DNA of 11,447 nucleotides from a virus (lineage: Duplodnaviria; Heunggongvirae; Uroviricota; Caudoviricetes), in the IMG/VR virus record IMGVR_UViG_2541047595_000012; one strand, written 5' to 3'. Below the pieces are notes generated by a model. That model made no database searches. It was not told where the DNA came from and saw only the letters and a program-made list of their open reading frames with translations. The position numbers and the translations under genes were made by a program. Below, in pieces: positions 1-11,447 of the stretch. Positions within the stretch are counted from its first letter, which is position 1. The number at the start of each line of letters is the position of its first letter.

Positions 1-385
1 TGATATCGCCCTGGTTTATTTTGCGAAGAAGCGTCGATGTTCTGAAATTGCCAGCACCCACGTTGTAAACGAATGAGTAAAGAGCGCCGCGCATTGTTTC
101 CGGTATATCGACTTTGATGTACGGGTTAATTTGTCTGGCGACCGTGGCAAGGTCTTTATTCAGGAGGGCTTTGCATTCTGCTTTGGTATACGTTTTACCG
201 AGCATGATGTCTTTTCCTGTATGCCCGTGACATACAGTCCATACACCAACAATATCTTTGTATGGTATGTAGCTGACACCTTCCAGACCATCGTTACCAC
301 TTGGGCCAGTGATTAACACTGATGCTATAGCAATTGCTCCGCCACCAATAGCAGCAGCAACGGCTTTTCGTAATGATGGAGGCAT
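1..385 (-). CDS. rrrD: SAR endolysin (phage 21 R-type lysozyme), partial; N-terminus at 385, C-terminus beyond window start
   Basis: Hand translation of the minus strand from the ATG at 385-383 gives [59 protein letters not shown]... This has a Gly/Ala-rich signal-anchor-release segment followed by the T4-lysozyme-like catalytic spacing E-x8-D-x5-T. The start overlaps the holin stop in a TAATG arrangement. The six-frame track missed it because it runs off the window. Confidence 0.85.
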
Positions 386-600
386 TATTCACCTCTCGCA
401 GCCTTGCGCTTATCTTCTTTAATCTTGAAATAAAGGTTTGTCAGGTACGTCAGCAGGCCAAATACCAGGCTACCCAGCACACCTATTGCTGCCCACTGTG
501 AGGGCGTGACTTTATCGAGCAGCTGTAAAAACCAGTAACCGGCACTACCTGCTGAGGTGCCATAGGCGACACCCGTTGTTAACTTATCCATGGATTTCAT
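385..600 (-). CDS. essD: class II holin (S21-type pinholin) with dual-start motif
   Basis: 71-aa [31 protein letters not shown]...[14 protein letters not shown] with two transmembrane segments and a charged C-terminus. The N-terminal M-K-S-M arrangement matches the antiholin/holin dual start of phage 21 S. It sits immediately upstream of the endolysin on the same strand. Confidence 0.85.
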
Positions 601-740
601 AACCCCACCTCGCAGACAAAGCGGGTGTAAATTAAGGGGATATTACGTATCGCAATAAAGGCAGAAACGTAACAGATTCGGAGTCAGTGAATAACTCAGG
701 TATTGGGTTATCAGCTAATATCGAGACTCAAAAAATGGAA

Positions 741-762
741 AAACCCGCTCGACGGCGGGTTT
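741..762. terminator. perfect 8-bp stem / 6-nt loop hairpin (AAACCCGC-TCGACG-GCGGGTTT) flanked by A-run and T-run; candidate bidirectional terminator between the holin and the porin promoter region
   Basis: Read directly from the sequence. On the minus strand the stem is followed by a U-rich tract (TTCCATTTTTTGAG), so it could act as a late-operon terminator just upstream of the holin. Confidence 0.4.
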
Positions 763-1188
763 AAGCTGTGTGACGAAGTAACCACTCTTAACAGCATAAC
801 CAATTTTTTACGTACGTAAACTACTAAATGATATTTGTGAGAATGCCACCGAGTGTTCAAAACACCACCACAAATACATAAGAAAACTTCAACAAATAAT
901 CAGTTAATAATTTCCGATGTTATTTTTAGTTTGTTTAAATTAAGCTAAAGAATTATAGAGCACTTATAAATAAGTGCCATTAATATAAATTAGCTAATAG
1001 ATTTATTTTTGTTCAGACAAGAGCCATGAATAGGATTAGATAGAAAAGGTTCAGATAAAAATAGAGATCTACTTCACAAATTAAATGAGAAACTAAAACT
1101 TACATCTTGAAATAATCACATTGATTAGATGAATATTTATCGCGCAGTGACATCATTTTTTAATAATAGTTCAAAAAAAGGGCGTACA

Positions 1189-2271
1189 ATGAAAAAATTA
1201 ACAGTGGCAATTTCTGCTGTAGCTGCATCAGTACTGATGGCGATGTCTGCTCAGGCAGCTGAAATTTATAATAAAGACAGTAACAAGCTGGATCTATACG
1301 GGAAAGTTAATGCCAAGCACTACTTCTCCTCTAATGATGCAGATGATGGTGATACTACTTATGCCCGTCTTGGCTTCAAAGGTGAAACCCAAATCAACGA
1401 TCAACTGACTGGTTTCGGTCAGTGGGAATATGAATTCAAAGGCAACCGTGCTGAATCTCAAGGTTCTTCCAAAGACAAAACCCGTCTTGCATTTGCAGGC
1501 CTGAAATTTGGTGATTACGGCTCCATCGATTACGGCCGTAACTACGGTGTAGCATACGACATCGGTGCGTGGACTGACGTTCTGCCAGAATTCGGTGGTG
1601 ATACCTGGACCCAAACAGATGTGTTCATGACTGGTCGCACTACTGGTGTTGCAACTTATCGTAACAACGACTTCTTTGGTCTGGTCGATGGCCTGAACTT
1701 TGCTGCTCAGTATCAGGGTAAAAATGACCGCACTGACGTAACTGAAGCCAATGGTGATGGTTTCGGTTTCTCCACTACTTATGAGTATGAAGGATTCGGC
1801 GTGGGTGCAACCTATGCTAAATCAGATCGCACTGACGGTCAGGTCGCCTATGGTAAGAGCAAATTCAATGCCTCCGGCAAAAATGCGGAAGTATGGGCTG
1901 CAGGCCTGAAATATGATGCGAACAATATCTATCTGGCTACCACATATTCTGAAACTCAGAATATGACCGTTTTTGGTAATAACCATATTGCAAACAAAGC
2001 ACAAAACTTTGAAGCAGTAGCACAATATCAGTTTGACTTCGGTCTGCGCCCATCTGTTGCTTACCTTCAGTCAAAAGGTAAAGACCTTGGTGTTCATGGT
2101 GACCGAGACTTAGTCAAGTATGTCGATGTCGGTGCTACTTACTACTTTAATAAAAACATGTCTACTTTTGTTGATTACAAAATCAACTTAATTGACGATA
2201 GTAAGTTTACCAAAACAGCTGGTATTGATACCGACGACATCGTCGCTGTAGGTCTGGTTTATCAGTTCTAA
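1189..2271 (+). CDS. nmpC: outer-membrane general porin, OmpC/OmpF/PhoE family (prophage-encoded NmpC/Lc type)
   Basis: ORF 1129..2271; the likely true start is the ATG at 1189 ([23 protein letters not shown]|AEIYNKD...), giving a classic signal peptide with AQA cleavage site. Porin hallmarks are present: the internal PEFGGD loop-3 motif and a C-terminal ...VAVGLVYQF ending in Phe. Its position between Q and the lysis genes, on the opposite strand, matches the DLP12 nmpC / PA-2 Lc arrangement. Confidence 0.9.
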
Positions 2272-2288
2272 TCTGACTTACGAAAAAG

Positions 2289-2322
2289 ATATGTTGCGGG
2301 AGGCTTTGCCTCCGCAACATAT
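2289..2322. terminator. long inverted repeat (ATATGTTGCGGGAGG-CTTTG-CCTCCGCAACATAT) just 3' of the porin; reads as a rho-independent terminator on the minus strand (followed by CTTTTTCG)
   Basis: Stem of about 14 bp with one bulged G, seen directly. An A-run precedes it on the plus strand, which is a U-run on the minus strand. Candidate tR'-like terminator for Q-dependent late transcription, or a bidirectional porin terminator. Confidence 0.5.
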
Positions 2323-2409
2323 AAGTGGAGCCCTCAAGCCACTTCCTTTAGAAGCACTACCTTGCTTCTTACTATATAAACCTTCTGTTATATATTACCC
2401 TTTATTTTG

Positions 2410-2436
2410 GGGGCGTTTCCACGCCCCATTTTTAAT
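2410..2436 (+). terminator. rho-independent terminator (GGGGCGT-TTCC-ACGCCCC followed by ATTTTTAAT)
   Basis: 7-bp GC-rich stem, 4-nt loop and a T-run on the plus strand, downstream of the porin stop. Confidence 0.55.
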
Positions 2437-2459
2437 AACTTTTAGTAAACAATTGCATA

Positions 2460-2843
2460 TCAATTAGAATTATTAGCAACGATATCCATATCTAACCGGA
2501 TATCTAATGCCATTAACATCCCTTCAATTATGCCCTCAGCCTTCTGTAACCTTTTCCCGATATAACCATCCGAGCAGCAATGCTTACTTGCCAGTGACAT
2601 GAATGTCATACCACATACATAATAATCTACTAATAAATCGTGTAAATCGCTGTTGTTCTTTTTCAGACGGGCCATGCACCCGCAAATGATCATCGCGTCA
2701 TCGTCACAACATTGCGGGCGAGATTTTACTTTTGAAGGAATTAATCCCTTAAAACCGGCGGCAATGGACGACCAGGTCACATCTTCATGATTATTAGCCG
2801 CCCACGCACCCCAACGCTCAAGAACCATCTGAATATCACGCAT
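2460..2843 (-). CDS. quuD: late-gene antiterminator Q (phage 82 / DLP12 QuuD type)
   Basis: The track ORF 2460..2858 starts on a TTG; the first ATG is at 2843, giving 127 aa [24 protein letters not shown]...[16 protein letters not shown]...[12 protein letters not shown]... The Cys clusters are consistent with a zinc-binding Q protein. It occupies the canonical position between the nin region and the lysis genes. Confidence 0.8.
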
Positions 2844-2928
2844 CAACTTACTCCACAAAAATCAGACCAGAACGCCAATTACAAGCAAAAATCAACAAAA
2901 CAGTATTAGTTGATTGTTATCTCTGACT

Positions 2929-3069
2929 TCATACTCCTGTTCCTGTCAGGGTTTTGGCGTAATTCTTCAGTATTCGGTAATCGGTCAAAACAGAACCGGG
3001 GAAACGATATAAGCGCAGACGCCCCCAGCGGTGGCGAAGAAGTTCTGCCATATTAAACTCAAACATCAT
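2929..3069 (-). CDS. ylcG: small conserved nin-region protein YlcG (46 aa), not in the ORF track
   Basis: Hand translation of the minus strand 3069->2929 gives [46 protein letters not shown]. Its ATG overlaps the rusA stop (ATGA), as expected for the small gene between rusA and Q in DLP12-type prophages. Confidence 0.55.
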
Positions 3070-3428
3070 TCATTCCCCATTTCGGTGATGGTCAGTTCCA
3101 GCCTCCCACCTTTGGTAACAGGCATCTTCACAACGCGGTAATCAACGACCTGAGCATCATCCAGCCAGAAACCTGCTTTAGTGAGTGCGTCAAAAGCGGC
3201 TTTTTGCAGATTATCCAGGTCACGGCGACGGCGATCCGGCATGTGGCACTCAATGCGGATTTTCACAGGCATAGCCAGGCCGATATCCAGCATTGCGTTT
3301 TTAATGATTCGGGCGACGTTATCGCGGTATGCCTGCCCCTCTGCGCTGACGTGCGTGCGCCCGCGATTATGGCGGTAATAGCGATTATTGCTCGGAGGCC
3401 AGGGTAATGTGATGCTGTAGGTATTCAC
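3066..3428 (-). CDS. rusA: Holliday-junction resolvase RusA (crossover junction endodeoxyribonuclease)
   Basis: 120-aa [41 protein letters not shown]...[31 protein letters not shown], recognised as RusA. The start codon is GTG at 3428-3426, overlapping the upstream ybcO-like stop. Confidence 0.9.
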
Positions 3429-3553
3429 GCCTTAATAACCCCCTCTTTTAGCCACATAACCTGTGTTCTCGCCATACCTTCCAGCGCGCATTCTTTTGCA
3501 TATGCAGCATCGACTTGCTTGGCATGCCCTTTACCGGCAATCTTCTGTATGCG
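3425..3553 (-). pseudogene. ybcO: 3' remnant (about 42 codons) of a ybcO-like (DUF1364) nin-region gene, interrupted upstream by an in-frame TAG
   Basis: The frame ending at the TGA at 3427-3425 translates to [42 protein letters not shown], which resembles the C-terminus of DLP12 YbcO as I recall it. An in-frame TAG at 3556-3554 and unrelated sequence upstream suggest truncation or a recombination junction. The 64-aa track ORF 3448..3642 is in a different frame. Confidence 0.4.
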
Positions 3554-3634
3554 CTAAACCTAGATAGAATCCACTCTGTGCACATTGAAGCCCGCTCTAT
3601 GCTTTCTTTCAGGTATTGAAGGGATTGAGATGGG

Positions 3635-3982
3635 CTAAGCATTATTGGCCTCCTGCATCAGGAGAAAGACAATCATGGCGGCGCGGAGAGGTCTGGTATC
3701 AAATATTGGGCTTACGCCTTTTGCATCCACACACCATTCAGTTAACTGGTCTAAGATAGAAATCCTGTATTTCTCAATAATCGGCCATGAAGCGCTCGGA
3801 TCATTGCAGTAGTCAGGCAAATGATTTAATGGCTCAAAAGTTGTATCAGCATTTCCGTAATACCATTTGTTGGTGTTATTCCCTGATGTTTCCGGTTTAC
3901 TTGCCCAAAGGCCTTTAAAAATTATGTCTCCTACCATTCTGTTAATTTCAAAATCACTTAACTGTGAATAATCCATTGTCAT
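3635..3982 (-). CDS. conserved phage nin-region protein of unknown function
   Basis: Track ORF 3635..4018; the likely start is the ATG at 3982 ([31 protein letters not shown]...), preceded by GAGGAA and overlapping the ninE stop in an ATGA arrangement. No recognisable catalytic motif. Confidence 0.55.
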
Positions 3983-4155
3983 TTCCTCGCACGATATCTT
4001 AGCCACCGGATATCCCACAGGTGGGCTGTGTAATTGAAGGTTTTTACGTCAGATTCTTTTGGGATTAGCTTGCGTTTATTTCTGGAGCATTTCGTTGGAA
4101 GGTATTTGCAGTTTTCGCAGATTATGTCGGTGATGCTTCGTCGCTGTCGTCTCAT
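3979..4155 (-). CDS. ninE: NinE protein
   Basis: The internal ATG at 4155 gives [58 protein letters not shown], closely matching lambda NinE from memory. The ATG overlaps the methyltransferase stop (ATGA). The longer track ORF (start 4245) would overlap the upstream gene. Confidence 0.8.
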
Positions 4156-4679
4156 GCAGCCCTCCTGACGCCCTGCCCGATCGCCATCAATGCCGCTTTG
4201 GATACGGTAGTAAACATCCGTCGAGGACTGATGAACGGTCGCCAAATCAGCAGCATGGAGCCTTTGCTGTTTCCATTCTTCTCCAGCCCTGTCGATGGTT
4301 CGATAAAATTAATCCGTCCATCAGTGATAATACGAACTTCGTCAACACTCTCCAGAGCCTTGCTGAACCATCCGACAGACATATCCTCTGGCACAAGCAT
4401 CACTACCGTCTGTCGCTGTTGTATACACTGCTCAGCGGCTTTTTCCACCCACGGCCTGATATTGCTGTACGGTGGGTTATTCCAGATTGCACCGTGGCTT
4501 ACCCACTCAGAATTGAGCGCGTCGTCGTCCTCAGTTAGCCAGTGAGCGCACAGAGCATTTTTGTCGCTCGCTGCCGAATCCAGCCAGAATCCAAACTCAA
4601 TATCCAGTGCATCAAAAAGCCAAAGCGGCGTTTGCCAGCAGTCCTTGTCGTGTGCTGGCGTATTTGATTTGATAGTCAT
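4152..4679 (-). CDS. phage DNA N6-adenine methyltransferase (Dam family, orphan MTase)
   Basis: The translation contains the NPPY motif-IV signature (...[18 protein letters not shown]...) typical of N6-adenine/N4-cytosine methyltransferases, in the lambdoid nin-region position. The ATG at 4679 ([25 protein letters not shown]...) overlaps the ninB stop (ATGA); the in-frame ATGs at 4709 and 4697 are alternatives. Confidence 0.75.
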
Positions 4680-5116
4680 GCAGCCCGATCTCCCCATCGC
4701 GCTTTCCATTCGAGAGCCAGTCGCGCTTCGTCTGACCACTTAACGCCACGCTCTGTACCGAATGCCTGTATAAGCTCTAATAGCTCCGCAAATTCGCTTA
4801 CACGCATCCTGCTGGTTGACTGGCCTATTACCACAAAGCCATTCCCGGCAAGGTTAGGAACAACATCCTGCTGCTTTAATGCTGCGGTAAACACACACTT
4901 CCAGCTTTCTGCATCCAGCCAGCGACCATGCCATTCAACCTGACGAGAGACGTCACCAAGGCAAGCCCAAAGCTTTCGATTCTGGTCTAAGCTGCGGTTG
5001 CGTTCCTGAATGGTTACTACGATTGGTTTGGTTGGGTCTGGAAGAATTTGCTGTACCGCGTGAATAGCGTTTTGCTGATGTGCTGGAGATCGAATTTCAA
5101 AGGTTAGTTTTTTCAT
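4676..5116 (-). CDS. ninB: recombination protein NinB (Orf family)
   Basis: The ATG at 5116, preceded by GAGGGAAG, gives MKKLTFEIRSPAHQQNAIHAVQQILPDPTKPIVVTIQERNRSLDQNRKLWACLGDV..., recognised as lambda NinB. Confidence 0.9.
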   Translation of the reverse strand: MKKLTFEIRSPAHQQNAIHAVQQILPDPTKPIVVTIQERNRSLDQNRKLWACLGDVSRQVEWHGRWLDAESWKCVFTAALKQQDVVPNLAGNGFVVIGQSTSRMRVSEFAELLELIQAFGTERGVKWSDEARLALEWKARWGDRAA

Positions 5117-5130
5117 GACTTCCCTCTCCC

Positions 5131-5164
5131 CCAAATAAAAAGGCCTGCAATTACCAGCAGGCCT
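5131..5164 (-). terminator. rho-independent terminator between ren and ninB (tR2-like)
   Basis: Stem AGGCCTGC / GCAGGCCT (8 bp) with an 8-nt loop; on the minus strand it is followed by TTTTATTTGG. The position matches lambda tR2 at the head of the nin region. Confidence 0.5.
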
Positions 5165-5189
5165 GTTATTAGCTCAGTGATGTAGATGG

Positions 5190-5480
5190 TCATCTTTTAA
5201 CTCCATATACCGCCAATACCCGTTTCATCGCGGCACTCTGGCGACACTCCTTAAAAATTAGGTTCGTGCTCATCTTTCCTTCCCGTTCTTCCCTGGTAGC
5301 AAACCGGTAATACACCGTTCGCCAGACCTTACCTTCGATAACCAGAAGACCTGCCCGTGCCATTTTAGCCGCGGCCTGATTTATGCTGGTTACTGTTGCG
5401 CCTGTTAGCGCGGCAACGTCCGGCGCACAGAAGCTATTATGCGTCCCCAGGTAATGAATAATTGCCTCTTTGCCCGTCAT
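5190..5480 (-). CDS. ren: Ren protein
   Basis: 96-aa ORF MTGKEAIIHYLGTHNSFCAPDVAALTGATVTSINQAAAKMARAGLLVIEGKVWRTVYY..., recognised as lambda Ren. Its start overlaps the P stop (ATGA). Confidence 0.85.
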   Translation of the reverse strand: MTGKEAIIHYLGTHNSFCAPDVAALTGATVTSINQAAAKMARAGLLVIEGKVWRTVYYRFATREEREGKMSTNLIFKECRQSAAMKRVLAVYGVKR

Positions 5481-6178
5481 ACACTTGCTCCTTTCAGTCC
5501 GAACTTAGCTTTGAGTTCTGCGATCTTCGCCAGAGCCTGTGCACGATTTAGAGGTCTACCGCCCATGACAGGAAGTTGTTTTACTGGTTCAGGGATCGCC
5601 TCACCACGGTTAATTCTCGCAGTCATATGGACAAGCTCATCTGCGGCCTTACGGCGTAATTCCGCATCAGTAAGCGCATTGGCCCGCATGTTCTGATACA
5701 GGTTGGTAACCAGCCAGTAGTGCGCGTTTGATTTCCACGGATAAGACTCCGCATCCGGATACAGGCCTCGCTTCCGGCAATACTCGTAAACCATATCAAC
5801 CAGCTCGCTGACGTTTGGCAGTCCGGCGATAACGGATGCTTCTTCCCGGCACCATGCAACAAACTGCCCGGGTGATGGCAGAAATGGTCGATTCTGCCGA
5901 CGGGCTACGCGCATTCCTGCGTTAACCTGTTCCATTGTGGTGATCCCGTTTTCCCGGAAAGCCAGAACCCACTGGCGGCGGATTTCGTTCAGTTCGTTCT
6001 GGTCACGGTTAGCCAGACTCGCCGGGAAAGTTGCCAGTAACTGGCTGAACACACCGTTGATGATCTGCGCTACCTGCTGTACCTGCGGCTTTTCGTCGTA
6101 CTGTTCCGGCATGTTGTTGGCGATCCTACGCATCTGCTCACGGTCAAAGTTAACCATCTGTGCGGCGATGTTTTTCAT
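5477..6178 (-). CDS. P: replication protein P (DnaB helicase loader)
   Basis: 233-aa ORF MKNIAAQMVNFDREQMRRIANNMPEQYDEKPQVQQVAQIINGVFSQLLATFPASLANRDQ..., recognised as lambda P. Its start overlaps the O stop (ATGA). Confidence 0.9.
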   Translation of the reverse strand: MKNIAAQMVNFDREQMRRIANNMPEQYDEKPQVQQVAQIINGVFSQLLATFPASLANRDQNELNEIRRQWVLAFRENGITTMEQVNAGMRVARRQNRPFLPSPGQFVAWCREEASVIAGLPNVSELVDMVYEYCRKRGLYPDAESYPWKSNAHYWLVTNLYQNMRANALTDAELRRKAADELVHMTARINRGEAIPEPVKQLPVMGGRPLNRAQALAKIAELKAKFGLKGASV

Positions 6179-7074
6179 AGATCCACCCCGTAAATCCAGT
6201 CTGTGTTTGTCAGGTCGAGTTTTGGTTTGCTGGCTGTCACGACTGCCTGTTGCTTGTTACGGTTGATTTCGAGCTGGGTCCACTTGTCGCGGAGTTTGGC
6301 CGGGCTAAGCACGTTACCGGACCAGAAGTTGTCCTGGCATGCCCAGCGGAACAGCACGCACATGTCGCGGTGGTTACGTCCGTCACGTTCACGCATCAGG
6401 CGGATATCGTTAGCCCACCCTGCAAAATTCGGTTTTCTGGCTGATGGCGCGATGGTCTTCACCATGTCAAACATCCACTCTGCGGCGGTCAGGTCTTCTG
6501 CTGTCCCCCACTTGCTGCCGCTCTGAATTGCAGCATCCGGTTTCACCACAGAAAGGTCGTTTTCTGGCTGGTCAGAGGATTCGCCAGAATTCTCTGACGA
6601 ATAATCTTTTCTTTTTTCTTTTGTAATAGTGTCTTTTGTGTCCCCCTGTTTTGAGGGATAGCAATCCCCCAATTTGAGGGATGTTTTATCCCTCGTTTTA
6701 GGGGATTTTCCCTCGTTTTGAGGGATGCACCATTCTGAGATGTTTTTGTTTGGTCCAAACATGCCGCCTTGCTGCTTGATAATATTCATTCTGACGAGTT
6801 CTAACTTGGCTTCATTGCACCGTTTGACGGGTAACTTTGTAATCTCGCTAAGTTGAGAATCGGTGATTCTGTCCATTGGTTTATTCCACCCATAGGTTTT
6901 ACGCAGAATGGCAAGCAGCACTTTAAACTGTCGCTTGGTCAGATCTGCGCCTGAATAAGCCTCAAGCAGCATATTTGATAGTCTGGCGTAACCATCATCG
7001 AGATCTGCCACATTACGCTCCTGTTTGGCAAAGTTACCTCTGCAGAAGTTGAGTATTTTTGCTGTATTTGTCAT
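6175..7074 (-). CDS. O: replication initiator protein O
   Basis: 299-aa ORF MTNTAKILNFCRGNFAKQERNVADLDDGYARLSNMLLEAYSGADLTKRQFKVLLAILRKTYGWNKP..., recognised as lambda O. The ori iterons are embedded in the middle of the gene, as in lambda. Confidence 0.9.
   Translation of the reverse strand: MTNTAKILNFCRGNFAKQERNVADLDDGYARLSNMLLEAYSGADLTKRQFKVLLAILRKTYGWNKPMDRITDSQLSEITKLPVKRCNEAKLELVRMNIIKQQGGMFGPNKNISEWCIPQNEGKSPKTRDKTSLKLGDCYPSKQGDTKDTITKEKRKDYSSENSGESSDQPENDLSVVKPDAAIQSGSKWGTAEDLTAAEWMFDMVKTIAPSARKPNFAGWANDIRLMRERDGRNHRDMCVLFRWACQDNFWSGNVLSPAKLRDKWTQLEINRNKQQAVVTASKPKLDLTNTDWIYGVDL
6595..6725. repeat. ori-lambda: four iterons (about 18-20 bp each, core TCCCTC/GAGGGA with A/T spacers) plus an adjacent AT-rich unwinding region, inside the O coding sequence
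   Basis: Direct repeats are visible at about 6641-6658, 6663-6681, 6686-6704 and 6705-6724 (for example TCCCCCTGTTTTGAGGGA and TTCCCTCGTTTTGAGGGA). They are preceded by the AT-rich stretch 6598-6640 (AATCTTTTCTTTTTTCTTTTGTAATAGTGTCTTTTGTG). Confidence 0.8.
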
Positions 7075-7083
7075 AATGACTCC

Positions 7084-7160
7084 TGTGGATTGATCCAGTA
7101 ATGACCTCAGAATTCCATCTGGATTTGTTCAGAACGCTCGGTTGCCGCCGGGCGTTTTTT
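7084..7160 (+). ncRNA. oop: OOP-like antisense RNA (candidate), ending at an intrinsic terminator, antisense to the 3' end of cII
   Basis: Plus-strand terminator CGCTCGG-TTGCCG-CCGGGCG followed by TTTTTT (7135-7160) lies inside the 3' end of cII on the opposite strand. A promoter-like TTGAGT...TCATAAT sits about 80 nt upstream inside the start of O. The 5' end is inferred, not observed. Confidence 0.5.
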
Positions 7161-7403
7161 ATTGGTGAGTCCATCAAGCGCATACTTAAAAGCCCTGCTA
7201 ATCGGACTGATGTCTGATGCCATTCCGAAAGCACACAAGACCGAAGCAATAAATCTCCAATCCGTTCTGCTTATCTTCGATTCATGACAGCCAATCATCT
7301 TTGCCAGACCGCGCTGGGTAATAGCTGACAGATTGATAAGTAAATCTGTTTCTGCGCGATCAACTTCACGCTGTGATAGTTTGCTGTAACTTGTTCTTTC
7401 CAT
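7107..7403 (-). CDS. cII: transcriptional activator CII (mosaic: non-lambda N-terminus, lambda-like C-terminus)
   Basis: 98-aa ORF whose C-terminus ...LTNKKRPAATERSEQIQMEF matches lambda CII from memory. The N-terminal two-thirds differ, consistent with an immunity-module boundary inside cII. Confidence 0.8.
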   Translation of the reverse strand: MERTSYSKLSQREVDRAETDLLINLSAITQRGLAKMIGCHESKISRTDWRFIASVLCAFGMASDISPISRAFKYALDGLTNKKRPAATERSEQIQMEF

Positions 7404-7420
7404 TTCTTAAGATTTCCAAT
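7381..7420 (+). promoter_or_regulatory. pRE-like CII-dependent promoter (TTGC-N6-TTGT direct repeat overlapping the cII start codon on the opposite strand)
   Basis: Plus strand TTGCTGTAACTTGT at 7381-7394 is the reverse complement of the first cII codons. This is the lambda pRE architecture, where CII binds TTGC-N6-TTGC flanking the -35. Confidence 0.4.
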
Positions 7421-7488
7421 AGTGAATAGTTAGTTGAAAGGTATGCGTGGAAACGCATATGGCCTTAGTTGGTCAGATATCTTGGAAC

Positions 7489-7534
7489 TCGCTTTTCAGC
7501 GACGTAGGACGAATGTCCGTTGTTACAAAGAGCG
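7489..7534 (-). promoter_or_regulatory. nutR-like site: boxA (CGCTCTTTGTAACAA) and boxB hairpin (TCGC-TGAAAA-GCGA) between cro and cII
   Basis: Read on the minus strand: a boxA-like GCTCTTT element at 7534-7520 and a small GAAAA-loop hairpin at 7502-7489. The same GCTGAAAAGC core occurs at the nutL candidate. A further hairpin at 7440-7457 (TATGCGT-GGAA-ACGCATA on the plus strand) is in the tR1 position. Confidence 0.45.
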
Positions 7535-7544
7535 GATCCGCTTA

Positions 7545-7760
7545 TTAAGCGGCTTTGTGTTCCGGCGGGAACACGTCATCAAGACTGACTTTTGCGCCTA
7601 ACTTGTTTAGGCACGCAACAAGAGCACGGCATGTTTTAAGGTCTGGGAAGCGACGACCAGATTCCCAATGTCCGATAGCTCCCTGTGTGCATCCAACTGC
7701 CTTAGCAAGTGTTGTTTGAGAGATATTCAGTGACTCTCGATATTTTCGTAGGTTGCTCAT
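7545..7760 (-). CDS. cro: Cro-like repressor (HTH, 71 aa)
   Basis: The internal ATG at 7760, preceded by GGAGGG, gives MSNLRKYRESLNISQTTLAKAVGCTQGAIGHWESGRRFPD... with a helix-turn-helix whose recognition helix (TQGAIGHW) mirrors that of the divergently encoded CI (TQGGIGHW). The longer track ORF (start 7853) would run through the operator region. Confidence 0.8.
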   Translation of the reverse strand: MSNLRKYRESLNISQTTLAKAVGCTQGAIGHWESGRRFPDLKTCRALVACLNKLGAKVSLDDVFPPEHKAA

Positions 7761-7870
7761 ATGCCCTCCATAGTAAACACGAATAAAAAATACAATATGT
7801 ACTTTAAGAATACAAGTAAAAATACACATTGTGCATGGATGGTTCCAGTACAAAGCGTAATAATAAGAAC
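7761..7870. promoter_or_regulatory. OR region with divergent pR (towards cro) and pRM (towards cI) and TACA/TGTA-armed operator repeats
   Basis: Minus-strand pR candidate: -35 TTGTAT (plus 7810-7815) and -10 TATTTT (plus 7787-7792), with the operator-like 19-mer AAAGTACATATTGTATTTT (plus 7787-7805) across the spacer and -10. AATACA[A/C] repeats occur at 7789, 7809 and 7821. pRM -10 candidate TAATAA at 7858-7863 lies immediately before the cI ATG, suggesting a leaderless cI mRNA. Confidence 0.55.
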
Positions 7871-8530
7871 ATGAAAATGAAATGGTATGAACTGGCTAGA
7901 TCCAGAATGAAAGAGCTCGGCATAACTCAAGAGAAGTTAGCCGAAGAGCTAGGTATGACGCAGGGTGGGATTGGACACTGGTTGCGCGGATCTCGTCATC
8001 CATCTCTTAGTGATATTGGAGTGGTGTTTAAATACCTTGGTATTGATAACATATCATTCAACCACGACGGGACATTTTCACCTGTTGGCGAATACTCATC
8101 GGCCCCAGTTAAAAAACAATATGAGTACCCTGTTTTTTCTCATGTTCAGGCTGGGATGTTCTCTCCAGAACTCAGAACCTTTACCAAAGGCGATGCGGAG
8201 AGATTGGTAAGCACAACCAAAAAAGCCAGTGACTCTGCATTCTGGCTTGAGGTTGAAGGTAACTCAATGACCGCACCAACAGGTTCCAAGCCCAGCTTTC
8301 CTGACGGGATGTTAATTCTGGTTGACCCTGAGCAGGCTGTTGAGCCAGGCGATTTCTGTATAGCCAGACTTGGTGGTGATGAGTTTACCTTCAAGAAACT
8401 GATCAGGGATAGCGGTCAGGTGTTTCTACAGCCACTAAACCCACAATACCCAATGATCCCATGCAATGAGAGTTGTTCCGTTGTGGGGAAAGTTATCGCT
8501 AGTCAGTGGCCTGAAGAGACGTTTGGGTGA
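7871..8530 (+). CDS. cI: CI prophage repressor (HTH N-terminal domain plus LexA/S24-type autocleavage C-terminal domain)
   Basis: The C-terminal part (...[25 protein letters not shown]...[29 protein letters not shown]...[32 protein letters not shown]) matches the lambda CI C-terminal domain from memory, including the Ser/Lys dyad context. The N-terminal HTH domain is non-lambda. The start is uncertain: ATGs at 7835, 7871 and 7877 are all in frame, with no Shine-Dalgarno, consistent with a leaderless message; 7871 is chosen. Confidence 0.8.
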
Positions 8531-8629
8531 TGTGACTGCATGTAATTTATCAAAAGCGCACATACCCTATGCTAAACAACTTACTGATTAATTTACTGAA
8601 AATCATTTATTAAAAAATAAGGATTGCCA

Positions 8630-9481
8630 ATGAATTTTTCGGAAGAAAAAAATAAAGATTTCCCCAAAAAAGTACAAACTTCGCTATTTGAAGTAGATTG
8701 TAATGACGGATGCTCATTTGTAGATGTCTTGAAGACATGCGAAAATTTCAAACAAAACTATGACTTTGAGTACTCTAACGACACTCGGGCAAGGATAAAA
8801 AGTCTAATAGTTAACGATGACCAAATCTTTGCTGGGATAACACTCTATGAGCCCAAAGCTTTGGTCCCGGTAACTCCAAAAGATGGAGACCATAACGATT
8901 TGCAGGATGTAGATAATTATGATAAATGCCATATATTCTTGCTTGCAACAGAAAGCAATATTCTAACAATTTTTCAACTATCAGGAACTCATCCTTTATC
9001 TAAGTTAAAAAAAATATTTAGCCTCATGAATATCAATGTGAATATTTCTGAGAAACTCAACAAAGATGCACTTGGCAAGATAATAAAAGATGGAATACGC
9101 TCCATCAGCCTAAGTATTGAAACAACAAAAGAAGATCTAGAAGAGGCAAAAGCAACATCATTAGGTATCACTGGAAAAGCTAAAGAAGCTTTGTCAAGAT
9201 TATTTGAGAAAGAGCAAGATGATGACAACTCTTTCTATGGGCTTCTGACTCTTGACAAGAGACATAACCCAAAACTCTTAAATATTGCGAACAAAAATCC
9301 AAGCCTGATCATTGATGAATTATCGGAAGAGTTCTTCATCACAACATCAAAAGGCCAAGCGATCAAAAGCTCTGAAATCAAAACAAAAAAAGATTATTAC
9401 ACAAGAAAGTATGGCTCTACCACCATAAAAGCGGAACACGCTAAGGAAATTCTTGAGCACTTCAAGGATTTCATACTATAA
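8630..9481 (+). CDS. hypothetical soluble protein (283 aa), first gene of an AT-rich cassette in the rexA position; not recognisable as lambda RexA
   Basis: The ATG at 8630 is preceded by AAGGA (the track ORF begins on a TTG at 8624). The protein is Lys/Asp/Glu-rich with no transmembrane segment, no Walker motif and no obvious nuclease or protease signature. Codon usage and base composition are visibly AT-rich compared with the flanking phage genes. Confidence 0.7.
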   Translation: MNFSEEKNKDFPKKVQTSLFEVDCNDGCSFVDVLKTCENFKQNYDFEYSNDTRARIKSLIVNDDQIFAGITLYEPKALVPVTPKDGDHNDLQDVDNYDKCHIFLLATESNILTIFQLSGTHPLSKLKKIFSLMNINVNISEKLNKDALGKIIKDGIRSISLSIETTKEDLEEAKATSLGITGKAKEALSRLFEKEQDDDNSFYGLLTLDKRHNPKLLNIANKNPSLIIDELSEEFFITTSKGQAIKSSEIKTKKDYYTRKYGSTTIKAEHAKEILEHFKDFIL

Positions 9482-9518
9482 TGGAGGGTCGTACGTATAA
9501 CCAAAGGGGGAGGTGTGA

Positions 9519-10010
9519 ATGAGAGGTAAAGATTGGAGTTATATTTTTTCCATAATCTTTTTTATCTGCCTTTCTCTTGTATTAACTTATTATTTACATG
9601 ATAAGGTTAGATATAACAAAGAGTTGCTTGGACTTGTGGCAAATATATTTTCAATATTAACAGGGTTTCTGTTACTTGTTATAACCACAAGTGGAGACGT
9701 AGCATCGTTTACAGAAGGTAAATCAAGATCAGAAAAGTATGCAACTAAGAGGAAATTCGAAATTCGGTTTTCTCGTTACATGATGCTTTTTTACCTCTAT
9801 CTTACAGTCTTGTGCTTAATATTCTTCTACTACATGCTGCTGCCACCAGGAGACACCAGTAAAATCTTAGCAAGCAAGCCGCCTGTGACCAACCTGAGTC
9901 TGGCACTTGAGTTTATTATATGCTGGCTAAGCATAATTTCATTTGGATGCTCTTTTTTCATACCAATAAAGCTGAAACAGATTTATAACGAAAAACTCAA
10001 GCAACAATAA
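9519..10010 (+). CDS. hypothetical integral membrane protein (163 aa, about four transmembrane helices), second gene of the cassette in the rexB position
   Basis: The ATG at 9519 is preceded by a strong GGGGGAGG Shine-Dalgarno. Four hydrophobic stretches are visible (about aa 8-26, 36-57, 87-108 and 126-150). The size and topology resemble RexB-type small membrane effectors, but the sequence is not recognisably RexB. Confidence 0.75.
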   Translation: MRGKDWSYIFSIIFFICLSLVLTYYLHDKVRYNKELLGLVANIFSILTGFLLLVITTSGDVASFTEGKSRSEKYATKRKFEIRFSRYMMLFYLYLTVLCLIFFYYMLLPPGDTSKILASKPPVTNLSLALEFIICWLSIISFGCSFFIPIKLKQIYNEKLKQQ

Positions 10011-10036
10011 CCCGGCCTCAGCGCCGGGTTTTCTTT
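10009..10036 (+). terminator. rho-independent terminator (AACCCGGC-CTCAGC-GCCGGGTT followed by TTCTTTG); timm-like end of the cI-cassette transcript
   Basis: Perfect 8-bp GC-rich stem directly after the stop of the membrane-protein gene, followed by a T-rich tract. Confidence 0.7.
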
Positions 10037-10210
10037 GCCTCACGATCGCCCCACCTAAAAACACATAACCAATTGTATTTATTGAAAAATAAATAGATAC
10101 AACCCACTAAACCACGCAATTCTGATCTCTCCTTACATCGCCGAGGCAATACATCCACGCTAAAAAACAACACTATTAAATACAAAGCGTTATAAAAAAC
10201 CACGCCAACT

Positions 10211-10260
10211 TACAACAAATTGTATTGATCTTGTAAAGTACATATCGTACTATTTAACCG
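10211..10260 (+). promoter_or_regulatory. OL/pL-like region: -35 TTGATC (10225-10230), -10 TACTAT (10249-10254), overlapping operator-like motifs
   Basis: The 15-mer AAAGTACATATCGTA (10235-10249) is nearly identical to the motif in the pR spacer (AAAGTACATATTGTA). TACAACAAATTGTA (10211-10224) is a TACA-N6-TGTA inverted repeat. Orientation and distance to nutL and N fit a pL promoter. Confidence 0.5.
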
Positions 10261-10298
10261 TCAGCAGGACGCTGGAAGCCAAATGGAACAGACTGGCA

Positions 10299-10344
10299 GG
10301 CTCTTTAAACAACGTCGACTCTCGACTACGTGGCTGAAAAGCCA
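10299..10344 (+). promoter_or_regulatory. nutL-like site: boxA (GGCTCTTTAAACAA) and boxB hairpin (TGGC-TGAAAA-GCCA)
   Basis: The boxA-like element at 10299-10312 resembles the E. coli and lambda boxA (GCTCTTTAACAA). A GAAAA-loop hairpin follows at 10331-10344. It lies between the pL candidate and N. Confidence 0.5.
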
Positions 10345-10442
10345 GATCACCCAACCACATAAGCTGTGGGATGCAATGCCGAAGCAACCGTCTCAGGAGG
10401 AGCTTCGAGATTGCATCGCCAAAGTTTATTCGGGAGGAATCC

Positions 10443-10715
10443 ATGTCCAGAAAAACAGAATTTAAAGGCACCGCAGCTTCTCGCCGTAGAGCTCGTCGCG
10501 CAAATCTGCAAAGTCAGGAGGCGATCAGCTCCGACAAGCTACACAGGCCAACCCCTTCACGAGTGGTCTTGCAATGCAAGCGCAAACCAGCAATGAGAGC
10601 AGAAGTGATAACTCTGACAACGTTGACCAGAAAATATGAAGGTTCAACTTGTCTTCCGAACGTAGCTCTTTACGCGGCAGGCTACCGGAAATCAAAACAA
10701 CTGACGGCGAGATGA
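10443..10715 (+). CDS. N: N-type antitermination protein (P22-like N with arginine-rich RNA-binding motif)
   Basis: The ATG at 10443 is preceded by GGGAGGAA, giving MSRKTEFKGTAASRRRARRANLQSQEA... with an arginine-rich motif near the N-terminus. The C-terminus ...VALYAAGYRKSKQLTAR resembles the P22 gene 24 (N) product as I recall it. The track ORF start at 10371 is upstream of the Shine-Dalgarno and is unlikely. Confidence 0.7.
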   Translation: MSRKTEFKGTAASRRRARRANLQSQEAISSDKLHRPTPSRVVLQCKRKPAMRAEVITLTTLTRKYEGSTCLPNVALYAAGYRKSKQLTAR

Positions 10716-10731
10716 TAAATTCATTTGCTAA

Positions 10732-11313
10732 TTACTTGTTTTTGCCATGCTTATCCTGAGCGATAAGTTCATCCATAAGGCTGTCTGCCTTCCCGGCAAA
10801 CCGAATGTAGCACTCATGTCTATAGCTTTCAGGAATAACAAAACGGTCGGTATCAGGATATCCAACAGCAGGAGGCCTTCGAACGAGGAGTCCTTTTTTG
10901 AGCAATGAAATTGATTCATGAACTCCCTTTTCCGTTTGTAGCTGGTTATTAGCGGCTACAGCGAATGCCAAATACGCTCTTTCTCCAAGAGTTAACGAAT
11001 CAAACAAATCTTGCACATATTTTTCTTCTTTAGATTTGCGCTTCTGAGCAGCGGATACCTCAATTCTTTCAGTCACAGCGTGATAAGCGGAATTAACAAC
11101 GCCGTTAAGCACATAGCTAACGCAAAACAACAGGATGTAATACATCCAGTAATGAGGAAGGATTTCTGGATTATGCAGGTTTATCCATTCTTTTACGCTT
11201 ACCGGCATAACAATAATCAATATGATCAGGATGATTAGCATATGAATCAACTGTTTAAGTGTCATTCCTTGCAGGAAAAAATGCATTAGTTCCTGCCACC
11301 ATGAGTTGTTCAT
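10732..11313 (-). CDS. sieB: superinfection exclusion protein B (SieB-like), membrane-anchored
   Basis: 193-aa ORF with an N-terminal hydrophobic segment (LIHMLIILIILIIVMPV... and YWMYYILLFCVSYVL), adjacent to N. Its size and location match lambda/P22 SieB; recognition is from memory and only moderately secure. Confidence 0.6.
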   Translation of the reverse strand: MNNSWWQELMHFFLQGMTLKQLIHMLIILIILIIVMPVSVKEWINLHNPEILPHYWMYYILLFCVSYVLNGVVNSAYHAVTERIEVSAAQKRKSKEEKYVQDLFDSLTLGERAYLAFAVAANNQLQTEKGVHESISLLKKGLLVRRPPAVGYPDTDRFVIPESYRHECYIRFAGKADSLMDELIAQDKHGKNK

Positions 11314-11357
11314 CGGCGTTTCTCTTTTGCTCTCTGTAGGGGTGAATAGAGTTTATC

Positions 11358-11447
11358 TGAACCGCCCCGGGAATCCTGGAGACTAAACTTCCTGAGAAAG
11401 AGGTAAACAGGATGACTAAAAATACTCGTTTTTCCCCCGAAGTCCGT
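11358..11447 (+). mobile_element. left end of an IS3-family insertion sequence (IS629/IS1203-like), with terminal inverted repeat and the start of orfA (ATG at 11412)
   Basis: TGAACCGCCCCGGGAATCCTGG... begins at 11358, the typical TGA-initiated IS3-family end. orfA begins MTKNTRFSPEVR (11412..11447, partial), which matches the N-terminus of IS629-type OrfA as I recall it. The element continues beyond the window. Confidence 0.7.

Follow-up and report, generated by a model that had tools for sequence, protein, structure and literature searches.

An nmpC/lc porin cassette of a lambdoid prophage probably lies between the antiterminator gene Q and its late promoter

The segment at positions 601-2460 of the window (the 11,447-nt stretch of viral DNA that we analysed, IMG/VR record IMGVR_UViG_2541047595_000012) is almost certainly the nmpC/lc porin cassette of a DLP12/PA-2-type lambdoid prophage, and the sequence comparisons indicate that this cassette most likely sits between Q and Q's own promoter, uncrossed by late transcription. 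The late promoter PR′ probably lies at 820-786 on the minus strand, and we regard the whole explanation, cassette identity and promoter position together, as likely. The literature already covers the porin, its placement in antisense between Q and the lysis genes, the regulation of the gene and the IpeX 3′-UTR, and since most sequenced E. coli carry the same DNA, the discovery value is small. The new element is a corrected mechanism, with the cassette probably upstream of the late promoter.

That this is the nmpC/lc cassette is supported by 100% identical DNA over 601-2460 in phage 2G7b and in E. coli NCTC86, and by matches to the segment in 3,340 of 5,426 complete E. coli genomes and in 43 phage records. 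The same gene order is found in 2G7b, K-12 DLP12, 434B and PA-2, and the segment has the location between Q and the lysis genes, the opposite orientation and the close identity, non-coding flanks included, that characterise the NmpC/Lc cassette. K-12 DLP12 (qsr′) carries rusA, ylcG, quuD, nmpC (antisense), essD and rrrD in the same order and orientation, with 90–96% DNA identity over window positions 1-2900, except for about 30 nt beside the IS5 insertion site, and it shares the sequences upstream of the porin and in its 3′-UTR. It differs in that IS5 interrupts nmpC after codon 346, whereas the window copy is intact, in a few short protein blocks and two short indels by which the window allele varies, and in the holin leader, where DLP12 lacks 17 bp (window 654-670). 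The lc gene of PA-2 (protein 2, GenBank J02580), the classic lysogenic-conversion porin, is intact as in the window and has the same flanks, being bounded by the lysis genes and by the 3′ end of Q; with respect to it, the window porin is an allelic variant with changes in the same short protein blocks.

The neighbouring genes are all on the minus strand. Q (2460-2843; PF06530, E 6.7e-54) is of the QuuD type of the Q21/Q933 family, is 96% identical to K-12 QuuD and 76% to the Q of Sakai Sp5, and matches the Q21 structures 6P18 and 6JNX distantly. The S21-type holin with dual starts at Met1 and Met4 (385-600; PF04971 'Bacteriophage P21 holin S', E 2e-35) is annotated in the 434B record as a pair of S71 antiholin and S68 holin. 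The endolysin gene of R21/RrrD type (1-385; PF00959 Phage_lysozyme, E 2.7e-32), of which the window holds the 5′ part, the gene extending beyond it, has a counterpart annotated as lysozyme RrrD in the identical DNA of phage 2G7b. The order and strands confirm the first-pass annotation, made from the sequence alone, in placing the porin antisense between Q and the holin. The porin gene itself (1189-2271, plus strand; nmpC/lc allele) encodes 360 amino acids from the ATG at 1189, and its open reading frame (1129/1189-2271), in which that annotation had allowed for a frameshift or an insertion, contains neither and is intact. The product is a general bacterial porin of the OmpC family: it matches Porin_1 (Pfam) over positions 1-337 of 337 (E 1.9e-151), that is, the full 16-strand barrel domain, scores above the threshold of the NCBIfam OmpC subfamily (521 bits vs 484), and has OmpC and OmpK36 as its nearest solved structures (residues 24-360, E about 1e-137). 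A cleavable signal peptide, a PEFGG constriction-loop motif and a YQF C-terminus, with its aromatic last residue, can be read directly from the translation. The signal peptide (1189-1257, 23 residues) is identical to the sig_peptide annotated for PA-2 Lc (J02580), and the protein is 91% identical both to Lc overall and to the K-12 DLP12 NmpC fragment, over the 346 codons preceding IS5; the differences and two short indels cluster in a few short blocks, of which those at residues 181-232 and 335-345 are the largest. The earlier description of a complete porin with its own signal peptide is thereby borne out, and the analysis supports a complete moron equipped with a promoter and a terminator as well as the signal peptide.

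Downstream of the stop codon, the 165-nt porin 3′-UTR (2272-2436, plus strand) is, by its nucleotide identity, the published IpeX small-RNA locus. The K-12 nmpC-quuD spacer is about 95% identical to it over the whole stretch from stop codon to terminator, the window allele differing by a handful of substitutions. Five hairpins are formed (2289-2322, 2323-2344, 2350-2369, 2373-2394 and the terminator 2410-2427 plus U-run), the first of which, with a stem of 15–16 bp, is stem 1 of IpeX, and the region is strongly structured, with a minimum free energy of -51.6 kcal/mol (z = -6.5). The intrinsic terminator at 2410-2427, recovered by the terminator scan and missed in the earlier annotation, ends the porin transcript. 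An Rfam scan gave no match at the IpeX position, Rfam having no IpeX model; with E up to 1 over the whole window it returned nothing in 601-2460 and two chance-level matches elsewhere, and a tRNA scan found no tRNA. IpeX is described in the literature as made from the porin transcript.

How is the porin controlled? GC content falls to 0.245–0.265 across 801-1200, against 0.44–0.49 on either side. The first-pass annotation had treated 601-1188 as one 530-bp AT-rich upstream region. The AT-richness stands (25–27% GC), but the stretch is 588 bp long and is not a single region, as it comprises the holin leader (601-730), the candidate terminator and promoter element on the minus strand (731-820) and the DNA belonging to the porin (821-1188, plus strand, GC 0.245–0.345). 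In the latter, PnmpC would lie somewhere within the ~200 bp next to the ATG (roughly 990-1188), and the porin upstream region averages 93% identity to its counterparts in K-12 DLP12, PA-2 and phage Chlobot. The start site of PnmpC has been mapped in K-12 by 5′ RACE, a deletion of -199 to -1 removes the promoter, CRP is reported to activate it and OmpR, IHF and MprA to repress it, and it drives IS5 transposase expression at 37°C (PMC11677980). A CRP-like site, AGAGATCTACTTCACA (1063-1078, plus strand), has two mismatches to TGTGA-N6-TCACA and by itself is not above chance; it coincides with the CRP site annotated at 1363-1383 of the PA-2 lc record (J02580). The second CRP site of that record (1067-1087) corresponds to window 786-766, that is, to the conserved first ~21 transcribed nt of the candidate late promoter, and for this position a role in porin control may have to be given up.

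One alternative is that the porin is a quiescent, H-NS-silenced xenogeneic gene, of which the lysogen would make little product under ordinary conditions, and we hold this to be unlikely, though it is the strongest of the alternatives considered here. The base composition of the upstream DNA (25–27% GC) is as AT-rich as expected for silencing, a 1998 paper, going by its entry in a reference list, terms nmpC 'quiescent' in E. coli B, and in K-12 the level of nmpC mRNA at 37°C is 16.5-fold that at 23°C, as is typical of genes under H-NS control (PMC8544407). Such induction would fit thermoregulation of the H-NS type without proving it. On the other hand, PnmpC is active in K-12 at 37°C, where 5′ RACE mapped its start (PMC11677980), IpeX has been detected as an expressed RNA, and literature searches on nmpC gave no H-NS binding data for the locus. 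We favour a porin transcription unit that, on our own evidence and the literature on near-identical DNA, would be self-contained on the plus strand: a host-type promoter within about 200 bp of the ATG would produce a porin mRNA stopping at 2410-2427, and IpeX, as its structured 165-nt 3′-UTR, would lower OmpC and OmpF. Because porin would be made while IpeX lowers OmpC and OmpF, the lysogen would exchange part of its porin set, NmpC/Lc coming in and OmpC going down, with altered permeability and altered receptors open to phages and colicins. Lysogenic conversion, the role first proposed for this gene, is indeed established for the family (PA-2 Lc, NmpC), including the change in porin make-up through co-transcribed IpeX, and the PA-2 and K-12 literature supports porin production with reduced OmpC in close relatives.

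Where, then, does late transcription start? The candidate PR′ (778-820, minus strand) combines a -35 TTTACG (820-815), a conserved GTnCGnA motif (815-809) and a -10 TATGCT (798-793), with a predicted start at 787/786 in a region covered by the invariant TAAGAGTGGTTAC (790-778); TAAGAGTGG (790-782) lies inside this start region. The candidate intrinsic terminator tR′ (731-762, minus strand) consists of a stem at 762-741, scored by the terminator scan as 8 bp with five G-C pairs and followed by TTCCATTTTT, and a U-run at 740-731. It is kept beside the promoter element in related loci, and in several of them (L026, L041-43) homology to the window stops at 739, just past the terminator, marking recombination joints there. 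The leader of the late (lysis) operon (601-730, minus strand) extends from this terminator to the holin start; the terminator scan found no additional terminator-like site in it, and the DNA upstream of the unrelated holin of SfIV aligns with window 606-793 at 75%. When the element 820-731 was compared by BLAST with a 2.3-Gb collection, it matched DNA from the 3′ end of Q in Stx phages (E 6e-9 to 3e-7), with 76–78% identity over 82 nt to H-19B, 933W-type and Sakai Stx phages.

This homology is informative since the PR′ start of Sakai Sp5 has been mapped by RNA-seq, 258 nt upstream of the 3′ end of tR′ (PMC7547250). The Sakai start falls inside TAAGAG, 6–7 nt past a TATCAT -10, and this motif is homologous to the window element. 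The Sakai RNA contains UGUAACGAA, which matches the rpoS-pairing seed of DsrA and supports the tR′ assignment. StxS is described as sharing this seed (PMC7547250). An anchored profile of 77 distinct copies of the element gave T at -8 (0.95), A at -7 (1.00) and T at -3 (0.99), in other words a -10-like TAnnnT. The PR′-tR′ unit of the Stx phages (H-19B, 933W, Sakai Sp5/Sp15), which yields StxS, is homologous to that of the window in its -35, spacer motif, -10, TAAGAGTGGTTAC and first hairpin, and the Q proteins share 76% identity. The element of Stx phages starts some 10 nt ahead of the Q stop codon, whereas that of the window is 1.67 kb from Q; the cargo of these phages (stx, tRNA genes) is downstream of PR′ and in sense, whereas that of the window is upstream and antisense; and their transcript runs 258 nt to a second terminator (PMC7547250), whereas the window has the first hairpin only before the holin. 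The homologous first hairpin of Sakai lies at about +24 to +52 and the 3′ end of the transcript was mapped at +258; as transcription in Sakai runs on to that point, 762-731 is a candidate terminator whose efficiency is unproven.

Loci retrieved with the window Q did not separate Q from the cassette, because all those reaching far enough past Q carry the porin, and loci retrieved with two diverged Q proteins were used instead. In 154 of 158 related loci (75/77 of the QuuD type and 79/81 with an SfIV-type Q), the element occurred on the Q strand and downstream of Q, at distances from Q of 0 to about 2900 nt. Gene orientation switches at the element, as 97% of the ORF nucleotides between Q and the element (125,487/128,943) are antisense and 93% of those downstream of it (127,458/137,088) are sense. 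PhiR55_1, for example, has an antisense ORF, then the element, then a sense-strand methylase gene and the holin. In the viable phage 434B, the block of DLP12 Q, late promoter and lysis genes is functional. As a point against the assignment, none of 64 IdasGreatGrand-type loci (Q 86% identical) carries the element; these phages must use another late promoter, apparently adjacent to Q, and therefore Q specificity within the clade is not uniform. The parts of a Q21/Q933 late cassette (a PF06530 Q and the promoter element) are thus present in the window, but their adjacency is broken: no PR′ was found immediately downstream of Q, the sole homologue of a mapped PR′ being 1.67 kb away and the Q-adjacent hexamers falling below threshold. 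Homology and the orientation statistics of related, non-independent loci are the basis on which PR′ is assigned to 820-786.

The first-pass annotation held that late transcription must cross the porin in antisense, passing hairpins at 2289-2322 and 741-762, and that induction would generate antisense RNA over the porin. Our analysis argues otherwise, as the best PR′ candidate lies beyond the porin in the direction of late transcription, shows homology to the Stx PR′ mapped by RNA-seq and coincides with the switch in gene orientation. Both hairpins exist, but only 741-762 would belong to the late leader, 2289-2322 being an IpeX stem, and with PR′ probably beyond the porin, promoter-driven antisense RNA is not expected. 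In the mechanism we propose, the cognate PR′ of Q would be at 820-786, 1.67 kb from Q and not adjacent to it, followed by ~25 nt, the terminator 762-731, a 130-nt leader and the holin. In the prophage state PR′ would yield only a short RNA of roughly 50 nt; upon induction, Q would load at PR′ and RNA polymerase would pass the terminator into the lysis genes. Since PR′ would be downstream of the porin in the late direction, the cassette, placed in the gap between Q and PR′, would be insulated from late transcription. Antisense RNA might still arise from N-modified transcription that starts at PR and runs past Q into the porin gene, while the 2322-2289 hairpin with CUUUUU on the minus strand would halt unmodified polymerase.

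It seems improbable that PR′ lies right after Q, within 2460-2290 (minus strand), from where Q-modified polymerase would cross IpeX, the porin, its promoter and both hairpins to reach the holin. Textbooks place PR′ there, weak hexamers are present (TGGAAA, 2421-2416, and TAATAT, 2397-2392, with an 18-nt spacer), CUUUUU follows the 2322-2289 hairpin on the minus strand, and IdasGreatGrand-type loci, whose only promoter-plus-terminator candidate is Q-adjacent and followed by an antisense lipocalin gene, indicate that such an arrangement exists in relatives. However, the hexamers are below the scan threshold, the likeness to the Q-adjacent DNA of IdasGreatGrand is not above chance (score 18; shuffles average 16.8, and 166 of 500 reach 18 or more), and the region is already the conserved, highly structured IpeX 3′-UTR; in addition, it would be left unexplained why a conserved homologue of the Stx-type PR′ stands directly ahead of the holin and why gene orientation switches at that element. 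That ATATAACAG is found equally far from the Q stop codon in IdasGreatGrand and in the window had hinted at a Q-adjacent PR′; the local alignment was not above chance.

Still less probable is that the Q-responsive promoter is the published DLP12 essDp, a sigma-E-type promoter that would overlap the porin 5′-UTR in the opposite direction, start at about 1140 and give a leader of about 540 nt. A 2015 Microbiology paper reportedly links RpoE and essDp. The literature on the control of DLP12 lysis genes cites Q, RpoE and Hha (PMC7918800), and a GAACT-N16-TCACT motif is found at about 1172-1145 (minus strand), but essDp, which we placed at about window 1140 (minus strand) from a primer mapping to 1261-1242 and the stated span of the reporter fragment (-121 to +650), has no homology to any mapped PR′, and the fragment includes the 820-731 element, so that a Q response cannot separate the two sites. 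Besides, transcripts from 1140 must still pass the 762-741 terminator, Q needs a loading site near the start, and genomic SELEX lists an RpoS holoenzyme site, not an RpoE one, in the insH-essD spacer. The reverse primer of the published fragment gave no match with up to 3 mismatches and was placed by eye near 475-496, with small indels. A site at 980-952 (minus strand; ATGGCA, 17-nt spacer, TATAAT), first read as a lambda-style PR′ ~200 nt upstream of the 762-741 terminator, was rejected: it lies in DNA of 25% GC, no Q gene has a homologous site beside it, and promoter-like sites were rarer in the scan than in shuffles (3 vs 7.4 expected). A full-text literature search with the K-12 coordinates of the predicted PR′ start returned unrelated matches only.

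With PR′ placed at 820-786, we lean, if only somewhat, towards a broader arrangement in this Q21/Q933 branch, in which a cargo slot of 0.5–2.9 kb would routinely separate Q from the late promoter, its genes almost always opposed to Q, expressed in lysogens but out of reach of late transcription, and in which the PR′ of DLP12 would be sigma-70-dependent and homologous to that of Stx phages. If so, late transcription of DLP12 would start from this PR′, about 185 nt ahead of essD, and not from the published sigma-E essDp, and a short RNA of ~50 nt would be made constitutively in most E. coli strains. Confirmation of the promoter position would lead to re-annotation of the DLP12-type late promoter and would make the gap between Q and PR′ a place to seek lysogen-expressed cargo, including defence genes. 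The porin of the window would be one such slot gene; among the slot genes of relatives, candidates for defence are a KAP NTPase (PDC-S20), TIR-TM, PDC-S42 and a NYN nuclease.

The window covers part of a lambdoid prophage with its early-right and late genes on the minus strand. From high to low coordinates, the gene order is N, a two-gene cassette, cI, cro, cII, O, P, ren, ninB, methylase, rusA, ylcG and Q (2460-2843, minus strand), past which come the porin gene (1189-2271, plus strand), an S21-type holin (385-600, minus strand) and the start of an endolysin gene (1-385, minus strand). As the first-pass annotation had claimed, a complete porin with its own signal peptide lies antisense between Q and the holin: the 360-aa ORF from ATG 1189 is intact, spans the entire Pfam Porin_1 model (E 1.9e-151), exceeds the NCBIfam OmpC subfamily threshold and carries a 23-residue signal peptide, the PEFGG loop motif and a terminal YQF. 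Public annotations often begin the CDS at an upstream ATG (1129), giving 380 aa with 20 residues ahead of the signal peptide (1129-1188; e.g. phage 2G7b gp61). This is probably a start-codon misannotation, because the position of the signal peptide makes 1189 the real start. The observation is real, yet already known: this is the nmpC/lc porin cassette. PA-2 Lc is 91% identical to the window porin, as is K-12 NmpC over the part ahead of its IS5 insertion, and the mismatches and two small indels are confined to a few short blocks. Gene order and orientation are the same in K-12 DLP12, phage 434B (which acquired a DLP12 segment), PA-2 and many sequenced temperate coliphages. Segment 601-2460 has 100%-identical counterparts in E. 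coli NCTC86 and phage 2G7b; of 5426 complete E. coli genomes, 3340 give a match, 2465 of them over at least 80% of the segment. The DNA upstream of the porin is AT-rich, as had been noted (25-27% GC at 801-1200), but the spacer measures 588 bp instead of 530 bp and is composed of several distinct parts rather than being one upstream region.

Where does late transcription start? The first-pass annotation assumed that the Q-dependent late promoter, PR', adjoins Q. We favour a homologue of the Stx-phage PR' at 820-786, and consider this placement likely because of an element shared with Stx phages, a mapped start in Sakai, its presence in related loci, a switch in gene orientation and recombination joints. 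BLAST with window 725-820 (minus strand) found matches in 363 phage records. The matches in Stx phages such as H-19B, 933W-type phages and Sakai Sp5 have 76-78% identity across 82 nt (E 6e-9 to 3e-7) and reach into the 3′ end of Q. In Sakai, the PR' start maps by RNA sequencing 258 nt ahead of the 3′ end of its terminator, tR' (PMC7547250). Measured back from the terminator at 876-903 of the Sakai Sp5 locus (L250), this start falls at 645-647, within TAAGAGTGGTTAC and 6-7 nt past a TATCAT -10 that is paired with a TTTACG -35. The RNA ending at that terminator contains UGUAACGAA, which matches the rpoS-pairing seed of DsrA. StxS has this seed too (PMC7547250). The Sakai layout is repeated on the minus strand of the window, with a candidate -35 TTTACG (820-815), a 16-nt spacer, a candidate -10 TATGCT (798-793), the TAAGAGTGGTTAC motif (790-778) and, 3′ of it, a hairpin (762-741) followed by a U-run. 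If PR' lies at 820-786, the 762-731 hairpin would be its terminator, a putative one, as its Sakai homologue falls early in a transcript reaching +258. The PR' transcript of Sp5 has a strong hairpin resembling a terminator, with seven Ts, at about +24 to +52 (L250 669-697), yet its published 3′ end is +258; either this first hairpin is read through or an RNA of about 50 nt went undetected. The distal CRP site of the 1986 PA-2 lc record (J02580 1067-1087) corresponds to window 766-786, the conserved first ~21 nt of the candidate PR' transcript (AGTGGTTACTTCGTCACACAG on the minus strand), and more likely belongs to the region of Q loading or pausing than to the control of the porin.

In a survey of 240 loci around three Q lineages, the element followed Q in the same orientation at 75 of 77 QuuD-type loci, lying about 1670 nt past it, and at 79 of 81 SfIV-type loci, 0 to about 1800 nt past it (2565 nt in SfIV itself). 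When 77 distinct copies were anchored on the motif, the best-conserved upstream positions formed TAnnnT at the -10 position, with a GTnCGnA motif within the spacer. ORFs in the Q-to-element gap run against Q over 97% of their combined length (151/158 ORFs); downstream of the element, 93% of ORF nucleotides are sense (318/350 ORFs), and in PhiR55_1 both kinds of cargo flank one element. Homology to the window stops in several relatives at 739, immediately past the terminator, a joint expected if Q, cargo, promoter and terminator move as one unit. Antisense cargo also occupies the Q-to-element gap of relatives at L200:2893-4227, L227:2907-3734, L168:3570-4520, L195:2876-3739 and L218:3068-4063 (fetched loci around Q genes). 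Candidate defence genes among gap cargo encode a KAP NTPase (PADLOC PDC-S20, E 1.5e-176), TIR-TM (E 1.8e-57), PDC-S42, a NYN nuclease and an SDH-type protease, and several clusters carry no annotation.

A Q-adjacent PR' finds its precedent in IdasGreatGrand-type phages, whose Q is 86% identical and in which promoter and terminator seemingly adjoin Q and an antisense lipocalin (Blc-like) gene comes next, in place of the porin (L006 2803-3327 in IdasGreatGrand; also L088-L167). The TAAGAGTGGTTAC element was found in 0 of the 64 loci of this type with enough sequence; with the distant element elsewhere, both layouts exist among relatives. In the window, however, the Q-adjacent hexamers TGGAAA and TAATAT, 18 nt apart, score under the scan threshold. 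IdasGreatGrand Q differs most from window Q at residues 77-98, where window and Stx-phage Q read IGKRL and IdasGreatGrand Q reads VGRML; this places window Q nearer Stx-phage Q over these residues, a resemblance that is only suggestive. The likeness of the window's Q-adjacent DNA to that of IdasGreatGrand is not above chance. A further candidate is the published essDp, a sigma-E-type promoter upstream of the DLP12 holin gene essD; its primers, together with the -121 to +650 extent given for the reporter fragment, put its start near window 1140. Its reported Q response fits either site, since the reporter fragment includes the 820-731 element.

With PR' at 820-786, the porin cassette would lie between Q and PR', and late transcription would begin downstream of the porin, pass only the 741-762 hairpin and yield no antisense porin RNA. 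The lysogenic-conversion reading is correct in outline, but its antisense-readthrough part, in which late transcription crosses the porin and both hairpins (2289-2322 and 741-762, each present), is probably wrong. By analogy with lambda, antisense porin RNA, if any, would come from early rightward transcription running past Q, and the 2322-2289 hairpin with its CUUUUU (minus strand) could halt unmodified polymerase there.

The porin transcript ends at a plus-strand intrinsic terminator (2410-2427) that the first-pass annotation did not list. Between stop codon and terminator lie 165 nt that match the K-12 nmpC-quuD spacer at ~95% identity and form a fold of five hairpins (-51.6 kcal/mol, z = -6.5). 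This stretch is the locus of IpeX, a small RNA from the nmpC 3′-UTR counted among OmpC repressors (PMC3333887), and the 2289-2322 hairpin is its first stem. In one relative (L046), ~700 bp are inserted past the porin stop codon and ahead of the first IpeX hairpin (at window 2283-2292). In K-12, the promoter PnmpC is situated at most 199 bp from the ATG, with its start site mapped by 5′ RACE; CRP is reported to activate it at two sites, and OmpR, IHF and MprA to repress it (PMC11677980). One of the CRP sites annotated in the PA-2 record falls on a CRP-like site at window 1063-1078. In K-12, the nmpC mRNA level at 37 C exceeds that at 23 C 16.5-fold (PMC8544407). Therefore, most of the porin-promoter mapping that the first-pass annotation called for already exists for near-identical DNA. 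The first-pass annotation also suggested regulated or H-NS-type silenced expression, which may apply here; the literature searched yielded no H-NS data for the porin locus. In another relative (L021), homology to the window stops at 1123, within the porin promoter region.

Elsewhere in the prophage, two low-GC ORFs at 8624-10010 (plus strand), of 285 aa and 163 aa (the latter hydrophobic by eye), lie directly past cI (7868-8530) and ahead of N (10443-10715), the position of rexA/rexB. Pfam and PADLOC searches of both gave no match, and the sole match of the 285-aa protein was phrog_23561, a family of unknown function; the pair may be a lysogen-expressed exclusion pair. A homologue of the superinfection-exclusion protein SieB (10732-11313, minus strand; PF14163, E 4.9e-22) adjoins N.

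Follow-up and report, generated by a model that had tools for sequence, protein, structure and literature searches.

Genetic mosaicism among lambdoid phages is known to reach into the individual domains of their repressors. The textbook example is the repressor of phage 933W, in which an N-terminal domain of HK022 type is joined to a C-terminal domain of H-19B type (PMC3202840, after Fattah et al., 2000). A pattern of this kind has also been described for phage VT2-Sakai: PMC10742460, citing Fattah et al. (2000), describes homology between the CI proteins of VT2-Sakai and lambda as high in the C-terminal part and low in the N-terminal part, and reports, second-hand from the same source, cross-immunity between the two phages. 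Furthermore, the operators OR1-3 and OL1-3 have been listed for Sakai-type phages (PMC4587872).

Here, we have analysed a stretch of viral DNA of 11,447 nucleotides (hereafter, the window; IMG/VR record IMGVR_UViG_2541047595_000012) that carries such a module. As read from its sequence, the feature is a repressor/Cro switch in which the repressor combines a non-lambda DNA-binding half with a lambda-type, self-cleaving half. We consider it very probable that a lambdoid coliphage uses this switch to control immunity (lysis/lysogeny), that the switch is of the VT2-Sakai immunity type and that recombination made it mosaic. Because the module, its operators and its mosaic pattern are all to be found in the literature or in databases, the finding is already known; this immunity type and its mosaic pattern were described in Shiga-toxin phages in 2000 and are very common.

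The early region of a lambdoid coliphage makes up the window, reversed with respect to the orientation of the lambda map, and the gene order (Table 1) was established from open reading frames, Pfam matches and the annotation of Escherichia phage PhiR11_1. By blastn, lambda matches the window in three blocks only: 4676-7169 (98.2% identity), which comprises ninB, ren, P, O and the final 21 codons of cII; 8120-8531 (94.9%), in cI; and 10002-10131 (91.5%), about 130 bp downstream of rexB in lambda and of the rex slot here, with a terminator-like hairpin at 10009-10030. The lambda-like backbone proposed in the original prediction therefore holds for these three segments but not elsewhere, where the window is HK97-like, P22-like or unmatched, and the backbone as a whole is assembled from segments that resemble lambda, HK97 and P22. 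An Rfam E-value scan of the whole window found no oop or nut family. Q and the holin gene flank a porin gene of opposite strand, which has the look of a lysogenic-conversion 'moron' within the region of the late promoter.

Table 1. Genes and predicted regulatory sites of the window (positions are those of the whole stretch).
Feature	Position	Strand	Sequence	Remarks
holin	385-600	-
porin	1129-2271	+		380 aa; OmpC/OmpD-like; annotated OmpD in PhiR11_1
Q	2460-2858	-
nin genes	2929-5134	-
ren, P, O	5190-7074	-
cII	7107-7403	-		98 aa; Pfam Phage_CII, 2.6e-34
nutR boxB	7489-7502	-	UCGCU-GAAA-AGCGA
boxA-like	7520-7534	-
cro	7545-7760	-		71 aa; Pfam HTH_3, 4.2e-12; GGAGG ribosome-binding site upstream
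OR1	7788-7804		AAATACAATATGTACTT	identical to AP005153 'putative operator'; overlaps candidate PR -10
candidate PR	7820 to 7792	-	TTTACT-17-TATTGT
OR2	7820-7836		AAATACACATTGTGCAT	identical to AP005153 site; centre -43 from proposed PRM start
candidate PRM	7836-7864		TGGATG-17-AATAAT	-10-like AATAAT at 7859-7864
OR3	7846-7862		CAGTACAAAGCGTAATA	one base off AP005153 site; overlaps candidate PRM -10/spacer
cI	7871-8530	+		219 aa from MKMKWYE; Pfam HTH_3 and Peptidase_S24
cI, N-terminal DNA-binding domain and linker	7871-8119	+		residues 1-83; recognition helix TQGGIGHW
cI, cleavage-site region and C-terminal oligomerisation/autocleavage domain	8120-8530	+		residues 84-219; lambda-type
two genes in rex slot	8624-10010	+		without function in the databases searched
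OL/PL/nutL	about 10178-10344
OL3	10178-10194		AAATACAAAGCGTTATA	predicted operator; pattern match
OL2	10211-10227		CAATACAATTTGTTGTA	minus-strand reading; overlaps candidate PL -35
candidate PL	10225-10253		TTGATC-17-TACTAT
OL1	10236-10252		AAGTACATATCGTACTA	identical to AP005153 annotated operator; overlaps candidate PL -10
boxA-like	10300-10312	+
nutL boxB	10331-10344	+	UGGCU-GAAA-AGCCA
N	10443-10715	+		90 aa; Pfam N_peptide, 3.4e-32
sieB	10732-11313	-

The CI protein contains the Pfam domains HTH_3 (residues 11-58, 1.9e-10) and Peptidase_S24 (residues 87-209, 1.1e-28) and matches the lambda repressor in the PDB (3bdn, E = 2.6e-96). From Y84 to its end, it differs from lambda CI 102-237 at a single residue, a change of W to L (136 of 137 identical). 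In residues 1-83, identity to the lambda N-terminal domain is 29.8%, detectable over 47 aa only, and the DNA that encodes them has no match to lambda, HK97, P22 or HK022. In a sliding comparison, the nucleotide identity of cI to lambda is about 50% up to 8119/8120, where it rises over a few bases to about 95%. These results agree with the original prediction of a CI whose C-terminal domain reads as lambda, whose N-terminal domain does not and whose gene contains a recombination junction; neither that N-terminal domain nor Cro turned out to be lambda-type, and identity in the C-terminal part is not low. The C-terminal 136 residues (99.3% identical to lambda) retain the Ala-Gly site and the Ser/Lys dyad, as A94-G95, S132 and K175 align with A111-G112, S149 and K192 of lambda. 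Thus, the features of the LexA/lambda-CI S24 family (N-terminal HTH, S24 domain, Ser/Lys dyad and Ala-Gly linker site) are all present and, from the near-identity of this fragment to that of lambda, CI would be expected to undergo RecA-stimulated autocleavage on SOS induction. Like the 933W repressor, this CI is an intragenic domain mosaic, but it is built from other N- and C-terminal modules; the C-terminal domain of 933W is highly divergent and non-cooperative (PMC3202840), whereas the one described here is of lambda type.

In GenBank/PGAP records, cI starts at ATG 7835 to give a protein of 231 aa. This codon falls inside OR2 and would put OR3 within the coding sequence. The homologous cI of the Salmonella phage SPN9CC starts with MKMNWYD at the equivalent of position 7871, has an in-frame stop upstream and carries a TATAAT box 6 nt before its ATG. 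The SPN9CC start, together with the upstream stop, supports a product of 219 aa. The candidate PRM would start its transcript at the A of ATG 7871, and it seems more likely that a 219-aa CI is translated, as in lambda, from a PRM mRNA without a leader than that the protein has 231 aa.

Cro is an all-helical HTH_3 protein of 71 aa and, unlike that of lambda, does not belong to the lambda Cro fold family. It had no match at E<0.01 to lambda, HK97, P22 or HK022, the N-terminal domain of P22 C2 reaching only E about 0.01, and its PDB match is 28tn, a 'lambda repressor-like protein' (E = 4.5e-17). Its relative within the window is the N-terminal domain of CI (35% identity over 62 aa, E = 9e-13), and helix 3 of Cro, TQGAIGHW, stands opposite TQGGIGHW of CI with seven of the eight positions alike. 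Both a non-lambda Cro and a nearly identical pair of recognition helices had been predicted; we found both, with a common set of six predicted operators, as expected for two proteins that compete. Correlations of Cro recognition helices with operator half-sites have been summarised as an 'evolutionary code' (PMC6649833), which is obeyed here by Gln at H1 and Ala at H3 of Cro helix 3 and by A at +2 and +5 of the operators.

The operators were recovered from the annotation of AP005153, the record of the Stx1-converting phage, in which 17-bp putative operators are marked, and with the degenerate pattern ARTACANNNNGT, searched on both strands. All six predicted sites fit this pattern; three (OR1, OR2 and OL1) are identical to those of AP005153 and three differ from them by one or two bases. 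Within the window, the pattern has nine matches against 0.63 expected, a number reached in none of 200 shuffles, and seven of the nine lie in OR or OL. A repeat search of the OR region found no repeats. An extra match, AATACAATTGGT at 10068-10079 on the minus strand, lies in the lambda-like stretch of 130 bp, at a distance of about 100 bp from OL3. Chance could account for it, given the 0.63 expected per window, or it could be a fourth site on the OL side.

The half-site consensus is (A/T)-A-R-T-A-C-A-A, or AARTACAA, with A5 and C6 present in all 12 half-sites and A2 in 11 of them. The lambda operator half-site is TATCACCG. A2, A5 and C6 are common to the two, whereas T4, A7 and A8 here stand against C4, C7 and G8 in lambda, and position 4 is invariant in the lambda set. 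No lambda-type operator was found in OR or OL within three mismatches. The layout is that of lambda, with three 17-bp operators on each side, divergent cI and cro and a similar placement of OR2 and OR3 relative to the cI start (calculated centres at -43 and -17 from ATG 7871, against -42 and -19 in lambda). The spacings are wider, at 32/26 bp in OR and 25/33 bp in OL compared with about 24/23 in lambda. As they differ, pairwise cooperativity in the style of lambda cannot be assumed, and the cooperative pairing scheme may be another one. A standard promoter scan did not list PR, PRM or PL; the candidates given in Table 1 are weak consensus matches (8/12) from a relaxed scan. They lie where a lambda-like layout would put them, overlapped by the operators, and these positions suggest the promoter identities as well as the leaderless cI mRNA.

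When CI, Cro, CII and N were aligned with lambda, P22, HK97 and HK022, identity dropped off at 8119/8120 and at about 7169-7180. The second of these positions is in cII, where a four-way DNA alignment is HK97-like from nutR to about codon 75 and lambda-like from about 7169-7180, the point at which HK97 and HK022 diverge. The whole CII protein has 83-84% amino acid identity to CII of HK022 and HK97 and 43% to that of lambda, and its last 20 residues are identical to lambda CII. The predicted crossover and lambda C-terminus of CII were therefore both recovered, but residues 1-78, which had been called novel, are of HK97/HK022 type, given the 83-84% identity over the whole protein. The lambda-like block in cII begins about where the gene for the antisense oop RNA presumably ends.

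A P22-like N had also been proposed. The protein is instead a shortened N of HK97 type, identical to HK97 N at 54 of 90 residues and to P22 gp24 at 38 of 90. It keeps the arginine-rich motif and has an internal deletion of 29 aa; its C-terminal 25 residues are 100% identical to HK97 N and the last 66 nt of the gene are HK97/P22-like at the DNA level. The nut sites partnered by this internally deleted, HK97-type N each have a boxB with a 5-bp stem and a true GAAA tetraloop, in contrast to the pentaloops of HK97 (GACAA) and lambda (GAAAA). Between nutL and nutR, the second stem pair is swapped (G-C/C-G) in a compensating manner. Next to N, sieB has 83% amino acid identity to P22 sieB, with 85% nucleotide identity over 10652-11360 (the 3' end of N and sieB). 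A marginal PADLOC match of SieB to the '2TM-TIR' model (E = 0.008) probably reflects its membrane segments.

In the rex slot, rexAB is replaced. The two proteins encoded there had no matches in PADLOC or Pfam, and comparison with RexA and RexB by hhalign and BLASTP found nothing; PHROGs matched only the one of 285 aa, to a family of unknown function. In prophage L009 of E. coli CH4793, a wild prophage of lambda immunity, the slot between cI and N (2039-2896) holds genes for PIN-domain and NYN-domain proteins and not rexAB. Thus, the genes in this slot vary without regard to immunity type.

Escherichia phages 2G7b and PhiR11_1 match the interval 7400-8600 at 100% identity, and in many Stx phages the module is 97-99% identical, with 97.4-97.6% DNA identity over cII-cro-cI for those of the VT2-Sakai/Stx1-converting type. 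Within a phage collection, the same CI N-terminal domain was found in VT2-Sakai, the Stx1-converting phage, Stx2 II, Nil2, 1717, YYZ-2008, the PA series and others; its identity is 100% in Nil2, the Stx1-converting phage and the PA phages, 98.8% in VT2-Sakai and 52% in SPN9CC. The CI DNA-binding domain, Cro and operators of the window all match the VT2-Sakai immunity type. Across VT2-Sakai (Sp5) and its relatives (AP005153, Stx2 II, Nil2, 1717, YYZ-2008, PA, 2G7b and PhiR11_1), the CI C-terminal domain is 99-100% and N 100% identical, DNA identity over cII-cro-cI is 97-100%, and OR1, OR2 and OL1 have the same sequence as the annotated operators. The window differs from AP005153 in OR3, OL2 and OL3 (one or two base changes each), from its VT2-Sakai-type relatives in the genes between cI and OL, and in its replication module, which is lambda O and P here but comprises an HK022-like O with a longer P in AP005153. 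Lambda immunity was rejected by direct comparison of CI, Cro and operators (29.8% identity in the N-terminal domain, no homology to lambda Cro, no lambda operators in OR or OL). Immunity of the 434 or P22 type was rejected as well: overall identity to P22 C2 is 36.7%, and no chain of the 434 repressor or Cro appears in the PDB match lists.

Among 5426 complete E. coli genomes, 776, or about one in seven, carry cro, OR and cI codons 1-83, and the full mosaic cI is found in these same 776 genomes; the non-lambda part is always joined to a C-terminal domain of lambda type. About 435 further genomes match the C-terminal part only, and all of these matches, among those listed, start at query base 250, which is window position 8120. 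In total, the lambda-type C-terminal part of cI occurs at 1435 places in 1211 E. coli genomes, up to three in each, so that many strains carry at least two repressor genes with a common oligomerisation domain; more than 200 complete genomes carry two or three. In L009, the DNA for the N-terminal domain is 99.0% identical to lambda, and that for the C-terminal domain is closer to the window (97.3%) than to lambda (95.9%). This pattern indicates that C-terminal-domain alleles move between immunity types at the 8120 breakpoint.

In the mechanism that we propose, CI would bind the six predicted 17-bp pseudo-palindromic operators, three in OR and three in OL, through its HTH_3 N-terminal domain. 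By identity with lambda CI, the C-terminal 136 residues would mediate dimerisation, cooperativity and looping, and CI would cleave itself, stimulated by RecA, at Ala94-Gly95 through Ser132 and Lys175. Cro, the paralogous HTH_3 protein, would compete with CI for the same sites. Homologous recombination has very probably linked the specificity cassette (cro, OR and cI codons 1-83), with its matching OL/PL/nutL/N segment, to a C-terminal-domain allele that phages of lambda and Sakai immunity share and among which it circulates. A second crossover, at the conserved 3' end of cII, links an HK97-type cII and nutR to the lambda-type O-P replication module.

The mosaic could also be explained without recombination, if cI had descended vertically from a lambda-like ancestor while its N-terminal domain diverged fast under selection and its C-terminal domain was conserved. 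Both N-terminal domains are indeed HTH_3 folds with weak residual identity, and strong purifying selection acts on the C-terminal domain, with 20 of its 21 nucleotide differences from lambda synonymous and one non-synonymous. However, synonymous sites too jump from unalignable to 95% identical at a single position, and we rejected vertical divergence on the strength of this step; the C-terminal matches in other genomes, among those listed, begin at exactly the same base, and the relationships of C-terminal-domain alleles cut across N-terminal-domain types. The pattern expected of vertical descent is seen instead in SPN9CC, a full-length relative with the same MKMxWY start, a ATACAAATTGTAT palindrome upstream of cI and its own similar pair of CI and Cro helices (TKGAVSHW and TRGAVCHY), whose C-terminal domain is 80% identical to that of the window and whose N-terminal domain is, as noted above, the more diverged; by sequence, SPN9CC is a diverged lineage and not the result of a recent exchange with lambda. 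Descent without recombination is thus highly improbable. It is just as hard to believe that the region has decayed inside a cryptic prophage and that the switch has stopped working. Most of the module copies found do sit in bacterial chromosomes, but all open reading frames, the operators and the nut sites are intact here, and two isolated phages, 2G7b and PhiR11_1, carry the identical module; for PhiR11_1, propagation on K-12 is on record.

A more serious question is whether the module is functionally cross-immune with lambda, each repressor recognizing the operators of the other well enough, perhaps by way of mixed oligomers or cooperative contacts of the shared C-terminal domain. The cross-immunity that PMC10742460 attributes to Fattah et al. 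(2000) is not easily squared with a fully separate specificity, and in the same paper lambda CI is reported to shift each of the six VT2-Sakai operators with an apparent KD of 3.7-6.4 μM, against 0.21-3.07 μM for its own sites. The positions shared by the two half-site consensuses, the helix-3 Gln, Gly and Gly common to this CI and lambda CI, and the 136 of 137 identical residues, which make mixed dimers with lambda CI plausible, point the same way. Against this, half-site positions 4, 7 and 8 differ and OR and OL lack lambda-type sites at the threshold given above; these affinities of lambda CI are 10-25 times below those for lambda OR1 and OL1 in the same micromolar-range EMSA, for which the accessible text of PMC10742460 does not describe a comparison with non-operator DNA; and the many E. 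coli genomes with two or three such cI genes suggest that prophages coexist. We therefore regard functional cross-immunity with lambda as unlikely. The half-site differences and the lack of lambda-type operators make a specificity different from lambda the natural reading, and the evidence favours it. Heteroimmunity, as the original prediction had it, fits the sequence, but in view of the second-hand report it is only partly supported.

Returning to a mosaic switch of the VT2-Sakai immunity type, its operator specificity and repressor cleavage bear on toxin release, as this switch controls the induction of many Shiga-toxin prophages, including VT2-Sakai. The module illustrates cleanly how phage repressors recombine at the level of domains, with a breakpoint at window position 8120 that recurs in hundreds of genomes and C-terminal-domain alleles that cross immunity types. 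Finally, as nearly the same C-terminal allele occurs in repressors of lambda and Sakai immunity, and more than 200 genomes carry two or three copies, co-resident prophages may form mixed CI dimers or hetero-oligomers through this domain and so couple their switches. We think this doubtful and put it forward as speculation. If true, it would mean partial cross-immunity, co-induction or dominant-negative destabilisation between prophages, and it could explain the cross-immunity with lambda that PMC10742460 attributes to Fattah et al. (2000).

Follow-up and report, generated by a model that had tools for sequence, protein, structure and literature searches.

A 15-mer common to the pR and pL regions of an Escherichia phage very probably marks the OR1 and OL1 operators of the VT2-Sakai immunity type

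The phage DNA analyzed here carries a 15-mer twice, once at the predicted pR promoter and once at the predicted pL promoter, and we conclude that the two copies are very probably the cores of OR1 and OL1, which would be the strongest of six partially symmetric 17-bp operators of the VT2-Sakai (Sp5) immunity type. In the window (by which we mean the whole 11,447-bp stretch of viral DNA) and in its relatives, we observe directly the sites and their symmetry, where they lie with respect to conserved promoter-like hexamers, how they are conserved, and that they occur together with one repressor family. For the VT2-Sakai immunity type, these six operators had already been predicted from sequence. 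The present analysis adds comparative support for them, corrected site boundaries, the reassignment of an element at 7809 to the -35 hexamer of pR, and a conserved asymmetry in the spacing of the sites.

Escherichia phage 2G7b and PhiR11_1 match the window at 100% identity. The genes and other elements that surround the two control regions are these:

cro, 7545-7760, minus strand: 71 aa; Pfam HTH_3, E=4e-12; annotated as Cro in PhiR11_1 and VT2-Sakai; ATG at 7760, in agreement with PhiR11_1; recognition helix TQGAIGHW
cI, 7871-8530, plus strand: 219 aa from the first ATG, with a second ATG at 7877; recognition helix TQGGIGHW
Two unannotated ORFs, 8624-9481 (285 aa) and 9519-10010 (163 aa, looks hydrophobic), plus strand
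Terminator-like hairpin, 10009-10030
N antiterminator, 10371-10715, plus strand: first gene of the pL transcript; Pfam N_peptide, E=2e-32
sieB, 10732-11313, minus strand: gene context

The CI protein combines an HTH_3 N-terminal domain (Pfam, E=2e-10) with a lambda-like Peptidase_S24 C-terminal domain (E=1e-28). In its first 69 residues, the N-terminal domain is 100% identical to that of VT2-Sakai CI (AP000422), and the block formed by cro, OR and the N-terminal part of cI shows about 97% identity to Sakai-type (PST1) Stx2a phages and to phages 2851, 1717 and YYZ-2008. Judged by sequence identity, this module is of the VT2-Sakai (Sp5) immunity type. At the nucleotide level, the 3' part of cI (8120-8530) shares about 95% identity with its lambda counterpart; the gene is chimeric, a lambda-like hinge and C-terminal domain being joined to an unrelated DNA-binding domain of the VT2-Sakai type. 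A search of the PDB with the latter returned no close structure, the best match being lambda repressor (E=3e-4). Between cI and the terminator-like hairpin, the two unannotated ORFs occupy the slot that holds rexA/rexB in lambda, and the cargo found there differs among phages of the same immunity. Neither ORF had a sequence match in Pfam, PADLOC or the PDB; they could be an uncharacterized exclusion or defense pair expressed in the lysogen.

An initial annotation of this DNA had drawn attention to the 15-mer, and both copies lie where it placed them: the minus strand reads AAAGTACATATTGTA at 7791-7805, and the plus strand reads AAAGTACATATCGTA at 10235-10249. They are the sole matches in the window at one mismatch or fewer; a further copy with 3 mismatches is found at 7819-7833 (plus strand), and matches at up to 3 mismatches number 3, as against 0.65 expected. 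The cro-cI intergenic region and the DNA upstream of N have at most 12 bp in exact agreement (TAAAGTACATAT). Of 2000 mononucleotide shuffles, 11 gave an exact match of this length or longer; with one mismatch allowed, the common stretch reaches 16 bp. The two copies were said to hold equivalent positions at pR and pL, and this equivalence is exact, as each starts exactly 4 nt past a -35-like hexamer and ends 2 nt inside a -10-like hexamer. Both copies center on a TAC-N5-GTA dyad (at 7796 and 10244). The promoters to which these hexamers would belong are as follows:

Predicted pR, 7787-7815, minus strand: -35 TTGTAT (7815-7810), 17-nt spacer, -10 TATTTT (7792-7787); start near 7780
Predicted pRM, 7836-7864, plus strand: -35 TGGATG (7836-7841), 17-nt spacer, -10 AATAAT (7859-7864); start near 7871
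Predicted pL, 10225-10253, plus strand: -35 TTGATC (10225-10230), 17-nt spacer, -10 TACTAT (10248-10253); start near 10260

The match of the hexamers to the sigma-70 consensus is weak (7/12 for pR, 8/12 for pL), and a generic promoter scan of the window called none of pR, pL and pRM, with pL falling below its threshold. The promoter assignments therefore rest on the conservation of the hexamers and on the annotation of VT2-Sakai in GenBank AP000422. The hexamers were derived from the sequence prior to any comparison with that record, in which, at an offset of +4870, the “putative major rightward promoter” equals window 7787-7815 and the “putative maintenance promoter for cI” equals 7836-7864; its “putative major leftward promoter” has the same span relative to OL1 as our predicted pL. 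The pRM start near 7871 would coincide with the first ATG of cI, and the cI mRNA is probably leaderless.

Both 15-mers fall within members of a larger set of 17-bp sites, for which we follow the lambda naming convention:

OR1 (cro-proximal operator), 7788-7804: minus-strand sequence AAGTACATATTGTATTT; exact match to a published Sakai putative operator; holds the pR 15-mer
OR2, 7820-7836: minus-strand sequence ATGCACAATGTGTATTT; exact match to a published site; in AP000422; adjoins the predicted pRM -35
OR3, 7846-7862: minus-strand sequence TATTACGCTTTGTACTG; 1 mismatch to a published site; in AP000422; overlaps the predicted pRM spacer and -10
OL1 (N-proximal operator), 10236-10252: plus-strand sequence AAGTACATATCGTACTA; exact match to a published site; holds the pL 15-mer
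OL2, 10211-10227: plus-strand sequence TACAACAAATTGTATTG; 1 mismatch to a published site; 3-nt overlap with the pL -35
OL3, 10178-10194: plus-strand sequence AAATACAAAGCGTTATA; 1 mismatch to a published site

Three of these 17-mers are contained in the 110-bp cro-cI intergenic region, and a second cluster of the same site type, OL1-3 at 10178-10252, lies upstream of N. The register-conserved hexamers, weak and uncalled as they are, overlap OR1, OL1, OL2 and OR3. The consensus of the sites is a 17-bp dyad with an odd center, aAnTACAa-N-tTGTAnTt (TAC-N5-GTA). A5/C6 and G12/T13 are invariant in all six sites of the window, and the 12 half-sites conform to one consensus with partial two-fold symmetry (A5 and C6 in 12/12 each, A2 in 11/12, T4 and A7 in 9/12 each); the weakest half is the left half of OL2, which reads AAC instead of TAC. 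The six operators are the six best PWM matches in the window, OR1 (20.9, the top score of the window) and OL1 (19.2) being the highest among them. When five sites were used to find the sixth among 11,426 positions, the omitted site ranked first for OR1, OR3, OL1, OL2 and OL3 and third for OR2. Center-to-center spacings are 32 and 26 bp at OR, and 25 bp (OL1-OL2) and 33 bp (OL2-OL3) at OL. The outermost sites, OR3 and OL3, resemble each other as OR1 and OL1 do, and have as their core a common 10-mer, TACAAAGCGT, in the same orientation (7849-7858 and 10181-10190).

The initial annotation had taken the 15-mer itself as the operator. Its placing of the operator there is supported, but the functional unit appears to be the 17-bp dyad within which the 15-mer lies. 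It had, moreover, missed OR3, OL2 and OL3, there being three sites in each region. A repeat search of the two control regions by exact-seed extension recovered no operator site, its only results being a direct repeat unrelated to them and one inverted pair near OL; the operators escape such a search because they are too degenerate.

Several other elements were observed near OL. The best non-operator PWM match in the window (13.7) is CATAACCAATTGTATTT at 10064-10080, approximately 114 bp upstream of OL3. By eye, it resembles the left arm of an AT-rich inverted repeat (to about 10098) just downstream of the terminator-like hairpin; it is absent from the AP000422 annotation, kept in most relatives and deleted in the most divergent group. 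As a candidate seventh operator-like site, it could add to looping between OL and OR. A direct repeat, CCACGCTAAAAAACAACA and CCACGCCAACTTACAACA (10155-10172 and 10200-10217; 78% identity, 45 bp apart), flanks OL3. Nearer to N, the hairpin GTCGACTCTCGAC (10314-10326) was called terminator-like for the minus strand; an offset of +5031 at pL puts it inside the “putative N-utilization leftward” (nutL) feature of AP000422, and instead of a terminator it may be a stem-loop of the boxB type.

The sites are not new. Six putative 17-bp operators of PST1 appear, with reference to Fattah et al. 2000, in Table S5 (Additional file 6) of Yin et al. 2015 (PMC4587872), which states that they are the “same as operator sequences in E. 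coli O157:H7 Sakai”. All six published 17-mers map to the window with 0-1 mismatch, and two of them, AAGTACATATTGTATTT (OR1) and TAGTACGATATGTACTT (OL1, opposite strand), contain the two 15-mers. In the same table (PMC4587872), the labels run opposite to the lambda convention, with OL1-3 for the cro-proximal set and OR1-3 for the N-proximal set. The site that the table calls “OL3” adjoins cro, and names should be transferred by checking positions, not labels. GenBank AP000422 (VT2-Sakai) likewise carries putative operators, three each at OR and OL, along with pR, pRM and pL, with OR1 at an offset of +4870, and “putative operator” and promoter features are also present in AP005153, the Stx1 phage of Morioka V526. 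The window agrees with both of these phages in the order and spacing of the six 17-mers (0-1 mismatch) and in the predicted pR, pRM and pL. From the VT2-Sakai sites it departs by single bases at OR3 position 8, OL2 position 3 and OL3 position 15 (plus-strand numbering); its cargo between cI and OL consists of the two unannotated ORFs rather than Sakai H0093/H0092; and, unlike VT2-Sakai, it is not from an Stx phage by its record names. The VT2-Sakai sites have later been called “the six operator sites” (PMC9803871; PMC10742460). The sole binding assay that we found for them is an EMSA with the heterologous lambda CI, which gave an apparent Kd of 3.7-6.4 uM and is uninformative on cognate recognition (PMC10742460). 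Thus, the operator hypothesis that had been offered as a concrete one for this immunity type had already been published and annotated for VT2-Sakai. Its substance, a repressor operator of the OR1/OL1 type, is nonetheless supported by three independent lines: that annotation, conservation within the family and distant repressor relatives.

Conservation among close relatives separates the sites from their surroundings. A scan of viral contigs (IMG/VR) yielded 80 loci with CI N-terminal domains 97-100% identical to that of the window, from which we assembled 28 distinct OR variants (27 from the loci, plus the window) and 38 OL variants. Variable columns make up 8/51 within the sites and 30/62 outside them at OR (Fisher p=3e-4), and 14/51 and 52/84, respectively, at OL (p=1.6e-4); the loci are close relatives shaped by recombination, and these statistics count columns, not independent events. 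Changes within the OR sites are confined to positions 1, 3, 7-9 and 17, leaving the TAC and GTA arms constant. OR2 varies at its central positions 8-9 only among the 28 OR variants, and OL3 at positions 11 and 15 only among the 38 OL variants; OL2 is the most variable site. Even in the most divergent OL group, in which flanks and spacers are largely rewritten, the three sites are retained. Absence of the motif from prophages that share the repressor had been named as a refutation of the operator reading, and the motif withstands this check: 80/80 loci have OR1, 72 of the 72 that reach that far have OL1, and the site type recurs in the distant relatives described below. At its first one or two bases, the 15-mer differs from one relative to another (AAAG, GAAG, TGAG), which shows that the conserved unit starts inside the 15-mer.

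The same alignment helps to resolve the promoter elements. Across the 28 OR variants, the TTG of the pR -35 is invariant while other bases of the hexamer change (TTGCAT or TTGTGT), and the -10 reads TATTTT or TATTAT in the same register. The 4 nt that separate the -35 from site 1 are hypervariable at both pR (7806-7809) and pL (10231-10234), with at least 10 different tetranucleotides at 7806-7809 among near-identical relatives, whereas the -35 TTG and the operator are fixed. Three AATACA[A/C] words had been proposed as half-sites in this region, and all three are present, at 7789, 7809 and 7821. The word at 7789 is the other half of OR1 and that at 7821 is the left half of OR2; the one at 7809 is partnerless and coincides with the pR -35. 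We rejected 7809 as a fourth OR half-site, given that its partner half is absent, that it has no PWM match and that its AC is broken in relatives. There, the AATACAA word becomes ATGCAA or ACACAA, with the TTG of the -35 kept. Since such changes would break the AC that is invariant within OR sites while the TTG stays, the word is better read as a promoter element.

More distant repressors extend the comparison. A protein homology search with the CI N-terminal domain returned near-identical fragments only, but tblastn found repressors 52-57% identical in this domain in Salmonella phages L, ST64T and SPN9CC and in Klebsiella, Erwinia and Vibrio phages. The cro-cI intergenic regions of these distant relatives are unalignable to that of the window, yet each has high-scoring TAC-N5-GTA 17-mers, for example TAATACATTTCGTACTA in phage L, TAATACATAACGTACTA in the Klebsiella phage and TATTACATTTCGTAATT in the Vibrio phage. 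Five phages were scored (phage L, SPN9CC, Erwinia, Klebsiella and Vibrio): the sum of the top three non-overlapping PWM scores in the intergenic region exceeded that of 1000 of 1000 shuffles in four of them and of 999 of 1000 in the fifth. Phage mEp515 (45% N-terminal identity) was left out, as its annotation shows no divergent cro adjacent to cI and no OR-type cluster was obtained from it. The recognition helices are TQGGIGHW in window CI, TQGAIGHW in window Cro and in C2 of phage L, and TQGGLGHW in the Klebsiella phage. Phage L immC (X94331) and the Klebsiella, Erwinia, Vibrio and SPN9CC-type phages thus resemble the window in N-terminal family (52-57%), in a helix of the form TQGxIGHW or near it and in the TAC-N5-GTA dyad; they differ in immunity specificity and in the flanking and central bases of their sites. 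No operator annotation was found in the records of these phages. Phage L and the Erwinia and Klebsiella phages are alike in spacing as well (32-34 and 25-26 bp at OR):

OR site spacings (bp): window 32/26; phage L 34/26; Erwinia 32/26; Klebsiella 33/25

At OL, the Klebsiella phage and the window both have spacings of 33 and 25 bp. Across distant members of the repressor family, the asymmetry is 32-34 and then 25-26 bp at OR and, read from cI, 33 and then 25 bp at OL; the short, lambda-like spacing falls on OR2-OR3 and on OL1-OL2. The site clusters in the comparison records span 545-621 (L085), 2919-2993 (L087), and 2917-2991 and 3726-3800 (L088).

The arrangement as a whole resembles that of lambda. 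Both phages have three partially symmetric 17-bp sites between divergent cI and cro genes and three more at pL upstream of N; in lambda, and in the window with respect to its predicted promoters, site 1 lies over the -10 and spacer of the lytic promoter, site 2 at about -43 of pRM and site 3 over pRM; and the leaderless cI mRNA of lambda probably has its counterpart in the window, where the CI hinge and C-terminal domain are about 95% identical in nucleotide sequence. The N-terminal domains, in contrast, are barely similar, and the half-site aAnTACAa is unrelated to TATCACCG of lambda. Lambda OR sites are spaced 24 and 23 bp from center to center, as opposed to 32 and 26 bp in the window, where the predicted pR -35 lies between OR1 and OR2 (32 bp apart), outside any 17-mer, and not under OR2. 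The operators of phage 434, which has a small HTH repressor, are 14-bp sites of the form ACAA-N6-TTGT. The window sites share the ACAA and TTGT words with them, but not the architecture: the words are 1 bp apart instead of 6, the site is 17 bp with an odd center, and the recognition helix is another one. Readings of the window sites as 434 operators, LexA boxes or CII sites were rejected on spacing and sequence.

By analogy with lambda, and in keeping with the geometry of sites and promoters, we infer binding by the cognate CI and Cro, the relative affinities of the sites, the points at which transcription starts, and cooperativity. CI dimers at OR1 and OL1, lying across the spacer and -10 of pR and pL, would block RNA polymerase and silence cro and N. 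CI at OR2, centered about 43 bp upstream of the cI start and adjoining the pRM -35, would be placed to contact RNA polymerase and activate pRM; relative to the predicted start at 7871, the center of OR2 is at about -43 and that of OR3 at about -17. OR3, over the pRM spacer and -10, would be placed for autorepression by CI and shut-off by Cro. Cro should read the same sites as CI, because the two recognition helices are almost identical (TQGAIGHW and TQGGIGHW). Further, the lambda-type C-terminal domain of CI would be expected to confer RecA-stimulated autocleavage and lambda-like oligomerization. The conserved asymmetric spacing might also mean that pairwise cooperativity is wired differently from that of lambda, a proposition that we regard as speculative and rather unlikely; the C-terminal domain of CI, which mediates cooperativity, is of the lambda type.

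Could the 15-mer be no repressor site at all, but a promoter core common to pR and pL through shared ancestry or through a requirement of RNA polymerase or the spacer? The motif does stand in the same register between the hexamers of both promoters, with its last two bases in the -10. However, the dyad recurs four more times outside the pR and pL spacers (at OR2, at OR3 over pRM, at OL2 and at OL3), and we know of no requirement of sigma-70 spacers for a TAC-N5-GTA dyad. The dyad is fixed while the 4 nt adjoining the -35 are hypervariable, and it follows the repressor family into phages with different promoter hexamers. We therefore consider a promoter core very unlikely. A fortuitous likeness of two AT-rich intergenic regions is less credible still. 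Both regions are indeed full of TACA/TGTA words, and common words of 8-10 bp are frequent in shuffles, but an exact 12-mer is rare in them and the matches at up to 3 mismatches exceed expectation, as given above. Together with the leave-one-out PWM ranks, the conservation of columns and the presence of the sites in every related locus, these results refute chance, to which we assign a negligible probability.

It is also conceivable that the sites are genuine protein-binding sites whose main ligand is not CI but Cro alone, some other phage regulator or a host factor, and their AT-rich sequences could attract nucleoid proteins. Yet in five genera the sites are accompanied by CI/Cro pairs from a single HTH family, and CI and Cro have the recognition helix TQG[G/A]IGHW in common. 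Three sites around the divergent cI and cro genes, with three more ahead of N, make up the layout of classical CI/Cro systems. The LexA box is CTGT-N8-ACAG and the CII site is TTGC-N6-TTGC; compared by eye, the six sites fit neither. A different main ligand is accordingly highly improbable in our estimation, and operators for CI and Cro remain the reading that we favor. What weighs against this reading is the weak consensus match of the promoters, the position of the predicted pR -35 outside any 17-mer and the poor left half of OL2.

This assignment allows the region to be annotated with confidence by transfer from VT2-Sakai. Its new value is modest and comparative: the repressor family is accompanied by the TAC-N5-GTA site type and its spacing in phages of Escherichia, Salmonella, Klebsiella and Erwinia, and a Vibrio phage has the site type as well. 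These results give phylogenetic-footprint support to sites so far accepted on inspection alone, and they identify the invariant A5/C6 and G12/T13 as the positions to mutate.

The Stx2a phage of E. coli O157:H7 Sakai has the immunity module described here, as do many other Stx phages; in these phages, the behavior of repressor and operators sets the readiness of the prophage for induction and the amount of toxin. If cooperativity is indeed wired differently from that of lambda, the short OR2-OR3 spacing would favor co-occupancy of OR3, strong autorepression of pRM and a low level of repressor. Such a low level would fit the “hair-trigger” induction that has been discussed for Stx phages (PMC5977221).

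What the first reader, a model, noticed from the sequence alone, without database searches (positions are those of the whole stretch)
8531..10036. Unrecognised AT-rich two-gene cassette in the rexA-rexB slot downstream of cI: candidate phage-exclusion or abortive-infection system
In lambda the genes cotranscribed with cI are rexA and rexB, a sensor plus a four-helix membrane effector that abort superinfecting phage. Here the same slot, between the cI stop and a timm-like terminator just before OL/pL, holds a 283-aa soluble protein and a 163-aa protein with about four transmembrane helices. Neither reads as lambda RexA or RexB to me. The segment (about 8560-10010) is conspicuously AT-rich relative to the rest of the prophage, which is the signature of a horizontally acquired moron, and both genes have strong Shine-Dalgarno sequences. 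The soluble protein has no motif I can assign (no P-loop, no nuclease or protease signature). Prophage immunity regions are known hotspots for defence cargo, so a sensor plus membrane-effector pair expressed in the lysogen is the most plausible function.
Basis: partly seen in the sequence, partly recalled or inferred. Interest (0 to 1): 0.85.

Follow-up and report, generated by a model that had tools for sequence, protein, structure and literature searches.

The report
Hidden Rex-like exclusion cassette beside cI
A lambda-like prophage carries, exactly where lambda keeps its rexA-rexB phage-exclusion genes, an unannotated gene pair that sequence databases do not recognise. The soluble protein is predicted to fold like RexA and its partner is a four-helix membrane protein, so it is most likely a remote, uncharacterised version of a known kind of anti-phage system.

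Summary
Two tightly linked, AT-rich genes (A, 283 aa, soluble; B, 163 aa, 4 TM helices) fill the interval between the cI stop codon and a terminator. Homology to lambda, and to phages with the same cI, breaks at 8528-8532 and resumes at 10002-10009, so this is a precise replacement of rexAB or other cargo.

Pfam, NCBIfam, PADLOC, PDB sequence searches and hhalign find nothing. The RexA and RexB models work on lambda itself.

The two genes are adjacent in every locus examined: 54 of 54 viral contigs, prophages of many Enterobacterales, and a Haemophilus-type locus without prophage genes. They occupy different prophage slots.

The best reading is a RexAB-type sensor plus membrane-effector exclusion module that defence databases miss. 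It parallels the validated P. putida RexAB, which was classified on similar criteria plus an HHpred link that could not be run here. Function is untested. It is a new variant of a known kind, of moderate interest.

The parts
7871..8530 (+). cI repressor (HTH_3 + Peptidase_S24). It is the upstream gene of the presumed cI-A-B transcription unit. It is context rather than part of the swapped cassette.
   Evidence: Pfam Peptidase_S24 1e-28 and HTH_3 2e-10. Annotated as cI in PhiR11_1. Its 3' part is 95% identical to lambda cI DNA.
8531..8629 (+). cI-A intergenic spacer (99 nt, AT-rich). No terminator-like hairpin was found. It contains the left recombination junction at about 8528-8532 and the Shine-Dalgarno AAGGA at 8619-8623.
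   Evidence: Sequence read. Terminator scan finds none here on the + strand. Homology breakpoints.
8630..9481 (+). Gene A: 283-aa soluble, acidic protein (pI 5.6). Predicted RexA/RdgC-like fold. Putative cytoplasmic sensor.
9453..9482 (+). Promoter-like site TTGAGC-18 nt-TATAAT inside the 3' end of gene A, 37 nt upstream of the B start codon. It could allow independent expression of B. It is a consensus match only.
   Evidence: Promoter scan, 10 of 12 matches. The region gave 11 sites against 6.7 +/- 2.6 in shuffles, so this is weak evidence.
9519..10010 (+). Gene B: 163-aa basic (pI 9.4) inner-membrane protein with 4 TM helices. Both termini and a basic central loop (residues 65-89 between TM2 and TM3, 8 K/R) are predicted to be cytoplasmic. 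TM2 is near-invariant (ANIFSILTGFLLLVI). Putative membrane effector. Strong SD GGGGGAGG at 9506-9513.
   Evidence: Hydropathy and charge analysis. Alignment of 25 homologues. AF2 model of four long helices, pLDDT 76.
10009..10036 (+). Intrinsic terminator (8-bp GC-rich stem, 6-nt loop, T run) overlapping the B stop codon. It is also the right recombination junction. It corresponds to the terminator after lambda rexB.
   Evidence: Terminator scan. 34 of 35 nt at 10002-10036 match lambda 35799-35833. Homology to lambda, ev207, 2B8 and 1717 resumes at 10002-10009.

Best explanation
The cassette is a remote, sequence-unrecognisable RexAB-type two-component phage-exclusion (abortive infection) module.

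Inferred expression: in the lysogen it is transcribed together with cI, from the maintenance promoter through to the terminator at 10009-10036.

Protein A is a cytoplasmic protein with a RexA/RdgC-like fold. It is inferred to act as the sensor, probably as a dimer, recognising a product or DNA intermediate of an infecting phage.

Protein B is a 4-TM inner-membrane protein inferred to be the effector. When activated by A it would depolarise or permeabilise the membrane, stop growth, and abort the infection.

What is shown here:
- Exact occupancy of the rexAB slot.
- Strict A-B linkage across distant relatives and different genomic slots.
- Purifying selection on both genes.
- A RexA-like predicted fold for A.
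- A RexB-like membrane topology for B.

What is inferred only: lysogenic co-transcription, the A-B interaction, the trigger, membrane damage, and any defence phenotype.
For: 1. Slot. Lambda and three phages with the same cI allele share the flanks. Homology breaks at the cI stop codon and resumes at the terminator.

3. Domain layout. By my reading of the model's secondary-structure order, A has a sheet-rich block at about 1-135. A block of about 4 strands and 4-5 helices follows at 137-239. Further strands and a C-terminal helix at 244-282 complete it. This would mirror RexA's split globular domain (1-139 and 248-279) and inserted dimerisation domain (143-234) (PMC11077077). These boundaries are inferred, not taken from a domain parse or a residue-level superposition.

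4. Topology of B. B has 4 TM helices, N-in/C-in, with a basic central loop, like RexB. [quoted passage not shown]

5. Linkage. A B homologue lies directly downstream of A in 23 of 23 earlier loci and 54 of 54 IMG/VR loci. The same holds for distant relatives from Haemophilus-type and other contigs (hhalign 99.8% and 97.8%).

6. Mobility between lysogen-expressed slots. The pair lies downstream of cI in E. coli and Salmonella, with two different cI alleles there. It lies antisense between Q and the holin in 44 of 54 viral contigs. It also lies at a prophage end next to a type I-F CRISPR locus, and in a locus with no prophage genes among its called neighbours.

8. Name lead. UniRef names one member of the Haemophilus cluster of the A superfamily 'DUF4747 family protein'. 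DUF4747 is the HHpred motif reported in lambda RexA, Sbash gp30 and CarolAnn gp44 (PMC6426596, PMC6426606).

9. Selection. dN is about 0.12 with saturated dS against the Salmonella copy.
Against: - No sequence or profile method used here links A to RexA or B to RexB. BLASTP gave E > 1. hhalign probabilities were below 1%, even with a 35-sequence diverse profile and a 4-member Rex alignment. The Pfam and PADLOC RexA/RexB models hit lambda at about 1e-60 to 1e-110 but no family member at E <= 10. Unfiltered hmmsearch of all 143 collected family proteins found nothing.
- Foldseek against the PDB found nothing with E <= 0.001 and did not list RexA in its top 50.
- Foldseek of the B model against BFVD gave no significant hit, and RexB was not in the top 50.
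- A is acidic (pI 5.6) whereas RexA is basic (pI 8.6). DNA binding cannot be assumed.
- The DUF4747 name could not be reproduced with the Pfam or NCBIfam copies here.
- No phenotype data exist for this pair in the searched literature.
Confidence: 0.6

Rival explanations
1. A two-gene membrane-associated defence or exclusion system that is mechanistically unrelated to Rex. One example would be an injection-blocking superinfection-exclusion pair. Another would be a system in which A is an enzyme or adaptor of a new type. On this view the similarity of A to RexA is only a generic alpha/beta fold resemblance.
For: - No sequence link to Rex.
- Foldseek finds no PDB hit.
- B has no fold match to RexB.
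- A is acidic, unlike RexA.
- The slot hosts unrelated cargo in sister phages.
Against: - A has nearly the same length as RexA, and its inferred domain boundaries are similar.
- There is an obligatory 4-TM partner of RexB-like topology.
- No polar motif is conserved across the whole superfamily. D90, N96, D98 and H101 are lost in distant members, which argues against an enzyme active site.
Confidence: 0.2
2. A prophage-stabilising toxin-antitoxin-like or addiction pair. B would be a toxic small membrane protein held in check by A, with no primary role in phage defence.
For: - Strict two-gene linkage and mobility.
- B is a small, basic, 4-TM protein.
- One locus has no prophage genes among its called neighbours.
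Against: - The gene sizes (283 + 163 aa) and order are atypical for membrane-toxin TA modules.
- The locations are classic lysogen-expressed moron and defence slots, next to cI or antisense between Q and the holin.
- The RexA-like fold of A.
- RexAB-type systems themselves show effector toxicity when the sensor is overexpressed (PMC12894663). Toxicity alone would therefore not separate the two readings.
Confidence: 0.07
3. A modulator of the prophage's own lysis-lysogeny switch. Lambda RexA has such a role, stabilising the lytic state by binding DNA and CI/Cro. On this view the pair is not a defence system.
For: - Position directly downstream of cI in this window and in Salmonella.
- RexA-like fold.
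- Published RexA role in the bistable switch (PMC11077077).
Against: - In 44 of 54 viral contigs the pair is not next to cI. It lies antisense between Q and the holin.
- It also occurs in a locus with no prophage genes among its called neighbours.
- It is found with at least three different cI alleles. A function tied to one repressor is therefore unlikely to explain the family.
- The obligatory membrane partner is not needed for RexA's switch function (PMC11077077).
Confidence: 0.08

Closest known systems
Lambda RexA/RexB exclusion system (Pfam PF15969/PF15968; PDB 8TWQ)
   Same: - Exactly the same genomic slot and junctions: cI stop codon to the terminator before OL/pL.
- Same gene order and orientation.
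- Nearly the same sizes: 283/163 aa against 279/144 aa.
- B has 4 TM helices, N-in/C-in, with a basic central loop like RexB.
   Different: - No detectable sequence or profile similarity for either protein.
- The structural match covers only 130 residues.
- A is acidic (pI 5.6 against 8.6).
- B is 19 aa longer, with a longer third loop.
- The cassette is more AT-rich (35% against 40-42% GC).
- The family mostly sits in the Q-holin slot rather than next to cI.
P. putida prophage P1 RexABpp (PP_5643/PP_5644; PMC12894663)
   Same: - The adjacent 4-TM partner has no detectable RexB homology.
- It is encoded in a prophage.
- It shows experimentally that this level of resemblance can go with real RexAB-type defence and membrane damage.
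   Different: - RexApp is larger (37.5 kDa with its tag).
- HHpred linked it to RexA at 98% probability. No such profile link was obtained here.
- It comes from a different host clade.
Actinobacteriophage Rex-like systems: Sbash gp30/gp31, CarolAnn gp44/gp43, Butters gp30/gp31 (PMC6426596, PMC6426606, PMC7542560)
   Same: - A soluble DUF4747/RexA-like protein plus a downstream 4-TM protein.
- Expressed in the lysogen.
- Located either next to the repressor (CarolAnn) or elsewhere with its own promoter (Sbash). This mirrors the two slots seen for this family.
   Different: - Different phyla.
- The only link is a UniRef 'DUF4747 family protein' name on one distant A-family member. It could not be reproduced.
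RdgC recombination-associated DNA-binding protein (PDB 2OWL)
   Different: No Pfam RdgC match in any family member. RdgC has no obligatory membrane partner.

Membership tests
RexA family (Pfam PF15969, PADLOC PDLC02339) | Significant match to the family HMM or profile | tested here: not met
   - No hit at E <= 10 for A or 35 relatives.
- Lambda RexA scores 1e-97 (Pfam) and 9e-110 (PADLOC) as a positive control.
- hhalign probability 0.2-0.3%.
- hmmsearch --max found nothing.
RexA family (structure 8TWQ) | RexA/RdgC-like fold of the globular domain | tested here: met
   [not shown]
RexA family (structure 8TWQ) | Full two-domain architecture: a split globular domain with an inserted dimerisation domain of 4 strands and 4 helices, forming a homodimer | tested here: inconclusive
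   [not shown]
RexA family | Non-specific DNA binding and interaction with RexB, CI and Cro | not testable with these tools
   This needs EMSA and two-hybrid experiments. A is acidic (pI 5.6) against 8.6 for RexA.
RexB family (Pfam PF15968, PADLOC PDLC02340) | Significant match to the family HMM or profile | tested here: not met
   - No RexB hit in B or 24 relatives at E <= 10.
- Lambda RexB scores 8.5e-92 (Pfam) and 8.6e-61 (PADLOC).
- hhalign probability 0.1%.
RexB family | Small inner-membrane protein with four TM helices, cytoplasmic termini and a basic central cytoplasmic loop, encoded directly downstream of the sensor gene | tested here: met
   - TM segments of B at 8-26, 37-55, 90-108 and 132-150, with the central loop carrying 8 K/R.
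- RexB TM segments at 8-26, 48-66, 84-102 and 116-134, with the central loop carrying 5 K/R.
- The AF2 model shows four long helices.
- B lies 37 nt downstream of A.
RexB family | Fold similarity to RexB | tested here: inconclusive
   Foldseek against BFVD gave no hit with E <= 0.001, and RexB was not in the top 50. The best hit is an uncharacterised siphovirus protein (TM-score 0.58, E 0.06). Small helical bundles carry little signal.
RexAB-type system (operational class: lambda, Sbash, CarolAnn, P. putida) | Located so as to be expressed from the prophage in the lysogen, co-transcribed with the repressor or from its own promoter | tested here: met
   - Same strand as cI, 99 nt downstream, with no intervening terminator and a terminator right after B.
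- Identical junctions to lambda rexAB.
- In other clades the pair is antisense to the late operon.
- Actual transcription was not measured.
RexAB-type system (operational class) | Confers exclusion or abortive infection through sensor-dependent membrane damage | not testable with these tools
   No experimental data on this pair were found in the literature searches.
RdgC (Pfam PF04381) | Match to the RdgC family profile | tested here: not met
   [not shown]
Any catalogued defence system (PADLOC-DB v2) | HMM match to a known or candidate defence protein | tested here: not met
   No hits for A, B, or the Pantoea-type A and B.

The most novel reading that the evidence does not exclude
A-B may define a previously unrecognised family, or a deep branch of a RexA/RdgC-fold plus 4-TM-effector superfamily. 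It is spread through Enterobacterales prophages and Pasteurellaceae chromosomes and is invisible to all current defence-system catalogues. Its sensor would recognise a different trigger from lambda RexA: it is acidic, has no conserved DNA-binding signature, and has a variable disordered insert at 172-203. It would exclude a different set of phages. Under the stronger version, the RexA resemblance is convergent and the pair is a new membrane-effector abortive-infection system.
Probability: 0.3. Interest if true: 0.65.

Novelty: new variant of a known kind. Interest (0 to 1): 0.5.

Why it matters
RexAB is the oldest known phage-exclusion system, yet its trigger and effector mechanism remain unresolved. 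It has looked like a narrow family: only about 19-20 records in the 50,697-record phage collection match lambda RexA or RexB, nearly all of them identical to lambda.

This cassette shows that the same slot in lambda-like phages can hold a pair with the same architecture and probable fold but no recognisable sequence similarity. That pair circulates as a strict two-gene module among different prophage hotspots.

If it is functional, three things follow:
- The RexAB-type class is widened, and defence annotation tools are shown to miss it.
- A natural 'allelic' comparison to lambda rexAB becomes available in near-isogenic, inducible E. coli K-12-infecting phages (2G7b, PhiR11_1). This is convenient for working out what sensors of this fold detect and how the 4-TM partner damages the membrane.
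- Evidence is added that the interval from the cI stop codon to the terminator is a cassette-exchange hotspot for defence cargo.

Tried and rejected
Family and sequence searches
- Pfam, PADLOC, NCBIfam and PHROGs scans of A and B gave nothing informative except PHROG 23561 of unknown function. Members of both alignments gave nothing either.
- All 25 B members give a sub-threshold match to DUF4064 (best 3.5e-5, below the gathering score). I treated this as hydrophobic-helix noise.
- BLASTP and hhalign against lambda RexA and RexB found no signal. The same was true against a 4-member Rex alignment built from the Klebsiella, Hafnia and Salmonella phages.
- Profile searches of the PDB sequences found nothing below E 0.2.
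- Unfiltered hmmsearch with the Rex HMMs against all collected family proteins found nothing.

Structure searches
- Foldseek of model B against BFVD was inconclusive.

Deep search
- The exhaustive HMMER search of 1.84 billion representatives returned only 34 proteins. None carries a Pfam family that bridges to RexA or RdgC.

Catalytic motif
- I looked for a conserved catalytic motif. D90-x5-N96-x-D98-xx-H101 is invariant in close relatives but lost in distant ones. I rejected it as an active site.

Literature
- Searches for the phage names and accession numbers (PhiR11_1, 2G7b, PV340536, ECOR13) found no study of this pair.

Technical failures and discarded values
- The search for related loci with the most diverse alignment failed because it had no conserved stretch.
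- The 'DUF4747' name on a Haemophilus member could not be reproduced with the libraries at hand.
- One dN/dS value (against L059) looked inconsistent with the 87% identity. I did not use it.
Full report
**1. What is in the window**

The window is the early and immunity region, plus part of the late region, of a lambda-like prophage. The gene order is:
- holin, then an antisense OmpC-type porin, then Q, rusA, ninB, a methyltransferase, ren, P, O, cII and cro on the minus strand;
- then cI, two unknown genes and N on the plus strand, followed by sieB on the minus strand.

The immunity segment 7400-11360 is 100% identical to the sequenced phages 2G7b and PhiR11_1. The cassette itself occurs in only 7 of 5,426 complete E. 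coli genomes.

**2.

- cI ends at 8530.
- Gene A runs 8630-9481 (283 aa) with AAGGA six bases upstream.
- Gene B runs 9519-10010 (163 aa) with GGGGGAGG five bases upstream.
- The only plus-strand terminator-like hairpin in the region is 10009-10030 followed by a T run. None lies between cI and A.
- Cassette GC is 34.8%, against 45.7% for the rest of the window.
- B has four hydrophobic helices, and its central loop carries 8 K/R.

**3. It is literally the rexAB slot, and that slot is a cassette-exchange hotspot**

Lambda DNA matches the window up to 8531 (the 3' part of cI, 95% identity) and again from 10002 (terminator and OL, 91.5%). rexA-rexB lie between those points.

Three phage groups have a 97-99% identical cI. 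In all three, homology breaks at 8528-8532 and resumes at 10009, but the cargo differs:
- ev207/ev017 carry a pair matching the PADLOC candidate system PDC-M24 (a DUF6978-like protein plus a DUF1828 protein).
- 2B8 carries a NYN-domain protein.
- Stx2 phage 1717 carries an unknown 173-aa protein.

In Salmonella the same A-B cassette, 74% identical in DNA from the A start codon through the terminator, sits behind two different cI alleles.

**4. The two genes are real and form an obligate pair**

- A has 63 clusters of homologues among 5.8 billion proteins, all annotated as hypothetical and all from Enterobacterales.
- An exhaustive profile search of 1.84 billion representatives found only 34.
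- Only 5 loci were confirmed in a pattern-based scan of one genome for each of 185,579 species.
- B has 30 clusters.
- A B homologue lies immediately downstream of A in 23 of 23 loci fetched by protein look-up and in 54 of 54 IMG/VR viral contigs.
- The same is true for distant A relatives. One cluster has named members from Haemophilus influenzae, H. haemolyticus and H. parainfluenzae. Its locus has no prophage genes among the called neighbours. Another is an unassigned contig. Their partners match the B profile at 99.8% and 97.8% hhalign probability.
- Against the Salmonella copy, dN is about 0.12 while synonymous sites are saturated.
- Between clades, B is more conserved than A (37-45% against 25-33% identity).

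**5. Where the pair sits**

- Downstream of cI in 4 of 54 viral contigs, and in this window and the Salmonella loci.
- Antisense between the Q antiterminator and the holin in 44 of 54.
- Other positions in 6 of 54. In the related Morganella loci the pair lies at a prophage end next to type I-F cas genes.

The cI and Q-holin positions are known sites for lysogen-expressed accessory genes. In this very window the Q-holin slot holds a porin gene.

**6. What the proteins are**

*Sequence methods fail completely.*
- Pfam, NCBIfam and PADLOC give no hit. Their RexA and RexB models score lambda's proteins at about 1e-60 to 1e-110.
- BLASTP, hhalign with profiles of up to 35 diverse sequences, profile searches of PDB sequences, and unfiltered hmmsearch all find nothing.

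*Structure prediction is informative for A.*
- The model has pLDDT 79 and pTM 0.74.
- RexA and RdgC are each other's published structural relatives (PMC11077077).
- By my reading of its secondary-structure order, the model has three blocks. These are a sheet-rich block at about 1-135, an inserted block of about 4 strands and 4-5 helices at 137-239, and closing strands with a C-terminal helix at 244-282. This would mirror RexA's split globular domain (1-139 and 248-279) and dimerisation domain (143-234) (PMC11077077).
- Foldseek did not recover the match.

*B is less clear.*
- B models as four long helices (pLDDT 76).
- It shares RexB's topology, N-in/C-in with a basic central loop.
- Foldseek against viral models found no significant relative, and RexB was not listed.
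- B's TM2 (ANIFSILTGFLLLVI) and residues F80, R83, F84 and Y87, at the junction of the central loop and TM3, are invariant.

*No active site.* No polar motif is conserved across the whole A superfamily. This argues against an enzyme and for a binding or sensor protein.

**7. Comparison with what is known**

The closest precedent is P. putida PP_5643/PP_5644 (PMC12894663):
- They have no BLAST similarity to Rex.
- The 4-TM partner has no detectable RexB homology.
- Experiments nevertheless show phage defence, DNA binding by the RexA-like protein, and RexB-dependent membrane permeabilisation.

The actinobacteriophage systems Sbash gp30/31 and CarolAnn gp44/43 were likewise linked to RexAB only through a weak DUF4747 HHpred match and a 4-TM partner (PMC6426596, PMC6426606). 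UniRef names one Haemophilus parainfluenzae member of the A superfamily 'DUF4747 family protein'. I could not reproduce that name with the libraries here, so it remains a lead.

On the fold and partner criteria used for those systems, this cassette qualifies as RexAB-type. It fails membership of the RexA and RexB sequence families as defined by their HMMs. Unlike the P. putida system, it also lacks a profile-level link to RexA.

**8. Mechanism proposed**

- Inferred: cI, A and B are transcribed together in the lysogen.
- Inferred: A, probably a dimer, senses an infecting phage's product or DNA intermediate.
- Inferred: A activates B, which depolarises or permeabilises the inner membrane and aborts the infection.
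- Shown here: slot, linkage, selection, the fold of A, and the topology of B.
- Confidence is about 0.6.

Rivals:
- A mechanistically unrelated membrane-associated system, with the RexA resemblance being generic (0.2).
- A switch modulator like RexA's second role (0.08). The pair's usual position away from cI disfavours this.
- A toxin-antitoxin-like addiction pair (0.07).

**9. Verdict**

The tools add two things. The pair is most likely a very remote RexAB-type module rather than a new kind of system. It is also a rare, strictly linked, mobile two-gene family that no defence catalogue recognises. I rate it a new variant of a known kind with moderate interest (0.5). It can be tested directly, because it sits in inducible, K-12-infecting phages with natural isogenic comparators.

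Noticed in passing
window 1129-2271 (+), with AT-rich upstream DNA at about 800-1200: A full-length OmpC/OmpK36-type porin gene lies antisense between the Q antiterminator (2460-2858, -) and the holin (385-600, -). It matches PDB OmpC at 6e-137. The DNA just upstream has 27% GC. This Q-holin slot is the same one that holds the 273-aa clade of the A-B pair in 44 of 54 viral contigs.
   Followed up: partly
window 9453-9482 (+): A promoter-like site TTGAGC-18-TATAAT (10 of 12 matches) lies inside the 3' end of gene A, 37 nt before the B start codon. By position it resembles lambda's pLIT promoter inside rexA, which transcribes rexB alone (from my own knowledge). It is only a consensus match: the region gave 11 sites against 6.7 expected.
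   Followed up: no
window 8528-8532 and 10002-10009; loci L002, L010, L011, L012: The interval from the cI stop codon to the terminator behaves as a precise exchange cassette. Lambda (rexAB), ev207 (a pair matching PADLOC PDC-M24), 2B8 (a NYN-domain protein) and Stx2 phage 1717 (an unknown 173-aa protein) share the flanks to within a few bases but carry different cargo.
   Followed up: yes
window 10732-11313 (-): A SieB superinfection-exclusion gene (Pfam SieB, 4.9e-22) lies convergent with N. The immunity region therefore carries a second exclusion function next to the cassette.
   Followed up: no
L028 4001-5367 (protein cluster with Haemophilus influenzae, haemolyticus and parainfluenzae members): A distant A-B pair (287 + 166 aa) lies between B12-binding methionine-synthase-like genes and an AAA_14/DUF4143 ATPase, with no prophage genes among the called neighbours. 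UniRef names one member of the cluster 'DUF4747 family protein'. DUF4747 is the motif reported in lambda RexA and Sbash gp30. The name could not be reproduced with Pfam or NCBIfam here.
   Followed up: partly
L007-L009 (Morganella morganii), pair at 5126-6501: Here the A-B pair sits after tail genes at the edge of a prophage, about 4 kb from a type I-F CRISPR-Cas operon (Csy1-3). This places it in a defence-rich neighbourhood.
   Followed up: no
window 11361-11447: Identity to phages 2G7b and PhiR11_1 stops at 11360, which is inside sieB (its start codon is at 11313). The last 87 nt of the window, including the 5' end of sieB, differ from those phages. This suggests another mosaic junction.
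   Followed up: no

What the first reader, a model, noticed from the sequence alone, without database searches (positions are those of the whole stretch)
10299..10344. Paired nutL/nutR candidates sharing a GCTGAAAAGC boxB core
Downstream of the pL candidate there is a boxA-like GGCTCTTTAAACAA followed by a hairpin TGGC-TGAAAA-GCCA. On the other strand, between cro and cII (7489-7534), there is CGCTCTTTGTAACAA followed by TCGC-TGAAAA-GCGA. Two boxA+boxB units at the positions expected for nutL and nutR, with the same loop, fit an N protein carrying an arginine-rich motif. The 6-nt loop and short stem differ from the lambda boxB (5-bp stem, GAAAA or GAAGA pentaloop), so the N-boxB pairing here may be a distinct specificity.
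Basis: partly seen in the sequence, partly recalled or inferred. Interest (0 to 1): 0.45.

Follow-up and report, generated by a model that had tools for sequence, protein, structure and literature searches.

The report
Phage nutL/nutR sites, tetraloop boxB
These are the two N-utilisation (nut) sites of a common E. coli lambdoid phage, already annotated as putative in near-identical Shiga-toxin phages; what is unusual is that the boxB hairpin bound by protein N ends in a true 4-base GNRA loop instead of the 5- or 6-base loops of lambda, P22 and phage 21.

Summary
GCTCTTT-N19-CTACGTSGCTGAAAAGCSAG occurs exactly twice, at 10300-10345 (+) downstream of pL and at 7488-7533 (-) between cro and cII; chance predicts none. 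The window is a lambdoid E. coli phage (100% identical to phage 2G7b). Its N protein is identical to that of VT2-Sakai and Stx1-converting phage, and the VT2-Sakai GenBank record already marks these same sequences as putative nutL and nutR.

boxB is a 5-bp stem with a GAAA tetraloop, not a 4-bp stem with a 6-nt loop. Related phages keep the stem through compensatory changes, including the closing pair (U-A to C-G), and the loop is always GNRA (GAAA, GCAA or GUAA). A covarying spacer hairpin and an invariant UACG lie just 5' of boxB.

Loop type follows the N arginine-rich motif. All 99 loci with the RRRxRRAxLQ motif and both sites found have tetraloops. All 69 loci with the 933W/H-19B motif have GACAA pentaloops. 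The nutR of 933W differs from this one, within boxB, by one loop base.

So this is an ordinary N/nut antitermination module with a probably distinct boxB specificity class that has not been studied. Binding and antitermination are inferred, not shown.

The parts
10225..10253 (+). pL promoter (-35 TTGATC, -10 TACTAT) that transcribes nutL and N
   Evidence: Placed by homology to 'putative major leftward promoter' of VT2-Sakai AP000422.1 (L001 316-344). My own consensus scan did not reach its threshold here.
10299..10312 (+). nutL boxA, GGCUCUUUAAACAA (core GCUCUUUA at 10300-10307)
   Evidence: Sequence. The core matches rrn boxA UGCUCUUUA as quoted in PMC2724277. It lies inside VT2-Sakai's annotated 'putative N-utilization leftward'.
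10314..10326 (+). nutL spacer hairpin, GUCGA-CUC-UCGAC
   Evidence: Predicted by folding. Four of its 5 pairs show compensatory changes across nut sites.
10327..10330 (+). Invariant UACG linker between the spacer hairpin and boxB
   Evidence: Invariant in alignment A3, and present in every full match (42 of 43) of A4; also in 933W and H-19B. Only the weak outlier L114 has UACU.
10331..10344 (+). nutL boxB, UGGCU-GAAA-AGCCA (5-bp stem, GNRA tetraloop)
   Evidence: Folds at -7.1 kcal/mol, z=-3.95. Stem covariation. Covariance model hit of 69.9 bits at 10296-10347.
10359..10429 (+). N-leader long-range helix (10359-10377 pairs with 10410-10429) between nutL and the N ribosome-binding site
   Evidence: z=-4.8. 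Conserved from lambda to these phages, with 9 of 19 pairs compensatory. Its equivalence to lambda's boxC/RNase III stem rests on my own knowledge, not on a test here.
10443..10715 (+). N gene (90 aa), arginine-rich motif KGTAASRRRARRANLQ near the N terminus
   Evidence: Pfam PF25694, E=3.4e-32. phrog_271, anti-termination protein N-like. 100% identical to N of VT2-Sakai-type Stx phages.
7520..7534 (-). nutR boxA, CGCUCUUUGUAACAA
   Evidence: It lies inside VT2-Sakai's 'putative N-utilization rightward'.
7507..7518 (-). nutR spacer hairpin, GGAC-AUUC-GUCC
   Evidence: Predicted by folding. Identical to the H-19B and 933W nutR spacer. Covariation.
7489..7502 (-). nutR boxB, UCGCU-GAAA-AGCGA (preceded by UACG at 7503-7506)
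   Evidence: Folds at -6.5 kcal/mol. Pair probability 0.83-0.97 in the context of its transcript. Covariance model hit of 65 bits. It differs from nutL boxB by one compensatory G-C to C-G swap.
7436..7461 (-). tR1-like hairpin (stem-loop 7442-7459) downstream of nutR; a likely first target of antitermination
   Evidence: Same sequence as the 'putative rho dependent terminator for pR transcript' of VT2-Sakai. Identical in 933W.
7545..7763 (-). cro-like repressor gene, immediately upstream of nutR on the pR transcript
   Evidence: Pfam HTH_3; annotated Cro in matching phage records.
7107..7403 (-). cII gene, downstream of nutR and tR1
   Evidence: Pfam Phage_CII, E=2.6e-34.

Best explanation
These are the nutL and nutR sites of an N-dependent processive antitermination system of the VT2-Sakai type. 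Transcripts from pL and pR each carry four elements in the same order and with the same spacing: a consensus-like boxA (GCUCUUUA/G), a small spacer hairpin, an invariant UACG, and a boxB hairpin. boxB has a 5-bp stem closed by U-A and capped by a canonical GNRA tetraloop (GAAA). The inferred mechanism follows lambda, P22 and H-19B. The N-terminal arginine-rich motif of N (..KGTAASRRRARRANLQ..) folds into a helix on the boxB loop and 5' stem. NusB and S10 bind boxA, and NusA binds the spacer region and N. The complex is handed to RNA polymerase, which then reads through tR1 and later terminators. Because loop length follows the type of arginine-rich motif, this boxB probably defines its own specificity class. 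That class is separate from the GACAA pentaloop of 933W/H-19B/P22, the GAAGA/GAAAA pentaloop of lambda and the CUAACC hexaloop of phage 21. What is shown here: sequence, position, fold, covariation, homology to annotated sites, and the association of motif with loop. What is inferred: binding of N, use of Nus factors, antitermination, and absence of cross-reaction between classes.
For: 1. Two exact copies of a 46-nt architecture, with none expected by chance. A covariance model finds only these two sites in the window, at 69.9 and 65 bits; the next best hit scores 6.7 bits.
2. The positions are canonical. N (Pfam N_peptide, E=3e-32) lies downstream of nutL, and nutR lies between cro and cII.
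3. N is 100% identical to VT2-Sakai N, and the nutL-N DNA (pL through N) is 95.7% identical. That GenBank record annotates the same sequences as putative nutL, putative nutR and a putative rho-dependent tR1. The 933W record annotates its homologous sites in the same way.
4. In two sets of nut sites (18 and 32 distinct sequences) from Escherichia, Salmonella, Citrobacter, Kluyvera, Tatumella and viral contigs, the boxB stem is 100% paired. Three of its 5 pairs show double changes, including the closing pair (U-A to C-G). The spacer hairpin is 93-97% paired, with 4 of 5 pairs covarying. None of 500 shuffles reaches the observed covariation score, and controls with the 3' partner slid by 1-3 columns are only 11-51% paired.
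5. The loop is always GNRA: GAAA, GCAA (L004; nutR of L136) or GUAA (nutL of L136).
6. The 5-bp stem with tetraloop is 2.4 kcal/mol more stable than the 4-bp stem with hexaloop.
7. All 99 loci with the RRRx[RHA]R[AQ]x[LVM]Q motif and both sites found have tetraloops at both sites. All 69 loci with the LKAKAL motif and both sites found have GACAA at both. There are no mixed cases, although the immunity region between the sites varies from 1.15 to 2.95 kb.
8. The nutR regions of 933W and this window are identical in spacer hairpin, linker, stem, tR1 and cII leader. Within boxB they differ only by one loop base. H-19B oligonucleotides from PMC3526286 give the same result. Identical 60-nt downstream flanks occur with both loop types.
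9. A Tatumella N protein joins this motif to a lambda-type body and still has tetraloop boxB sites, so motif and boxB travel together.
10. For the H-19B homologue, N together with NusA and NusG protects the spacer and boxB of nutR in footprinting (PMC3526286).
Against: There is no experimental evidence for this N with these sites; the database annotations say 'putative'. Many loci are near-identical, so the 99-versus-69 association counts sequences rather than independent events. nutR loop type is also linked to its own boxA variant. The first alignment was collected with a pattern that required 5 paired bases, and the second was fitted to the model, so both lean towards the structure. However, no unpaired case was found at any nut position in loci that retain the site. 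In the isolated nutL RNA the lowest-energy fold pairs boxA with the boxB loop and 3' arm (-14.1 against -12.0 kcal/mol), and the boxB pair probability is only about 0.19 in the pL leader ensemble. One locus (L114) has an N of this motif class but no cognate nut sites. Rfam has no matching family, and no solved structure shares sequence with this N.
Confidence: 0.9

Rival explanations
1. The sites are genuine nut sites, but the tetraloop is a neutral variant rather than a separate specificity. On this view N proteins of this class and of the 933W/P22 class cross-react with both GAAA and GACAA boxB. The association of loop with motif would then reflect only shared ancestry or linkage.
For: All known boxB loops adopt a GNRA-like fold (PMC12550061; PMC12027372). 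The motif core RRRxRRA resembles lambda's RRRERRA. Many of the loci are near-identical. nutR loop type is linked to its own boxA variant.
Against: There are no mixed cases in 168 loci with both sites found, despite extensive mosaicism between nutL and nutR (distances of 1.15-2.95 kb) and identical downstream flanks shared by both loop types. nutL and nutR, which lie on opposite sides of the immunity region, always agree in loop length. The association holds across genera and across different N bodies. In P22 the extruded C contacts the peptide (PMC12550061), so its loss should matter.
Confidence: 0.3
2. This is the first reader's structural reading: boxB is a 4-bp stem (GGC/GCC plus U-A) with a 6-nt loop UGAAAA, a loop type different from any GNRA-like boxB.
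For: The literal palindrome TGGC...GCCA and TCGC...GCGA is 4+4 bases.
Against: The U and A flanking GAAA pair in the lowest-energy fold, which gains 2.4 kcal/mol. That pair changes to C-G by a double substitution in Tatumella and in L136/L137. The homologous U-A is the established closing pair of lambda boxB (PMC12027372), and the same U...A flanks the GACAA loop of 933W and the P22-type locus L014. The 4-nt loop is always GNRA.
Confidence: 0.05
3. The hairpins are not protein N targets. On this view they are terminator, Rho-loading or RNA-stability elements, or part of a boxA-sequestering alternative fold that itself is the regulator.
For: The consensus scan flagged the nutL spacer hairpin as terminator-like on the opposite strand. 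The pairing of boxA with boxB is the lowest-energy fold of nutL. In H-19B, nutR overlaps the rut site of tR1 (PMC3526286).
Against: Neither hairpin is followed by a U-tract on the transcribed strand. The alternative pairing has no covariation support: 77.6% paired against 75.6% in shuffles. It cannot form in relatives with a non-consensus boxA. The paired occurrence, the match to the motif and the homology to the footprinted H-19B site all point to N binding.
Confidence: 0.04

Closest known systems
Putative nutL and nutR annotated in Enterobacteria phage VT2-Sakai (AP000422.1)
   Same: The N protein is identical. The nutL sequence is identical and the nutR sequence is identical across boxA, spacer and boxB. 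Position and order are the same: pL-nutL-N, and cro-nutR-tR1-cII.
   Different: Nothing differs in the element itself. The immunity region between the two sites differs. The database entry says only 'putative' and gives no structure or specificity.
H-19B / 933W N-nut system (studied experimentally, e.g. PMC3526286)
   Same: The architecture is the same: boxA, spacer hairpin, UACG, then a 5-bp boxB. The nutR spacer, stem, tR1 and cII leader are identical. The N proteins are homologous, about 40% identical with the same C-terminal end.
   Different: The boxB loop is a GACAA pentaloop, against GAAA here. The arginine-rich motif is KGNSRSRRRERLKAKALA, against KGTAASRRRARRANLQ. N is 127 aa, against 90 aa. 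The boxA of 933W is non-consensus, most clearly at nutL (nutR CGCUAUUUU); here both are consensus-like.
Lambda N-boxB (GAAGA/GAAAA pentaloop, fourth base extruded; NMR structures)
   Same: 5-bp stem, U-A closing pair, GNRA fold, and an arginine-rich motif core RRRxRRA. boxA lies upstream, and the long-range helix of the N leader is conserved.
   Different: Here the loop has 4 nt, so there is no extruded base. By sequence alignment to the lambda N read, this N has no tryptophan at the position of lambda Trp18. There is an extra structured spacer hairpin and the UACG linker.
P22 N-boxB (GCGCU-GACAA-AGCGC, third base extruded; PDB 1A4T)
   Same: 5-bp stem, U-A closing pair and GNRA-like fold. The C-terminal end of N is homologous (..ALYAAG[HY]RKSKQ[IL]TAR).
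   Different: P22 has a pentaloop whose extruded C contacts the peptide. Its arginine-rich motif is different (GNAKTRRHERRRKLAIER).
Phage 21 N-boxB (CUAACC hexaloop; PDB 1NYB)
   Same: The pL leader up to boxA is nearly identical. The arginine-rich motif is clearly similar: GTAKSRYKARRAEL against GTAASRRRARRANL.
   Different: Phage 21 boxB has a 7-bp stem and a CUAACC hexaloop that only mimics a GNRA fold. It has no spacer hairpin or UACG, and the body of its N protein is different.
Salmonella phage epsilon34 / g341c N, for which a 'novel BoxB specificity' was predicted in PMC2629481
   Same: In g341c (same pL as epsilon34) the N has the same class of arginine-rich motif (NGSAAGRRRERRAALQ), and its nutL boxB is CGGCU-GAAA-AGCCG.
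   Different: The N body is longer, 120 aa. The nutL boxA is non-consensus. The paper inferred a new specificity from the protein alone and did not describe the RNA site.

Membership tests
Lambdoid N-utilisation (nut) site | One copy lies on the pL transcript upstream of N, and one lies on the pR transcript between cro and cII | tested here: met
   nutL is at 10299-10344, between pL (about 10225-10253) and N (10443). nutR is at 7534-7489, between cro (stop codon at 7545-7547) and cII (start at 7403).
Lambdoid N-utilisation (nut) site | A boxA resembling CGCUCUU(U)A lies 5' of boxB | tested here: met
   nutL has GGCUCUUUA and nutR has CGCUCUUUG. rrn boxA is UGCUCUUUA and lambda boxA is CGCUCUUA.
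Lambdoid N-utilisation (nut) site | A boxB stem-loop that is conserved as a structure and has the same loop in nutL and nutR | tested here: met
   The 5-bp stem is 100% paired, with 3 of 5 pairs covarying. Both sites in the window have a GAAA loop.
Lambdoid N-utilisation (nut) site | A cognate N protein with an N-terminal arginine-rich motif is encoded in the same phage | tested here: met
   Pfam N_peptide, E=3.4e-32. The motif SRRRARRANLQ is at residues 13-23.
Lambdoid N-utilisation (nut) site | N binds boxB, and the site confers N-dependent read-through of terminators | not testable with these tools
   Only comparative evidence is available, together with footprinting of the H-19B homologue in the literature.
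Lambda-type boxB (GNRNA pentaloop, fourth base out) | A five-nucleotide loop GNRNA | tested here: not met
   The loop is 4 nt, GAAA, closed by a covarying pair.
P22 / H-19B / 933W-type boxB | A GACAA pentaloop on a 5-bp stem with a U-A closing pair | tested here: not met
   The stem and closing pair match. The loop lacks the C: GAAA against GACAA in an otherwise identical nutR.
Phage 21-type boxB | A CUAACC hexaloop on a longer stem | tested here: not met
   Phage 21 nutL has UCUCAAC-CUAACC-GUUGAGA. The stem and loop in the window are different.
GNRA tetraloop hairpin | A four-nucleotide loop G-N-R-A closed by a Watson-Crick pair | tested here: met
   The loops seen are GAAA, GCAA and GUAA only. 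The closing pair is U-A or C-G. The three-dimensional fold itself was not tested.

The most novel reading that the evidence does not exclude
This would be a fourth natural class of N-boxB recognition, in which boxB is a canonical GNRA tetraloop with no extruded base and is read by its own arginine-rich motif, F[KN]G[ST]A[AS][SG]RRRx[RH]RAxLQ. Discrimination from the 933W/H-19B/P22 class would depend on a single loop nucleotide (GAAA against GACAA) in an otherwise identical nutR. If so, an extruded loop base is not needed to build a working N-Nus complex. The invariant UACG and the covarying spacer hairpin may then supply the contacts that the extruded base provides in lambda.
Probability: 0.5. 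Interest if true: 0.5.

Novelty: new variant of a known kind. Interest (0 to 1): 0.33.

Why it matters
N-boxB complexes are textbook models of how arginine-rich peptides recognise RNA, and boxB is widely used as an RNA tethering tag. All three solved complexes use 5- or 6-nt loops that imitate a GNRA fold. This module is present in roughly 760 to 1,290 of 5,426 complete E. coli genomes, including major Shiga-toxin phages. It uses the plain GNRA tetraloop, and it has a sister system that differs by one loop base. That gives a natural, minimal pair for asking how one nucleotide sets peptide-RNA specificity. It also lets one ask whether the extruded base is needed for Nus-factor assembly. N-dependent read-through of early terminators precedes Q expression, and with it Stx expression, so the system also bears on induction of Stx phages. 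As a genome feature, though, it is an expected part of any lambdoid phage and is already annotated as putative in public records.

Tried and rejected
1. An Rfam scan of the whole window at permissive E-values found no nut or boxB family, only two chance-level hits elsewhere.
2. A sequence search of the PDB with N found nothing. The phage 21 structure paper (PMC1370434) is not held.
3. The promoter/terminator scan did not pick up pL. It flagged the nutL spacer hairpin as terminator-like on the wrong strand. I rejected this as a terminator because there is no U-tract on the transcribed strand.
4. The alternative fold that pairs boxA with boxB is the lowest-energy fold for isolated nutL, but it has no covariation support. 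I rejected it as a conserved feature and kept it as a caveat.
5. Three loci with this N lack nutR. The one examined, L068, is a deleted prophage in which a truncated cro abuts Q and then the host gene blc. It is therefore not a counter-example.
6. L114 has an N of this motif class but a replaced pL region and a UUCG-capped hairpin in the nutR position. It remains an unexplained exception.
7. Eight literature searches found no description of a tetraloop boxB. The key subscription papers were not available: Neely and Friedman 1998 and 2000, Makino 1999, Yokoyama 2000, Legault 1998 and Franklin 2004.
8. I did not attempt a structure prediction of N, because N proteins are disordered without their partners.

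Full report
**What the window is.** The window is the immunity and early-regulatory region of a lambdoid E. coli phage, inverted relative to the usual lambda map.
- On the minus strand lie P (5477-6178), O (6175-7074), cII (7107-7403; Pfam Phage_CII) and a cro-like HTH gene (7545-7763).
- On the plus strand lie a cI-like repressor (7871-8530; HTH plus Peptidase_S24), two unannotated ORFs, a bidirectional terminator (10009-10030) and N (10443-10715; Pfam N_peptide, E=3.4e-32).
- A sieB homologue follows on the minus strand.
- The nutL-N and cro-cII stretches are 100% identical to Escherichia phages 2G7b and PhiR11_1.
- The pL-to-N stretch is 95.7% identical to VT2-Sakai, Stx1-converting phage, phage 1717, YYZ-2008 and Nil2. 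The N protein is 100% identical to theirs.
- The nutL-N stretch occurs in 759 (at least 80% coverage) to 1,293 (any match) of 5,426 complete E. coli genomes.

**Check of the observation.** GCTGAAAAGC occurs exactly twice, against 0.04 expected. GCTCTTT-N19-CTACGTSGCTGAAAAGCSAG occurs at 10300-10345 (+) and 7488-7533 (-), with identical spacing and none expected by chance. A covariance model built from related sites finds only these two places in the window, at 69.9 and 65 bits, with the next hit at 6.7 bits. The window's own sites were in the model, so this is a control for specificity and not independent proof.

**Anatomy.** Each site reads, 5' to 3', as follows.
- boxA: GGCUCUUUAAACAA in nutL and CGCUCUUUGUAACAA in nutR. 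For comparison, rrn boxA is UGCUCUUUA and lambda boxA is CGCUCUUA (PMC2724277).
- A small spacer hairpin: GUCGA-CUC-UCGAC in nutL and GGAC-AUUC-GUCC in nutR.
- An invariant UACG.
- boxB: UGGCU-GAAA-AGCCA in nutL and UCGCU-GAAA-AGCGA in nutR.

Folding gives a 5-bp stem with a GAAA tetraloop, at -7.1 and -6.5 kcal/mol. nutL and nutR boxB already differ by one compensatory swap, G-C to C-G.

**Related sequences.** I collected N loci from annotated phages, from one genome per species, and from viral contigs.
- In two alignments of distinct nut sites (18 and 32 sequences) from Escherichia, Salmonella, Citrobacter, Kluyvera, Tatumella and uncultured viral contigs, the boxB stem is 100% paired.
- Pair 1 is U-A, C-G or A-U. 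Pair 2 is G-C, C-G or A-U. The loop-closing pair is U-A or C-G.
- The spacer hairpin is 93-97% paired, and 4 of its 5 pairs covary.
- No shuffle out of 500 reaches the observed covariation score. Controls with the partner slid by 1-3 columns are 11-51% paired.
- There is a caveat. The first set was collected with a pattern that demanded pairing, and the second was fitted to the model. However, matches to CTACG-N5-GNRA-N5 that do not pair all lie away from nut positions. Apart from L114, no locus that still retains a nut site at the expected position shows an unpaired boxB.
- The loop is GAAA in most sites. It is GCAA in phiSTEC1589-Stx1c. In L136/L137 it is GUAA at nutL and GCAA at nutR. It is therefore always GNRA.

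**Known annotation.** The VT2-Sakai record (AP000422.1) annotates 'putative N-utilization leftward' and 'putative N-utilization rightward' on exactly these sequences. It also annotates a 'putative rho dependent terminator for pR transcript' on the hairpin that corresponds to window 7436-7461. The 933W record annotates its own nutL and nutR. The existence of the paired sites is therefore already public knowledge, at the level of a putative annotation.

**Comparison with characterised systems.**
- Oligonucleotides published for H-19B nutR (PMC3526286 supplement) and the 933W sequence show the same spacer hairpin, UACG and stem UCGCU/AGCGA. The tR1 hairpin and cII leader match in the 933W sequence. 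Their loop, however, is GACAA.
- Within boxB, the only difference from this window is therefore one nucleotide.
- 933W nutL and a P22-type locus have GCGCU-GACAA-AGCGC.
- Lambda has GCCCU-GAAGA-AGGGC, and phage 21 has UCUCAAC-CUAACC-GUUGAGA.
- The literature lists the lambda pentaloop (fourth base out), the P22 pentaloop (third base out) and the phage 21 hexaloop as the known boxB variants of the GNRA fold (PMC12550061; PMC12027372). I found no description of a natural tetraloop boxB in the searchable library.
- The epsilon34 genome paper predicted a 'novel BoxB specificity' for its N from the divergent N-terminal 27 residues, but did not identify the RNA (PMC2629481). g341c has the same putative pL as epsilon34 according to its record, and its nutL boxB is CGGCU-GAAA-AGCCG.

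**The arginine-rich motif matches the loop.**
- N proteins with tetraloop sites share F[KN]G[ST]A[AS][SG]RRRx[RH]RAxLQ. The window has KGTAASRRRARRANLQ.
- 933W and H-19B have KGNSRSRRRERLKAKALA, and P22 has GNAKTRRHERRRKLAIER.
- Across all loci, 99 with the first motif and both sites found have tetraloops at both sites. All 69 with the LKAKAL motif and both sites found have GACAA at both. There are no mixed cases.
- This holds even though the nutL-nutR distance ranges from 1.15 to 2.95 kb, which implies many different immunity regions. It also holds although identical 60-nt flanks downstream of nutR occur with both loop types.
- A Tatumella prophage N joins the tetraloop-class motif to a lambda-type body (54% identical to lambda N over residues 29-107). 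It still has the sites UGGCC-GAAA-GGCCA and UCGCU-GAAA-AGCGA.
- The motif resembles both phage 21 (GTAKSRYKARRAEL) and lambda (TRRRERRAEKQ).
- These counts are of sequences, not independent events. nutR loop type is also linked to its own boxA variant. Co-selection is therefore likely but not proven.

**Mechanism.** This is inferred from established knowledge of lambda, P22 and H-19B.
- N translated from the pL transcript binds boxB on nascent pL and pR RNA through its arginine-rich helix.
- NusB and S10 bind the consensus-like boxA. NusA binds the spacer region and N (PMC2724277; PMC3526286).
- The complex modifies RNA polymerase so that it reads through tR1 and downstream terminators.
- Because the loop has no extruded base, any contact that such a base makes in lambda or P22 must be absent or replaced. 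In P22 the extruded C touches the peptide. From memory of Legault 1998, in lambda the extruded base was linked to NusA-dependent assembly.
- The invariant UACG and the covarying spacer hairpin are candidates for the replacement.

**Caveats.**
- In the isolated nutL RNA the lowest-energy fold pairs boxA with the boxB loop and 3' arm (-14.1 against -12.0 kcal/mol). The boxB pair probability in the pL leader ensemble is about 0.19, against 0.83-0.97 for nutR.
- This alternative fold lacks covariation support. It would be prevented by co-transcriptional folding and by NusB/S10 bound to boxA. It may nonetheless relate to the 'alternative NUT RNA structures' reported for H-19B, a paper I could not read.
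- Locus L114 carries an N of this class without cognate sites.

**Verdict.** The finding is real and its interpretation is essentially right. As a genome feature it is ordinary, and it is already annotated in a near-identical phage. The part worth recording is the corrected structure, a 5-bp stem with a true GNRA tetraloop, and its strict pairing with a distinct arginine-rich motif. This makes it a probable fourth boxB specificity class, one nucleotide away from the H-19B/933W/P22 type.

Noticed in passing
window 10359-10429 (+): A long-range helix in the N leader: 10359-10377 pairs with 10410-10429, with an inner hairpin at 10379-10409, just before the N ribosome-binding site. It is conserved from lambda through 933W, g341c, Kluyvera and Tatumella loci, with 9 of 19 pairs compensatory. 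From my own knowledge it looks like the homologue of lambda's boxC/RNase III-processed leader stem; that equivalence was not tested.
   Followed up: partly
window 7049-7168 (+): A promoter-like site (7049-7077, with an extended -10 TG) and a strong intrinsic terminator (7131-7158 plus a T-run) lie antisense to the 3' end of cII. This matches the position and size of lambda oop RNA. Rfam gave no hit.
   Followed up: no
window 8624-10030 (+): Two ORFs (285 aa, and 163 aa rich in hydrophobic residues) lie between cI and pL, in the position of lambda rexA/rexB, and are followed by a bidirectional terminator. Neither has a Pfam or PADLOC hit. The first matches phrog_23561, of unknown function. They are candidates for a lysogen-expressed exclusion or defence cassette.
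   Followed up: partly
window 10732-11313 (-): A homologue of superinfection exclusion protein B (Pfam SieB, E=5e-22) is encoded convergently just downstream of N.
   Followed up: no
window 10299-10344 (+): nutL boxA (GGCUCUUU) is complementary to the boxB loop and 3' arm (GAAAAGCC). This alternative fold is the lowest-energy structure of the isolated nutL RNA and dominates the predicted pL leader ensemble, but it is not supported by covariation.
   Followed up: yes
L020 4764-5321 (Tatumella terrea): A chimeric N: a tetraloop-class arginine-rich motif is fused to a lambda-type NusA/RNAP-binding body (54% identical to lambda N). Its nutL boxB has a C-G closing pair (UGGCC-GAAA-GGCCA).
   Followed up: partly
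L008 295-350 (Salmonella phage SPN9CC): The N has a 933W-like motif (KGTSRARRRERLKAKALA), but its nutL boxB reads GCUC-C[GUCAA]C-GAGC. This is a pentaloop flanked by a C.C mismatch instead of U-A, which recalls the C-C flank of the phage 21 loop.
   Followed up: no
L114 676-731 (-) and 3650-4000 (+): This viral contig has an N of the tetraloop-class motif, but its pL/nutL region is replaced by unrelated sequence. Its nutR position holds boxA followed by a 7-bp hairpin capped by UUCG (CGGCUGA-UUCG-UCAGCCG). It is the only exception to the motif-tetraloop rule.
   Followed up: partly
L009, L015 (labelled Segatella copri MAG) and L012 (labelled Xanthomonas pisi): These short contigs, filed under non-enterobacterial genomes, carry E. 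coli Stx-phage-type N and nut DNA at 98-100% identity. They are probably binning or assembly contamination.
   Followed up: no
L005/L006/L007 nutL, compared with window nutL: In 933W, mEp234 and g341c, nutL has no consensus GCUCUUU boxA. It has ..CACCAGGxxGGUGAAxAUACAAC.. instead. The window has consensus-like boxA at both sites. This suggests that dependence on NusB/S10 differs within one N family.
   Followed up: no
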